Shown here: in pieces, positions 1-39,834 of the stretch
Numbering within the stretch: position 1 is the first letter of the stretch
Layout of the letters: each line of letters begins with the position of its first letter
Virus record (IMG/VR): IMGVR_UViG_2563366858_000008
From: a virus
Taxonomy: Duplodnaviria; Heunggongvirae; Uroviricota; Caudoviricetes
Direction: 5' to 3' (one strand)
Length of the DNA: 39,834 nucleotides
The notes under the pieces: generated by a model
What the model was told of the DNA's origin: nothing
The model's input: only the letters and a program-made list of their open reading frames with translations
The model's database searches: none
Position numbers and translations under genes: made by a program

Positions 1-516
1 ATGAAATTTAAAAAATGTCTTCTGCCTGTGGCAATGTTAGCGTCATTCACTCTGGCAGGATGCCAGTCAAATGCTGATGATCATGCCGCCGATGTTTATC
101 AAACCGATCAACTGAATACCAAACAAGAAACTAAAACCGTTAATATTATTTCCATTCTTCCCGCAAAAGTTGCCGTAGACAACTCCCAAAATAAACGGAA
201 CGCACAAGCCTTCGGCGCGCTTATTGGTGCAGTCGCTGGCGGTGTAATCGGCCACAACGTGGGGTCTGGCAGCAATTCCGGAACGACGGCAGGTGCAGTT
301 GGCGGCGGAGCTGTTGGCGCGGCAGCGGGTTCTATGGTGAATGATAAAACCTTAGTGGAAGGTGTTTCTTTAACGTATAAGGAAGGCACCAAAGTGTATA
401 CCTCCACCCAGGTGGGTAAAGAGTGCCAGTTTACGACAGGTTTAGCCGTTGTTATTACCACGACGTATAACGAAACGCGTATTCAGCCAAATACGAAATG
501 TCCTGAAAAGAGCTAA
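1..516 (+). CDS. yfgH: Glycine-zipper outer-membrane lipoprotein (YfgH/YcfJ-like); host flank
   Basis: Signal peptide with lipobox LAGC; Gly/Ala-rich GAVAGGVIGH segment typical of YcfJ-type lipoproteins. Symbol from recalled similarity and 171-aa length, not verified. Confidence 0.6.
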   Translation: MKFKKCLLPVAMLASFTLAGCQSNADDHAADVYQTDQLNTKQETKTVNIISILPAKVAVDNSQNKRNAQAFGALIGAVAGGVIGHNVGSGSNSGTTAGAVGGGAVGAAAGSMVNDKTLVEGVSLTYKEGTKVYTSTQVGKECQFTTGLAVVITTTYNETRIQPNTKCPEKS

Positions 517-531
517 TGATCAGGAGGAGTC

Positions 532-1071
532 ATGAAGAAAGTTTTTCTTTGCGCCATCTTAGCCTCCTTAAGCTATCCGGCTATCGCCTCATCATTGCAG
601 GATCAACTCTCGGCTGTCGCAGAAGCGGAACAGCAAGGTAAAAATGAAGAGCAAAGGCAGCATGACGAATGGGTCGCGGAGCGCAACAGGGAAATCCAGC
701 AAGAGAAGCAACGTCGCGCAAACGCCCAGGCCGCGGCTAATAAAAGAGCGGCAACGGCAGCGGCGAATAAGAAAGCTCGTCAGGATAAACTGGACGCCGA
801 AGCCACTGCGGACAAAAAACGCGATCAAAGTTATGAAGATGAGCTACGCAGCTTAGAGATTCAGAAACAAAAACTGGCGCTGGCGAAAGAAGAAGCCCGC
901 GTCAAGCGCGAAAACGAATTTATCGATCAGGAACTGAAGCACAAAGCTGCGCAAACCGATGTGGTGCAATCTGAAGCTGACGCAAACAGAAATATGACTG
1001 AAGGCGGTCGCGATCTGATGAAAAGCGTGGGCAAAGCAGAAGAGAACAAATCGGACAGCTGGTTTAACTAA
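532..1071 (+). CDS. yfgI: Secreted coiled-coil protein (YfgI-like); host flank
   Basis: AGGAGG 6 nt upstream of ATG; signal peptide then charged coiled-coil; 179 aa. Symbol from recalled similarity, not verified. Confidence 0.6.
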   Translation: MKKVFLCAILASLSYPAIASSLQDQLSAVAEAEQQGKNEEQRQHDEWVAERNREIQQEKQRRANAQAAANKRAATAAANKKARQDKLDAEATADKKRDQSYEDELRSLEIQKQKLALAKEEARVKRENEFIDQELKHKAAQTDVVQSEADANRNMTEGGRDLMKSVGKAEENKSDSWFN

Positions 1072-1110
1072 GCGATGTCAGTAACTTCAAGCCTATGATT
1101 CGTGAGTATA

Positions 1111-1142
1111 AAAAACCCTCTGTAGTAACAGAGGGTTTTGTT
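1111..1142. terminator. Bidirectional intrinsic terminator between host genes and prophage lysis operon
   Basis: CCCTCTG-tagtaa-CAGAGGG stem-loop flanked by A5 upstream and TTTTGTT downstream. Confidence 0.7.
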
Positions 1143-1289
1143 CATTCATAGTGCAGGGTTCAAATCATTCCCACTCAATTATTTACGGACACCATAACCA
1201 ATTGAGTGATAACATTTTTCCAAAGATGAATTTTTCCCGTACCGTTTTATATACCGTCACCGGAAATCAGTACCATGAAAAATGCCATG

Positions 1290-1772
1290 CTATCTGGTCA
1301 GGGTGTCGTACTGTTTTTCGCAGACTCTTCCGGCTTCGGCTGCCCGGTCAGCATACTCTGCCAGTTGTCTGTTTCTCTCGAGAGATTTGCTGAGCACGTC
1401 GGCAAGCAAAACTCCGGTATCTGCGGCTGACGACCCAGCGCCGACAATGGCGTTATAGTGCCTGAGCTGCTCACGGATGGCAACGAGCTGTTGCTGCAAC
1501 CGGCCAGCGCGAGCGGCAGCATCAAGAGCATCATTGCGCGCCTGGTCGATCCTCTGCTGCGCTTCACGTTCATTGATCGATTTCTCCTGTTCGTAGTGCT
1601 GACGAACTCTCTCATCTTCGGTTTTGCGGTCTTCTTTCGCCTGTGCATACCCGGCGTCGTACTGACGACTGCCGTGCACATTCCAGGCAACAACTCCTGA
1701 TATGACCAGAACAGCAAGCACCGCCATGATAATCAACTGATTACGGTATGCTTTTACGAATGCCCAGATCAT
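1290..1772 (-). CDS. Rz-like i-spanin
   Basis: N-terminal TM helix then coiled-coil periplasmic domain; start overlaps endolysin stop (ATGA); Rz1 embedded in +1 frame. Confidence 0.75.
1298..1534 (-). CDS. Rz1-like o-spanin lipoprotein, embedded in Rz
   Basis: Internal Met of the 1298..1717 frame gives [13 protein letters not shown] signal with lipobox, then Pro/Ser-rich short protein. Exact start uncertain. Confidence 0.5.
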   Translation of the reverse strand: MMLLMLPLALAGCSNSSLPSVSSSGTITPLSALGRQPQIPEFCLPTCSANLSRETDNWQSMLTGQPKPEESAKNSTTP

Positions 1773-2398
1773 ACGGCCAGCACCTTACTGGCAGTAACGT
1801 ACCGCGCGCGCCGGTCGTCGATGCCGTTCCGGCCACCATTGATAATCAGAGTTACACGTGCAATATCTCCGGGATACTTCATGCATCCTTTGCTGGCGAA
1901 GAACCACGCCGCGCTACGAGCCGCATATTCGTCCTGCGCCAACAGTTCAGGATTCTCCAGCAGGTCCACTTTCAGGACGTTTCCGCAATCACGATAGTTA
2001 TTCAAACCGGTAATCTGGATAAGTCCGCGGCCACGGTAATTCCAGCCATCACCAGGGGCATTGTTCCCCATGCGTTTGCTGTACACCAGATTGGCGATCG
2101 CTCGCTGGCGCTCGAGTGGCAATGGTGGCTCACCAGCACGGCGACCCAGTGCATTAGCCTGCCCCTGAGTGAGACGCCCAGCCCGAACGAAGTTAGCCAG
2201 TCCGCTGACGCTGTAGTTGAAATTCTCCTGCAACCGGGTGAAGCCCCCAGACTCATGCCCGACTTGAGCAATAAACATTGCCTGATCTTCTGCTTTGCTG
2301 ATACCAAACTCTTTCATCGCAGAAGTTATATGCGAGAACCAGCGTGCGGCCAGCGCCTCGCTAATACCAGCAGCTCGCTGGAATTGTTTAATCTCCAT
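1769..2398 (-). CDS. Endolysin, glycoside hydrolase family 19 (chitinase-like lysozyme)
   Basis: Start [11 protein letters not shown] at ATG 2398 with GAGG RBS; motifs GHESGGF and GRGLIQITG typical of GH19 endolysins. The track's longer ORF to 2629 is an upstream extension. Confidence 0.85.
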
Positions 2399-2696
2399 GT
2401 TTAGACCTCGATATTTTGAAAATCTGAACAACGTTACCGCGTGTTTTAATAACCGCGGCAAGCATGACAGCGTTGATAATGACCTCAGATAAATCCACAG
2501 CCATTGGCGTGCGTAACCAGATTGCATAGACGACACGAACAGGAATACTGGCCGCAGCAACAATAAGGAAATAAGCAAGCCACCCTCCCCATCTTCGATG
2601 TTGAGAGCCGTTACGCCGGAATGTGACAACGCGAATTGCTATGCCAGTACAAATAACTGCATTGGTGATAAGCAAAAAAAACTCATGCGTTACCAT
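2388..2696 (-). CDS. Small membrane protein in lysis cassette (holin-like or antiholin)
   Basis: 102 aa with 2-3 hydrophobic helices; GGGGAG RBS; overlaps holin stop and ends at endolysin start. Confidence 0.5.
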
Positions 2697-3087
2697 CGTC
2701 TTTTCTCCCCGGAATTAAATCGCGTGGATTGTCTGAACGGTGGTAAAGCCATATACCAATACGCACAGCGACAATTGCTGACACGAATGCGCCAGCAGAG
2801 AAAACAATCCCTTTTTCAAAAGAGTCCTGCGTGATGGTAGGGATCAGGCTGGCTATGCCGATAAGAATTGATGCTGCTGGTTTGTAGAAAAGAAGTCCGC
2901 AGAGAAAGCTAAGCATCGATAAGAGTACGCGACGATGAATTGGGTACTCTACCGCAGAGGTAACAAAAATTACCGCACCAGCCAAAGACCCTAAAGCAAC
3001 CTCAGGAGGAACTCCTGCTATAACCGCAGCAAGAGAACTCATACTAAGCCATTGATTTAAAGATTCGCTGGTTAGCTGAACTGACAT
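2683..3087 (-). CDS. Holin
   Basis: About 134 aa with three predicted TM segments and charged C-terminus; GGTGG RBS before ATG 3087; upstream in-frame GTG at 3096 could give a dual start. Confidence 0.65.
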   Translation of the reverse strand: MSVQLTSESLNQWLSMSSLAAVIAGVPPEVALGSLAGAVIFVTSAVEYPIHRRVLLSMLSFLCGLLFYKPAASILIGIASLIPTITQDSFEKGIVFSAGAFVSAIVAVRIGIWLYHRSDNPRDLIPGRKDDGNA

Positions 3088-3190
3088 AAAGACCACCGTT
3101 TAATGTGCATGAAGCCCCACTTAGTTAGTGAAATAACACACATATTAAACCATATATGAATCACATTTAAACGGATAACTCTTCACGAAA

Positions 3191-3205
3191 TTACCCTATA
3201 GGTGA
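3191..3205. promoter_or_regulatory. Operator-like inverted repeat TTACCCTATAGGTGA (1 mismatch to TTACC-N5-GGTAA) upstream of the acetyltransferase gene
   Basis: 37 bp upstream of ATG 3242 in AT-rich promoter region. Confidence 0.4.
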
Positions 3206-3241
3206 TATCATTGGGTTATCCTATTCAAAACGATAGCAATT

Positions 3242-5182
3242 ATGTCTTATTTAAAATACAGAACAGATATTGATGGGCTGCGAGCTATTGCGGTTTTGCT
3301 GGTCGTGCTGTACCACGCAAACTTTCCTATTCATGGTGGTTTTATTGGTGTAGATGTTTTTTTCGTCATATCAGGATATCTCATTACCAACATCATATAT
3401 AAAGAGACTAAAAGAAATATTTTTTCATTCCTTAATTTTTACAAACGTCGAATAAAGCGATTGCTCCCAGCTTTTGCTTTTCTTCTTTTATTTTTATTTG
3501 TTTACTGCAAATTATATTTGATGCCAGATGAACTTATATCATTCTCTAAAAGTGCGGTATACGCTCTTCTTGGCATAAGCAATTTCTATTTTTTTAGTGG
3601 CACAGGTTACTTTAACTCAACCTCTTATGAACCGCTTTTACACACATGGTCGCTTTCCGTTGAAGAGCAGTTCTACATTGTATGGCCTTTCATCGTTTTC
3701 ATGCTCGCTCGGAACTCAGGGACAAAAAAAGCAATAATAATATCCTCATTACTATTTATTGTATTCCTTGGTATTTCACAGTATGGAGCAGTTAATTATA
3801 AAACAGCAGCGTATCTCCTACTGCCTTTTAGGTTCTTTGAGTTGCTCTCAGGTGCCCTACTTGCTATCTATAAAGATTCAATAACAAAACATCTGCGCCA
3901 CGGTTCTGTAATTTCACTGGTCGGCGTAATGCTGATTGTGTTGAGTTCATTATTTATAAATTCTAACACGCCATTTCCTGGGTTCACTGTTTTGCCTACA
4001 TGTTTAGGCGCTGTAATGCTTATTGCTGCAGGTGACTCATCCAAAAACTTCATTTCTAAAGTGCTGTCTTTAACTCCAGTTGTTTATGTAGGAAGAATTT
4101 CCTACTCTCTTTATTTATGGCACTGGCCTGTACTGATTCTTGCTGAATACAGGGGGATCGATCTTACGGCCTTAAATGCGACGGCGCTCATACTTATCGC
4201 ATTCATCATGGCAAGCATAAGCTATCACTTCGTTGAAAAGCCATTTAGGAAGGATTCGCTGCAATATTTCAGGACTGCATTTATAACCATCTACCTGATA
4301 CCATTAATAGTATCCGCTGCCTATGCAGCGTACATTTTAAAAAATGATGGTTTTCGCGCCAAAAGTTCAGAGTTAGTATCTGAATTAGAAGAGAGAAACG
4401 CGACAAATATTATGCGCCCACAGTGTATTGATAAATTATTTATCGGTAATGTAAATGACTGTCATCTTGGCGTTAATAAAGGCGAAGTAGATGGCGTGCT
4501 TCTTGGTGACTCCTTTGGTAATGCATATGCTTACTTTATTGATGAACTTGCGAAAGATGCTGGAATATCAATAACAGATACTACATATAGCTCAACACCT
4601 GTAATATCAGGAATTTATGTGCAGGATATCAGGAATAAGATATCTGACATAGATGCTAACCTGATAATGACATATACAAAAAACAGGCTGGAGTATGCAG
4701 CAAAACAAAAGTTCGCGATAATTTCCGTTTTTTGGGATCAGTACGGGCCACAAAATAATTACTTCCGTATCTTCGATAAAAACGGTGACGTATCGGAGAA
4801 TGCTTACCAGTTGCAATCTGAAGCAATAAAATATCTGCTGTCCAATGGCGTGAAAGTTTACATCATTGCAAGACCTTACCAGTCTATTGGCCCTGCTGCG
4901 ATAAACAAACTGCGCCAAATTAAGCTGCGGCATGGGGATGTAACTACTGAAAAATATGAATACGGCGTAAAGAAAGATGATCGGATAGAATACAAGTTAA
5001 AGCAGGAGTTCCCTCAGATAACGCTAATCGATCCTAACGATGTACTTTGCCACAAAGGGGAATGTGATGCCATCGTGGATGGAAAGATCATTTTCAGAAC
5101 TGATGGTTCACACCTGAATGCTGTTGGAGCAAAAAAAATCGGGGAAGAGTATTTGAAAAACTACGCAAACCCATTTCGATAA
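3242..5182 (+). CDS. O-antigen O-acetyltransferase, acyltransferase-3 membrane domain plus SGNH domain (OafA/Oac-like); lysogenic conversion
   Basis: N-terminal multi-TM domain with conserved YRxDIDGLRAIAV...H motif; C-terminal GDSFG (SGNH) motif; 646 aa; AT-rich relative to neighbours. Confidence 0.85.
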   Translation: MSYLKYRTDIDGLRAIAVLLVVLYHANFPIHGGFIGVDVFFVISGYLITNIIYKETKRNIFSFLNFYKRRIKRLLPAFAFLLLFLFVYCKLYLMPDELISFSKSAVYALLGISNFYFFSGTGYFNSTSYEPLLHTWSLSVEEQFYIVWPFIVFMLARNSGTKKAIIISSLLFIVFLGISQYGAVNYKTAAYLLLPFRFFELLSGALLAIYKDSITKHLRHGSVISLVGVMLIVLSSLFINSNTPFPGFTVLPTCLGAVMLIAAGDSSKNFISKVLSLTPVVYVGRISYSLYLWHWPVLILAEYRGIDLTALNATALILIAFIMASISYHFVEKPFRKDSLQYFRTAFITIYLIPLIVSAAYAAYILKNDGFRAKSSELVSELEERNATNIMRPQCIDKLFIGNVNDCHLGVNKGEVDGVLLGDSFGNAYAYFIDELAKDAGISITDTTYSSTPVISGIYVQDIRNKISDIDANLIMTYTKNRLEYAAKQKFAIISVFWDQYGPQNNYFRIFDKNGDVSENAYQLQSEAIKYLLSNGVKVYIIARPYQSIGPAAINKLRQIKLRHGDVTTEKYEYGVKKDDRIEYKLKQEFPQITLIDPNDVLCHKGECDAIVDGKIIFRTDGSHLNAVGAKKIGEEYLKNYANPFR

Positions 5183-5185
5183 GGA

Positions 5186-5203
5186 GTGCGCCTCGCGGCG
5201 CAC
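5186..5203. terminator. GC-rich stem-loop between convergent acetyltransferase and tailspike genes
   Basis: GTGCGCC-tcgc-GGCGCAC; no clear U-tract on either strand. Confidence 0.4.
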
Positions 5204-5212
5204 ATGCCTAAA

Positions 5213-7444
5213 TTAAGACTTCTTAAGGTACGACCATGTAACAGTGGTCGTACCGCTGCTGGTAATAGATATATACCTTTCTGATACGCTTGCTGTGAGG
5301 AACGCCGCAGTCTTCAGCGTCTGGATCATTGCTGTCGTACCATCATAAATTACCAGGAATGAAATCGCGTAGTTTGCACCTCCGCCAGAAACCCACACGT
5401 TAACATCATAAACTCCCTCAGAGTTTGGCAAAGTAAATAGCACGGACGCTACGTTAGCGTTGACCGATTTAGTACCCTTGTCGGTATAGACCGTGGGCAC
5501 CTGAAGCCCATTGGCATTTTTATTTTCTACATACCCACCAGCAATAACGCCTGACGTGATGCAGTTCGTGTAGTTAACGTTGCCGGTGCTCACAGTAGAG
5601 ATGGTTGGAGTTCCTCCGGCCGGAGCCTGGAACCGGCAGTTATCTGCATCAACCTGCGAGGTTACATCTGTGTGGATGAATGATGGATAGCCGGCCATTC
5701 CTTCAAAAGCGATCGGCGTACCATCGAAGCTATCTTTGCAGTTCAGCATCTTCACGCGAGATCCATTTATCGCGCGGTAAAAATCAACGATACCATTAGA
5801 ACCACCGAAAGATGTTTTCAACTTGTTGCCAGAACCAACTGCCCCGACTATCGAAACGGTTGAATTATCGAATGTCATAAACGCCACCTCAAGTGCTGAG
5901 TTGTTGTTTATAACGTTCGCCTCACCATCAAAACCGGAGATAAGAAATCCGTGACAATTCGAAAGGTAAATAGCAGACTGACCGATAGACTCGTTGGAGT
6001 TTACTGTCATCTTATCTGCTGCGCAGTTCGTCATCTGCCCTGAAAGGAGGTTTGTTAAATACCACGCGCATACACCCCCCATTACATAGCAGGACTCATA
6101 ATGGATCGTCGTGCCGGTGTTTTTGTAGAAACCACCGCGACTGCGACGCACCCATACATGCTCAAGCCTAGACATATAATTTCCAGAGTCGTCATATACT
6201 CCCCACCATGCCCCATCTATATCGACGTTTTTAATCCTTATCAAACCCGGCGATGTCTCACCACCATTTATAAGAATGCCAATTTTACCGTCGTTTGTGG
6301 CAGCATCTGTTGGATAGTCAATTCCATTCTGATCATAGAAAATATATAAATTCTCAATATTTCCTGAAGCAAAAGACTCTCCATAATGGAAGCACGCTTT
6401 ATTTCCAATTACGGAAATAAAAGTCCCTGATCTGTTTATTATGTTATTACACTCACCGTATACAGTTGCAGATGTATTCATCTTAATAGTGTCATTAACA
6501 AAATATGCATTTCCACCTGGAATAAACACATTTCGTCCAGTGTTAATAGCTGCCTGTATTCCTGCGTAGTCAAAAGACTGGGTAAGCGATGTCACAAATG
6601 GATATACCATTTGTGCTGCTGTCAATGTTGAAAACACTTCGCTTAACTGATGAAGTTTTCCATCGCCTGTAGCACCAAAATCTTTTGCACTAATAAAATC
6701 GCTGTTTTTATCATGCTGTGTACGAATAAATGAACTAATGAAAGGTTGCTTCACCGAGATCAGAGCATCGCCTTTCCCGTCCTCGCCGCTGGCCAACTGG
6801 TTGAATACATCAGCCGCCGTTCCTGAAGGCACAGGGAACGGAACGGGCTTACCGTTGGCGATGCCGATTATGCTTCCTTCAAGTTGAGCGAGAGGTGGCA
6901 GCGGATCGATATAAGAATCAGGAACACGGATTGTATGGTCGATATTCGATAAAACCGTACTGTCCACATAATTCTTTGTGGATGCATCCTGCGGGTTTAC
7001 CGGGTCTTTCAGGTTTCGAATATAGTTGTTCAGCGCGTTATAATAATTTGCCACGAATGACGGCTTGCGCAGCGCCAAGCTAAACCAACTTCGAACCTGC
7101 TGGATCAGCATCGTTAGCTTATCAAAAGCATCCTCATGCACTTCTGCAAAGAACTTCCCCTGATTACGCAAATCAGTTTCCTGCGTAACCGGGAGCTCTC
7201 GTGATATAGAAATCTGGTAACCGTTAGCTAACGCCTTCGACAGAATTACATTACCGCCGTTATATCCACCAGCCCCAGTGACAGTGTAATCAGTATCAAG
7301 AGCCAGCACAGCGATATTTTCGTCAAGGTCAACCACCTGCACTACCAGATCAGATTCCTTGAAAACCCTAAAGGTATAAGGGAATGAAGTCGTAACGCCA
7401 TTGCCTGTGTATTCGTTGTGGTCAACTTCGGTTGAGACCGTCAT
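5213..7444 (-). CDS. Tailspike protein
   Basis: 743 aa; N-terminal MTVSTEVDHNEYTGNGVTTSFPYTF resembles the particle-binding domain of epsilon15-type tailspikes (recalled); central region has beta-helix-like repeats; GGAG RBS. Confidence 0.75.
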   Translation of the reverse strand: MTVSTEVDHNEYTGNGVTTSFPYTFRVFKESDLVVQVVDLDENIAVLALDTDYTVTGAGGYNGGNVILSKALANGYQISISRELPVTQETDLRNQGKFFAEVHEDAFDKLTMLIQQVRSWFSLALRKPSFVANYYNALNNYIRNLKDPVNPQDASTKNYVDSTVLSNIDHTIRVPDSYIDPLPPLAQLEGSIIGIANGKPVPFPVPSGTAADVFNQLASGEDGKGDALISVKQPFISSFIRTQHDKNSDFISAKDFGATGDGKLHQLSEVFSTLTAAQMVYPFVTSLTQSFDYAGIQAAINTGRNVFIPGGNAYFVNDTIKMNTSATVYGECNNIINRSGTFISVIGNKACFHYGESFASGNIENLYIFYDQNGIDYPTDAATNDGKIGILINGGETSPGLIRIKNVDIDGAWWGVYDDSGNYMSRLEHVWVRRSRGGFYKNTGTTIHYESCYVMGGVCAWYLTNLLSGQMTNCAADKMTVNSNESIGQSAIYLSNCHGFLISGFDGEANVINNNSALEVAFMTFDNSTVSIVGAVGSGNKLKTSFGGSNGIVDFYRAINGSRVKMLNCKDSFDGTPIAFEGMAGYPSFIHTDVTSQVDADNCRFQAPAGGTPTISTVSTGNVNYTNCITSGVIAGGYVENKNANGLQVPTVYTDKGTKSVNANVASVLFTLPNSEGVYDVNVWVSGGGANYAISFLVIYDGTTAMIQTLKTAAFLTASVSERYISITSSGTTTVTWSYLKKS

Positions 7445-7600
7445 GTTAAATCTCCAGATAGTCGCAGCACCCGTTGCGCCGCATATCTGGTTATTCTATT
7501 ACCTGAAAAACCATATATGGATGGAAAGAGTGTTAATGTGAGCAGATATTACCTTTCAGGTGATTCGCAAAACGTGCTGGATAGCAAACAAATTATCTGC

Positions 7601-7620
7601 TACTGTATAAATATACAGTT
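7601..7620 (+). promoter_or_regulatory. LexA (SOS) box
   Basis: TACTGTATAAATATACAGTT matches CTGT-(A/T)8-ACAG; lies 20 bp upstream of the moron start codon. Confidence 0.75.
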
Positions 7621-7639
7621 ATTGCATGGAGAAGATAAG

Positions 7640-7897
7640 ATGCAGCAGTATCACTATCCACTGAAAGAGGGATTTACCGAAAGGATTCACACGCCGGGAG
7701 GCGTCAGGTCACTGGTGGAAGGATCGCACTTGATGAAATTACTCCGGGATCTCGATAAGGATGGATTTAATGTCGATGGCCCACTTGCCGAACTGACTGC
7801 ACTGATTAACTACGTCACCAGCTCACAGATGTCTATGCAGGATCTGCAAACACATCTCGACTATTGTGCCGAACAATTACGAAAACAAACCCGGTAA
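7640..7897 (+). CDS. Small SOS-regulated moron protein, unknown function (candidate antirepressor)
   Basis: GGAGAAG RBS 5 nt before ATG 7640; 85 aa; the track's longer ORF from 7517 would contain the LexA box. Confidence 0.6.
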   Translation: MQQYHYPLKEGFTERIHTPGGVRSLVEGSHLMKLLRDLDKDGFNVDGPLAELTALINYVTSSQMSMQDLQTHLDYCAEQLRKQTR

Positions 7898-7904
7898 ATT
7901 TAAA

Positions 7905-7920
7905 GGCCGCGAAAGCGGCC
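7905..7920 (-). terminator. Intrinsic terminator after the lipoprotein gene
   Basis: GGCCGC-gaaa-GCGGCC hairpin; on the minus strand followed by TTTAAATTT. Confidence 0.6.
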
Positions 7921-7921
7921 T

Positions 7922-7933
7922 GTGACATGTCAC
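7922..7933. repeat. 12-bp perfect palindrome GTGACATGTCAC, copy 1
   Basis: Between lipoprotein stop (7937) and terminator hairpin. Confidence 0.8.
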
Positions 7934-7936
7934 GAC

Positions 7937-8350
7937 TTATAAAGATGACTGATATTTTACAACTCTGTTCATGGCATCTTTTTTCACCGAGCTGATATCA
8001 GTTCTTATTTTGGCTTCGTCATTACTGTTTATCATGCTATTAACTTTTTGCACAGACATGCCGTTTCTTTCAGCCATTGCACATACAGCAGCATCGTATG
8101 AAGAACTCGCTGCGATGGATATAACCTTGTTACACTCAAACACAGCACCTTCAGCAATATCAGATGCCGATGATGCTGACTTGGTATAAGTCTTGACGTA
8201 GTGATCAATACAACTATCCTTCGCCGTCTTGGCAAGAGAAAAATCCATTTTAACCTTGTCGCAATATGCCTTATCAACACCGTCATAAACATCATAGGAT
8301 GTCGAGCAAGCGGATATCAAAAATACCGATAACAGCAATAATTCCTTCAT
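7937..8350 (-). CDS. Lipoprotein moron (possible superinfection exclusion)
   Basis: Signal peptide with lipobox ISAC; 137 aa; AT-rich; between ejection-protein genes and tailspike. Confidence 0.6.
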   Translation of the reverse strand: MKELLLLSVFLISACSTSYDVYDGVDKAYCDKVKMDFSLAKTAKDSCIDHYVKTYTKSASSASDIAEGAVFECNKVISIAASSSYDAAVCAMAERNGMSVQKVNSMINSNDEAKIRTDISSVKKDAMNRVVKYQSSL

Positions 8351-8359
8351 TGTTGTTCC

Positions 8360-10834
8360 TTATTGCGGAGTGACATCCTGAGGTCGCCACCAGTATGTCT
8401 GGTTAAACTCTTTCTTCGAACGTTGCTCCATTTTACGCAAATAGCCTGGTGAAAAATACTCCTGCATCTGGTTAAAGATCATGTGATCGAGAGCCGCCTT
8501 TAAGTACCAGAGATTCGCACCTGGCATCAGACCTTTCCCCAGCTTAACCAGATCACCACCAGTCTGCTCATTCTTCCCTTCCACAGCATTTAACGGTATG
8601 CCCTGAGCAATCTTCACTACGTCATCAACCAGACCAGCTACCGGGCCAAGCATCGACGCCAGCGCGCCGCTTCCGTACCTAGTGTGATCTGACAATAAAA
8701 AGTCACCGTAAAGGCCAAGACCACCACCTTTCAGTAGAGCACCAAGCCAAAATTTAGCAGCATCTTCTCCTGTCATCTCGCGATGATTACGACCAGACGC
8801 AAGGTCGTTAAGTTGCTGAGACAAAGCGCCAAGAATGGTCGTGCTGGCAATAAACGTCGCAATATATGCCGCACGCCCACCAGCAGACGGCATACCCATA
8901 GCGCGTGACCAGTGACGCATAACCACCGAGATAGGGAACGATTTAAACAGGAAAACACTTCTCGTTAATTCACCTTTCCATGTTCCACGCTGAATACCAG
9001 AACCGGTTATCAGTTGCTCACGTGCTCCCGGTGTAATAACAGCCATATCAACTTCTTCAGTTACGGCACCGAGCAGTTTACGCATTGCCTCAAATTTCAC
9101 GCGTTCAGGCTCACCAAGATGTTTAACTGCTGAATCAGGGATACGCATAATGCTTTCCGGTGTCAGCATCGTATTATTACCGTTCCCCCAGTCCTCCTGT
9201 TGCGCCAGCTTCCATACGCTCCAGTCTGTGTCAGTAATCCCTTTGCTTTTCAGGATACGAAAATCAGAGTCATCGAGGCTACGAAGGTCTGGTGTCCGTG
9301 ACACTACTTCTCCCAGGCTTCCCATCATGGTTACGCCATAGGCGCGCTTGTGCGCATCTGACCATGCTGTAAGCCCACTGGCACGCATTACCGCCGTTGC
9401 CGCCCAACGAGACACTGACGGCCCCATATTATCCATCGCCCAGCGGTTAACGCTGCCAAGTAGAGATTCCATCGCCAGACCAGCGCGGCGCGCCCGCGCA
9501 AGTTCTGTACGGTTCGTTGGGTCCATAGCTTCAAGCTGGTTGCGAAATAACTGGTTCATTGGAAGGTTGGTCACCTTCGCAGACAGATACATGGTTCCAA
9601 GATCAGAGAACGATGACAGCAACGCGGATCCGAGTCTGCTGGCAACCAGCCAGTTGCGGATAGTGTCAGACCATCGCGCGATGTGCGGATTCGCTACAGG
9701 CTGTGTCTTTCCGGAAATAAAGTTGTACAGATTCTCTGTGTTGTTCGCCAGCCGCTCGACTTTACCGGTTTTACTCGGGTTAGCTGTTGCCGTTTCTGCC
9801 TTAACCTGATCAAGAAGGGAGCGGAAAACATGATCGGGGTTTGGACCATATGTTTCCACCAGAGCAATATCTTTACTGATACCTTCCAGGTGACCGACCA
9901 TGATTTCCCATAGAGAGCGATCACCATAAAGTTGTTGATATTGGAGATAGGAATCTGCATCTTTGAAATGTATCTGTCGTGATGCATTACCACGGTTAGC
10001 ACGTGCGCCGGAAATTCGCATTCCGGTATCAGTAAGCTTATTCAGCCCACCAGTAGCGATCGTGTTATAAGCCTCTCCAAGAAATGCAGACAACTCGGCA
10101 TCGTTCATCAGTTGTCCATCGGCTCGGGTATAATATTTGCGATCCAGCTTACCTATAACATCGCCAACCCACTTATCCTTTGATACCGCCCCAACCTTTT
10201 CCATAGAATGATGTTGAGGGATCCCCCAGTTTTCGAGATAGCCAATGTCCCCACCAGCATCATTAAACCGGCGGCGCAGCAGCTCTGTAACTTCTCTCCA
10301 CGCCTTAGCACCTTTTCTTGCTTTAGCATTGCCAGTATTTTGCCCCCGCATTTCATATACCAGGTCACGTACGCCCGCTTCATCTTCAAACAGACCAAAA
10401 AAGCGAGGATCAACTGCTTCGAATGCCTCCTGCAATTGACTCAATGCATAATCACGGGTGGCTTTTGTTCTGGATTCAACAGAGAGGAAATTAGATTTAC
10501 CGTCTGCATTAAAAGCTATAGTACGGTTAAGAGCGCCAAGTTTACCATCAGCCCCTTGATAGCTATTGATAAATTTATCCAATCTCTGACGCGCGGCTAT
10601 AGTGAGAGCCACACGACGTTTCTTTAATGCCGCTTCTCGCTGTAATTCTTCAGATGCCAATTGTGCTGCTCGATATAGCCGCTCTGATTCGGAAAGTTGT
10701 CGCCACGACATCGGGTCATCACGAGCAATGGAGCGCATATTTCGATAAATGCGGTCTTCAATGTTCTGTATTTCTCGCGCCGTTAACGTGCGCTGCGCCG
10801 CCTGCTGGACCGCTTGTATACATTCCTGTCTCAT
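8360..10834 (-). CDS. Large internal virion / DNA-ejection protein
   Basis: 824 aa; last of a block of large co-directional genes between head and tailspike, as in T7/epsilon15-type podoviruses. Confidence 0.5.
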   Translation of the reverse strand: MRQECIQAVQQAAQRTLTAREIQNIEDRIYRNMRSIARDDPMSWRQLSESERLYRAAQLASEELQREAALKKRRVALTIAARQRLDKFINSYQGADGKLGALNRTIAFNADGKSNFLSVESRTKATRDYALSQLQEAFEAVDPRFFGLFEDEAGVRDLVYEMRGQNTGNAKARKGAKAWREVTELLRRRFNDAGGDIGYLENWGIPQHHSMEKVGAVSKDKWVGDVIGKLDRKYYTRADGQLMNDAELSAFLGEAYNTIATGGLNKLTDTGMRISGARANRGNASRQIHFKDADSYLQYQQLYGDRSLWEIMVGHLEGISKDIALVETYGPNPDHVFRSLLDQVKAETATANPSKTGKVERLANNTENLYNFISGKTQPVANPHIARWSDTIRNWLVASRLGSALLSSFSDLGTMYLSAKVTNLPMNQLFRNQLEAMDPTNRTELARARRAGLAMESLLGSVNRWAMDNMGPSVSRWAATAVMRASGLTAWSDAHKRAYGVTMMGSLGEVVSRTPDLRSLDDSDFRILKSKGITDTDWSVWKLAQQEDWGNGNNTMLTPESIMRIPDSAVKHLGEPERVKFEAMRKLLGAVTEEVDMAVITPGAREQLITGSGIQRGTWKGELTRSVFLFKSFPISVVMRHWSRAMGMPSAGGRAAYIATFIASTTILGALSQQLNDLASGRNHREMTGEDAAKFWLGALLKGGGLGLYGDFLLSDHTRYGSGALASMLGPVAGLVDDVVKIAQGIPLNAVEGKNEQTGGDLVKLGKGLMPGANLWYLKAALDHMIFNQMQEYFSPGYLRKMEQRSKKEFNQTYWWRPQDVTPQ

Positions 10835-10839
10835 TTAAT

Positions 10840-12642
10840 TTAACCTCTCAAGAAACACGCCACAGCAACATCAAACAGGCTGGAATCCTGTATTGCCTGC
10901 TCACTTTCCCTGTTCGCTTCATCCAGTACTTCACGCGCACTGCGCGATTGTGGATTACCATCATCATCCAGTACGGTGATTATCATGTCCGGAGATTCAA
11001 GCAGCGAGTCTTCAGCTATACGCAGATCAATATCTCCTGCCGGATCTGCCATCATTTTTTGTTCTGCCTGTTGCAATATTTTATCAGGCTCAAAAGGAGC
11101 TACTTCGTCTGGCGTCCTGACCTCTGCTGTTTTATAGAATGAAACAGCCTGAGCATTAAGTTCACTTTCTGCCTGCTGTCTCCGAGCCAGTTCTGCTCGA
11201 GCTTCAAAAAACTGACCGCCAGGCTCGTGCGGTGTCAACGCGTTACGGGAAAATTCCAGGCGTTCTTGTGCCTGCCGGATTCGTTGATCAATATCGCGAA
11301 GTCTGGCCTGTTTATCTGATCGAGCACGAGACAAAGCTTTACCGCTACCGGTTAGCTCTTCTGCAAGAATTTGTGCACGCTGTTCAGTGAGATTTTCAAT
11401 AATTCGTTGGCTATTAGCGATTTCAGACTGGTAAACCTGTCTATCTCCACGCGGCAAAAGCTGCGCGGCCTGTTCTTCAAGCAACCGATTTTCTATAGCG
11501 CGCGCCGTTACTCCATCATCTACAGATGACAGAGCCTCATTAACTGCCTGAGACAGCAGACTCTTGCGCCCTGGAATTTCACTGAAAGATGCAGACTCAA
11601 CAATGCTCGCAACGTCTACAGGTCTCCCCTGGCTAACATCAGACATAGCTTTTCGCAGAGCCTGAATGTGAGAATTGCGCGAAAGCACGTTGATCGGCAC
11701 GCCGGGCGCAATATCAATTTCAGCATGATGAGCGGCATTCGCCGCCAGTGCAGCATCGATATCAACTGGTGAAAAATTTGGTGCGCTTGTAGACTCGCCG
11801 CGAGAGTTAATAAATCTGCCGACACCACCAAACGCCACCCCAAGAACAGCATCAATAGCAATTGCCTGTCGATCCAACACATCATACTGGTTAGCCATTT
11901 CGCTATAGCCACCATCACGAAGCGTTTTTGCAGTAAGCCCACGCTGTGCCATACCGAACGCAATATTTGTACCTGCGGCATAGGCAATATCTGGCGTTGC
12001 ACGTACTGCTGTTGCTGCGGCGCGTCGCACTGAACTTTCACCCGTCCGCGCAAGCTGAGCCGCCACACCTTCCGCCAGCGCACCACCAGCACGTAACCCG
12101 AGGCTCATAGGGATCAGTGTTCCGGCACCAGCAGTAATACCCTGCACTAATCCCGCTTCCTGCGCCGTCCTGAAATCAACCCCCTGTGCTGTCAGCCGTT
12201 CAAACTCAGAAAAACCCTGTAGAGAAGTTACCGCCGCAGCACCTCCGACCGGACCACCGAGCGTTGTACCGACAACAGCCTGCCCGCCCATATCGAACAA
12301 CCCATGAAGGACCTGCCCGGCGGTTCCGGTTGTCGCGGCATCAGGCGTCAGCCGCTTAACCTGCTGCTCTGCTAGTTTTCTCTGCTCAGCAATGTATGAA
12401 ACTGAAGTGTCATTGAGCGAGGTGTTTTCGTTAACAAACTGAGCAATCGGGGATACGATTTTATCCATCCCTGCCCATAGCAACTGGTCTGGCTTTGCCA
12501 CCAGCCCGGAGTACAAACCAGACAATGCCGCTCCTACAGCATTGTCGAAAAAACCAACATCGCTGTTAAAGCCAGCTGGATTTGATGTTGCTTCGTCAAG
12601 CTGCTGATTCTGGTTTACTGGATTAAGGCCAAAGTAACTCAT
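10840..12642 (-). CDS. Internal virion / ejection protein, Gly/Ala-rich
   Basis: 600 aa; start overlaps upstream stop (ATGA); no tape-measure context. Confidence 0.45.
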   Translation of the reverse strand: MSYFGLNPVNQNQQLDEATSNPAGFNSDVGFFDNAVGAALSGLYSGLVAKPDQLLWAGMDKIVSPIAQFVNENTSLNDTSVSYIAEQRKLAEQQVKRLTPDAATTGTAGQVLHGLFDMGGQAVVGTTLGGPVGGAAAVTSLQGFSEFERLTAQGVDFRTAQEAGLVQGITAGAGTLIPMSLGLRAGGALAEGVAAQLARTGESSVRRAAATAVRATPDIAYAAGTNIAFGMAQRGLTAKTLRDGGYSEMANQYDVLDRQAIAIDAVLGVAFGGVGRFINSRGESTSAPNFSPVDIDAALAANAAHHAEIDIAPGVPINVLSRNSHIQALRKAMSDVSQGRPVDVASIVESASFSEIPGRKSLLSQAVNEALSSVDDGVTARAIENRLLEEQAAQLLPRGDRQVYQSEIANSQRIIENLTEQRAQILAEELTGSGKALSRARSDKQARLRDIDQRIRQAQERLEFSRNALTPHEPGGQFFEARAELARRQQAESELNAQAVSFYKTAEVRTPDEVAPFEPDKILQQAEQKMMADPAGDIDLRIAEDSLLESPDMIITVLDDDGNPQSRSAREVLDEANRESEQAIQDSSLFDVAVACFLRG

Positions 12643-15152
12643 TGCGGAATATCTCCGGAGAATCTCTGACGCTTCTGTGTCAGATTAAGAACAACGGGAG
12701 AACCATCATCTTTCAGCAGATAACCAGTACCAAGTTTCACCAGGTACTGACTATCGCCGTAACTTTGCAAACCATACTGACCAGGCGGTGTTTTTATCCC
12801 GGAGCCGACAACTTGTTCATTCCAAGCCTGATTAACCTGCTTATCGAATTGCTCTGCAGACATTCCCCACGGCAAAAGGACATTCCCCATTCCGTTATAG
12901 TCATGCACGCCACCTGTAGCTACGTTAACAGCCTGTTTCCAGACATCATTGTCAATTTCGCCTGATACCACGCCTTTTTTCGCCATCACACCAGCGTAAT
13001 AATCCTTTGCGATCTCGTATGCCATTGATGCCCCCTGAGCGTCACCAGCAAATGCATCCTTCACCATGTCAGAAAACTCAAGGCGAAGATCAGCATCTTT
13101 AGGCATCGGAATACCTTTCGCATCATCAGTACCTTTACGAGCCGCCGCGCCAGCAAGAATTGTCTGCGCAGCGGTTTCAGGAGACACGGAAACATCCGGA
13201 TTAAACCAGTTTTTTTCTGCCAAAATACCACCAGGCTTATCCATCAGTATCCCGGCAACGGCAGCAGATGGAGCGTTGGCACTGATCTGCTGTAGTGCTG
13301 ACATATACACCTGCCCACCACCAGTGCTCTGCCTGATGGTATCGAGATATGCTGCCTGTTGGGAAACTGGAGCATCACGAAAGAAAACACCTATCTGATT
13401 GGCCTCGTCTTTGGAAAAGAACGTCAGTGGAGTGCCATATGACTTAGCAAGGTCACTGACCTGAGCGGCACGCAAGGCAACGCTCTGTCCAAAGTTATCC
13501 TTATTGCTCATGTCGATAGGCTTTGCCTGTCCGGAGGCAAGAGAGAACTGCACAGGATCCGACTGCCGCTGCTTTATCACCTGATTTGCAGCCGAAACAA
13601 CGTTGTCATAAAGAGCTGCGCGTGCCGCATAGCCCTCCCCTGTATCACCAGTATCCGGGCGTAATTGCTCAACATATGCTGTAATGCTGCTTGTCGGCAT
13701 GTTGCGGAAAGAGCCTATATACTGTCCGGCGATCTGCGTATTTCTGAACTCGGTATATCGCAGGTTTCCTTCTCTGACGCCATAAGCTGCAATAAAATCA
13801 GCCTCACCAGGTGGATTAGGAAATTCAACGCCACGCATATACGCAGCCGTCGCATCGCGAACCTGGCTGTCAATCATCGTTTTATATTCAGCCTGCTGCT
13901 GCCGACGCAGTTGATCCGCCTGTCGCATAAAACTTGCCTGCGCCTCAGGAGATGCCGCATCGAATGCTGCATTACCGGTATAGCGTTTGGTGTTGGTTGG
14001 AATTGTTGATAAACCAAGTGCTGCACTGACACCAGCAGTTAACTGCTGATCACTGTATGGCTGGCTACCGTTCTCATGATGGATAATGGCTGCACAAAGC
14101 GCCTTCAGGGTATCAGGATTAGATGCATCGAGAGGCTCATCAGCAGAAACGCCAAGTTGTTCGCACACTGCTTTGATATACGACATAGTGTCATTTTTAT
14201 CAGTAGGCGGTGCCCAGCGATTAATTATCTCGCTGACGGTATCAATACCCTGCCTCTGATACGACATCAGGTTCCGCCCTAATGCACGAATCCCGTGTTC
14301 AGGTGTTTCGAATTTAGCAAATCGACCATCATCACCGGTCTGGCCTACCCACGGATTGGTTTTGCTGTATTCGAGATTTCCTGGGTTATTGTTGCGTATG
14401 CCACGGGCACGCTCGGAAGAATCACTATCTGCTACAGCACGGCGAGCTCCAGCAGCAGTATCACTTAACTCGCCATTACTTTGGATGAATGCGGTCGCAT
14501 TGTTTGCCGACCACTGGGACAATGCTGCATCAGCAACCTTCTCTTTAAACTCGATTTTCTTGGCCTGGATTTGCTCGTCGCTCCAGCCATGCGCAATGCC
14601 GTAATCCTCAATTTGCTGGAAAGTTTGCTTATTAGCCAATACGTATGCGGCGTTGTCGCCATACAATGCTGAGGCATTTTTACCATTGTTCAGCAGCGTC
14701 GCCTGAAACTGGCCTTCTTCGTAGGCATTTATTTGCCCTATCTCGTGCCGCCCGGCCTGCGTAGTGAACTGAATGCGCTGCTGCTGCGCCTGCTGCATGA
14801 AAGCATTACGAGCCTGTTCATCCGGCAGCGACATAGCCAGTTGCTCGACCTGGGCATCAAACTGCTGCGTATACTCCTGACCTTTTCCAATAGCATTTTT
14901 CCCTTTCAGGTTAAGCAAACCTGTTTCAGGGTTATTCAACAGATCGCTGCTTATCTGGCTTAAGCTAAGAGAAGCATCCTGAGCCATAGCAACATTCGCA
15001 CGCTGTTTTGCCTGCGCAATAATACCTGCATATTGCTCTGCAACATCGCCAAGTACATCACCGACATTTGGAGTCTGAAACGATGAGAATCCCTGAGTCG
15101 AAATCCCTCTGCTCTGAACCTGACGGCCCGATGTTGTTGGTACAACTGGCAT
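12639..15152 (-). CDS. Large internal virion (core) protein
   Basis: 837 aa; contains segment RGIRNNNPGNLEY of unknown function. Confidence 0.5.
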   Translation of the reverse strand: MPVVPTTSGRQVQSRGISTQGFSSFQTPNVGDVLGDVAEQYAGIIAQAKQRANVAMAQDASLSLSQISSDLLNNPETGLLNLKGKNAIGKGQEYTQQFDAQVEQLAMSLPDEQARNAFMQQAQQQRIQFTTQAGRHEIGQINAYEEGQFQATLLNNGKNASALYGDNAAYVLANKQTFQQIEDYGIAHGWSDEQIQAKKIEFKEKVADAALSQWSANNATAFIQSNGELSDTAAGARRAVADSDSSERARGIRNNNPGNLEYSKTNPWVGQTGDDGRFAKFETPEHGIRALGRNLMSYQRQGIDTVSEIINRWAPPTDKNDTMSYIKAVCEQLGVSADEPLDASNPDTLKALCAAIIHHENGSQPYSDQQLTAGVSAALGLSTIPTNTKRYTGNAAFDAASPEAQASFMRQADQLRRQQQAEYKTMIDSQVRDATAAYMRGVEFPNPPGEADFIAAYGVREGNLRYTEFRNTQIAGQYIGSFRNMPTSSITAYVEQLRPDTGDTGEGYAARAALYDNVVSAANQVIKQRQSDPVQFSLASGQAKPIDMSNKDNFGQSVALRAAQVSDLAKSYGTPLTFFSKDEANQIGVFFRDAPVSQQAAYLDTIRQSTGGGQVYMSALQQISANAPSAAVAGILMDKPGGILAEKNWFNPDVSVSPETAAQTILAGAAARKGTDDAKGIPMPKDADLRLEFSDMVKDAFAGDAQGASMAYEIAKDYYAGVMAKKGVVSGEIDNDVWKQAVNVATGGVHDYNGMGNVLLPWGMSAEQFDKQVNQAWNEQVVGSGIKTPPGQYGLQSYGDSQYLVKLGTGYLLKDDGSPVVLNLTQKRQRFSGDIPQ

Positions 15153-15164
15153 CTTATTATCCCC

Positions 15165-15704
15165 TTATCGACCGGTTGGAGTGCCAACAGCAGCAGAAAT
15201 CGGCGCAGCCTTCTGAGAGAACGGGCTCCACGTTCCGCCGCCCAACTTATATGCACCGTATGCTTTTAGTGGTGCCGTTAACAAAGTGCTGGTCATCGAT
15301 GATTTAGCAGCCGACTGAGCAGCAGCACCCTGTGCCTGAGCATTCATTCCCTGAACCTGATACCCATATGCCTCACGCTGAGCATTATTCACTGTCGTTA
15401 ACGCATCAAGAGTGCCGAACTGAGCATTATCCGCAAAAACGTCAAGAGCTGTTCCGCTACTTAATTCCGCACCGGTAGCCCCCATAGTGGCCGCCGCAGT
15501 GCCTGAGCGTTGACGCATTTCACGACGACGCTGATCCGCTTCAATATTCCCACGATTGATTGAATCCTGTGCCTGAGCTTCAGCAATTTCAGCATTCCGA
15601 TCAGCTATGGCTGACTGGTATTTTGCCTGCTTGCTCTGGCTGTACATTGACGCGGCTGTGGATGCCACTGTGACGGCAACCAAAGCGATGGCTGGGTTAC
15701 ACAT
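15165..15704 (-). CDS. Internal virion protein, Ala/Gln-rich
   Basis: 179 aa; N-terminal hydrophobic segment; start overlaps upstream stop by 1 nt. Confidence 0.45.
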   Translation of the reverse strand: MCNPAIALVAVTVASTAASMYSQSKQAKYQSAIADRNAEIAEAQAQDSINRGNIEADQRRREMRQRSGTAAATMGATGAELSSGTALDVFADNAQFGTLDALTTVNNAQREAYGYQVQGMNAQAQGAAAQSAAKSSMTSTLLTAPLKAYGAYKLGGGTWSPFSQKAAPISAAVGTPTGR

Positions 15705-16168
15705 TATTTTCTCTCCATGTGAAATCTGTGGAAATTAAGACCAAGAGCACCATAAGGCGCGGCTTCTTCAAGCCTGAATCCAAGCCAGTGGAGCCATGCT
15801 TTGGCAACATGGTTTCGCTCGTCGACGTAGTTTTCCAGACGCGGATAAACTGCCAGCATCTGCTGCAATACAGGGCGGCAGTGGCGAAGAAATGTCTTCT
15901 GATATTTTTCAATACGGCTGGTTCCTACCAGCCATGGCGTACCATTGCCACCGATCATTGACGCCGGAGATACACCAAACATGGTTACCAGTTCTCCGTT
16001 CGCGAACCCTGACCAGGCTATAGTCGCAGTGCGCAGACCAACACGCAGCGCATCTTCGGTAGTCATCAGTGATACCGCATACAGTTCGTCAATATCAGCC
16101 TGACGAACATCCGGCAAAATCATCTGAAGATGCTCTTCGGTAGCGGGAATAATTTGGACATCGATCAT
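15704..16168 (-). CDS. Virion structural protein
   Basis: 154 aa; 1-nt overlap junctions with neighbours. Confidence 0.45.
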   Translation of the reverse strand: MIDVQIIPATEEHLQMILPDVRQADIDELYAVSLMTTEDALRVGLRTATIAWSGFANGELVTMFGVSPASMIGGNGTPWLVGTSRIEKYQKTFLRHCRPVLQQMLAVYPRLENYVDERNHVAKAWLHWLGFRLEEAAPYGALGLNFHRFHMERK

Positions 16169-18639
16169 CAGAATCCCCCAACAGTAAGGCGAGGAATAAC
16201 GGCAAGAACAGACAGCGGCAACGGGTCAAGCTGACGGATTTTTACACGTCCGTTTTTGCCCCAGTTACTGTCCAGTTTCACTTCTACTTTTCCGGTAGCG
16301 TCATCAACAGGATCATCGTAGAACTCGAATTCACGCTGTGGATATTCGTACCATTTACCGCCGGGCGTAGTCGCCCAGATGCCGCGACTGGCATTCACAA
16401 CCAGAGTAACGGAGGGGATCACCTGTTTTTTGTCCAGCAGCGTTTCCTGTCCGTTAATGTTGATATCCAGTGTTTCGAATTCAGCAGTTATTGGCAGGCC
16501 GATGTGCACTACAGCCCCCGGAGATTCCAGTGTGACGGCACCTCCGGAAACAACTTTCTGTGGCTCAACATTCGCATCAGAAAGAATGTTTACGGTCTGT
16601 CCTTCAAGATGAGACAGGCCTCCAAATGTCCGGCGCGCCATCTGCCAGTTCGTGGTGGCCGCATTCCTGAGGGATGGCGGGACGTTCCTGTTAGCACGAA
16701 CCACTACAGCGGTATTGCTGGTTACAGAAATAATGTCGCAACGTAATTCTTTTGACACTTCATCGCCAGTATCAGGATCAGTTCCGGTATAAGGGAGCTG
16801 TAGTTGCGCGCCGACATCACTACTGGTGAAGTACGCACCACCAGAAACACTGATTGTATATTCCGTGCGGTAATCCCATTCACCAGAACCACCAGTGATG
16901 GTCATCGTTCTGTCAGACGTATTTCTTCCATCATAGCTAAGGCCAGAATCAACAAAGAAAGCATCTTCATCGCTGGTAAATAAACGGCTGGACAGTCTCT
17001 CGATGTATCTCACTGTTTGCCCGTTAACGGTTCGGTTAACGACGAAATACACCGCATCTTCATTGCCTTCGCTGATACTGCACGTGCTTTCATATTTTCC
17101 GGTACTGGACTGTGGTGCCCATGCAAAAACCTGTTGATCACGCAAATAGGTCATCACCAGTAATTTACCGTCATCACGAATGCAGAAGGCGCTGGAGTAA
17201 GGGACAATCGAGAAGCACCAGTCAACAATGCTGTGCTTCTGAAAAAGATGATTGGCAAGGATGGTCAGGTCGTTCCCCTGATAGCCATCAACATCGAATG
17301 AGTAGGCCAGATCACGGACAACACTGCCTTTCTCCTGGACGAACAGAGCAATATTCGCCACGGCAATTGGTGGGACGTTGCTTGAGCCATTTGATCCCTG
17401 AGAACTGAATGCAAATGATGATGGGGTTAATACTTTGTTCTGGTCGCCGGTGATGACGTACTCACCTCCGGAAGTCAGCGCCACCAGCGAACCAACATCA
17501 ATCAGGTGGCGGATCTCATTAACCTGACGTCCGGCATAGGTGTAGATAATTCTGTCGTCATCCTGCGTAGGATTGCTTTTGCCAAAATCCTTATAATCCC
17601 CGGTACGGCTGGCCCAGATAGTCTGAGGGAACGCAGTCGATGCGGCGAAGTAAAGACGTTGTTGATAATAAACAACAGTGCCAGGATAACCGTTAATACT
17701 GTTCCAGGCATATTTAGCCCATTTATAGCTGGCATTATCCTCGCCAACTACCTGCGAAGGGATATAGGAAATCACCTCGGCAGTTGCAGTAGTTCCATTT
17801 GCAGCAGAGATACGGGCAATGCCAAAACCACTGTGCAGATACTCCCACTCAATGCCGGTATCATCATCACCGGATCCGCCCCAGCCATCCCATGATGTGC
17901 CTTCTGTATGCGAAGGGCGCAAAGTGCCTGTTTTGCCTGCTGTAACGGCGCGATAGTAGTTACTGTCTGCACGGCGAATATCGCCAATCGACGTACTCTT
18001 ACTGGTTTCCCATACCGGCACAGAATCCACTGCAGGTTGTTCCAGATAGAACAATTTGCCTACCTGCTCCGCGCCAAAAATAGAGGCGCTTGCCGTTAAC
18101 GTAATTGTCCCGGTGCTGGCGCTGGCATAAACCGTCACTGACTCGTCAATATTGATATCTTCAAATGGCCCGTTCTTCGTTACCACATCAACCAGTTGCC
18201 AGTTGTCATGCGCATAGCGGCGCAACTCTTTCGGCGGGTATGCCGGATGAACCAGCGTAAGCACGTCGGCGCTTTGCGTGAATTTAATTCGGAACAGATC
18301 GGCTTCAGTATATGGTGTGGCAATTTCATAAATAACATTGCTGCTGTTCAGCACCAACGCACCATCTTTGATAACGCGCATGTACTGGTGTCCGAACTCC
18401 AGAGCATAGGTCTGAACCGTCGAGAACTGGAACGGGATCAGGCGGCATTTCCGATTTGGGTATTTGGCGGCACCGACAAAACGCGTACCAGGTCGATTCT
18501 CAACGCCGCCATACTGCCGCACAATAAAGTTATCGCACTTGCGCAATGCCACCTGGTACTTCGCCATGTCGATACGACCGTACAACGACGGTCCAATCTC
18601 ACCACCGGCAAAGCTGGGCTGGATCCAACTGATAGCCAT
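16168..18639 (-). CDS. Tail hub / tail tubular protein B-like (nozzle)
   Basis: 823 aa; immediately downstream of a gp11-like adaptor gene; call from position and size. Confidence 0.4.
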   Translation of the reverse strand: MAISWIQPSFAGGEIGPSLYGRIDMAKYQVALRKCDNFIVRQYGGVENRPGTRFVGAAKYPNRKCRLIPFQFSTVQTYALEFGHQYMRVIKDGALVLNSSNVIYEIATPYTEADLFRIKFTQSADVLTLVHPAYPPKELRRYAHDNWQLVDVVTKNGPFEDINIDESVTVYASASTGTITLTASASIFGAEQVGKLFYLEQPAVDSVPVWETSKSTSIGDIRRADSNYYRAVTAGKTGTLRPSHTEGTSWDGWGGSGDDDTGIEWEYLHSGFGIARISAANGTTATAEVISYIPSQVVGEDNASYKWAKYAWNSINGYPGTVVYYQQRLYFAASTAFPQTIWASRTGDYKDFGKSNPTQDDDRIIYTYAGRQVNEIRHLIDVGSLVALTSGGEYVITGDQNKVLTPSSFAFSSQGSNGSSNVPPIAVANIALFVQEKGSVVRDLAYSFDVDGYQGNDLTILANHLFQKHSIVDWCFSIVPYSSAFCIRDDGKLLVMTYLRDQQVFAWAPQSSTGKYESTCSISEGNEDAVYFVVNRTVNGQTVRYIERLSSRLFTSDEDAFFVDSGLSYDGRNTSDRTMTITGGSGEWDYRTEYTISVSGGAYFTSSDVGAQLQLPYTGTDPDTGDEVSKELRCDIISVTSNTAVVVRANRNVPPSLRNAATTNWQMARRTFGGLSHLEGQTVNILSDANVEPQKVVSGGAVTLESPGAVVHIGLPITAEFETLDININGQETLLDKKQVIPSVTLVVNASRGIWATTPGGKWYEYPQREFEFYDDPVDDATGKVEVKLDSNWGKNGRVKIRQLDPLPLSVLAVIPRLTVGGF

Positions 18640-19247
18640 CAGGACAACCTCGCAATGGTAAACTCATCAACCGGTGGCTGTGGTTCCTGTGATTCATTCT
18701 GGCTATGCGAGCCAGCACTAAGAATCACGCGATTGTACATATTGAGGGCAAACGTACCGAGGTCTGCATTCCCAGTCAGCGCCATGTTAATAGCTGCCGC
18801 AAGACGCCAGGCCAACGCCTCCATAAAAATGGCATCAAACATGTTCACATCTGTAACGCGAGAGACATACTTGAGCCATGCCTGAGGCTGGTCTGTGTAG
18901 ATCAACTTTCCTGTTCCGTTGGTGTCTGCACCAACTTCGTACTGAACGCGCATTGCTGCTGTTGGATTGCGTACACCAGGAAGCATAATTTCAGTAATGC
19001 GCAGACAATCTGACGGGTACTGGTACGCATATTCCCAGTCAGGCGGTGGATTGCTCGTATCTGCAAGCGCCACGCGTTTGGTAGCAAAGTTCCAGTCAAA
19101 ATCAGAAAGCACAGCATCACGGCAGGCCTCAAAGTGCAGCGAACATTCCCCCGCTTCCTTGCTGGCTTCCGTCAGGCTGTTAATGCTGCGGCTATTGCCA
19201 ATATTGGACAGCGCACGATTACAGATCTCTACTACAGAGGCCATCAC
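18639..19247 (-). CDS. Tail adaptor / tail tubular protein A-like (T7 gp11-like)
   Basis: 202 aa; N-terminal ALSNIGNSRSINSL resembles T7 gp11 N-terminus (weak, recalled); ATGA overlap with upstream gene. Confidence 0.4.
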   Translation of the reverse strand: MMASVVEICNRALSNIGNSRSINSLTEASKEAGECSLHFEACRDAVLSDFDWNFATKRVALADTSNPPPDWEYAYQYPSDCLRITEIMLPGVRNPTAAMRVQYEVGADTNGTGKLIYTDQPQAWLKYVSRVTDVNMFDAIFMEALAWRLAAAINMALTGNADLGTFALNMYNRVILSAGSHSQNESQEPQPPVDEFTIARLS

Positions 19248-19567
19248 TCACCTCCGTTACCGTACAGAGTTTCAGCCGCTGATTTTTCTACATCCCCGGA
19301 AACAGGAGCGATCGCCATATCAGTGATCTGCAGATCGGCGCTGCGATTAACACCATCGTCAGTTTCTCTGGCAGACAGGCCTCGAATAACAGCCTTTGCA
19401 GTTATCATCACTTCTGTTCCGACGCCCTGAGGTTGCGCCTTCAGCTTATTCAATGTGTCGTTATTAAGAGTGATGCACAGCCCCCACGGGTATTCATCGC
19501 GAGTTCTGGTTTCTCCGCTCTCATCCTGGTAGCTGTCAGTGCCGGTTTTGAGGTTTACGAGTTCCAT
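19244..19567 (-). CDS. Head-proximal structural protein
   Basis: AGGAG RBS 5 nt before ATG 19567; 107 aa. Confidence 0.5.
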   Translation of the reverse strand: MELVNLKTGTDSYQDESGETRTRDEYPWGLCITLNNDTLNKLKAQPQGVGTEVMITAKAVIRGLSARETDDGVNRSADLQITDMAIAPVSGDVEKSAAETLYGNGGE

Positions 19568-19585
19568 ATACACTCCTGCAATAAA

Positions 19586-19599
19586 GGGGCCGAAGCCCC
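19586..19599 (-). terminator. Intra-operon stem-loop (attenuator or mRNA stabiliser)
   Basis: GGGGC-cgaa-GCCCC; on the minus strand followed by TTTATTG, then the RBS of the next gene. Confidence 0.4.
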
Positions 19600-19617
19600 T
19601 TGTCTGATTCGCGAGGC

Positions 19618-19962
19618 TTACACGCCCAGTTCTTTACGCTTATCTGCGATCTTCTCGCGGAGCGTTTCGGCTTTGGCGTTATGGTGTGGCTTCTCGTTAA
19701 AGAGCAATTCGTACTCTTCACGGAGCTTATCCAGTTCACCATCATCTGACACATCGTTGATGATTTTGGTGCTGGTTGCTGCCATAGTCACCTTTCCTGC
19801 TACCTTTGCTTTTGCCTGTCTGGCTGCATCGTTAACAGGTTCCAGTGCGCTACCAGGCTCACCTTCGTATTCGATTTCTGCCCCCTCCGGCCACAGTGTG
19901 TTATGGATATGAGAGAGACGCAGAACGCGGTATCTTGGTTTCTCACCTGACATCGATATCAC
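19618..19962 (-). CDS. Head protein (possible decoration/staple)
   Basis: 114 aa, charged C-terminus; compact spacing after capsid genes. Confidence 0.45.
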   Translation of the reverse strand: MISMSGEKPRYRVLRLSHIHNTLWPEGAEIEYEGEPGSALEPVNDAARQAKAKVAGKVTMAATSTKIINDVSDDGELDKLREEYELLFNEKPHHNAKAETLREKIADKRKELGV

Positions 19963-19963
19963 C

Positions 19964-20401
19964 TTAACCAGTTACTTTTGAGCGGATCGGATACGGCGTA
20001 TTGGCATCAACATCAAGACTGATACCAGCAGTGAATTCGCCAGCCGTTAGCGGGCCAGTTGCGACGGAGTAGTTAACACGCAGATATCGCTGAACACCGG
20101 CAGGCACCTTTGCAGAAACAACTCGTTTACCTGCTGTCAGGGCGGTCTTTGCCAGTGCACCACTATCATAAATAGTGGTCCATGAGCTGTTATCATTACT
20201 CGTCTGCAACTGGATGTTTACAGTTGCATCACCGCTTGCTGCGGCAGCTGTGTTAACCAGCGCCCAAAACTCAAGCGGGTAACCCACGCCGATATCACGA
20301 CGTTTTCCGTCAATTGGACCGAGATCGATTACGTCAGTAGAAGCCGCGGTATTCGTAACCGCCTGAGCTTCGGAGAACATCAACAGTTTGTCGGTGATCA
20401 T
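19964..20401 (-). CDS. Head-associated structural protein
   Basis: 145 aa; GGAGAAAG RBS; immediately downstream of major capsid gene. Confidence 0.5.
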   Translation of the reverse strand: MITDKLLMFSEAQAVTNTAASTDVIDLGPIDGKRRDIGVGYPLEFWALVNTAAAASGDATVNIQLQTSNDNSSWTTIYDSGALAKTALTAGKRVVSAKVPAGVQRYLRVNYSVATGPLTAGEFTAGISLDVDANTPYPIRSKVTG

Positions 20402-20416
20402 CTTCTTTCTCCATTA

Positions 20417-20436
20417 GTGGGTCTGTTACGACCCAC
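20417..20436 (-). other. Stem-loop after the major capsid gene
   Basis: GTGGGTC-tgttac-GACCCAC, no U-tract; between capsid stop and next RBS. Confidence 0.35.
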
Positions 20437-20452
20437 AGGTTAATAACAGGCG

Positions 20453-21445
20453 TTACACCACGCGGGCTTCTGTTTCCAGAAGCGCATCAGTTTCACGGAT
20501 TGGTACACCACGGAATGACGTCCACCACTCGCCTTCTGTCTCTTTTACGCTGATCGCCAGAGATGTTTTCTCCAGAGATTGCAGATCAAGAGCCTGGCCT
20601 ACAGTGCGGTTCATGTAGAACACCGGGCGACCCATGCCACGATTTGGAATGCGATGCAGTGCTTTAACCATCAACTTCGCAATATTTGCGGCAGAGGAAG
20701 GTTCTGAAAGATTGCTGACATCGATGTTTGCAATGCGAACAACATAACGCCAGTCACGCAGAGCAAGTCCGTTGTCCCATTTGTAATGGGTACGGTAGCC
20801 TTCGTACTTGCCGCCATTCGCATCTTCCAGTGTCACCTGGCCTTTATCTTCCATCTGGATGCCAGCCTTCTGCCCTTTCGGGAAGATGCCATGCACGGTG
20901 TTTTCGCCCCACACCACTAACCAGATTGAGGTGTTATCTGTACCCGTGCCACCAGCATCAATGATGTTCTGAGCATTACCCGCAGACAGGCTGGAATAGC
21001 GGGAGGACAGTCCCATAAACTGCTGAGGGTTAACGCTGGAATCACCATAAAACAGTGTCTGCGCCATCTGCTGATTCATCGCTTCAATAAATGCGCGGTC
21101 TTCAGACAGGCGGAATTCGGCGGTATTACCGTTCAGATCAGCCAGTGACTTATCGACTTCAGCATAGGTTTCCAGCATGCCAACGGAATCGGTTACCTGC
21201 ACTGTGGTTGATTTGCTTGGCTGTACGCCATAGTTCAGCAAACGCCAGGTAGCTGAAGGTAAACCAGAACGAATGGTGGTTCGGTGTCCGGTAGGAAGGT
21301 TCCCTTCGACAAAAGGCATATCCTGAAGGATCGGGTTAGTTTGACCGAGAAGCTCGATAATCTTATCGACTTTCCCGTTTGGATCGACGCGCTTACCCCA
21401 GTCAGCCAGCGTTAGCGCAGTTAAGCCTTTAACAGCCATTGTCAT
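20453..21445 (-). CDS. Major capsid protein
   Basis: 330 aa; follows scaffold and portal in canonical head-gene order. Confidence 0.8.
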   Translation of the reverse strand: MTMAVKGLTALTLADWGKRVDPNGKVDKIIELLGQTNPILQDMPFVEGNLPTGHRTTIRSGLPSATWRLLNYGVQPSKSTTVQVTDSVGMLETYAEVDKSLADLNGNTAEFRLSEDRAFIEAMNQQMAQTLFYGDSSVNPQQFMGLSSRYSSLSAGNAQNIIDAGGTGTDNTSIWLVVWGENTVHGIFPKGQKAGIQMEDKGQVTLEDANGGKYEGYRTHYKWDNGLALRDWRYVVRIANIDVSNLSEPSSAANIAKLMVKALHRIPNRGMGRPVFYMNRTVGQALDLQSLEKTSLAISVKETEGEWWTSFRGVPIRETDALLETEARVV

Positions 21446-21453
21446 TTCCTCTC

Positions 21454-22149
21454 TTATTTGCCATAGAGCACTTCGGCCGCACTACGCTGGCCTTCATTAC
21501 CACCGGTGACCATGCCATCTTCAGACATCGCCTTTCCGATTTTCACGAACGTTTTGACCAGATCAGGGTGATTACCCAGCCCGGTGGTGTTCAGATATTC
21601 TTTGAGTTCAGGTGTCCCGAACTGGTCAAGCGCACGCTGTGCGGCGCTAAGGTTAGAAATCAACTTGTCGCCACCGATTTCTTTGTCAGCTTTTACATCA
21701 GCAGCCCACTGCTCGGTTGTTTTCTGCCAGGCTTCTGCCTGGCGCTGCTGCACACCTGCCAGAATCTTCGGATAAGCATCAACCAGCTTTTGCGCTTGCT
21801 CGTTGGTCAGGTTAAGTTCTCGCGCCACCGGCTCGAATTCCTTCAACGCTTCTGTATCCAGCTCTACGCCTTCGGCAGCCTGAAACTCGTACTTCTCAGG
21901 CGCACCCTCTGGTTTATCGCCGTCCTTTTTTTCATCCTGCTTATCGTTTTCAGGCTTTTTGTCATCAGCAGGTTTATCGCCATCAGCAACAGGTTGTGGC
22001 TTATCACCTTCCGATTGTGATGGATCACCAACTGGAGCAGGGTTATCACCTGCAGGCGCTGACGGTTCTGACGCAGCCGGAGCTGCTCCACCATCGACTG
22101 GTTGCTCATTGCAAAGACGGCGATACAGCAAACGCTCAAATAAATTCAT
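21454..22149 (-). CDS. Scaffolding protein
   Basis: Acidic, Pro/Ala-rich low-complexity N-terminal half and helical C-terminus; AGGAG RBS before ATG 22149 (track start 22155 is an in-frame GTG). Confidence 0.7.
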   Translation of the reverse strand: MNLFERLLYRRLCNEQPVDGGAAPAASEPSAPAGDNPAPVGDPSQSEGDKPQPVADGDKPADDKKPENDKQDEKKDGDKPEGAPEKYEFQAAEGVELDTEALKEFEPVARELNLTNEQAQKLVDAYPKILAGVQQRQAEAWQKTTEQWAADVKADKEIGGDKLISNLSAAQRALDQFGTPELKEYLNTTGLGNHPDLVKTFVKIGKAMSEDGMVTGGNEGQRSAAEVLYGK

Positions 22150-22151
22150 GA

Positions 22152-22448
22152 TCACTCCTGTTCACTGGCCTCTTTGGCCATCTTCAAATACTGTTCAGGG
22201 CAATGCGCCATAACGCGCTGAAACAGTTCCAGCGCCAGATTGCGTTGCCCCTCATTAAATGCCATAGCCATAGCGTCCATCGGTGAGATAGCAGAAAACA
22301 CACGGCCTTTCTCCAGCACCGACCAGACAACGCGACGCCCCTGTTCACTGCTCATGACAAAGCGAATGTCATCAATTTCACGCTGTGCCATGTCACGTTG
22401 CTTACGGGCGTTTTCTTCTTTCAGTTGATCGTCTTCGTAATCTGTCAT
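22152..22448 (-). CDS. Small head-assembly protein
   Basis: 98 aa; ATGA overlap with portal stop. Confidence 0.5.
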   Translation of the reverse strand: MTDYEDDQLKEENARKQRDMAQREIDDIRFVMSSEQGRRVVWSVLEKGRVFSAISPMDAMAMAFNEGQRNLALELFQRVMAHCPEQYLKMAKEASEQE

Positions 22449-24124
22449 TGTGATTGCCCACCCTGACCACTAACTGCATTCGCCATAGCTGACAAAACAC
22501 TCGGATCCGAAGTTTTAGCTTCGCTTAGCGTCTTGGCACCCTGTGCCGCCGCCATCCCCATCGCCATCATTTGTTGCTGCTGTTGCTGCTGTGCCCGTTG
22601 CTGGCGAGCCTGCTCAACCTGTTCCTGCGGAACAATGACGGTTGGAGACACTCCAGACATATCAGCGAATGCATCGATTGCCTGATCAACGTTGAGTTTG
22701 TCGAGAGCTTCTGGTTTCGCTTGCGCAAGTTGACCAATGAAGTTGACCGTAGACGCCAGACTGGACAGGCCGATAGACTTCTGCGCCTGAGCCATGACGG
22801 AAATGTATTCGACCTTCAGGGGCATACCTTCCATCGCGTCAGGCGGGGGCGGCAGCATGTTTTTACGCACCATCATCGAGAAAGCGCGGTCAATGAGAGG
22901 ATTAAGACATTCGTCGTTCAGACGCTCCAGAACCGGCCCCAACATCAGAAGTTTTTCTTCTTTCATTTCGATCACCGCTTCAACAGGCATCGAACGGGTA
23001 TTGATGTTCTGCAACATCATGAACAGATCGACAAAGTAGGCACTGTTAATGATTTGACGAGTGTCCTGAATGTCTGCCACCAGATCTGCTGTACTGGGGT
23101 TAACCAGATAAGCAGGCCTGAAACCATCCTGACCAGTAATCTGATCGATATACGTGATGTCGCCAGGAAGAAGGGAGGCGCGCTGATTCTTGAGGGAAGT
23201 CGGAGCAATCATCGGCGGATTGGTGGCTTTATCAATCAACTGCGACTTGCGCTTCTGGAGAAGCTGCAATGCCTTAACAGGTCCAAGCGCCAGCATACCC
23301 GGGCATGATGATCCATAAACATCTTCGCCGTTAACTTCCCAGCGCGGAGCCATAATTGGAAACTCATCGAATCCTGACTCACGCAACAACTTGTCGTTAT
23401 CACCGCCAACCTCGTAATAAACCGATTTGAATGGCTTGTTCTTGCTATCCAGCTTCGATGTATCGCGGTCAATGTTCGGGTAAACCGAATGCATCACTTC
23501 AATCCACTTCTCGTAGGTGCCGCTTTCCCACATGCTTTTTACGGATTCGCTGACGTTATTTAGCCCGAACTCCTGAACAAGCTGACGAACAGTCATAGAG
23601 AACTTGCGAAAACAGGTGTCCACACTGCCACGAGGTGAGTTAGCCAGGTAGTAACTGCCTATAGGGAATGGCATTGTGCGAATGATGTCCTCGTCATCCT
23701 CCAGCACCGCCATTGCACCAGTGCTGTATGTGCCGAGGCTTCCGTATAACTGCGGCAGCGACTGATAGAGATTCGACTTATTGAACATATCGTTCATGCG
23801 GTTCTGCACCGCCTCAAGCCACAACTTAACAGGGCCATAATCCATCATTTCAGGATCTGGCGTAGCCAGGCGAAACCACGGACGCGCGGGGCTTGTGATG
23901 CCTGACATCATGCCGCTGGCGAGAGTGCGCGCCGCCATAGTCCCGGTCGAATCAATAATGCGTGTATTCCGTCGATCGTTACGGTTGACCTCAGAAGTCA
24001 GAAAGCGGGAACCACGCGGGTTGATGTAATCACTCAACTCGCGCCAGTGCGGCTCGAACGACTGACGCTCGCTTTCAAGTTGTGCGAACTGTTTGTTCAA
24101 TCGCTCTTTAGTTGTTTCCGCCAT
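22445..24124 (-). CDS. Portal protein, podovirus head-to-tail connector type
   Basis: 559 aa; Gln-rich C-terminal tail (QQQQQQQMMAMGMAAAQ) as in T7 gp8-type connectors. Confidence 0.85.
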   Translation of the reverse strand: MAETTKERLNKQFAQLESERQSFEPHWRELSDYINPRGSRFLTSEVNRNDRRNTRIIDSTGTMAARTLASGMMSGITSPARPWFRLATPDPEMMDYGPVKLWLEAVQNRMNDMFNKSNLYQSLPQLYGSLGTYSTGAMAVLEDDEDIIRTMPFPIGSYYLANSPRGSVDTCFRKFSMTVRQLVQEFGLNNVSESVKSMWESGTYEKWIEVMHSVYPNIDRDTSKLDSKNKPFKSVYYEVGGDNDKLLRESGFDEFPIMAPRWEVNGEDVYGSSCPGMLALGPVKALQLLQKRKSQLIDKATNPPMIAPTSLKNQRASLLPGDITYIDQITGQDGFRPAYLVNPSTADLVADIQDTRQIINSAYFVDLFMMLQNINTRSMPVEAVIEMKEEKLLMLGPVLERLNDECLNPLIDRAFSMMVRKNMLPPPPDAMEGMPLKVEYISVMAQAQKSIGLSSLASTVNFIGQLAQAKPEALDKLNVDQAIDAFADMSGVSPTVIVPQEQVEQARQQRAQQQQQQQMMAMGMAAAQGAKTLSEAKTSDPSVLSAMANAVSGQGGQSQ

Positions 24125-24138
24125 TTCAATGACTCCGG

Positions 24139-24345
24139 TTACTGACCAAGCAGCGTTTTACCGCTGGCATTAGCGGTTGATGTGTCGCCCTGAGAACCGG
24201 TAAGCAGCGTAGAACTACGACCAGCAGCAGCGCGACGGCGACGTGTTTCTTCGTCGCGGGCATCAACAACGGCGGCATCCTGCTCCTGTGGTGCTGCCTG
24301 AACTTCTGGTGTTGCAGGCACTGATGGTGAGCTACCCATGCACAT
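24139..24345 (-). CDS. Small protein upstream of portal
   Basis: GGAG RBS 9 nt upstream of ATG; 68 aa, Ala/Arg-rich. Confidence 0.45.
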   Translation of the reverse strand: MCMGSSPSVPATPEVQAAPQEQDAAVVDARDEETRRRRAAAGRSSTLLTGSQGDTSTANASGKTLLGQ

Positions 24346-24413
24346 ATCAATGACTCCGTACGCAATTAAATTATTACCAATTTAACCACATATGATTTAT
24401 TTATCGTAGATAG

Positions 24414-24419
24414 TTGACA
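24414..24419 (+). promoter_or_regulatory. TTGACA -35-like hexamer upstream of the tRNA; -10 unclear
   Basis: Consensus -35 located 16 bp before the operator-like repeat at 24436. Confidence 0.35.
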
Positions 24420-24435
24420 TTTAACGCACAAATTA

Positions 24436-24450
24436 TTACCTTTAAGGTAA
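24436..24450. promoter_or_regulatory. Operator-like inverted repeat TTACCTTTAAGGTAA (perfect)
   Basis: Perfect TTACC-N5-GGTAA in the noncoding region upstream of the tRNA. Confidence 0.6.
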
Positions 24451-24772
24451 CCAAAGAGTTCATTCCGGTTACTAACCTGACTGGCTTGTCGTTAAATTGA
24501 ACAGGTGGAGTGAGCTTTTATTTTGAGCAGTACGGCGTATGGCACATGCGCCGATAGCGGTCTGGATACGTTTAAGGGGCACCCTCCCTTGCTCGGGCAA
24601 ACGAACCAGGTAGCCGGAATGTGCAAGTCGAGCGGTTTTATTCCGCGCACGGGGATTCACCATCCCGGCGATTCGGTGTGACGCCTCGGAAGAGACGAGG
24701 GTACAACGATGAGAGCATTTATGGAGCCGCGACAAAGTGTGGTGCCTTAACAGGCTAAGTGCTCTCAGCGTT

Positions 24773-24849
24773 GTGGCATTAGCTCAGTTGGACAGAGCAA
24801 CCGCCTTCTAAGCGGTTGGTCGCAGGTTCGAATCCTGCATGCCACGCCA
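24773..24849 (+). tRNA. tRNA-Arg (anticodon UCU), phage-encoded
   Basis: Full cloverleaf: acceptor GTGGCAT/ATGCCAC, D-arm GCTC/GAGC, anticodon stem ACCGC/GCGGT with loop CTTCTAA, T-arm GCAGG-TTCGAAT-CCTGC, discriminator G and encoded CCA. Confidence 0.95.
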
Positions 24850-24892
24850 GAATCACGCATAAGGACCGTGATGCCAGAAGTTCCAGGGGCTT

Positions 24893-24934
24893 GGCGGTGA
24901 TGGTTTCCCTTGAAGGACTATCACCGCCCTTTTT
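24893..24934 (+). terminator. Intrinsic terminator after the tRNA
   Basis: 9-bp stem GGCGGTGAT/ATCACCGCC followed by CTTTTT. Confidence 0.7.
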
Positions 24935-25012
24935 ACAGCAGGACGCCATTGCGATGACTTCATGCTGTAAACCAGTACAGCCACGGAAGGCATAACTCAT
25001 TGCTTCCAGTTC

Positions 25013-25036
25013 GCCCGGTTCGCCGGGCATTTTTTT
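25013..25036 (+). terminator. Terminator-like hairpin in the 5' leader of the 25053 gene
   Basis: GCCCGG-ttcg-CCGGGC followed by ATTTTTTT; RBS AAGGTGAG directly after. Confidence 0.6.
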
Positions 25037-25052
25037 AAGGTGAGATTAGACT

Positions 25053-25424
25053 ATGAGTGACAAAGACATTGAATCTGAAATTCAGGCTAAAGGTTTAGCC
25101 GCGCCGCGCGTTACGCCAGACCATATCGAGAGCATTATTGCTCAGGAGGCATATTTCACAGCAGAAGATGGTGTCTTTGGCGTAGCCATAAAAGCGAAAC
25201 ATACTGGCGGAGAGGTAAACTACCAGCCGCACGAATCACTTTCTCTGCTGACGTTCTGCGTTCTGGTGCTGCGCAACGGCTTCACCGTCACCGGAGAGAG
25301 CGCCTGTGCAAGCCCGGAAAACTTTGATGCGGAAATTGGTCGGAAGATTGCCCGGCAGAATGCTGTAAACAAAATCTGGATGCTTGAAGGTTACTTGCTG
25401 AAGCAGAAGTTAAGCGAGCAATAA
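25053..25424 (+). CDS. Moron protein of unknown function, co-located with the tRNA
   Basis: AAGGTGAG RBS; 123 aa; opposite strand to flanking terminase and portal genes. Confidence 0.65.
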   Translation: MSDKDIESEIQAKGLAAPRVTPDHIESIIAQEAYFTAEDGVFGVAIKAKHTGGEVNYQPHESLSLLTFCVLVLRNGFTVTGESACASPENFDAEIGRKIARQNAVNKIWMLEGYLLKQKLSEQ

Positions 25425-25428
25425 CACC

Positions 25429-25440
25429 GTGACATGTCAC
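25429..25440. repeat. 12-bp perfect palindrome GTGACATGTCAC, copy 2
   Basis: 4 bp after the stop of the 25053 gene, immediately before a terminator. Confidence 0.8.
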
Positions 25441-25444
25441 AAAC

Positions 25445-25471
25445 AGCCAGCCGATGAGCTGGCTTTGTTTT
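25445..25471 (+). terminator. Intrinsic terminator
   Basis: AGCCAGC-cgatga-GCTGGCT followed by TTGTTTTAT. Confidence 0.7.
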
Positions 25472-25514
25472 ATCCTCACCAGAGGATATCTCCGTCATTA
25501 TCCCCGCTAACGGA

Positions 25515-26990
25515 TTAAGCATAGGGATCGTAATCTATAATGGCCTTGCCTTGCTGGTTCTGCTGCCCGGGAATTCGCAGACGCTTAGACACAGGGAACG
25601 CAAACGTCAGCAGTAGCGCATCGCCTTTACCCGGCGAACGCCCAAGCCGCTCCTTGATATCTTCCTTCGGTTCGATAACGATTTTACCGTCCACTCGAAC
25701 TTTGTACTCTGCCGCCGACAGGTCGTCCGCTGTTTCCTGGTCATCCAGCATGCCGCCCAGCCTCAGCCATGTCTTGCATGAGTTGAACATCTCCCCACGC
25801 TTGTTGAGCATCTGCGGGTCAGTAGACGCGCCACCGAACGGAACAAGTTGCCATGTGCGCCCCCAACCGTCACCGATTGACTTCAGCCCGGTACCGTAAC
25901 CGAAGTCGATGAACACCGCGTCAGCCTGATACTGGTCTTCAAAGTCAGCGATACGCTTTGCCATAATCAGATCGTCAGTGGTCTTGTTGCCGGTCCACAG
26001 CACCTTACTGTGCAGCCCCTGCCGCAGGTATATCACCGCGTCATCAACACCGGAGTATGCAGGGTCAACGCCGATTATCACCGGAGCATGTGCCACCTGC
26101 GCAGCAGTTACCACCCGTTTCATTGCCTCGTCAGTAAGACCGGTAGGGATAAACTGCAATTCAGATGCATCCGGGAATATGCCGCGCACACGGATTTTAA
26201 CGAAGTCGCTGTCTTCCCCGTAGTCATCAACCCATTTCTGCAACTGCTGTTTGTTAGTGCCTTCCACCGTCCGGCTGTCAATCTGCGCAGTTTTCCAGCG
26301 GTGTTTATATTTGCGGAAACATTCGCGGAAACGCCCGGTGTTACGTGTAGGGTTTCCGAATGCCACCCAGATAATCTCAGTGTCTTCGTCCGTCAGCGCC
26401 CCCTCAGCAACTTCCCACACCAGATCCGCAATGTTCGACGCTTCATCGAATACCACGATGATGCGTTTGCGCTCGTTGTGTAGTCCGGCGAATGCCTCAG
26501 TGTTGTGCTCAGACCAGGGTATTGCGTCAGCCCGCCACCGCTTGTCGTGCCCTGGGTCATTGCTGTACATCGCGGTAGCGGTACAGGTAAACCAGTCTTT
26601 CGTGATAGCAAGGTTCGACCACTTGATAATTTCCGGCCAGGTCTTCGTTCGTAGCTGGTTGTCGGTGTTGGCGGTCACCACGACCTTACAATCCTCGCAA
26701 GTGGACATGCCCCAGTTGATCAGCATTGAGATAAATGCGGATTTACCAATACCGTGACCAGAAGCGCGTGCCAGCATAAGCGGCTGATAGCGCGTCTCCG
26801 GATTCTGCAGGTGATCACGTATCTCTCGGAACGCATCAGCCTGCCACTGACGTGGGCCGGTAGCATGTGCCAGTTCAGTCCCCTCTTCCCCCCACGGGAA
26901 CGCATAGAGGGCATAGCCAAGCGGATCGTGAGTGAACCCTGCAATATCCTCGATCAACTGCTCTTCAGGAGATAACGCTGTATCTGTCAC
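25515..26990 (-). CDS. Terminase large subunit
   Basis: 491 aa; N-terminal ATPase region with P-loop-like GHGIGKS and C-terminal nuclease-like region; ATGA overlap with small subunit. Confidence 0.9.
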   Translation of the reverse strand: MTDTALSPEEQLIEDIAGFTHDPLGYALYAFPWGEEGTELAHATGPRQWQADAFREIRDHLQNPETRYQPLMLARASGHGIGKSAFISMLINWGMSTCEDCKVVVTANTDNQLRTKTWPEIIKWSNLAITKDWFTCTATAMYSNDPGHDKRWRADAIPWSEHNTEAFAGLHNERKRIIVVFDEASNIADLVWEVAEGALTDEDTEIIWVAFGNPTRNTGRFRECFRKYKHRWKTAQIDSRTVEGTNKQQLQKWVDDYGEDSDFVKIRVRGIFPDASELQFIPTGLTDEAMKRVVTAAQVAHAPVIIGVDPAYSGVDDAVIYLRQGLHSKVLWTGNKTTDDLIMAKRIADFEDQYQADAVFIDFGYGTGLKSIGDGWGRTWQLVPFGGASTDPQMLNKRGEMFNSCKTWLRLGGMLDDQETADDLSAAEYKVRVDGKIVIEPKEDIKERLGRSPGKGDALLLTFAFPVSKRLRIPGQQNQQGKAIIDYDPYA

Positions 26991-27583
26991 TGATTGCCAT
27001 CCTGACGTTCTTTCAGTCTCTTCCTGGCTGCCGCTATGCGATCAGCAATTGTCACATTCACATTAACATCCAGGCGTTCTTTGAACGCGTTGACATCAAC
27101 ATGCTTACCAATCAGCTCAAGGTTCTTCACCTTGTCAGGCCATTTAATTTTTTTGAGGATTGTCTCTATCGAATCCTCGTTCATGTTCATGATGGTCGAT
27201 GACAGATCAAAGCCACTAAGCGTAGTGCGCCAGATTTTCGGCCACTCACGGATTGGTTTAAGGCTCCCATCGTCGTTGAGGATATCGATCACGTCCATCT
27301 GGTCGATCTCCACCAGGCGCATGAGAACGTAATCAGCACTGACGCGCATTCGTTTGTTGCGCTCCTCCATCAACTCGGCAATCCGTTTTTGAATGCGTAC
27401 ATCGCGCATCATGACACTGGCTTTAACTGCCGCTGTATTTGGGGAGAACCCTGCGTTAATCGCTGCCTGAGTCTGGTTTTCAGGCGTTTTGATGTATGAC
27501 TGGCAATAAGCCTCCTGCATTGCTGTGAGCGGCTTAAATTGCGTTGATTTGCGTTTATAGGTTTTAGGTTCAGCAGGCATCAT
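26987..27583 (-). CDS. Terminase small subunit
   Basis: Start MMPAEPK at ATG 27583 (the track's N-terminal extension to 27661 crosses a terminator and operator repeats); motif QEAYCQSYIKT...AAINAGFS typical of small subunits. Confidence 0.75.
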   Translation of the reverse strand: MMPAEPKTYKRKSTQFKPLTAMQEAYCQSYIKTPENQTQAAINAGFSPNTAAVKASVMMRDVRIQKRIAELMEERNKRMRVSADYVLMRLVEIDQMDVIDILNDDGSLKPIREWPKIWRTTLSGFDLSSTIMNMNEDSIETILKKIKWPDKVKNLELIGKHVDVNAFKERLDVNVNVTIADRIAAARKRLKERQDGNQ

Positions 27584-27597
27584 AACCACCGTGGTAA
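27583..27597. promoter_or_regulatory. Operator-like repeat TAACCACCGTGGTAA (1 mismatch), overlapping terS start
   Basis: Adjacent to the perfect copy at 27601; 18 bp centre-to-centre. Confidence 0.45.
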
Positions 27598-27600
27598 TAG

Positions 27601-27615
27601 TTACCGTTGTGGTAA
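27601..27615. promoter_or_regulatory. Operator-like inverted repeat TTACCGTTGTGGTAA (perfect)
   Basis: Between the late-leader terminator and the terS start codon. Confidence 0.6.
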
Positions 27616-27622
27616 TAGTACC

Positions 27623-27652
27623 ATGCAAAATAAAGCCGCCATAGTTGGCGGC
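27623..27652 (-). terminator. Intrinsic terminator immediately upstream of the terminase genes (tR'-like)
   Basis: GCCGCC-aactat-GGCGGC followed by TTTATTTTG on the minus strand. Confidence 0.65.
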
Positions 27653-27657
27653 AGTAT

Positions 27658-27870
27658 TCAAAGTCCATCAAATTCATCGTAAAAACTCTCGTCAAGATAC
27701 CCTTCCCATTTACCGCGAATGAAAATTACATCCTCGCCGCAAGGGTGCTGACTGTCGATAACTATATCCCTCCTGGCGCAACCATACTTATGCATGAGAA
27801 ATTTAACCTCTTTCGGAAAATTTGCTGAGTTATCTCTCATATCTTCAAGGTCGTAGCGTATTTTTGGCAT
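27658..27870 (-). CDS. Small protein of unknown function
   Basis: Start MPKIRYD at ATG 27870 with GAAGGTG RBS; 70 aa; the track start at 27891 is a GTG inside the palindrome. Confidence 0.5.
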   Translation of the reverse strand: MPKIRYDLEDMRDNSANFPKEVKFLMHKYGCARRDIVIDSQHPCGEDVIFIRGKWEGYLDESFYDEFDGL

Positions 27871-27879
27871 AACACCTTC

Positions 27880-27891
27880 GTGACATGTCAC
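27880..27891. repeat. 12-bp perfect palindrome GTGACATGTCAC, copy 3
   Basis: Contains the TGA stop of the 27888..28226 gene and abuts the RBS of the 27658..27870 gene. Confidence 0.8.
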
Positions 27892-28226
27892 ACTATTAAT
27901 TTTGTTTCATGCCAGCCTTTAGTCACCCAGCATTGCGAGTCACCATTGCACGGGCATGAATTAACTGGAACTCTCTCGCCGCACTTACCGCAACGTTTTC
28001 TGCTGATCGATTTTATACGCCCGCGCACGCGTGCATCATCCTGGCGGATCAGTAACGCTATATACTCACCAAATTCGTAAGGCACACGCCCGGGGCGACG
28101 CGTGGCGCAGTTCCGCTCCAGCATTTCAATTTCCTGAGCATCAAGCACAATCTCCAGCTTACGTACACCGGATGCAGCTTGTCTGGCTCTCTGAGCGGCT
28201 TTGCGCTCTGCTGCTGATTTAGCCAT
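27888..28226 (-). CDS. Zinc-ribbon protein (candidate late-gene regulator)
   Basis: Start MAKSAAERK at ATG 28226 (in-frame ATG 28232 and GTG 28238 upstream); C-terminal CGKCG...CPCNG four-Cys motif; last regulatory-sized gene before the late-operon terminator. Confidence 0.5.
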   Translation of the reverse strand: MAKSAAERKAAQRARQAASGVRKLEIVLDAQEIEMLERNCATRRPGRVPYEFGEYIALLIRQDDARVRGRIKSISRKRCGKCGERVPVNSCPCNGDSQCWVTKGWHETKLIV

Positions 28227-28311
28227 TACCATATCCACCCAATTTCACCAGACATAATTCTCGCAATCACTATCATAACCAAAGTGATAATCACAACTTT
28301 AACTGGCGGCA

Positions 28312-29259
28312 TTATTCACCATCCTGCTCAGGCGGTTCTGGCAGCGGCATCCAGTGTGATGGAATCCACGACGCACCAGGAATTATCCAACCATCATTAG
28401 CGTCAGGATGTCCCGGTATGTAAGTCGCCCATTTCATTCGCCAGTCACCTTTCCTGTCAAACTCCACGGCAACAAGAACGGCTGTTTTGGTATCCGGCAT
28501 TCGCTCACTACAGCTTATCCAACCATCCGGAGTTACCGGATAGTTGCCAGCCAGTCTACGCAAAACAGCCTTAACAGCCTCAATACGGTCATCATCGCAA
28601 TTTTCCAGCGTATCTATGCGGTCGAGCATGATGATTGCGTTATCAATATCAGGATTGCCGGTCCACTCATTACCGCGATTGGATTCGGCAGCCTGGTTGC
28701 CACGTACTGGTTGATTCTCGGCTTTACCCTGTCTGTCGTCGCTGCATGAATGCCCTTCCAGCCAGACCAGTGCTTGTCGCATGAAATACGCAATATGCTT
28801 GCCGTGGTAATCGTCTTCATCGATGTGAAAAGCGATACTGCGGATATATTCAATTGCGTTTTCAATGGCCTCTAACGCTATCGGTGCTGGCGGAGTGGTA
28901 TATAGTTTTCGACATTTGTTTATCCAACCGGCATGGTCAGGCGTGTCTGTAAAGCGCAAATCGTCTTCGTAGCCCTCACGACTACGTTCTTTCCATTCCG
29001 TCCACGGAACACCGCTATTCCAAGTGGGGCGAGTGCAGGACTGATACAGAACAGGCTCTGCTTCCAGCGATGCCAGCACAATTCGTGCCAGCTCACGCAC
29101 TACTTCCGGGGGCGCGTAACGGTCATTCAGGTCATCCCACAGGCGTAGCATGTTATCGCTACTAGGGTGAACATCCTCGTTAGTTCCGGCAAGCGCACTA
29201 ATAACCTCATCGGCTGCCTCAATAATTTTCAGAGCTTGTTCTCTGGTAATAGTGGTCAT
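28312..29259 (-). CDS. DUF551-type phage protein
   Basis: 315 aa; C-terminal WMPLPEPP motif typical of DUF551 (recalled); ATGA overlap with upstream gene. Confidence 0.55.
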   Translation of the reverse strand: MTTITREQALKIIEAADEVISALAGTNEDVHPSSDNMLRLWDDLNDRYAPPEVVRELARIVLASLEAEPVLYQSCTRPTWNSGVPWTEWKERSREGYEDDLRFTDTPDHAGWINKCRKLYTTPPAPIALEAIENAIEYIRSIAFHIDEDDYHGKHIAYFMRQALVWLEGHSCSDDRQGKAENQPVRGNQAAESNRGNEWTGNPDIDNAIIMLDRIDTLENCDDDRIEAVKAVLRRLAGNYPVTPDGWISCSERMPDTKTAVLVAVEFDRKGDWRMKWATYIPGHPDANDGWIIPGASWIPSHWMPLPEPPEQDGE

Positions 29260-29771
29260 GCCGCGTTTCCTTCTTTCTTATTAACAATTACACCGTCATA
29301 TATTTCATTAAGGTGCCCTCTCAACTCCATGCGCCTTAATGCAGATAACATGTAATCGCATTCAACCTGCTTATTTCCAGTAAATGGCTTATCGTCAGGA
29401 TTACCCCAACAGCAATTACCCTTGGGCCACCCATGTACTTTCCGTACTCTTCCGTTAACAACGTGAAGTAATCCCCAGCCAGGTGGTAAATCCTCAATTG
29501 AAATAATTCCCGGCTCACTAATAAAGAATCGCCAGTCGCCCATTCCAAGAGACGGATTTTTACGAAAACGCTTTTTTCTATCTGCCAACAAGTCAGCACG
29601 AGAACATTTCGCCTCTATCAGGCATGATGCTGAATTTCTGAATCCCATAGCATCTGGCTGTTCTCCGGTACTGGTTACAGCTATAAAGCGGTCATGAAAA
29701 CAAACCTTGAACCCGTTGCGCTTAAGGAACTTGTACGCAATCTGACAGAGTTCGCGGTGTGTTAACGCCAT
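29256..29771 (-). CDS. PD-(D/E)xK nuclease-like protein
   Basis: Start MALTHRELC at ATG 29771; motif PDAMGF...CLIEAKC resembles a PD-(D/E)xK catalytic core. Confidence 0.45.
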   Translation of the reverse strand: MALTHRELCQIAYKFLKRNGFKVCFHDRFIAVTSTGEQPDAMGFRNSASCLIEAKCSRADLLADRKKRFRKNPSLGMGDWRFFISEPGIISIEDLPPGWGLLHVVNGRVRKVHGWPKGNCCWGNPDDKPFTGNKQVECDYMLSALRRMELRGHLNEIYDGVIVNKKEGNAA

Positions 29772-29772
29772 A

Positions 29773-30405
29773 TCACTCTCCTTTGATGCGAATGCCAGCG
29801 GCGCGTGGCACATTAACTTCCACGATGCGCACAGTTGGTTTGTACATCTCAATCGCTGTCAGCCAGTCAGCGCCAGTCATGCGCTTTTCTGCATCGCCAT
29901 TAGTCCACTTAACCGGTACACCAATAGCCTTCATCGCGATTTCTATTTCCCCGGCAATGGCGCTTTTTCCGCAACCAGTAAAACCAGAAACAACGACAAG
30001 AACTTCACCTTTGGCTGGTTTTATTTCCCGTGCTTCCAGTTCAGCAATACGCTTACTCCCATCCGAGATAACACCTTCGTAATACTCGCGTTGCTCGTTG
30101 AGTTTTGATTTTGCTTCCTCAAGCTCAACACGCAGTTTCCCTACCGTTAGCGCAATATCCTCGTTCTCCTGATCGCGGCGTTTTATGTATTGCTGGTTTC
30201 TTTCCCGTTCATCCAGCAGCGCCAGCACGGTTTCTGGTCCGGCCAGAAATTTGAAGGCGTTGAGCGCATCAATATCCACACCGTAATCTTTAAGTTCCTG
30301 TTCACTTAACAAATCATCATCAGATGGCAACATTAACAGGCGTTCCATTGCTGGAATTGCACGTTCCGCCACCTCACGCAGTGCCTGGTAATTAATTTCG
30401 CTCAC
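29773..30405 (-). CDS. Ea22-like early protein with C-terminal P-loop-like motif
   Basis: N-terminus MSEINYQALREVAE resembles ead/Ea22-like proteins (recalled); C-terminal VVVSGFTGCGKS is Walker-A-like. Confidence 0.5.
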   Translation of the reverse strand: MSEINYQALREVAERAIPAMERLLMLPSDDDLLSEQELKDYGVDIDALNAFKFLAGPETVLALLDERERNQQYIKRRDQENEDIALTVGKLRVELEEAKSKLNEQREYYEGVISDGSKRIAELEAREIKPAKGEVLVVVSGFTGCGKSAIAGEIEIAMKAIGVPVKWTNGDAEKRMTGADWLTAIEMYKPTVRIVEVNVPRAAGIRIKGE

Positions 30406-31022
30406 TGGTTGCCTCCTTTGCGAAGCTGGGCAGCAAAGTCAACTAACCACTCAGTCATTTCAACCTTCCCTACCAGGTCTGAACCAGGGTGCATACAGCA
30501 ATCACTCTGCGCCGCTTTGAAATCCTTATACTCATATTCTTGGGCCACCAGATTTTTTGCAGCTTCTATAGCAGCATCCACCCCCTGCGCCCGTACTTCA
30601 GCCAGAAAAGCATCGGTGGCTGGGGTGTCAACACGGATACTGTCGCGCAAGATGAAAAATGCATTGAGCATCCCAGTCTCCGGCACTTCATCCTGATACT
30701 TCTCATACGCATCAAGAGCCTTCATCATCTCAGGTCCGAATGGTTGAGGGTGCGCAGCCTTCAGCGCCGCATTCTCCGCTGCCAACGCCGAAAACTTCTC
30801 GTGTGCCAACTTAACAGCCGCATCAGCCTGCTTAATTGACTCAATCGCGCTCTGGTGGTCTTCGGCCAGCGCATTAGCACGCACCAGTTGCACTTCCAGT
30901 TGCGTTGCCAAATCGCTGAGCAGCTTTGCCACACTGCGCATATCAACGGCACCACATTCAGCTTTCAGTTCCGAAGCCATCTCATGCCCGGCGGCAACTA
31001 ACCCTTTGATATTACTTTCCAT
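30402..31022 (-). CDS. Hypothetical early protein
   Basis: 206 aa; ATGA overlap with downstream gene. Confidence 0.5.
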   Translation of the reverse strand: MESNIKGLVAAGHEMASELKAECGAVDMRSVAKLLSDLATQLEVQLVRANALAEDHQSAIESIKQADAAVKLAHEKFSALAAENAALKAAHPQPFGPEMMKALDAYEKYQDEVPETGMLNAFFILRDSIRVDTPATDAFLAEVRAQGVDAAIEAAKNLVAQEYEYKDFKAAQSDCCMHPGSDLVGKVEMTEWLVDFAAQLRKGGNQ

Positions 31023-31083
31023 CTTTACCCTCGCTTATCCACATAACTTATTGATTACATTGATAACTAAAAAGATCGTCGAT

Positions 31084-31428
31084 TCAGAACTCTTCGATGT
31101 TCCAGCCACCACCTGCTTTCTTTGGTTTAACCGTTACCCCGATGATTCGGAACGGATACTGATCTGCGGCGACTTTGGTTTTCACCCTGGCGTCGTCGGT
31201 CCAGAAACCTTTCACTTCGTGCAGTTCCATCTCGCCGGTGGCGAGCATCACAGCGAAATCGGGCGTATAGAACGTGTTGTCAGCTAACCGCAGCTTGATA
31301 CCCTCGAATCGATACCAGGCGATTTCCCCTGCACGTTTACGCTGCTCAAGGTGCTGGCAATACACAGATTCTGTTTTGTTCATCTGGCCTGTTTTGAGTC
31401 GACCAAGAGCCTGTATCTGTTTTCTCAT
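31084..31428 (-). CDS. DUF1064-type nin-region protein
   Basis: GAGGT RBS 5 nt before ATG 31428; 114 aa; family assignment from memory. Confidence 0.5.
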   Translation of the reverse strand: MRKQIQALGRLKTGQMNKTESVYCQHLEQRKRAGEIAWYRFEGIKLRLADNTFYTPDFAVMLATGEMELHEVKGFWTDDARVKTKVAADQYPFRIIGVTVKPKKAGGGWNIEEF

Positions 31429-31431
31429 GAT

Positions 31432-31446
31432 TTACCTCTAAGGTAA
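31432..31446. promoter_or_regulatory. Operator-like inverted repeat TTACCTCTAAGGTAA (perfect)
   Basis: Overlaps RBS/leader of the 31084..31428 gene. Confidence 0.6.
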
Positions 31447-31474
31447 TTAAAAACCACATAAGACACGAAATCAA
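31446..31474 (-). promoter_or_regulatory. Candidate sigma70 promoter for the nin-like operon
   Basis: Minus strand TTGATT, 17-bp spacer, TTTAAT; flanked by operator-like repeats at 31432 and 31494. Confidence 0.4.
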
Positions 31475-31493
31475 TAGAGCTTAGAATATTTTA

Positions 31494-31508
31494 TTACCCG
31501 ACAGGTAA
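31494..31508. promoter_or_regulatory. Operator-like inverted repeat TTACCCGACAGGTAA (perfect)
   Basis: Just downstream (minus strand) of the terminator-like hairpin after the P-like gene. Confidence 0.6.
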
Positions 31509-31520
31509 TTGTTGAGACGT

Positions 31521-31540
31521 AAAAAAATGCGCTATCGCGC
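31521..31540 (-). terminator. Weak terminator-like hairpin after the P-like gene (tR2-like position)
   Basis: GCGC-gata-GCGC followed by T7 on the minus strand; stem is short. Confidence 0.35.
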
Positions 31541-31545
31541 TGGTA

Positions 31546-32331
31546 TTACTTGATAAATCCTGACGCCTTTCCCCGCCTGTATTCCTCCATCAGCCACTGC
31601 GCCGGTGTTATTCCCCCCAGGGTGGCGGCGTTAGGCATGCACCCGAAACTTCGCCCTGGCGGGTGGTAAACGTCTCTCCCTGTGTCCGGAGGCGTACTCA
31701 TGGGTTCTGGCTTTGCCTGTATGCTGATCACCGGATCGGGTATCTGCTGCCCGGAAGCCACCTTTTTCGCCCAATCATCGAGCAGCCTGCGCGCGTGTTT
31801 CTCAACCTCAATCTCGCTAAGCTGGCGCTGATACATTGCACGGCGGGTATCACATACGACCCAGTACATAACCGGATGCCGCCACGGGAATCTTTCGGGA
31901 CCACCAGGATATAAACTTTTTTCCTTGCTGTACCGGTGAAACTCCGCCATCACATCGTCAATGGTGACGCCAAGAACCATCTTGCTGTCTTTACACCACT
32001 TGATAAATTGCCCTGGCGACGGCCAGAACGGAGATTCACTGGCGCGGGCGTGGCGCATACCAGCAGAAACCTGTTCACGGGTTCGGATCCCCCCTTCGGC
32101 AAACGCAGCAATCCACTGCTGTTTTGCAGCAACTTCCTGCTCTGGCGTCTTCAGGTTGGTTACTACTGCCGCCGGAAACAGTTGTTTCAGCTGTTTGAAA
32201 AGGGCATCAACAAGCCTCTCTGCTGACATGTTCACCACATTGTCATTGTTGACGTACTGATGCTCATAACCTGACATGCGAGAAAGGGCTTCTCCGTCAC
32301 GGTTTTGTATCGCGGTAAAAACGTTGTTCAC
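31546..32331 (-). CDS. Replication protein P-like (helicase loader)
   Basis: Segment FPAAVVTNL...WIAAFAEGGIRTREQVSAGMRHARASESPFWPSPGQFIKWCK aligns with lambda P (recalled); GGAGGA RBS before GTG 32331, overlapping the O-like stop (GTGA). Confidence 0.8.
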   Translation of the reverse strand: MNNVFTAIQNRDGEALSRMSGYEHQYVNNDNVVNMSAERLVDALFKQLKQLFPAAVVTNLKTPEQEVAAKQQWIAAFAEGGIRTREQVSAGMRHARASESPFWPSPGQFIKWCKDSKMVLGVTIDDVMAEFHRYSKEKSLYPGGPERFPWRHPVMYWVVCDTRRAMYQRQLSEIEVEKHARRLLDDWAKKVASGQQIPDPVISIQAKPEPMSTPPDTGRDVYHPPGRSFGCMPNAATLGGITPAQWLMEEYRRGKASGFIK

Positions 32332-33167
32332 AAGAAATCCTCCCACGCTTCAGGGCTGTTCCAGTGCGGAACGTTGTTATCAGGTAATGTTGATTGCTTC
32401 TGTCTGCTAATCTGCAGCCGCCTTCCCAGCTTCTGCTCCCACTGTGCCTGATGGTATGCCTTACCCTCAGCCATCCAGTAAATTCTGAACTCTGCAAGTT
32501 CCTGTGCCGTTGGCAGACTGTCCAGGTAGATCCCCTGCAATGAGCTTTTCCGAAGAAAGTCATCTGATGGTTGCCATTGTTCATGCATGACAAATTTGCC
32601 TAATTGCCCTGGCCCACCAGGAGGAACAAAGTTATTCATCACGGCGTTGTTTGCGCCGGGGTCATGAGGCACAGAATCCCCGGTTTTTGTCCTGCTCTCC
32701 CTCTCTTGGTTAAATGACTGGTTATATGACTGGTTCTGGATCCCGTTTTTGGGATCATTCAACATCCCGTTTTTGGGATCATTCAACATCCCGTTTTTGG
32801 GATCATTCAACATCCCGTTTTTGGGTATATTCCCGTTTTCGGGAACATTACCGTTTTCGGGTTCATTACGTCCTTCTAGGTTGCCTTTAATGTTCCCTTT
32901 TTTGGTTATATTAAGAGAGAAAACCCGCACTCTTTTCGTCGCTCCCTTTCTCTCTCCGGTATCTGAAATAAGCCCCATTTTCATGAGCGATATAAGCCCG
33001 GCCTGCACGGTTTTTTTATTCAGGCAAGTGTCTTTAACGAGGCGTTCTATGCTGGGGTAGCAGAGGTTATATTCATCGGCTCTGTCAGCCATCGAGAGCA
33101 GTATGAGCTTTAATGACGAGCTACCTGGATCTGTCTCCCAGGCCCAATCTGTTGCATGTCTGCTCAT
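32328..33167 (-). CDS. Replication initiator O-like, with internal origin iterons
   Basis: N-terminal helix-turn-helix-like region; central NGMLNDPK x3 repeat encoded by DNA iterons; directly upstream of P-like gene. Confidence 0.7.
   Translation of the reverse strand: MSRHATDWAWETDPGSSSLKLILLSMADRADEYNLCYPSIERLVKDTCLNKKTVQAGLISLMKMGLISDTGERKGATKRVRVFSLNITKKGNIKGNLEGRNEPENGNVPENGNIPKNGMLNDPKNGMLNDPKNGMLNDPKNGIQNQSYNQSFNQERESRTKTGDSVPHDPGANNAVMNNFVPPGGPGQLGKFVMHEQWQPSDDFLRKSSLQGIYLDSLPTAQELAEFRIYWMAEGKAYHQAQWEQKLGRRLQISRQKQSTLPDNNVPHWNSPEAWEDFL
32741..32866. repeat. Origin-like iteron array inside the O-like gene
   Basis: Three exact 24-bp units TCCCGTTTTTGGGATCATTCAACA (32741, 32765, 32789) then three degenerate 18-bp units, each with a CCCG-T(4-5)-GGG dyad; AT-rich stretch follows. 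Confidence 0.75.
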
Positions 33168-33182
33168 GATTAATCTCCGCTA

Positions 33183-33383
33183 TCAGCTTGAGTGTTGTGG
33201 GGAGGAATTAATCATGATCTGCTTAATCTCTGCCCTGATGCGACGGTTTGATTCCATGGTGCACTCAACACAGTGTCCGTTGTAAACCCAGCGTTCACTG
33301 TCATGTCCGTGCTTACATGGTTTTCCGGTGTAGTAGCGTTTAAGTCCGCGCTTTGCGGCATCAATACGTGTAATGATTTCCAT
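33183..33383 (-). CDS. Small zinc-binding protein
   Basis: Start MEIITRIDAAKRG at ATG 33383; CKHGH...CVEC motif; 66 aa. Confidence 0.45.
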   Translation of the reverse strand: MEIITRIDAAKRGLKRYYTGKPCKHGHDSERWVYNGHCVECTMESNRRIRAEIKQIMINSSPQHSS

Positions 33384-33463
33384 GGTAAGCCCTGTTATTA
33401 GTATTGGGATTACGGTTATTTTGTGCTGACACAAAAAAAAGATCAACCAGATTTGGTTTTTTG

Positions 33464-33478
33464 TTACCTTTTAGGTAC
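33464..33478. promoter_or_regulatory. Operator-like repeat TTACCTTTTAGGTAC (1 mismatch)
   Basis: Between the terminator after the cro-like gene and the next gene. Confidence 0.45.
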
Positions 33479-33480
33479 GA

Positions 33481-33511
33481 ATAGATATGAAAAGACCGCC
33501 GGATGGCGGTC
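33481..33511 (-). terminator. Intrinsic terminator after the cro-like gene (tR1-like position)
   Basis: GACCGCC-atcc-GGCGGTC followed by TTTTCATATCTAT on the minus strand. Confidence 0.65.
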
Positions 33512-33533
33512 TACAGAGGGTTGTGGCTGGATA

Positions 33534-33764
33534 TCATGAGTAGAAGAAGTACGCCAGTTCTGCTTTTGAGCGCAGCCATCGTCTTGTTTTACAGGCTTTA
33601 AAAAGCCCATTCATCAATACCTTACCTGGCATTTTGCGCTTACCTGTTAAGTGAGTCTGGATATAGTGACTCGTCGTTCCGGCTTCCTGTGCGAAGGCTT
33701 CACGCTCATCCGGAGTAAGTGCAAGCCAGTGTTTTTTGAAATCGAAATGTCCGTTATCGCTCAT
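33534..33764 (-). CDS. Cro-like small regulator
   Basis: 76 aa; divergent from the repressor gene across the three-site operator region. Confidence 0.5.
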   Translation of the reverse strand: MSDNGHFDFKKHWLALTPDEREAFAQEAGTTSHYIQTHLTGKRKMPGKVLMNGLFKACKTRRWLRSKAELAYFFYS

Positions 33765-33800
33765 AGCTATTGCCTGATATTTATTTCAGATAATAAATAT

Positions 33801-33815
33801 TCACCCATAAGGTAA
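33801..33815. promoter_or_regulatory. Operator site TCACCCATAAGGTAA (1 mismatch)
   Basis: First of three sites in the cro/cI intergenic region. Confidence 0.55.
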
Positions 33816-33831
33816 CAAAAATCAAGGATAG

Positions 33832-33846
33832 TTACCCATGGGGTGC
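33832..33846. promoter_or_regulatory. Operator site TTACCCATGGGGTGC (2 mismatches)
   Basis: Middle site; 17 bp centre-to-centre from the next. Confidence 0.45.
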
Positions 33847-33848
33847 AT

Positions 33849-33863
33849 TTACCTGTTGGGTAA
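33849..33863. promoter_or_regulatory. Operator site TTACCTGTTGGGTAA (perfect)
   Basis: Third site of the tripartite operator. Confidence 0.65.
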
Positions 33864-33918
33864 TATTGCTTTAAATTGAATCATCTACTGATTCATATAT
33901 GAGGCGATTTTCCAGAAA

Positions 33919-34503
33919 ATGAAAAGTATCCAGGACGTCCGCAGGCAAAATCTCAACGACTTGATCGACCGTGAATTCAATGGTGTTCAGACGCGGATGG
34001 CAGAAAAACTTGGAACTCAGGCAAATCTGGTAAACCGCTGGGCTCTTGGCAAGAAGGTTATCGGCGACCAGGTTGCGCGAAAAATTGAAGCTGCCGCCAA
34101 TAAACCCCGTAACTGGCTTGATATCGATCGCTCGCTTTCTCAGGAAGGTTTTCAGCCTGTCGGCCCAAGCGACATTGGTCAGCTGGCGGCTCACAACCTG
34201 GAACGCTGGATGAGCGAAAGCCGCGACCTTTCAACACAGGGAAAACTTCACCGCGCATCCGGCGTCGCCCAGGTGACAATCAGCCGCCTGTTAAACAATG
34301 AGGTCAGCGTTTCCATTTCCACCCTGGAGAATGTTGCATCCGCATTCGGGCGTCACGGCTATGAATTACTGATTCACCCGCACGACCCTGCGACTATCAA
34401 CTATGACCGCTCGCGCTACGCATTGTTACCCGAAACAGAGAAGGCAAAGATCGAAAGTTACATTGAATTTGTCATCAGCCAGAACGAAAAAAACAAACAA
34501 TAA
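33919..34503 (+). CDS. Prophage repressor, tandem HTH (XRE-type), no autocleavage domain (cI-like)
   Basis: Two HTH-like segments (QTRMAEKLGTQANLVNRW and ASGVAQVTISRLL); 194 aa, no room for an S24 peptidase domain; divergent from cro-like gene. Confidence 0.7.
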   Translation: MKSIQDVRRQNLNDLIDREFNGVQTRMAEKLGTQANLVNRWALGKKVIGDQVARKIEAAANKPRNWLDIDRSLSQEGFQPVGPSDIGQLAAHNLERWMSESRDLSTQGKLHRASGVAQVTISRLLNNEVSVSISTLENVASAFGRHGYELLIHPHDPATINYDRSRYALLPETEKAKIESYIEFVISQNEKNKQ

Positions 34504-34523
34504 AATCATATTTTTCAGTAAGT

Positions 34524-34550
34524 AAGCCGCCTCATGGCGGCTTTTTTATT
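34524..34550 (+). terminator. Intrinsic terminator after the repressor gene
   Basis: AAGCCGCC-tcat-GGCGGCTT followed by TTTTTATT. Confidence 0.75.
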
Positions 34551-34560
34551 GCCAGCAAGA

Positions 34561-34575
34561 TTACCTTATGGGTAA
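34561..34575. promoter_or_regulatory. Operator site TTACCTTATGGGTAA (perfect)
   Basis: Upstream flank of the early-left promoter. Confidence 0.65.
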
Positions 34576-34594
34576 TTTTTTTAACTCATATCTA

Positions 34595-34622
34595 TTGACA
34601 TCAAACCAGATACGCATAATCA
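34595..34622 (+). promoter_or_regulatory. Early-left promoter (PL-like)
   Basis: TTGACA, 16-bp spacer, TAATCA; bracketed by operator sites at 34561 and 34623. Confidence 0.55.
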
Positions 34623-34637
34623 TTACCTCAACGGTAA
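34623..34637. promoter_or_regulatory. Operator site TTACCTCAACGGTAA (perfect)
   Basis: Immediately after the -10; would cover the transcription start. Confidence 0.65.
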
Positions 34638-34656
34638 CAGACCGAGGTAACAAATT

Positions 34657-34809
34657 ATGCAGTGGAAAATCATCAACGGTTGGTACTGCGTTACTGCATG
34701 CGGATTCATGAGCTGGAAGTTCCGCACCTTACAGGAAGGCATTAAGTGGGCTTTCGTCAGCAAAGAAGCTCGCGATGTGGCCAACGATAACGAGATATGG
34801 GAGGGCTGA
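34657..34809 (+). CDS. Small first gene of the early-left operon (50 aa)
   Basis: GAGGTAA RBS 6 nt before ATG; Trp-rich peptide; below the ORF-track length cut-off. Confidence 0.4.
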   Translation: MQWKIINGWYCVTACGFMSWKFRTLQEGIKWAFVSKEARDVANDNEIWEG

Positions 34810-34811
34810 TA

Positions 34812-35111
34812 ATGAACGTTAATCAGCAGAAAAATCTTCAAAAAATCATGCTGGCATTCGACAAGGACTACCGCCTGTCAGAACAGCTATATGACCGACA
34901 AGTTGAACTGATTGAGAGCATCCGACTTCATCAACTGTCCTCAACTTTCGACGTTGTAACAGGCAAAGGCGTTCGCCAGGAAGTACTGGAGGCTGCTAAA
35001 GACAGCCCTGAGTTCGAAGAACTGATGGATGCCTATCGGCGAGAGGCAATGGCAATTATCGCCCGCTGGGATCTGGCGGATCAGCTTGATGGACAGAGGG
35101 ACGCGGCATGA
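34812..35111 (+). CDS. Hypothetical early protein
   Basis: Start MNVNQQK with GGGAGGG RBS; stop overlaps exonuclease start (ATGA). Confidence 0.5.
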   Translation: MNVNQQKNLQKIMLAFDKDYRLSEQLYDRQVELIESIRLHQLSSTFDVVTGKGVRQEVLEAAKDSPEFEELMDAYRREAMAIIARWDLADQLDGQRDAA

Positions 35112-36007
35112 TGCGGAACGCTGGAATCATGGATAGAACAAAATACATCGGAGGAAGCGATGTTGCAGGGATTCTTGGAATTAGCCCATGGCGCACCCCG
35201 CTTGAGGTTTATCTGGATAAGGTCCAGCCACGTGTCAAACCAGTAGACCCAAGCAAGCAGAAAGTTTTCACGCGTGGCCAGCGTATGGAGCCATACGTAA
35301 TAGACCTGCTTTCTGAGGAAACAGGGATGGAAATCGTTCATCGCGGAAACCGCTATATCCACCGTGATTACGATTTTATTGCAGCTGAGATCGATGCAGA
35401 AGCAGCGTCAGGCGAGAACATTGAGATCAAAACAGTTAGTCCGTTCAAAGCCAAAGAATGGGGAGAAATCCAGACAGATGCAATTCCTGTGCATTACACG
35501 GCCCAGGCCATGCACGGGTTGATGGTTACAAACAAACAGGTATGCGTTTTCGGTGTGCTTATCGGTGGCGACGACTTCCGAATCTATCGGGTTGAGCGTG
35601 ATGAAGAAACTATCCAGGCGATCTTAGAAAAAGAAATCGCTTTCTGGGACCGAGTGAAAAATCTTAACCCGCCGGAAGCTACCAGCGTAAGCGATGTATC
35701 GCTGATGTTTGAGAAAGATGCCGGGACAAGTATCGAGGCTGACGGAAAGGCACTCTCACTATTCAACGATCTACGAGACATGAAGTCACGCAGAAAATCA
35801 CTGGAAGAAGAAATAGCTATATCAGAAGAGAAGCTGAAGATGTACATGCAAGAGCACTCAGTCCTGACCCTGGACGGAAAGCCGCTCTGCACATGGAAAT
35901 CTCAGATCAGCAACAGATTCGACCAGAAGCTATTCCAGTCAGTACACCCTGAGTTATTCGAAAAATTCAAAACAACAACGACACAACGCGTCTTCAGAAT
36001 GAAGTAA
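35108..36007 (+). CDS. YqaJ-like recombination exonuclease (lambda Exo-type)
   Basis: N-terminal YIGGSDVAGILGISPWRTPLEVY motif typical of YqaJ-type exonucleases; immediately upstream of RecT. Confidence 0.8.
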   Translation: MMRNAGIMDRTKYIGGSDVAGILGISPWRTPLEVYLDKVQPRVKPVDPSKQKVFTRGQRMEPYVIDLLSEETGMEIVHRGNRYIHRDYDFIAAEIDAEAASGENIEIKTVSPFKAKEWGEIQTDAIPVHYTAQAMHGLMVTNKQVCVFGVLIGGDDFRIYRVERDEETIQAILEKEIAFWDRVKNLNPPEATSVSDVSLMFEKDAGTSIEADGKALSLFNDLRDMKSRRKSLEEEIAISEEKLKMYMQEHSVLTLDGKPLCTWKSQISNRFDQKLFQSVHPELFEKFKTTTTQRVFRMK

Positions 36008-36016
36008 GGAGAAAAA

Positions 36017-37039
36017 ATGTCTATCAATGCACTTAAGGCAGCGGCTACCGGTAACCAAGTTGCACATCATAATGAGAAACCAACAACTCTGGCCGGACTT
36101 CTGGCAGACCCAAAAATTAAAGCTCAGATGGCTTTGGCACTTCCAAAGCACATGACAGCAGACCGTCTGGCGCGCATAGCAACCACAGAGATCCGAAAGG
36201 TTCCAAAACTTGCATCATGCGACCAAGCCAGCTTCCTGGGGGCAATTATGCAATGTGCCCAATTGGGTCTTGAACCAGGCGGAGCTCTTGGACACGCTTA
36301 CCTGATACCGTTCGACAAACGCCAGAAAGTAAATGGAAGATGGGAAACCGTATCTACAGAAGCACAGCTGATTATCGGCTATCGCGGAATGATTGACCTT
36401 GCCCGCCGCTCTGGGCAGATCCTGAGTATCTCAGCTCGTACCGTACATACAAACGACAAATTCAGCTACTCATACGGCATGGAAGAAACGCTCGAGCATT
36501 TACCTTGCGAAACAGGTGACCGCGGAGAATTAACACACGTTTACGCCGTTGCACGACTGAAAGATGGCGGAGTCCAATTTGAAGTTATGAGCCGGGCAGA
36601 CGTTGAGAAAGTTCGTGCACTGAGCAAAGCCGGTAGCAGTGGCCCATGGGTTGATCACTTCGATGAGATGGCTAAAAAAACAGTAATTCGCCGACTGTTC
36701 AAATATCTTCCTGTTTCTATTGAAATGCAGAAGGCTGTTGTTATGGATGAGCGCGCTGAAGCTGGACTTAGCCAAGATAACGCAGCTGTTATCACTGGTG
36801 AATATTCCGTAGTTGACGATGAGCGTCAACACCTATCGCCAATTTCAGATTCAGAACGAGAAGAAGCTCGAGAATATATCATCGCGATACTTAATAGCCT
36901 GGATCCATCTGCTGAAGATGCAAAAACGATGTTCAAGCGCGCTGAAAATGAAATTAACACCATGGCTGAAAAGCTCGGTGATGAATATCACCAAAAATTC
37001 ATGATGACGCTTAACGATATGCGTCCAGAATTCGAGTAA
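36017..37039 (+). CDS. recT: RecT-family single-strand annealing recombinase
   Basis: Long segments (LPKHMTADRLARIATTEIRKVP, LIIGYRGMIDLARRSGQI, VYAVARLKDGG, GPWVDHFDEMAKKT) match E. coli RecT as recalled; AGGAG RBS. Confidence 0.9.
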   Translation: MSINALKAAATGNQVAHHNEKPTTLAGLLADPKIKAQMALALPKHMTADRLARIATTEIRKVPKLASCDQASFLGAIMQCAQLGLEPGGALGHAYLIPFDKRQKVNGRWETVSTEAQLIIGYRGMIDLARRSGQILSISARTVHTNDKFSYSYGMEETLEHLPCETGDRGELTHVYAVARLKDGGVQFEVMSRADVEKVRALSKAGSSGPWVDHFDEMAKKTVIRRLFKYLPVSIEMQKAVVMDERAEAGLSQDNAAVITGEYSVVDDERQHLSPISDSEREEAREYIIAILNSLDPSAEDAKTMFKRAENEINTMAEKLGDEYHQKFMMTLNDMRPEFE

Positions 37040-37088
37040 CCACCACCGCGGCGCCACGTGCGCCTCACTGCAACCAAGAGAGGTATTC

Positions 37089-37337
37089 ATGAAAGGTGCA
37101 TTAGGTAAGAAAGAACTCCTGGCGGTGGTGCCACTGTCATGGAGCACTATCGACCGTATGGAGCGCGCAGGGGAATTTCCTAAACGCTGGTATATCACCG
37201 ATAAACGCTGCGCATGGAACCGTGACGAAGTTGAGCGTTGGCTTGATGAACGTCAGGCAGCAAGCCCGGCAGAGTTCCAGGGTAAAAAGCCTCCTGTTCA
37301 GCAACGTGTATATCGTCCTGTGAGCAACGCTGCATGA
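37089..37337 (+). CDS. AlpA-family DNA-binding protein (excisionase/regulator-like)
   Basis: Motif MERAGEFPKRWYITDKRCAWNRDEVERWL typical of AlpA-type proteins; GAGAGG RBS. Confidence 0.65.
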   Translation: MKGALGKKELLAVVPLSWSTIDRMERAGEFPKRWYITDKRCAWNRDEVERWLDERQAASPAEFQGKKPPVQQRVYRPVSNAA

Positions 37338-37446
37338 GTGCGCTGCTAAGGCACTGGAGCAAATGGTCAGGATGGTACTTATTCCTGGCCTCTGTTTCAG
37401 CATGGCTTTATCTGCTGGCATTAATTTTCAGAGAGGGTTGGATTAA

Positions 37447-37746
37447 GTGAGAAAGTTAAGCCGACTTGAAAAATATCACATGAACAAGGTTTCAATGCGC
37501 AGTCCGTCAAAGATTGTCGCCGTTACTCCTGCGGCGATAGAGATCGAAAAACGCGCGATTGAAAGAGAGAAAAAAGGGCAGTTCCGCATTGCCGCTCACC
37601 TTTGGCTTCAGTGTATGGATGTTGCTTCTGGTGATGTTGAGCGTGCAAGGATCGCGGTTCGCAGGGACCAATGTATCACAAAAGGTAACGGCCTTCGCCG
37701 TGGCGACTATAGCGGCATAGGATGTTGTGGGGTGGTTTATGACTAA
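37447..37746 (+). CDS. Hypothetical protein
   Basis: ORF with GTG start (alternative ATG at 37480); overlaps methyltransferase start; no recognised motifs. Confidence 0.35.
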   Translation: MRKLSRLEKYHMNKVSMRSPSKIVAVTPAAIEIEKRAIEREKKGQFRIAAHLWLQCMDVASGDVERARIAVRRDQCITKGNGLRRGDYSGIGCCGVVYD

Positions 37747-38389
37747 GAAATACACACTAATCTATGCAGATCCACCCTGGGTATACCGGGACAAAGCCGC
37801 AGATGGTAATCGCGGTGCCGGTTTTAAATATCCGGTTATGAGTGTGCTGGACATCTGCCGCCTTCCTGTGTGGGATTTGGCCGATGAAAACTGTCTGTTG
37901 GCCATGTGGTGGGTGCCAACACAACCACTCGAAGCACTAAAAGTTGTTGAAGCCTGGGGATTCCGTCTGATGACCATGAAGGGATTCACGTGGATAAAAT
38001 GTGGTAGTCGACAACCAGATAAACTGGTTATGGGTATGGGTCACATGACTCGCGCCAATAGTGAAGATTGCCTGTTTGCGGTAAAGGGAAAACTACCTCC
38101 GCGCATTAATGCAGGGATCGTTCAGTCATTTACCGCACCGCGACTTGAGCATTCAAGAAAACCAGATGTCGTTCGTGAAAAACTTGTGCAATTGTTAGGC
38201 GATGTTTCTCGCATTGAACTGTTCGCCCGCCAGTCGTCTCATGGCTTCGATGTTTGGGGTAATCAGTGCGAAGACTCGGCAGTGCAACTACACCCTGGAT
38301 ACGCGTTGGATATTGGCGGATTAACAAATGCATTCAGCAATTCTCCGCTGTCACCAACAGACAACCAGGGGCGGGAGCGTGCAGCATGA
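37739..38389 (+). CDS. DNA N6-adenine methyltransferase, MT-A70-like
   Basis: Catalytic DPPW motif near N-terminus (LIYADPPWVY); about 216 aa; alternative GTG start at 37727. Confidence 0.8.
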   Translation: MTKKYTLIYADPPWVYRDKAADGNRGAGFKYPVMSVLDICRLPVWDLADENCLLAMWWVPTQPLEALKVVEAWGFRLMTMKGFTWIKCGSRQPDKLVMGMGHMTRANSEDCLFAVKGKLPPRINAGIVQSFTAPRLEHSRKPDVVREKLVQLLGDVSRIELFARQSSHGFDVWGNQCEDSAVQLHPGYALDIGGLTNAFSNSPLSPTDNQGRERAA

Positions 38390-38580
38390 ACAGGGCATCA
38401 CCAGCAGATTTAAGGAAATGCCTTGAAACTGCAAACATGCTTGCACACAGCGGGATCAGGTTTGTTCCAATTCCCGCTGTCACTGATGCTGAATTTGCAA
38501 CACTGTCAGCAATATTCACAGATAAAATTGAATCACTGGCAGCAGAAGCCGAGATGGAAGAAAATCAGCAGAATAATTAA
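38386..38580 (+). CDS. Small protein translationally coupled to the methyltransferase
   Basis: ATG overlaps methyltransferase TGA (ATGA); 64 aa. Confidence 0.45.
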   Translation: MNRASPADLRKCLETANMLAHSGIRFVPIPAVTDAEFATLSAIFTDKIESLAAEAEMEENQQNN

Positions 38581-38583
38581 ACG

Positions 38584-39834
38584 TTATTCCTCCGCCATCC
38601 ACTTCTCAAACTTCGACGGGGAGAACGGAATCAGATCCGTATGCTCCCCGTTAATCCAGGAATCAATCATATCGGCCCACTGCTGCAACATGTAGGCGCG
38701 CTGTCTGGCGTATTCCGCTTTGTTATATACGGCGCGCACACCTTTCTGCTCATGTGCCAGAGCCTTTTCAATCCAGTCTGAAGGATAACCAGCCTCATGC
38801 AACAACGTACTGGCTGTACGGCGCATATCATGTACAGTGAAGTCCTGAATATGATCACCATCTTCATTTATTATTTTCACCGTTCTGTCGATCAGAGAGT
38901 TCAGCGCGGCATTAGATAATGGCTTCCGGAAATTGTAACGACCAGGAACCAGATATTCACTTCCACCAGCGCACATCTGCAACCCGATTAATATATCCTG
39001 TGCCTGTTTAGGCAGGTAAATAACGTGCGCCCGACTTCCCTTCATGCGGTCTGAAGGAATTGTCCATGTCCATTTTTTAAAATCTATTTCATCCCACGTT
39101 GCATTGGTGAATTCGCCTTTACGAACCATAGTGATAAGCACCAGCTTTAAAGCCATTTTCATAGTGCCCATAGCACCAATGGCATCCAGCGTGCGGAAGA
39201 ACAGACCAATTTCTTCTGGTGTCAGTGTTCGCTCTCGTGGTTTAAATATGGCGATAGACGAAGGTTTAATGTCAGCCGCAGGATTAAACAAACCATGACC
39301 ACGGTCATTGGCGTGACGGTATACGCTGCTGATGATCTCCCTGGCCTGCACTGCTGTTGCCCGACCACCGCGTTCGACAATCCGGTCACACAAATCACGA
39401 ACCATCGATGTGGTAATTTCAGCCATTATTTTGTTGCCAAGAACCGGAAGTATGTCACGGTCGATCACCGCCTGCTTCATTGCGCGGGTACTGTCAGCCA
39501 GGATGACGTGTTTCATATAACTGTCGGTATGTACCGCAAACGTCTCGGCACCACGAATCTTTTTGATACCGTCACGTTTAGCCGCAGCCGGCGACTGGCC
39601 TGCTTTAAGCAGCTTCTTTGCAGCAATCAGTTCTTCTCGCGCTTCTGCCAGGCTGATACCGTCACGCCCATACTGCCCGATTACCAGTGTTTCGCGGCGA
39701 CCGTTGATACGGTAGTCATAGCGAAACGAGACCGTGCCTGACGTAAGCACAGCTACATACAGCCCGTCACGATCGGAGACCTTGTACAGTTTGTCCTGCG
39801 GCTTGAGGTTTTTTAATTTTGTATCGGTAAGCAC
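38584..39834 (-). CDS. int: Tyrosine integrase, P4-like; start at window edge
   Basis: N-terminal LTDTKLKNLKP...YKVSDRDGLYVAV arm-binding-like domain; C-terminal HDMRRT and VYNKAEY catalytic Tyr region; GTG at 39832..39834, upstream context not visible. Confidence 0.9.
   Translation of the reverse strand: MLTDTKLKNLKPQDKLYKVSDRDGLYVAVLTSGTVSFRYDYRINGRRETLVIGQYGRDGISLAEAREELIAAKKLLKAGQSPAAAKRDGIKKIRGAETFAVHTDSYMKHVILADSTRAMKQAVIDRDILPVLGNKIMAEITTSMVRDLCDRIVERGGRATAVQAREIISSVYRHANDRGHGLFNPAADIKPSSIAIFKPRERTLTPEEIGLFFRTLDAIGAMGTMKMALKLVLITMVRKGEFTNATWDEIDFKKWTWTIPSDRMKGSRAHVIYLPKQAQDILIGLQMCAGGSEYLVPGRYNFRKPLSNAALNSLIDRTVKIINEDGDHIQDFTVHDMRRTASTLLHEAGYPSDWIEKALAHEQKGVRAVYNKAEYARQRAYMLQQWADMIDSWINGEHTDLIPFSPSKFEKWMAEE

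What the first reader, a model, noticed from the sequence alone, without database searches (positions are those of the whole stretch)
33801..34637. Immunity region bracketed by TTACC-N5-GGTAA operators: three sites between cro and cI, two flanking the early-left promoter
Three adjacent dyads (33801, 33832, 33849; 1, 2 and 0 mismatches) lie between the divergent cro-like and cI-like genes. Two perfect dyads (34561, 34623) bracket a TTGACA/TAATCA promoter just after the cI terminator. This mirrors lambda OR1-3/OL but with a different sequence and an apparent affinity gradient.
Basis: seen in the sequence. Interest (0 to 1): 0.65.

Follow-up and report, generated by a model that had tools for sequence, protein, structure and literature searches.

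The report
Repressor operators of a phiV10-like prophage
The five palindromes are real and are almost certainly the binding sites of this E. coli prophage's lysogeny repressor, but the same motif is already annotated as repressor sites in the sister phage epsilon15, it recurs across the prophage, and the repressor is of the known SPC32H Rep/antirepressor type, not the lambda CI type.

Summary
Observation confirmed. All five TTACC-N5-GGTAA dyads are at the stated coordinates with the stated mismatches. The window holds 7 perfect copies, against 0 in 100 shuffles.

The window is a phiV10/epsilon15-like (Uetakevirus) prophage of E. coli. Its 194-aa repressor is a homologue of SPC32H Rep (PDB 5D50). 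It has two HTH domains and no S24 protease domain. The prophage also carries an 85-aa Ant that is 88% identical to SPC32H Ant, behind a LexA box.

The epsilon15 RefSeq record already annotates ATTACC-N5-GGTAAT as "repressor" binding sites at seven places. Arms are invariant and centres vary freely in 80 close relatives and about 12 diverged genomes. The architecture is also conserved: a triple between cro and rep spaced 31 and 17 bp, and a pair 62 bp apart bracketing PL.

Further sites are:
- an identical 62-bp pair around a second early promoter (31432/31494);
- a pair before the small-terminase gene, terS (27583/27601);
- single sites at a tRNA-Arg promoter (24436), after the cro terminator (33464), upstream of ant (7549) and beside the lysis cassette (3191).

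Verdict: a correct but ordinary operator call, a new member of a known kind. No binding data were accessible.

The parts
33801..33815 (.). Operator, cro-proximal (TCACCCATAAGGTAA, 1 mismatch). It lies in the spacer of the leftward cro promoter.
   Evidence: One imperfect arm is conserved in all relatives.
33832..33846 (.). Operator, middle (TTACCCATGGGGTGC, 2 mismatches).
   Evidence: The orthologous site is perfect in epsilon15 and SPC32H. The form TTACC-N5-GGTGC is fixed in 80/80 close relatives.
33849..33863 (.). Operator, rep-proximal (perfect). It overlaps the inferred -35/spacer of the repressor promoter.
33790..33825 (-). cro promoter (inferred). Either TTGTTA(33818-33813)-17-TATTAT(33795-33790), or TTGATT(33825-33820)-18-AATATT(33801-33796).
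   Evidence: TTGATT is invariant in 5 genomes. No transcription start data.
33534..33764 (-). cro-like HTH protein, 76 aa.
   Evidence: (phrog_35 transcriptional repressor).
33919..34503 (+). Rep repressor, 194 aa: an N-terminal HTH DNA-binding domain plus a C-terminal HTH_3-fold domain.
   Evidence: no Peptidase_S24. (SPC32H Rep 5D50, E 4e-42). (the identical protein blocks lytic growth when overexpressed in ZX5).
34524..34550 (+). Intrinsic terminator after rep.
34561..34575 (.). OL upstream operator (perfect), 19 nt upstream of the PL -35.
34595..34623 (+). PL promoter: TTGACA-17-AATCAT.
   Evidence: 10 of 12 matches. CTATTGAC is invariant in 5 genomes.
34623..34637 (.). OL downstream operator (perfect). 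It abuts the -10 and is centred near the inferred +1.
33464..33478 (.). 1-mismatch dyad just after the cro terminator (33512-33493).
   Evidence: The left arm is fixed; the right arm varies.
31494..31508 (.). Upstream operator of the second early promoter ('Pnin').
31446..31474 (-). Pnin promoter: TTGATT-17-TTTAAT. Same geometry as PL.
31432..31446 (.). Downstream operator of Pnin. It overlaps the ribosome-binding site of the resolvase-like gene 31084-31428.
27583..27615 (.). Pair of dyads 18 bp apart (1 and 0 mismatches), between a terminator and the terS start codon.
24414..24450 (+). TTGACA, 16 nt, then a perfect dyad. Upstream of tRNA-Arg(TCT) 24773-24849 and ORF 25053-25424.
7549..7563 (.). 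1-mismatch dyad in the ant/tail-fibre divergent intergenic region.
   Evidence: Orthologous sites in 4 phages.
7601..7620 (.). LexA box TACTGTATAAATATACAGTT upstream of ant.
7640..7897 (+). Antirepressor Ant, 85 aa.
   Evidence: 88% identical to SPC32H Ant.
3191..3205 (.). 1-mismatch dyad between the lysis cassette and the acyltransferase gene.
   Evidence: Orthologous sites in 4 phages.

Best explanation
The dyads are operators of an SPC32H-type Rep/Ant lysogeny switch in a phiV10/epsilon15-like (Uetakevirus) prophage of E. coli.

How it is proposed to work (inferred unless marked):
- The N-terminal HTH domains of Rep (recognition helix NLVNRW) pair up on each 15-17-bp palindrome, ATTACC-N2-W-N2-GGTAAT.
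- Rep is a tetramer with two such DNA-binding pairs, so one tetramer can hold two dyads.
- At PL, one dyad abuts the -10 and lies near +1. The other is 62 bp (about 6 helical turns) upstream. The promoter would be clamped between them.
- At the divergent region, the cro-proximal dyad lies inside the cro promoter spacer and shuts off the lytic rightward operon. The two rep-proximal dyads, 17 bp apart, overlap the inferred rep promoter and would give autoregulation.
- The same protein directly silences at least five further promoter regions or gene starts in this window: Pnin, the terS leader, the tRNA-Arg promoter, the ant/tail-fibre region and the lysis/oac region.
- Induction does not work by RecA-stimulated cleavage. 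SOS removes LexA from the ant promoter, and Ant takes Rep off the DNA.
- The cro-like protein probably reads the same sites.

Shown here:
- the sites, their statistics, their conservation and their geometry;
- homology of Rep and Ant to the SPC32H proteins;
- the LexA box.

Inferred:
- actual binding of Rep to the dyads;
- loop formation;
- promoter assignments.
For: Statistics:
- 7 perfect dyads, none in 100 shuffles; 13 with at most 1 mismatch against 0.62 expected.
- All perfect copies lie in intergenic DNA or at gene starts.

Prior annotation:
- epsilon15 RefSeq NC_004775 annotates seven 'protein_bind: repressor' features. Their sequence is exactly ATTACC-N5-GGTAAT.

Proteins:
- Rep is a homologue of SPC32H Rep over its full length (E 4e-42) and has no S24 domain.
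- Ant is 88% identical to SPC32H Ant and lies behind the only LexA-box match in the window.
- A protein reported identical to phiV10 Rep (the window's differs by 1-2%) abolishes free phage and cuts lysis-gene transcripts by more than 99.9% when overexpressed (PMC9782041).
- SPC32H Rep binds palindromic sites as a tetramer, as summarised in PMC9638917.

Conservation:
- Half-sites are invariant and centres vary in alignments of five phages.
- The same holds in 80 IMG/VR relatives.
- The same motif and spacings occur in prophages of Klebsiella, Citrobacter, Erwinia, Superficieibacter, Scandinavium and Serratia, whose Rep is 41-75% identical.
- Position matrix from 62 distinct sites: flanking A/T 69%, central W 97%.

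Link to Rep:
- N-terminal-domain homologues with a different recognition helix (Paraburkholderia, Hydrogenovibrio, Thiomicrospira) lack the dyad.
- In the Serratia prophage, helix 3 of the cro-like protein is rewritten while the Rep helix and the dyad are unchanged.

Geometry:
- PL and Pnin have identical geometry: dyad, 19 nt, -35, 17 nt, then a -10 abutting the second dyad.
Against: - No binding experiment could be read. Kim & Ryu 2013, Kim et al. 2016 and Kropinski et al. 2007 are not held. The operator sequence for SPC32H Rep therefore rests on the epsilon15 annotation and on comparative evidence.
- Rep and the cro-like protein co-occur in every genome with the motif, so comparative data only weakly separate which protein reads it.
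- The terS pair has no recognisable sigma-70 promoter. The site at 24436 replaces a canonical -10 with TACCTT.
- 17-18-bp centre-to-centre spacing puts adjacent dyads on different faces of the helix. How one tetramer uses them is unclear.
- A 62-bp loop is energetically demanding and is purely inferred.
Confidence: 0.85

Rival explanations
1. A lambda-type switch. A CI-like, RecA-cleavable repressor and Cro compete for a tripartite OR with a graded affinity OR1>OR2>OR3. OL acts as a tandem operator array.
For: - Divergent repressor and cro genes with three dyads between them, a terminator, and then an operator-flanked leftward promoter.
- Site quality is graded, and the grading is conserved.
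Against: - The repressor has no Peptidase_S24 domain.
- It is a homologue of the non-cleavable tetrameric SPC32H Rep.
- A LexA-controlled Ant is present.
- The perfect site is next to rep, not next to cro.
- The OL sites are 62 bp apart on either side of the promoter.
- Operators are spread across the prophage.
Confidence: 0.04
2. The dyads are read mainly by the 76-aa cro-like protein, or by another phage regulator, and not by Rep. They would mark lytic-phase shut-off sites rather than lysogenic repression sites.
For: - The cro-like protein is more conserved than Rep across the genus: 76-83% against 43-78% identity. That matches the invariant operators.
- It co-occurs with the motif in every genome examined.
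Against: - In the Serratia prophage, the cro-like helix 3 differs at 7 of 11 positions, yet the dyad is unchanged. The Rep helix keeps NL[VI][NS]RW.
- Sites at late, lysis, tRNA and ant promoters make sense for a lysogenic silencer.
- The epsilon15 authors assigned the sites to the repressor.
- Overexpressing Rep alone silences lysis genes.
Confidence: 0.08
3. The palindromes act at the RNA level, as small hairpins that sequester ribosome-binding sites. Alternatively they are compositional or chance features.
For: - Two sites overlap a ribosome-binding site or start codon (31432, 27583).
- GGTAA contains a Shine-Dalgarno-like AGGT.
Against: - The hairpins are worth only -3 to -3.5 kcal/mol.
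- The arms never covary. They are sequence-invariant in 62 distinct sites.
- Several sites lie upstream of the -35 element, for example 34561 and 31494.
- No shuffle produced a perfect copy.
Confidence: 0.02

Closest known systems
Predicted repressor-binding sites of Salmonella phage epsilon15 (protein_bind features in RefSeq NC_004775)
   Same: - Identical motif, ATTACC-N5-GGTAAT.
- Orthologous positions: before terS, before gp3/portal, the ant/tail-fibre region, OL and the post-replication promoter.
- Same genus and same gene order.
   Different: - The epsilon15 record lists three OL sites (spaced 76 and 62 bp); the window has two.
- The record does not list the OR triple, although it is present there (33341, 33358, 33388).
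- The middle OR site is perfect in epsilon15 and degenerate (GGTGC) here.
- The Rep proteins are only 43% identical.
- The sites in the record are predictions, not footprints, as far as I could establish.
Rep/Ant lytic switch of Salmonella phage SPC32H (PDB 5D50, 5D4Z; Kim & Ryu 2013; Kim et al. 2016)
   Same: - Rep is homologous over its full length.
- Ant is 88% identical and sits at the same genomic position beside the tailspike/tail-fibre gene.
- There is a LexA box at ant.
- The dyad set is the same in the SPC32H genome.
   Different: - Rep identity is only about 43-45%, mostly in the N-terminal domain.
- The tetramer state, Ant sensitivity and operator binding of this particular protein are untested.
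- I could not read the primary papers, so the experimentally defined SPC32H operator sequence is unverified here.
Phage lambda OR1-3/OL1-3 with CI and Cro
   Same: - Divergent repressor and cro promoters share three operators.
- A second operator set controls the leftward early promoter downstream of the repressor gene.
- Operator quality is graded.
   Different: - The motif differs: 15-17 bp against lambda's 17 bp with another sequence.
- The repressor lacks the S24 autocleavage domain.
- Induction is by antirepressor.
- The best site is rep-proximal.
- The OL sites flank the promoter at 62 bp.
- The operators also sit at late, lysis, tRNA and ant promoters, and at the int promoter in relatives.
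Antirepressor-induced prophages with non-cleavable repressors (Gifsy-1/3, Fels-2, coliphage 186 Tum), from my own knowledge
   Same: - LexA controls a small antirepressor rather than the repressor being cleaved.
   Different: - These repressor and antirepressor families are, to my knowledge, unrelated to Rep/Ant; I made no sequence comparison.
- Their operator motifs and layouts are different.

Membership tests
SPC32H/epsilon15-type Rep-Ant lysogeny switch (Uetakevirus) | Repressor of about 195 aa with an N-terminal HTH DNA-binding domain and a C-terminal HTH-fold oligomerisation/Ant-binding domain; no LexA-like protease. | tested here: met
   (5D50, residues 1-190 aligned, E 4e-42). (HTH_3 at 106-147, a YdaS-like HTH at 21-61, no Peptidase_S24).
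SPC32H/epsilon15-type Rep-Ant lysogeny switch (Uetakevirus) | Small antirepressor gene (about 86 aa) located beside, and divergent from, the tailspike/tail-fibre gene. | tested here: met
   Window 7640-7897 is 88% identical to SPC32H Ant. The position matches L005 19676-19936.
SPC32H/epsilon15-type Rep-Ant lysogeny switch (Uetakevirus) | LexA box at the ant promoter. | tested here: met
   TACTGTATAAATATACAGTT at 7601-7620 is the only match in the window, with 0 expected. It lies 20 nt upstream of the ant ATG.
SPC32H/epsilon15-type Rep-Ant lysogeny switch (Uetakevirus) | Palindromic operators ATTACC-N5-GGTAAT at the immunity region and at dispersed promoters. | tested here: met
SPC32H/epsilon15-type Rep-Ant lysogeny switch (Uetakevirus) | Rep binds the operators as a tetramer and is released by Ant. 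| not testable with these tools
   Only a secondary summary of the SPC32H work was readable (PMC9638917). Needs EMSA and SEC-MALS with this protein.
Lambda-type CI/Cro switch | Repressor carries a C-terminal S24 (LexA-like) autocleavage domain. | tested here: not met
   no Peptidase_S24 hit; the C-terminal domain aligns to the SPC32H Rep domain.
Lambda-type CI/Cro switch | Three tandem operators between divergent repressor and cro promoters. | tested here: met
   Sites 33801, 33832 and 33849 between the genes. Conserved in more than 10 genomes.
Lambda-type CI/Cro switch | The highest-affinity repressor site overlaps the lytic promoter (OR1 at PR); the weakest overlaps the repressor promoter. 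| tested here: inconclusive
   By sequence the order is the reverse: the perfect site is next to rep and the 1-mismatch site lies in the cro promoter. Affinities were not measured.
Lambda-type CI/Cro switch | OL is a tandem array overlapping PL. | tested here: not met
   There are two sites, centred at about -62 and +1, that flank PL.

The most novel reading that the evidence does not exclude
The strictly conserved 62-bp spacing of dyad pairs, with identical geometry (dyad, 19 nt, -35, 17 nt, -10, dyad), may have a functional meaning. It holds at two paralogous promoters, PL and Pnin, in more than 10 diverged genomes.

Proposed reading:
- A single Rep tetramer uses its two trans-assembled DNA-binding pairs to clamp each promoter in a micro-loop of about six helical turns.
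- The same protein directly silences every transcription unit of the phage, including the terS leader, the lysis cassette and a counter-oriented tRNA-Arg unit, and int in relatives. No dedicated late-gene switch would be needed in the lysogen.
- Conserved weak arms at OR would tune the order in which sites are occupied.

This would be a compact, whole-genome 'one tetramer per promoter' repression architecture, distinct from lambda's octamer loop.
Probability: 0.35. Interest if true: 0.45.

Novelty: new member of a known kind. Interest (0 to 1): 0.25.

Why it matters
It gives a complete, coordinate-level operator map for a very common E. coli prophage; more than 200 close relatives were found in IMG/VR alone. 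phiV10 itself is, to my knowledge, used as a reporter and typing phage for E. coli O157:H7.

The map shows three things:
- The epsilon15 operator prediction transfers to the whole genus and beyond, including a Serratia prophage.
- The triple between cro and rep is missing from the epsilon15 annotation, although it is present in that genome.
- The conserved 62-bp promoter-flanking geometry makes the published 'trans' tetramer model of SPC32H Rep directly testable with spacing mutants.

It does not reveal a new kind of system.

Tried and rejected
- Primary papers: I tried to read Kropinski 2007 (PMC2698709), Kim & Ryu 2013 (PMC3807360) and Kim 2016 (PMC4983836 and its DOI). None is held. Full-text searches found no paper that defines Uetakevirus operators.
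- Second IMG/VR scan: run with a Rep alignment to reach distant relatives, it returned only the same relatives with at least 99% identical Rep.
- Covariation test: I looked for Rep homologues with an altered recognition helix inside the same architecture. All full-length homologues found (down to 41% identity) keep NL[VI][NS]RW and the same dyad. Only negative support came from homologues of the N-terminal domain alone.
- Alternative Pnin promoter: TCACCA-type TCAACA-16-TAAAAT, with the upstream dyad in its spacer, was rejected because its -35 is not conserved.
- terS pair: no sigma-70 promoter was found there.
- RNA-hairpin reading: rejected.
- Dyad at 2949 (1 mismatch, inside a coding region): treated as chance. 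No orthologous site at that position turned up in the scans of the relatives.
- Rfam: only the tRNA.

Full report
**1.

- 33801 TCACCCATAAGGTAA (1 mismatch)
- 33832 TTACCCATGGGGTGC (2 mismatches)
- 33849 TTACCTGTTGGGTAA (0)
- 34561 TTACCTTATGGGTAA (0)
- 34623 TTACCTCAACGGTAA (0)

The window has 7 perfect TTACC-N5-GGTAA copies. None appeared in 100 dinucleotide-preserving shuffles. There are 13 copies with at most one mismatch against 0.62 expected.

The first three sites lie between a 76-aa HTH gene on the - strand (33534-33764) and a 194-aa repressor gene on the + strand (33919-34503). The last two bracket TTGACA (34595-34600), a 17-nt spacer and AATCAT (34618-34623). This lies immediately after an intrinsic terminator at 34524-34543.

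**2. What the window is**

- The immunity region is 98% identical to Escherichia phage phiV10 and related Uetakeviruses.
- The left 1.1 kb is E. coli yfgH/yfgI, and the right end is cut inside the integrase gene. The window is therefore an integrated prophage.
- The phiV10 record annotates the repressor, terminators and genes, but no operators.

**3. The repressor is not CI-like**

- Pfam finds HTH domains only and no S24 peptidase.
- The protein aligns over residues 1-190 with the repressor of Salmonella phage SPC32H (PDB 5D50, E 4e-42).
- According to a secondary source that I could read (PMC9638917), SPC32H Rep binds palindromic sites as a tetramer. The DNA-binding pairs come from different dimers. 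A tetrameric antirepressor, Ant, takes it apart.
- The window encodes an 85-aa protein (7640-7897) that is 88% identical to SPC32H Ant. It sits at the same position beside the tail-fibre gene.
- Ant is preceded by the only LexA box in the window, TACTGTATAAATATACAGTT at 7601-7620.
- A protein reported identical to phiV10 Rep (98-99% identical to this window's) abolished free phage and cut holin and endolysin transcripts by more than 99.9% when overexpressed in phage ZX5 (PMC9782041). That paper defines no operators.

**4. The motif is already annotated in a sister phage**

The epsilon15 RefSeq record carries seven 'protein_bind: repressor, lysogeny' features. Their sequences are ATTACC-N5-GGTAAT. 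They lie:
- before terS;
- before gp3/portal;
- between the ant homologue and the tail fibre;
- three between gp37 and the repressor gene (OL);
- one before the resolvase gene.

The triple between the repressor gene and cro is not annotated, but it is present at 33341, 33358 and 33388 (0, 0 and 1 mismatch; spacing 17 and 30 bp).

**5. The regulon in the window is wider than the finding**

Additional sites:
- 31432 + 31494: perfect and 62 bp apart. They flank TTGATT-17-TTTAAT on the - strand, upstream of a resolvase-like gene.
- 27583 + 27601: 18 bp apart, between a terminator and the terS ATG.
- 24436: perfect, 16 nt after a TTGACA. It faces tRNA-Arg(TCT) at 24773-24849 and ORF 25053-25424.
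- 33464: after the cro terminator.
- 7549: upstream of ant.
- 3191: beside the lysis cassette.

Each of these has an orthologous site in phiV10 and Tyrion. All but 33464 (found only in the phiV10 group) also have one in epsilon15 and SPC32H. Those four phages also have a 1-mismatch site at the int promoter, which lies beyond the window's end.

PL and the 31.4-kb promoter have identical geometry: dyad, 19 nt, -35, 17 nt, then a -10 abutting the second dyad.

**6. Evidence of function from comparison**

- Alignments of five phages (OR, OL, Pnin, the tRNA promoter and the terS leader) show invariant arms, free centres and invariant -35 elements (CTATTGAC / CTATTGAT).
- Eighty IMG/VR loci have Rep at least 99% identical. 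In them the arms of all five finding sites are essentially fixed while the centres vary. The OL upstream site alone has at least 13 centre variants.
- The imperfect arms are also fixed: TCACC at the cro-proximal site and GGTGC at the middle site, both in 80/80 loci. Graded site quality therefore appears to be selected.
- A position matrix from 62 distinct perfect sites extends the motif to ATTACC-N2-W-N2-GGTAAT.
- Prophages of Klebsiella, Citrobacter, Scandinavium, Erwinia, Superficieibacter and Serratia have Rep 41-75% identical. They keep the motif, the OR spacing (30/31 + 17) and mostly the 62/63-bp OL pair (Serratia: 75 bp; Scandinavium has extra OL sites).
- Distant homologues of the N-terminal domain alone, with other recognition helices, have no such dyads.
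- In the Serratia prophage, helix 3 of the cro-like protein is largely rewritten. The Rep helix (NL[VI][NS]RW) and the dyad stay the same.

**7. Mechanism (inferred)**

- Rep bound at 33801 sits in the spacer of the cro promoter.
- The adjacent 33832/33849 pair overlaps the inferred rep promoter. The conserved TTTAAATT, with TAAATT at 33872-33877, is taken as the -10.
- At PL and Pnin, one dyad is centred near +1 and the other near -62. That is about six helical turns, which fits one tetramer holding both.
- SOS induction derepresses ant, and Ant removes Rep.
- Weak points: no accessible binding data; no sigma-70 promoter at the terS pair; an atypical -10 at 24436; and the untested feasibility of a 62-bp loop.
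- RNA-level hairpins are implausible. They are worth only -3 to -3.5 kcal/mol and the arms never covary.

**8. Comparison and verdict**

The layout resembles lambda OR/OL, but membership fails on three counts:
- the repressor type;
- the OL architecture;
- by sequence, the order of affinities.

It is a member of the epsilon15/SPC32H Rep-Ant system on every feature that could be tested.

The feature is a new member of a known kind, already predicted for the sister phage. Interest is low to moderate.

Noticed in passing
window 31432-31508: A second promoter-operator module that is a paralogue of PL. Two perfect dyads lie 62 bp apart around TTGATT-17-TTTAAT on the - strand. The downstream dyad doubles as the ribosome-binding site of a resolvase-like gene (31084-31428).
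   Followed up: yes
window 27583-27655: Two dyads 18 bp apart lie between an intrinsic terminator (27652-27635) and the terS start codon. No sigma-70-like promoter is detectable there. How late transcription starts here, and what Rep blocks, is unexplained.
   Followed up: partly
window 24343-25424: A counter-oriented unit sits inside the late region: TTGACA (24414-24419), a dyad (24436), tRNA-Arg(TCT) at 24773-24849 and a 123-aa ORF (25053-25424). The roughly 75 bp to the left of the dyad (24343-24413) are almost invariant across five diverged phages, for an unknown reason.
   Followed up: partly
window 7549-7897: An SPC32H-type antirepressor gene (85 aa, 88% identical to SPC32H Ant) lies behind a near-consensus LexA box (7601-7620), with a 1-mismatch Rep dyad (7549) further upstream. 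Ant is far more conserved than Rep, which is only about 43-45% identical to SPC32H Rep.
   Followed up: yes
window 34561-34575 and loci L009-L088: The central 5 bp of the OL upstream operator is hypervariable among prophages whose Rep is at least 99% identical: at least 13 variants in 80 loci. The arms stay fixed.
   Followed up: partly
window 32707-32869: Iteron-like tandem repeats lie inside the O-like (DnaT/HTH_36) replication gene: 24 bp x 3.6 copies at 100% identity (32740-32825), flanked by 12-bp and 18-bp repeat arrays. This is presumably the replication origin.
   Followed up: no
window 1-1100 and 39600-39834: The left flank is E. coli yfgH/yfgI and the window ends inside the integrase gene. 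This is therefore an integrated prophage. The int-promoter dyad conserved in the four related phages lies outside the window.
   Followed up: partly
window 3191-3205: A 1-mismatch dyad lies between the lysis cassette (- strand) and a 646-aa acyltransferase gene (+ strand, ATG 3242). Which of the two divergent units it controls is unclear. Repressing a lysogenic-conversion gene would be odd.
   Followed up: no
L004 (epsilon15) 33341-33402; L005 (SPC32H) 34390-34451: The triple of dyads between rep and cro is present in epsilon15 and SPC32H but is not among the annotated repressor sites of the epsilon15 record.
   Followed up: yes

Follow-up and report, generated by a model that had tools for sequence, protein, structure and literature searches.

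The 194-aa protein specified by positions 33919..34503 of the window (the whole stretch of 39,834 nucleotides analysed here) is very probably the immunity repressor, Rep, of a phiV10-like Uetakevirus, which would work as does Rep of Salmonella phage SPC32H and be switched off by way of an SOS-controlled antirepressor, Ant. The gene for the latter (ant, 7640..7897) is almost certainly that through which phiV10-like prophages are induced under SOS control. Judged by sequence, the pair belongs with the SPC32H-type Rep/Ant switch, all of the defining features that can be tested in this manner having been found.

The window can be assigned to a phiV10-like temperate podophage of the genus Uetakevirus. 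Its structural region is 96–98% identical to those of phiV10 and phiv142-3, and its immunity region 98% identical to that of phiV10 and of many other E. coli phages. The immunity region (33765–34660) is found at an identity of at least 95% in 539 of 5426 complete E. coli genomes (~10%), and nearly all of these matches are single-copy and chromosomal. At one end of the genome there are two genes which phiV10 does not possess: one for a glycine-zipper/TraT-like lipoprotein candidate (1–516; Rick_17kDa_Anti [5e-8], and TraT [2e-6], the latter below the cutoff) and one for a DUF5384 protein (532–1071) [4e-62]. These are probably lysogenic-conversion cargo located beside the integrase end.

The repressor gene, rep, is an ATG-start ORF on the plus strand (33919..34503). 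The N-terminal residues MKSI are unchanged across 33 homologs, and the start codon is therefore taken to be correct. In a large protein search the homologs of Rep formed 86 clusters, nearly all with proteins of about 194 aa; among their sources are Escherichia, Citrobacter, Lelliottia, Raoultella and Serratia. PhiV10p40 and the repressor of phage vB_EcoP_ZX5 (ORF21) both share 99.5% identity with Rep, and the locus is 98% identical; between these repressors and that of the window there is essentially no difference. The gene is followed by a predicted intrinsic terminator (34524..34543, plus strand) which is annotated in phiV10 too. Divergent from rep is a cro-like gene (33534..33764, minus strand) the 76-aa product of which is a homolog of phiV10p41 and epsilon15 gp39, and matches phrog_35 'transcriptional repressor' [1e-12]. 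When ORF21 of ZX5 was overexpressed free phage was abolished, and the transcripts for endolysin and holin fell by more than 99.9% (PMC9782041).

The homolog of known structure is Rep of SPC32H, with which window Rep shares 42% identity over 98% of its length [BLASTP, 2e-53]. Taken by domain the identity is 54% for the N-terminal part, 33% for the middle part and 43% for the C-terminal tail; by these alignments the homology is a full-length one involving all three parts. Chain A of PDB 5D50 ('Repressor', from the Rep-Ant complex) matches window Rep over residues 1–190 [4e-42], and PDB 5D4Z, which comprises residues 92–198 of SPC32H Rep, also matches it [4e-20]. The same two structures were the best Foldseek matches of an AlphaFold2 model of Rep; SinR was also retrieved, and HigA antitoxins appeared as weak matches. 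The two Rep proteins thus have a three-part architecture in common and the two phages a common gene order, while the window phage has E. coli as its host and SPC32H has Salmonella.

The weak HigA matches, and the label 'plasmid maintenance system antidote protein VapI' in the record of phage BP9, would suit another reading, namely that the ORF at 33919..34503 specifies some other XRE-type protein such as an antitoxin of the HigA/VapI kind. We regard this as a vanishingly small chance, because no toxin gene is adjacent, because rep and a cro-like gene diverge and operator clusters over early promoters flank rep, because the phenotype of ZX5 overexpression is that of a repressor, and because the homology to the characterized Rep of SPC32H extends over the full length of the protein.

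The presence of two HTH-like domains in this 194-aa polypeptide, as the preliminary description had proposed, was confirmed both by domain searches and by structure prediction. Full-length Rep scores 38.5 bits against Pfam HTH_3 (PF01381), in two matched stretches; with a gathering cutoff of 23 bits this makes it, by score, a member of the XRE/Cro-C1 HTH family. Residues 1–75 alone resemble the YdaS_toxin/Cro-like HTH [4e-4] and HTH_3 [0.012; 16.1 bits, below the cutoff], and residues 84–154 alone match HTH_3 [4e-6, 27.1 bits], the LacI HTH [5e-6] and HTH_26 [1e-5]. The matches of the middle domain (aa 86–152, window 34174–34374) to HTH and LacI-type families are, therefore, stronger than those of the DNA-binding domain. 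The last 45 residues, scanned separately against Pfam, gave no match. The AlphaFold2 model (mean pLDDT 77), built on an alignment of 33 homologs, is helical throughout, with two HTH-type domains and no beta-rich domain. In this model the N-terminal domain consists of four helices (residues 4–19, 24–31, 35–43 and 50–59), the linker (about residues 60–85) is of low confidence, the second domain is made up of five helices (residues 86–151), and the C-terminus consists of an extended segment followed by a long helix (172–192). The C-terminal ~40 residues are a third element of Rep, which the preliminary description overlooked.

We accordingly divide Rep into an N-terminal HTH domain (aa 1–70) for DNA binding, a flexible linker (aa 71–85), a middle domain of XRE/LacI-like HTH fold (aa 86–152) for dimerization, and a C-terminal tail (aa 153–194) for tetramerization and Ant binding, the three roles being assigned from what PMC9986798 and PMC9638917 say of the SPC32H protein. 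According to the first of these, SPC32H Rep binds DNA with its N-terminal domain and dimerizes through a middle one (MDD), and its C-terminal CAD or 'TetDloop' forms tetramers and binds the antirepressor. The second has Rep on DNA as a tetramer in which the pair of heads reading a palindrome comes from different dimers. It also describes how Ant, itself a tetramer, attaches to two Rep dimers and breaks up the tetramer of Rep. The two HTH halves of window Rep gave no alignment when compared with one another by BLASTP, and they are therefore presumably two different HTH-type folds; a recent duplication of a single HTH was rejected for this reason. Their recognition helices also differ, being ANLVNRW in the first domain and AQVTISRLL in the second. 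The net charge is +4 in the N-terminal domain and about 0 in the middle domain, the corresponding ranges across the Rep family being +3 to +6 and about 0 to +3.

Rep was also said to be devoid of a LexA-like cleavage domain and of an Ala-Gly site, and on both points the description stood. Peptidase_S24 was sought at E≤10 in the whole protein and in three segments of it and no match was obtained, for which reason a cryptic S24 domain or cleavage site was rejected; nor does the S24 Pfam domain occur in any of the 86 homolog clusters. The 194 residues of Rep contain not one Ala-Gly or Cys-Gly dipeptide, and not one cysteine. Having neither the S24 domain nor an Ala-Gly or Cys-Gly site, Rep stands outside the LexA/lambda CI-type autocleaving repressors. 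One could still suppose that a cryptic self-cleavage, RecA-dependent or of another kind, inactivates Rep and that Ant is an accessory, and the SOS-inducibility of close relatives could be cited in favour of this, but that property alone fits either route. Besides the lack of an S24 match and of the dipeptides, the model and the solved homolog consist of helices save for short C-terminal strands, leaving no room for an S24 fold, and an Ant homolog preceded by a LexA box is present and conserved. Kim & Ryu, in 2013 (J Virol 87:11775), reportedly found SPC32H Rep not to be cleaved. Self-cleavage as the means of inactivation is thus highly unlikely. Rep would instead be incapable of cleaving itself, and induction would proceed via the LexA protein of the host.

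The sites at which Rep presumably acts are distributed across the genome. The 15-bp dyad operators to which the preliminary description referred are real: TTACC-N5-GGTAA occurs in seven exact copies in the window, as against 0.00 expected from shuffles, and the Rep-type dyads, counted from exact copies to those with two mismatches, are symmetric and mostly paired. Between rep and the cro-like gene is a cluster of three (33801..33863), comprising a dyad with one mismatch (33801–33815) which overlaps a predicted leftward promoter (33818..33790), one with two mismatches (33832–33846) and an exact one (33849–33863); all three are kept in position in six phages. Downstream of rep there are two exact dyads 62 bp apart (34561–34575 and 34623–34637), which bracket a predicted early promoter, TTGACA-17-AATCAT (34595–34623). 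These dyads, the TTGACA element and the spacing are conserved in six phages, and the equivalent sites are annotated in the epsilon15 RefSeq record as repressor binding sites.

Further dyads are found at a distance from rep. A second pair of exact copies, again 62 bp apart, is located downstream of the replication gene (31432–31446 and 31494–31508), and recurs with this spacing in SPC32H (L003 35972 and 36034) and in phiV10 (L001 3959 and 4021). Two adjacent dyads, the first with one mismatch (27583–27597) and the second exact (27601–27615), occur where the small-terminase ORF, and with it the late operon, begins; in SPC32H an exact dyad (L003 12–26) comes just before the small terminase gene. 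A single exact dyad (24436..24450) is intergenic near a tRNA-Arg, with an SPC32H counterpart at L003 3175, and another single dyad of the Rep type (33464–33478) follows the cro terminator. With the exception of that at 33464, every dyad outside the immunity region has an SPC32H counterpart at a syntenic position; in both phages one finds the same dyad, in the same syntenic places, at spacings of 17, 30–31 and 62 bp. The two differ in that the middle rep-cro operator is degenerate (two mismatches) in the window, unlike in SPC32H, and in that downstream of rep there are three dyads in SPC32H and two in the window. Since dyads occur far outside the immunity region and are nearly all syntenic in SPC32H, their distribution suggests a repressor at work on many promoters throughout the genome. 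That most dyads come in pairs would suit a tetramer whose four N-terminal heads are identical.

It had also been proposed that a single polypeptide might read the dyads with both of its DNA-binding domains. Under such a model the two domains would between them read the two halves of a dyad, or the dyad and a flanking element. Both Rep domains do match HTH DNA-binding families, the second with the stronger Pfam scores, and in the second Q107, Q118 and R123, which are invariant in the 33 homologs of the E. coli-type clade, occupy positions typical of XRE/LacI DNA contacts. The evidence nevertheless speaks against this proposal. TTACC and GGTAA are one and the same half-site in inverted orientation, a symmetry that calls for two heads of the same kind, while the two domains are without detectable sequence similarity and possess different recognition helices. 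SPC32H shares both the half-site and the N-terminal helix NLVNRW, even though its Rep is only 42% identical and has E and P at the positions equivalent to Q107 and Q118, the canonical Gln residues thus being kept in window Rep and absent from that of SPC32H. The middle domain has a net charge of about 0, compared with +4 for the N-terminal domain, and PMC9986798 gives DNA binding to the N-terminal domain and dimerization to the second. Finally, a second conserved DNA motif which the middle domain might read was sought by aligning both main operator regions from six phages, and only the dyads and promoter-like blocks proved to be conserved; a separate motif of this kind was therefore rejected. 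Given the symmetric half-sites, the dissimilar domains, the charge and the published domain assignment, we consider reading of the dyads by both domains of one chain to be improbable, and take the N-terminal domain as the reading head and the middle domain as the dimerizing one.

A lesser role for the middle domain is a little easier to entertain, though still doubtful. Because this domain keeps in the E. coli-type clade a LacI/XRE HTH signature that is partly lost in SPC32H, it might conceivably make an auxiliary contact with DNA, which would amount to a hybrid mode of binding unlike that in the SPC32H structures.

The inference that induction occurs by antirepression proved to be right in so far as the window encodes an Ant homolog behind a conserved LexA box, and the component likely to be responsible can now be named as ant. 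This gene (7640..7897, plus strand), which is preceded by the ribosome-binding sequence GGAGAAG, specifies an 85-aa protein that is 88% identical to Ant of SPC32H and matches chain E of PDB 5D50 ('Anti-repressor protein') [6e-47]. It is placed as ant is in SPC32H, with the tailspike gene, from which it is divergent, on one side and a large virion gene on the other; the SPC32H-type arrangement, a small (~86 aa) Ant homolog between tailspike and virion structural gene, is by sequence found here. Related phages have also kept ant. After the gene comes a hairpin terminator (7904..7921), the equivalent stem-loop being annotated in epsilon15. Between the window phage and SPC32H Ant (88%) is far more conserved than Rep (42%).

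The start codon of ant is preceded, at a distance of about 20 bp, by a predicted LexA box, TACTGTATAAATATACAGTT (7601..7620), as revealed by a scan for CTGT-N8-ACAG; by its sequence the box provides the LexA site expected at ant. Across seven phages, from E. coli, Salmonella, Enterobacter and Klebsiella, the arms of this box (TAC-TGT...ATACAGT) do not change and its central bases vary. Upstream of the LexA box is a dyad resembling the Rep operator, TTACCTTTCAGGTGA, with one mismatch (7549..7563), which is likewise conserved in seven phages and is exact in its SPC32H counterpart (L003 20013). A dyad upstream of the epsilon15 ant homolog, gp19, is annotated as a 'repressor' protein_bind feature in the RefSeq record of that phage. 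A simple scan for the sigma-70 consensus upstream of ant found no promoter, and we infer the position of the ant promoter only from SPC32H and the conserved blocks. Just upstream of the tailspike start (~7499–7520) there is a block, TATTACC...AACC.TATATG, which is invariant in seven phages and includes one Rep half-site. The epsilon15 annotation has an IHF site in the matching intergenic region, directly next to the Rep dyad on its upstream side.

CTGT-N8-ACAG is matched three times in the window, compared with 0.64 expected. A further match, CTGTAAACCAGTACAG (24965–24980), is situated about 75 bp upstream of an ORF with the Pfam domain Phage_gp49_66 (25053..25424). Its centre is GC-rich and a CTGT-N8-ACAG counterpart, when sought in SPC32H, was not found; it is possibly, or probably, a chance occurrence. 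Two other LexA-like sites are probably due to chance also, that at 20423, which is inside a structural gene, and that at 33774, the sequence of which is CTGA...TCAG.

Other genes bearing the name of antirepressor should not be confused with ant. The 'putative anti-repressor' of phiv142-3 (L002 5424–6080), compared with the window by tblastn, matches by its C-terminal domain alone, at 7631–7876. In phiv142-3 and ZX5 this 'anti-repressor' joins a Bro-N domain to a C-terminal domain which resembles Ant (39–43% identical to it), and both phages carry it besides the small ant gene. A tblastn search of the window showed the Bro-N gene to be absent, and it was rejected as the antirepressor of this phage, the C-terminal match having led to the small ant. 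The antirepressor named and tested in the ZX5 study was the Bro-N-type gene and not the small ant (PMC9782041). The small ant is labelled 'hypothetical protein' in most records of phiV10-like phages, that of ZX5 included. For these records the gene at 7640..7897 can now be assigned with near certainty, and herein lies the value of the present analysis for annotation.

The manner in which the switch might operate can be pieced together as follows, the oligomeric state of Rep, the roles of its domains, its non-cleavage and its binding by Ant being points which we infer from the SPC32H literature. The N-terminal Cro/YdaS-like HTH would read the TTACC half-sites of the 15-bp dyads, the second domain, of XRE/LacI-like HTH fold, having been recruited for dimerization, and the C-terminal tail of strand plus helix would build Rep tetramers. 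A dimerizing middle domain together with a tetramerizing tail would give a Rep tetramer with four identical reading heads, able to occupy two dyads at once. Candidate targets for such double occupancy are the adjacent rep-cro dyads and the dyads spaced at 62 bp which bracket the early promoter. Bound to its operators Rep would shut the divergent early promoters and probably that of ant and other promoters as well. Upon DNA damage LexA would be cleaved and the LexA box before ant freed, allowing ant to be transcribed; Ant would then bind the C-terminal domains of Rep, break the tetramer and so take Rep off the DNA. For SPC32H a review gives the same order of events, with self-cleavage of LexA followed by synthesis of the antirepressor and inhibition of the repressor by protein-protein interaction (PMC7380047). 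Treatment of ZX5 lysogens with mitomycin C raised the titre from 1e7 to 1e9 PFU/mL, and for prophages of the phiV10 species a microcin that damages DNA gave 21- to 47-fold induction (bioRxiv 10.64898/2026.05.26.727859). Both sets of data agree with antirepression.

Much of this was already known. The Rep family, its two HTH motifs, the lack of a cleavage domain, the antirepressor, its control by LexA and the structures of the complexes were published or annotated between 2005 and 2016. The Rep/Ant lytic switch of SPC32H is said to have been worked out by Kim & Ryu (2013) and Kim et al. (2016, PNAS 113:E2480). The GenBank/RefSeq note to phiV10p40 already mentions two helix-turn-helix motifs and similarity to the putative repressor epsilon15p38, and the corresponding note to epsilon15 gp38 states the relationship to 5D50 (citing HHpred 5D50_A). 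Because Ant is 88% identical and the operator half-site is shared, cross-induction between the Uetakeviruses of E. coli and Salmonella is possible, and there may perhaps be partial cross-immunity; as a separate conjecture we would give this about the same low likelihood as the auxiliary contact considered above.

Among other repressors, those of lambda (CI) and P22 (C2) as well as LexA resemble window Rep in having an N-terminal XRE-type HTH and dyad operators, and with lambda CI and P22 C2 there is the further likeness of a repressor gene divergent from cro and flanked on either side by operator clusters. Unlike these three proteins Rep possesses no S24 domain, no cleavage site and no Ser/Lys dyad, and it would oligomerize, again unlike them, through an HTH-fold domain and a short tetramerization tail. 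In SinR/SinI of Bacillus and Rco/Rap of pLS20, as with Rep, a protein antagonist acts on an XRE HTH repressor whose tetramerization element is C-terminal, and the Rep tail is placed in a single 'TetDloop' fold class with Rco and p53 in PMC9986798. Both of these systems lack the middle HTH-fold dimerization domain and LexA control, and the resemblance is one of analogy or distant fold similarity only. A like logic is found with the repressors of Gifsy-1 and Gifsy-3 and the LexA-controlled GfoA and GfhA (Lemire et al. 2011, PMC3121763), and with CI and Tum of coliphage 186. The proteins of Gifsy and 186 are unrelated to Rep and Ant, no sequence relationship having appeared in any search made, and what all these phages have in common is a non-cleavable repressor inactivated by a small, LexA-repressed antirepressor (review PMC7380047).

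Follow-up and report, generated by a model that had tools for sequence, protein, structure and literature searches.

The stretch of DNA that was analysed (the window; 39,834 nucleotides) is, over its whole length, a complete phiV10/epsilon15-like (Uetakevirus) prophage inserted at the 3' end of guaA, and E. coli isolate AF5 matches it at 100% identity, the operon stretch included. Its completeness is shown by the 17-bp att repeat found at the 3' end of guaA and by the presence of both att repeats together with a full structural gene set; sequenced phages such as phiV10, ZX5 and PAS61 share 97–98% identity with it, and one gene elsewhere in the prophage carries a frameshift annotation. Between a repressor-like gene and an oppositely oriented integrase gene lies a block of + strand genes (Table 1), which a first-pass annotation had read as a repressor-controlled early-left operon; the conservation of promoter and operators, the family matches, which far exceed chance, and the synteny bear out the core of that reading. 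The exonuclease, RecT, AlpA, MT-A70 and 64-aa genes that it listed are all present, but the PerC-family gene was overlooked.

Table 1. Features of the early-left block and its flanks (positions are counted from the first nucleotide of the window).
Feature	Position	Strand	Evidence or detail
Repressor-like protein, two HTH domains, 194 aa	33919–34503	+	HTH_3 E=1.2e-9 (Pfam); phrog_8 E=5.5e-27
Intrinsic terminator-like hairpin and T-run, end of repressor transcript	34524–34551	+	8-bp stem, 6 GC pairs, then TTTTTATT
Distal predicted operator TTACCTTATGGGTAA, 20 bp upstream of the -35 hexamer	34561–34575		perfect TTACC-N5-GGTAA
PL-like sigma-70 promoter, TTGACA-17 nt-AATCAT	34595–34623	+	10/12 consensus positions
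Proximal predicted operator TTACCTCAACGGTAA	34623–34637		perfect TTACC-N5-GGTAA; kept in six phages
50-aa protein, phiV10 gp39 / epsilon15 gp37	34657–34809	+	phrog_898 E=1.9e-38
99-aa acidic protein, phiV10 gp38	34812–35111	+	phrog_856 E=1.9e-55
YqaJ/lambda-exonuclease-family recombination nuclease, 299 aa	35108–36007	+	Pfam YqaJ E=2.7e-23; phrog_434 E=3.9e-112
RecT single-strand annealing protein, 340 aa	36017–37039	+	Pfam RecT E=3.6e-57
AlpA-family winged-helix protein, 82 aa	37089–37337	+	Phage_AlpA 24.2 bits vs cut-off 21; phrog_66 E=2e-16
38-aa membrane peptide, phiV10 gp35 / epsilon15 gp32	37334–37450	+	phrog_17484 E=2.6e-27
PerC-family protein, 99 aa from GTG 37447	37447–37746	+	Pfam PerC 30.1 bits vs 22.6
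MT-A70-family N6-adenine methyltransferase, 216 aa	37739–38389	+	Pfam MT-A70 E=7.6e-22; phrog_359 E=3.4e-120
Lambda Orf63 homologue (DUF1382), 64 aa	38386–38580	+	Pfam DUF1382 E=5.7e-30
P4-type tyrosine integrase, convergent with operon	38584–39834	-	

The repressor-like gene, which precedes the operon in the same orientation, is homologous to phiV10 gp40 and epsilon15 gp38, and no autocleavage domain is recognisable in its 194-aa product. The hairpin that follows it is kept in phiV10 and BUCT554, and a terminator is annotated at the equivalent place in phiV10. Downstream of this hairpin, the predicted sigma-70 promoter lies between two perfect palindromes whose centres are 62 bp apart, the proximal one abutting the -10 hexamer and spanning the likely transcription start. 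The window contains 13 copies of the palindrome TTACC-N5-GGTAA, where 0.62 would be expected, and the epsilon15 counterpart of the distal site bears a repressor-binding-site annotation. The promoter's match to consensus is by itself not significant (4 sites observed vs 7.3 expected); six phages, representing four host genera, share its CTATTGACA without change, the half-sites of the distal operator are unchanged across six phages, and the promoter is conserved in these six together with both bracketing operators. The proposal of an operator-controlled PL-like promoter is thus upheld as a prediction by the paired palindromes and their six-phage conservation.

Two small genes lead the operon. 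The first, previously noted as a small open reading frame, proves to be a real conserved gene, given its phrog_898 match and the codon-position distribution of its differences from epsilon15 (5/6/18, i.e., 18 of 29 at third positions). The second is retained in relatives upstream of three different nuclease types, and its stop codon overlaps the exonuclease start as ATGA. The exonuclease scores well above the profile cut-offs (YqaJ, 83.3 bits vs 22; TIGR03033, 88.7 vs 68.05), has an additional C-terminal domain of ~85 aa, and contains the segments EIDAEA and ENIEIKT, which may be read as D...ExK of the PD-(D/E)XK type; no PDB chain matches it by sequence at E<=1. RecT, on the other side of the pair, combines a Rac-RecT-like core (residues 4–274) with a 66-aa C-terminal extension, reaches equivalog level (NF007351, NCBIfam PRK09846, 425.4 bits vs 296; Pfam PF03837, 193.5 vs 24) and matches the PDB entry 7ub2, a RecT, at E=1.4e-9. 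Amino-acid identity to the epsilon15 proteins is 90% for the exonuclease and 93% for RecT. The earlier description of a Rac-like pair therefore stands for RecT, by its equivalog-level score, but not for the nuclease, which belongs to the YqaJ/lambda-exonuclease family; an assignment to RecE (Rac exonuclease VIII) was rejected, since the Pfam scan gave YqaJ alone. In PHROG, "RecE-like" is a family label, that is, a name.

Downstream of RecT, the expected AlpA-family protein is present by Pfam (PF05930, E=3.1e-5, barely over threshold), PHROG and PDB matches, the last to 8c3t, an "AlpA family phage regulatory protein", at E=1.8e-11. A possible 27-aa hydrophobic peptide (37363–37446) had been proposed behind it, which turns out to be the wrong frame of a conserved 38-aa gene: read in the 38-aa frame, the differences from epsilon15 are distributed 6/3/13 over the three codon positions, vs 13/6/3 in the 27-aa frame, the former frame matches phrog_17484 and is kept in five relatives, and the gene overlaps its neighbours on either side as ATGA and GTGA. 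The PerC-family gene (PF06069) is covered by phrog_868 over positions 1–99 of 99 (E=5.7e-62); RefSeq starts it at ATG 37495, and the N-terminal extension from GTG 37447 is conserved in epsilon15. At the end of the operon, the 64-aa protein scores 103.7 bits vs 27 with DUF1382 and matches PDB 8DSB, which is lambda Orf63, over residues 2–62 (E=5.8e-13). The two genes, described previously as coupled, share an ATGA at 38386–38389, where the methyltransferase gene stops and this one starts. The slot is variable and holds other small genes, or none, in relatives. The protein is a homologue of lambda Orf63 and not a conserved methyltransferase partner.

The methyltransferase consists of a minimal catalytic domain and a variable C-terminal tail. 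It scores 78.5 bits with MT-A70 (PF05063; cut-off 23.9) and matches the PADLOC model MTase_II at E=5.4e-77; its DPPW motif occupies residues 11–14, and 25–30 homologues show little or no variation in this motif and in the MT-A70 core. A structure model, moderately confident with a mean pLDDT of 71 (below 50 at residues 18–30 and 96–106), has a predicted fold resembling METTL3 and MTA1 in Foldseek (METTL3, E=1.5e-14, TM 0.62), and the best PDB sequence matches are to the Tetrahymena MTA1 family; database names and REBASE-derived models class the enzyme as a Type II DNA methyltransferase. No target-recognition domain is recognisable, so that the sequence gives no indication of specificity or of the type of substrate (dsDNA, ssDNA or RNA), and literature searches returned no experimental data, target or motif for any member of the clade. 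With over 2,000 cluster representatives in Enterobacterales, the family circulates in two loop variants and is also found at unrelated prophage sites, e.g., behind a lysis cassette. By annotation, none of the genes in the 40-kb prophage encodes a cognate restriction nuclease, and the neighbouring genes are all assigned to other families by Pfam and PHROG; together with DPPW and the family score, this agrees with the earlier designation of an orphan MT-A70 enzyme.

Gene for gene, the operon follows phiV10 gp39–gp32 and epsilon15 gp37–gp29, and an identical order is found in five annotated phages, namely phiV10, epsilon15, two Klebsiella phages and one Enterobacter phage. This is the Uetakevirus early-left order of repressor, small genes, recombination module, alpA, peptide, perC, MT-A70 and convergent P4-type int. 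All ten operon ORFs are intact and under purifying selection, a third-codon-position substitution bias relative to epsilon15 being seen in all operon genes, and the block is matched in 565 of 5426 complete E. coli genomes (~10%). It is the standard early-left operon of phiV10/epsilon15-type prophages of E. coli and Salmonella, its arrangement is not unusual, and it is already known, as public phage genomes carry its annotation.

With high probability, the block works as a conserved early-left (PL-type) operon of a phiV10/epsilon15-like temperate podovirus prophage, with silencing and gene roles as follows. In the lysogen, the upstream two-HTH repressor would bind the two TTACC-N5-GGTAA operators and keep the operon silent; upon infection or derepression, a single transcript would cover ten closely spaced genes, whose stop codons for the most part overlap the start of the next gene. 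The lambda-Exo-fold 5'-3' exonuclease and RecT would then carry out homologous recombination of phage DNA, the PerC-family protein is presumably a regulator, and the lambda Orf63-type protein may be a developmental modulator. The AlpA-family protein most likely acts together with the convergent P4-type integrase to direct excision. For the MT-A70 enzyme, the most likely role after derepression is to methylate phage DNA as it replicates, whereby progeny would resist restriction in the next host.

The role of the AlpA-family protein as an excisionase and regulator is probable from its position near the P4-type integrase gene, which is separated from the operon by 3 nt with no terminator predicted in between. 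Alternatively, it might be mainly a transcription factor, either an int activator (as CP4-57 AlpA) or an antiterminator (as Pseudomonas AlpA), and not an excisionase. This is a rather unlikely reading, for which it can be said that the Pfam family takes its name from a regulator, that the PHROG label is "excisionase and transcriptional regulator", and that int, being convergent and having its own upstream region with an operator-like site (located, in every relative, 42–43 bp before the start of int), needs separate control. However, AlpA/Vis/TorI-type proteins serve many P4-type integrases as recombination directionality factors, Pfam and PHROG searches give no other excisionase candidate in the operon, and the excisionase and regulator roles can coexist.

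Protective methylation has precedents in other prophage methyltransferases: M.EcoGI, M.EcoGII and M.EcoMV are reported to be silent in lysogens, and a role in shielding the element upon transfer has been proposed for such enzymes. Since an operator-flanked promoter precedes the gene here, comparing the methylomes of a lysogen and a cured strain would probably give a blank or uninformative result. A purpose in phage regulation rather than restriction protection, such as packaging-site licensing, replication timing or the lysis-lysogeny decision, is improbable, even though the gene is placed among regulators (the AlpA, PerC and Orf63 homologues), keeps its position in all five related phages examined, from four host genera with different restriction systems, and has a precedent in P1, which requires Dam methylation at its pac site. 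Against such a purpose, no methyl-sensitive site or motif was identified, the unrelated prophage locations of the family are the behaviour of a mobile accessory gene, and two loop variants suit a diversifying anti-restriction function more than a fixed regulatory site. It is more improbable still, to the point of being a slim chance, that the enzyme acts on ssDNA or RNA (recombination or replication intermediates, or transcripts) in the manner of METTL3-METTL14 and not on duplex phage DNA: the METTL3 catalytic domain is among the closest solved relatives of the predicted fold, the enzyme is a bare catalytic domain co-transcribed with an ssDNA-producing exonuclease/annealing pair, and METTL3-METTL14 is, per a review, more active on ssDNA than on ssRNA, but the Tetrahymena MTA1 family writes 6mA on duplex DNA, and the Type II DNA methyltransferase classification likewise opposes it. 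Finally, that the block is a decaying, non-functional remnant is scarcely credible: nothing specific favours it, the frameshift annotation above concerning one gene elsewhere in the prophage, and the ten intact ORFs under purifying selection, the att repeats and structural genes, and the 97–98% identity to sequenced phages all speak against decay.

Among known systems, the PL operon of lambda is a repressor-controlled leftward early operon with a recombination exonuclease, an annealing protein and an excision function near int. The operon in the window shares with it, the exo-xis region included, the predicted repressor control, the exonuclease, an annealing protein, an Orf63/DUF1382-type small gene and an excision candidate by int. 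Unlike lambda, it has no recognisable N-type antiterminator, its annealing protein is RecT instead of Beta, its excision candidate is AlpA-type instead of lambda Xis, its int is P4-type, convergent with the operon and outside it, and MT-A70 and PerC genes are added.

The methyltransferase shares DPPW, the class-beta motif order and the predicted fold with the METTL3 catalytic domain and Tetrahymena MTA1/AMT1, which differ in that each functions as a heterodimer, paired with an inactive paralogue and aided by accessory subunits that bind DNA or RNA, whereas the enzyme here is a single 216-aa protein with no paralogue adjoining. Similarly, M.EcoGI, M.EcoGII and Hia5 are prophage-borne, without cognate nuclease, silent in lysogens and regarded as protecting phage DNA, but the first two, each 349 aa long, are of class beta with DPPY and a target-recognition domain in the centre, and Hia5 is of class alpha; as the families differ, the non-specificity of these three is not transferable to the methyltransferase in the window.

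The closest counterparts are phiV10 (NC_007804) and epsilon15 (NC_004775). phiV10 gp39–gp32 shares gene order, operators, promoter, terminator and the convergent P4-type integrase, with ~98% nucleotide identity over 53% of the region, namely both flanks (the two small genes, alpA, and the 38-aa peptide, perC, MT-A70 and DUF1382 genes). It differs in having one 586-aa fused nuclease-annealing protein (gp37), for which BLASTP gives no similarity to the exonuclease and RecT of the window at E<1e-3, so that the recombination module has been swapped for a non-orthologous one. epsilon15 gp37–gp29 has a separate YqaJ-type exonuclease and RecT, as in the window, with 80% nucleotide identity from exo to the PerC gene. 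Its methyltransferase differs (192 aa, 77% identity, the other loop variant) and is preceded by a 35-aa gene and followed by a 60-aa "transacetylase repressor" in place of DUF1382, and its leader has an additional hairpin and a third operator. epsilon15 nevertheless shares the AlpA, 38-aa peptide and PerC genes, has an MT-A70 gene at the same position, and carries annotated repressor-binding sites with the same half-sites as the window.

The operon delineated at window positions 34657-38580 by the first-pass annotation is real and was for the most part read correctly; it corresponds to the early-left block already annotated in prophages of the phiV10 and epsilon15 type, which are common, and is widespread, being found in about one-tenth of complete E. 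coli genomes. The chromosome of E. coli isolate AF5 contains a 4.1-kb stretch around the operon at 100% identity, and this stretch is matched in 565 of 5426 complete E. coli genomes, with a coverage of at least 80% in 75. Among phages, phiV10 and its kin share about 98% identity with it over both flanks, and Salmonella phage epsilon15 shares 80% from the first small gene through the PerC gene; what is said here of these two phages is taken from their GenBank/RefSeq annotation. In AF5, the RefSeq annotation of the interval from guaA to yfgI/yfgH shows a complete prophage of the podovirus type, about 39 kb long, and the 17-bp direct repeat ATTGAGTGGGAATGATT, which corresponds to the 3' end of guaA and recurs in the window, is the attachment core. 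The first 1.1 kb or so of the window is host DNA (yfgH, yfgI), the window ends exactly at the integrase start codon, and the guaA copy of the repeat lies about 200 bp beyond that end; judging from the extent of the AF5 prophage and the repeat, the window therefore contains essentially the whole prophage.

Outside the operon, a segment with a GC content of 36-39%, compared with about 50%, coincides with an acyltransferase-family gene; this is probably, like the gene described for phiV10, a lysogenic-conversion gene that modifies the O antigen. A search of the window against Rfam returns nothing besides one tRNA, and PADLOC finds no defence-system matches except generic MTase_II models.

The open reading frames listed in the first-pass annotation are all present, and their family matches lie far beyond chance: Pfam returns YqaJ (E=2.7e-23), RecT (E=3.6e-57), MT-A70 (E=7.6e-22) and DUF1382 (E=5.7e-30), together with AlpA at E=3.1e-5 and 24.2 bits (cut-off 21), and PHROG families give strong E-values for every operon gene, including the 50-aa frame at the head of the operon, whose substitutions relative to epsilon15 are distributed 5/6/18 by codon position. 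An excess of third-position substitutions relative to epsilon15 is seen in every operon gene (e.g., 27/14/111 in the exonuclease and 38/20/102 in the methyltransferase), so all of them are coding and under purifying selection. At the junction of the methyltransferase with the 64-aa protein, stop and start codons overlap as ATGA, an arrangement that recurs at the junctions from the gp38-like gene to the exonuclease and from alpA to the 38-aa gene; the 38-aa gene and perC overlap as GTGA, and perC overlaps the methyltransferase gene by 8 nt. On a Logan contig, one gene call (P0001, 297 aa) runs the PerC and MT-A70 domains together in a single protein, with 100% identity to the methyltransferase of the window; the probable cause is an assembly error or a frameshift where the two genes overlap by 8 nt.

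Several small genes required correction. The 27-aa hydrophobic peptide suggested earlier is in the wrong frame, since its differences from epsilon15 run 13/6/3 by codon position as against 6/3/13 in an overlapping 38-aa frame, which is the conserved gene. This 38-aa product, MSALLRHWSKWSGWYLFLASVSAWLYLLALIFREGWIK, is matched end to end by phrog_17484 (E=2.6e-27), its counterparts are annotated as membrane proteins gp35 in phiV10 and gp32 in epsilon15, and the frame is open in five relatives with conservative changes; RefSeq leaves the gene without annotation. Downstream lies a PerC-family gene that had been left out (Pfam 30.1 bits, cut-off 22.6), for which RefSeq places the start at ATG 37495 (84 aa), and for which GTG 37447 (99 aa) is the alternative. 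With the latter start, the protein is covered in full by phrog_868 (residues 1-99 of 99) and epsilon15 retains the N-terminal extension, and GTG 37447 is therefore the better start; it also gives rise to the GTGA overlap. The 64-aa protein matches PDB 8DSB (E=5.8e-13) and is, by sequence homology, a homologue of lambda Orf63, which the paper on 8DSB describes as a DUF1382 dimeric early protein with pro-lytic effects. A role for DUF1382 as a conserved partner of the methyltransferase is rejected because the position after the methyltransferase is occupied by unrelated small genes or by none in epsilon15, two Klebsiella phages and one Enterobacter phage. The corrected calls for the 38-aa peptide, the 99-aa PerC protein and the Orf63 homologue are better than the RefSeq annotation of the locus.

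Coordinates of the features discussed (window positions unless a comparison locus is named: L002, phiV10; L004, epsilon15; L012, E. coli strain 2/0; L003 and L005-L007, other related phages or prophages)
Feature	Position	Remark
Host DNA	1-~1180	yfgH, yfgI
Second copy of attachment repeat	~1163-1179	
Low-GC segment	~3242-5182	acyltransferase-family gene
tRNA gene (annotated tRNA-Arg)	24773-24846	between terminase and portal regions, inside prophage
Terminator-like hairpin	34524-34543	between upstream repressor gene and promoter
Perfect TTACC-N5-GGTAA palindromes	34561-34575 and 34623-34637	bracket promoter
Promoter TTGACA-17-AATCAT	34595-34623	sigma-70-type consensus scan
Further palindromes (at most one mismatch)	2949, 3191, 7549, 24436, 27583, 27601, 31432, 31494, 33464, 33801, 33849	
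Extra leader of about 70 bp	L004 2415-2500	versus window 34638-34656
50-aa ORF	34657-34809	PHROG match
Exonuclease/RecT pair	35108-37039	
Fused nuclease-annealing protein	L002 3609-5369	586 aa
38-aa ORF	37334-37450	conserved gene
27-aa ORF	37363-37446	wrong frame
PerC-family gene	37447-37746	
DndB-family gene	L012 3776-4843	insertion point at window ~37746
Methyltransferase loop 1	37994-38041	residues 86-101
Methyltransferase loop 2	38105-38134	residues 123-132
Methyltransferase/64-aa junction	38386-38389	ATGA
Convergence of operon and int	38580-38584	gap of 3 nt
Operator-like site upstream of int	L003 1183-1197; L002 8207; L004 8071; L005 8198; L006 8186; L007 6083	L003 site just past window end

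The promoter match alone is without significance, as the scan gave fewer promoter-like sites than shuffled sequence. TTACC-N5-GGTAA with at most one mismatch, the palindrome that brackets the promoter, occurs 13 times in the window, as compared with 0.62 expected. When the promoter region is aligned with its counterparts in phiV10, epsilon15, two Klebsiella phages and an Enterobacter phage, no change is seen in CTATTGACA or in either operator half-site, and the epsilon15 equivalents of the operators are annotated as repressor-binding sites. The bracketing palindromes, their invariance in relatives and the epsilon15 annotation therefore establish the "operator-controlled PL-like promoter" of the first-pass annotation as real, with predicted operators. 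Among the further palindromes, the pair at 31432/31494 has the PL spacing of 62 bp and lies between the replication P gene and a DUF1064 gene, the adjacent pair at 27583/27601 is near the start of the small-terminase gene, and the site at 24436 has the tRNA gene on one side and the head genes on the other; by motif occurrence, more than two promoters may be under repressor control. Epsilon15 and the two Klebsiella phages possess an extra leader, absent from the window, phiV10 and BUCT554, that carries a hairpin (CCACC-N4-GTGG, then TTTC) and, immediately 5' of the first gene, a third operator.

The recombination pair had been called "Rac-like," a description that holds for RecT (NCBIfam RecT equivalog, 425 bits, cut-off 296) and fails for the nuclease, which is a member of the YqaJ/lambda-exonuclease family and not RecE; a PDB sequence search with the exonuclease gave no match. 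At the position of this pair, phiV10 instead encodes one fused nuclease-annealing protein, for which BLASTP shows no similarity to either member of the pair, and the Uetakevirus phages BUCT554 and BUCT711 carry a third type of nuclease/RecT pair, whereas the exonuclease and RecT of epsilon15 and Klebsiella phage ST512-KPC3phi13.3 are 90-93% identical to those of the window. The flanking genes are conserved across these phages, and the window thus combines phiV10-like flanks with an epsilon15-type recombination cassette. The module is a swapped, non-orthologous cassette of the kind produced by ordinary phage mosaicism, and this mosaic form is matched over at least 80% of the region in the 75 complete E. 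coli genomes. As a ready-made YqaJ-type exonuclease/RecT pair, it is a candidate for recombineering.

Beside the observed gene content, order, overlaps, predicted operators, conservation and purifying selection, a course of events can be proposed in which the two-HTH repressor would keep the promoter shut in the lysogen, and the operon would, upon derepression or infection, provide recombination functions, an excision factor, regulators and the methyltransferase, which would modify replicating phage DNA and thereby protect the progeny from restriction. Other prophage methyltransferases have been reported to be silent in lysogens and are presumed protective, which fits this proposal. With the operon silent in the lysogen, even an active enzyme would probably leave no difference between the methylomes of the lysogen and a cured strain. 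The operon and int converge with no predicted terminator between them, and in epsilon15 the two are separated by 154 nt with an annotated RNase III site. An operator-like ATACC-N5-GGTAA stands 42-43 bp upstream of the int start in six of six related phages or prophages, and its conservation suggests that int is under direct repressor control from a promoter of its own. Read-through from the early-left promoter, antisense to int, may also meet int transcription.

The methyltransferase comprises 216 aa with DPPW at residues 11-14, a conserved core of about 175 residues, a variable tail of about 40 residues and no separate target-recognition domain; the AF5 prophage annotation lists no restriction enzyme. 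Its homologues (E<=1e-5) form 2239 cluster representatives, every named one of which is from Enterobacterales and some of which are named "adenine methylase" or "S-adenosylmethionine-binding protein." All five relatives have an MT-A70 gene in this place, which makes it a standard feature of the genus rather than something specific to this prophage; a 74%-identical homologue lies after the lysis cassette in other E. coli prophages, so the gene also behaves as a mobile accessory gene. A literature search for the recognition sequence of any family member found none. M.EcoGI and M.EcoGII (349-aa DPPY class-beta enzymes of another family), M.EcoGIX (plasmid-borne and single-strand-specific), and Hia5 and Hin1523 (class alpha) are rejected as homologues, and properties such as the promiscuity of M.EcoGI, M.EcoGII and Hia5 are accordingly not transferable. 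The motif of so common a prophage enzyme could have consequences for the host range of phages, for phage therapy and for reporter phages based on phiV10, as well as for the interpretation of methylomes from induced cultures.

Within the family, two short segments each come in two forms, which vary together. Loop 1 reads IKCGSRQPDKLVMGMG in the window versus HKTNKH-KGNSAIGMG in epsilon15, and loop 2 reads INAGIVQSFT versus LDASICQHVT; among 118 representatives, both loops are of the window type in 29 and of the epsilon15 type in 82, with 7 mixed. Loop type and core similarity do not go hand in hand, as a 74%-identical core can have the window-type loop 1, whereas a 92%-identical N-terminal part can have the other type. 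From these alignments, the two loops may be specificity determinants and are candidate cassettes. Directly upstream of the methyltransferase, and overlapping it, 21 of the 5426 complete E. coli genomes encode a 355-aa DndB-family (DGQHR) protein, and in 12 of 12 of the matches listed the aligned region takes in both the DGQHR and the MT-A70 annotation. In E. coli strain 2/0, this gene (Pfam DndB, E=2.3e-46) is an insertion with perC on one side and the MT-A70 gene on the other, and it shares 4 nt with the start of the methyltransferase.

The nearest solved proteins by sequence are the Tetrahymena MTA1-family 6mA DNA methyltransferases (E about 4e-13), followed by METTL3. The AlphaFold model (mean pLDDT 71, pTM 0.70; residues 18-30 and 96-106 disordered) resembles the METTL3 and MTA1 catalytic domains (Foldseek E=1.5e-14, TM about 0.62); loop 1 overlaps a low-confidence region, and the target motif is not inferable from the model because the putative recognition loops are its low-confidence parts. 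A bolder reading, judged improbable as a whole, is that these proteins are modular minimal 6mA writers, in which the two loops form co-varying cassettes shuffled relative to the core and the upstream slot can take a translationally coupled DndB/ParB-fold partner, as in the 21 E. coli genomes; two target motifs, different and probably short, may be determined by the cassettes, and the partner might target or regulate the methyltransferase. Should this reading be true, the modular phage MT-A70 enzymes would be in bacteria what the multi-subunit MT-A70 complexes are in eukaryotes.
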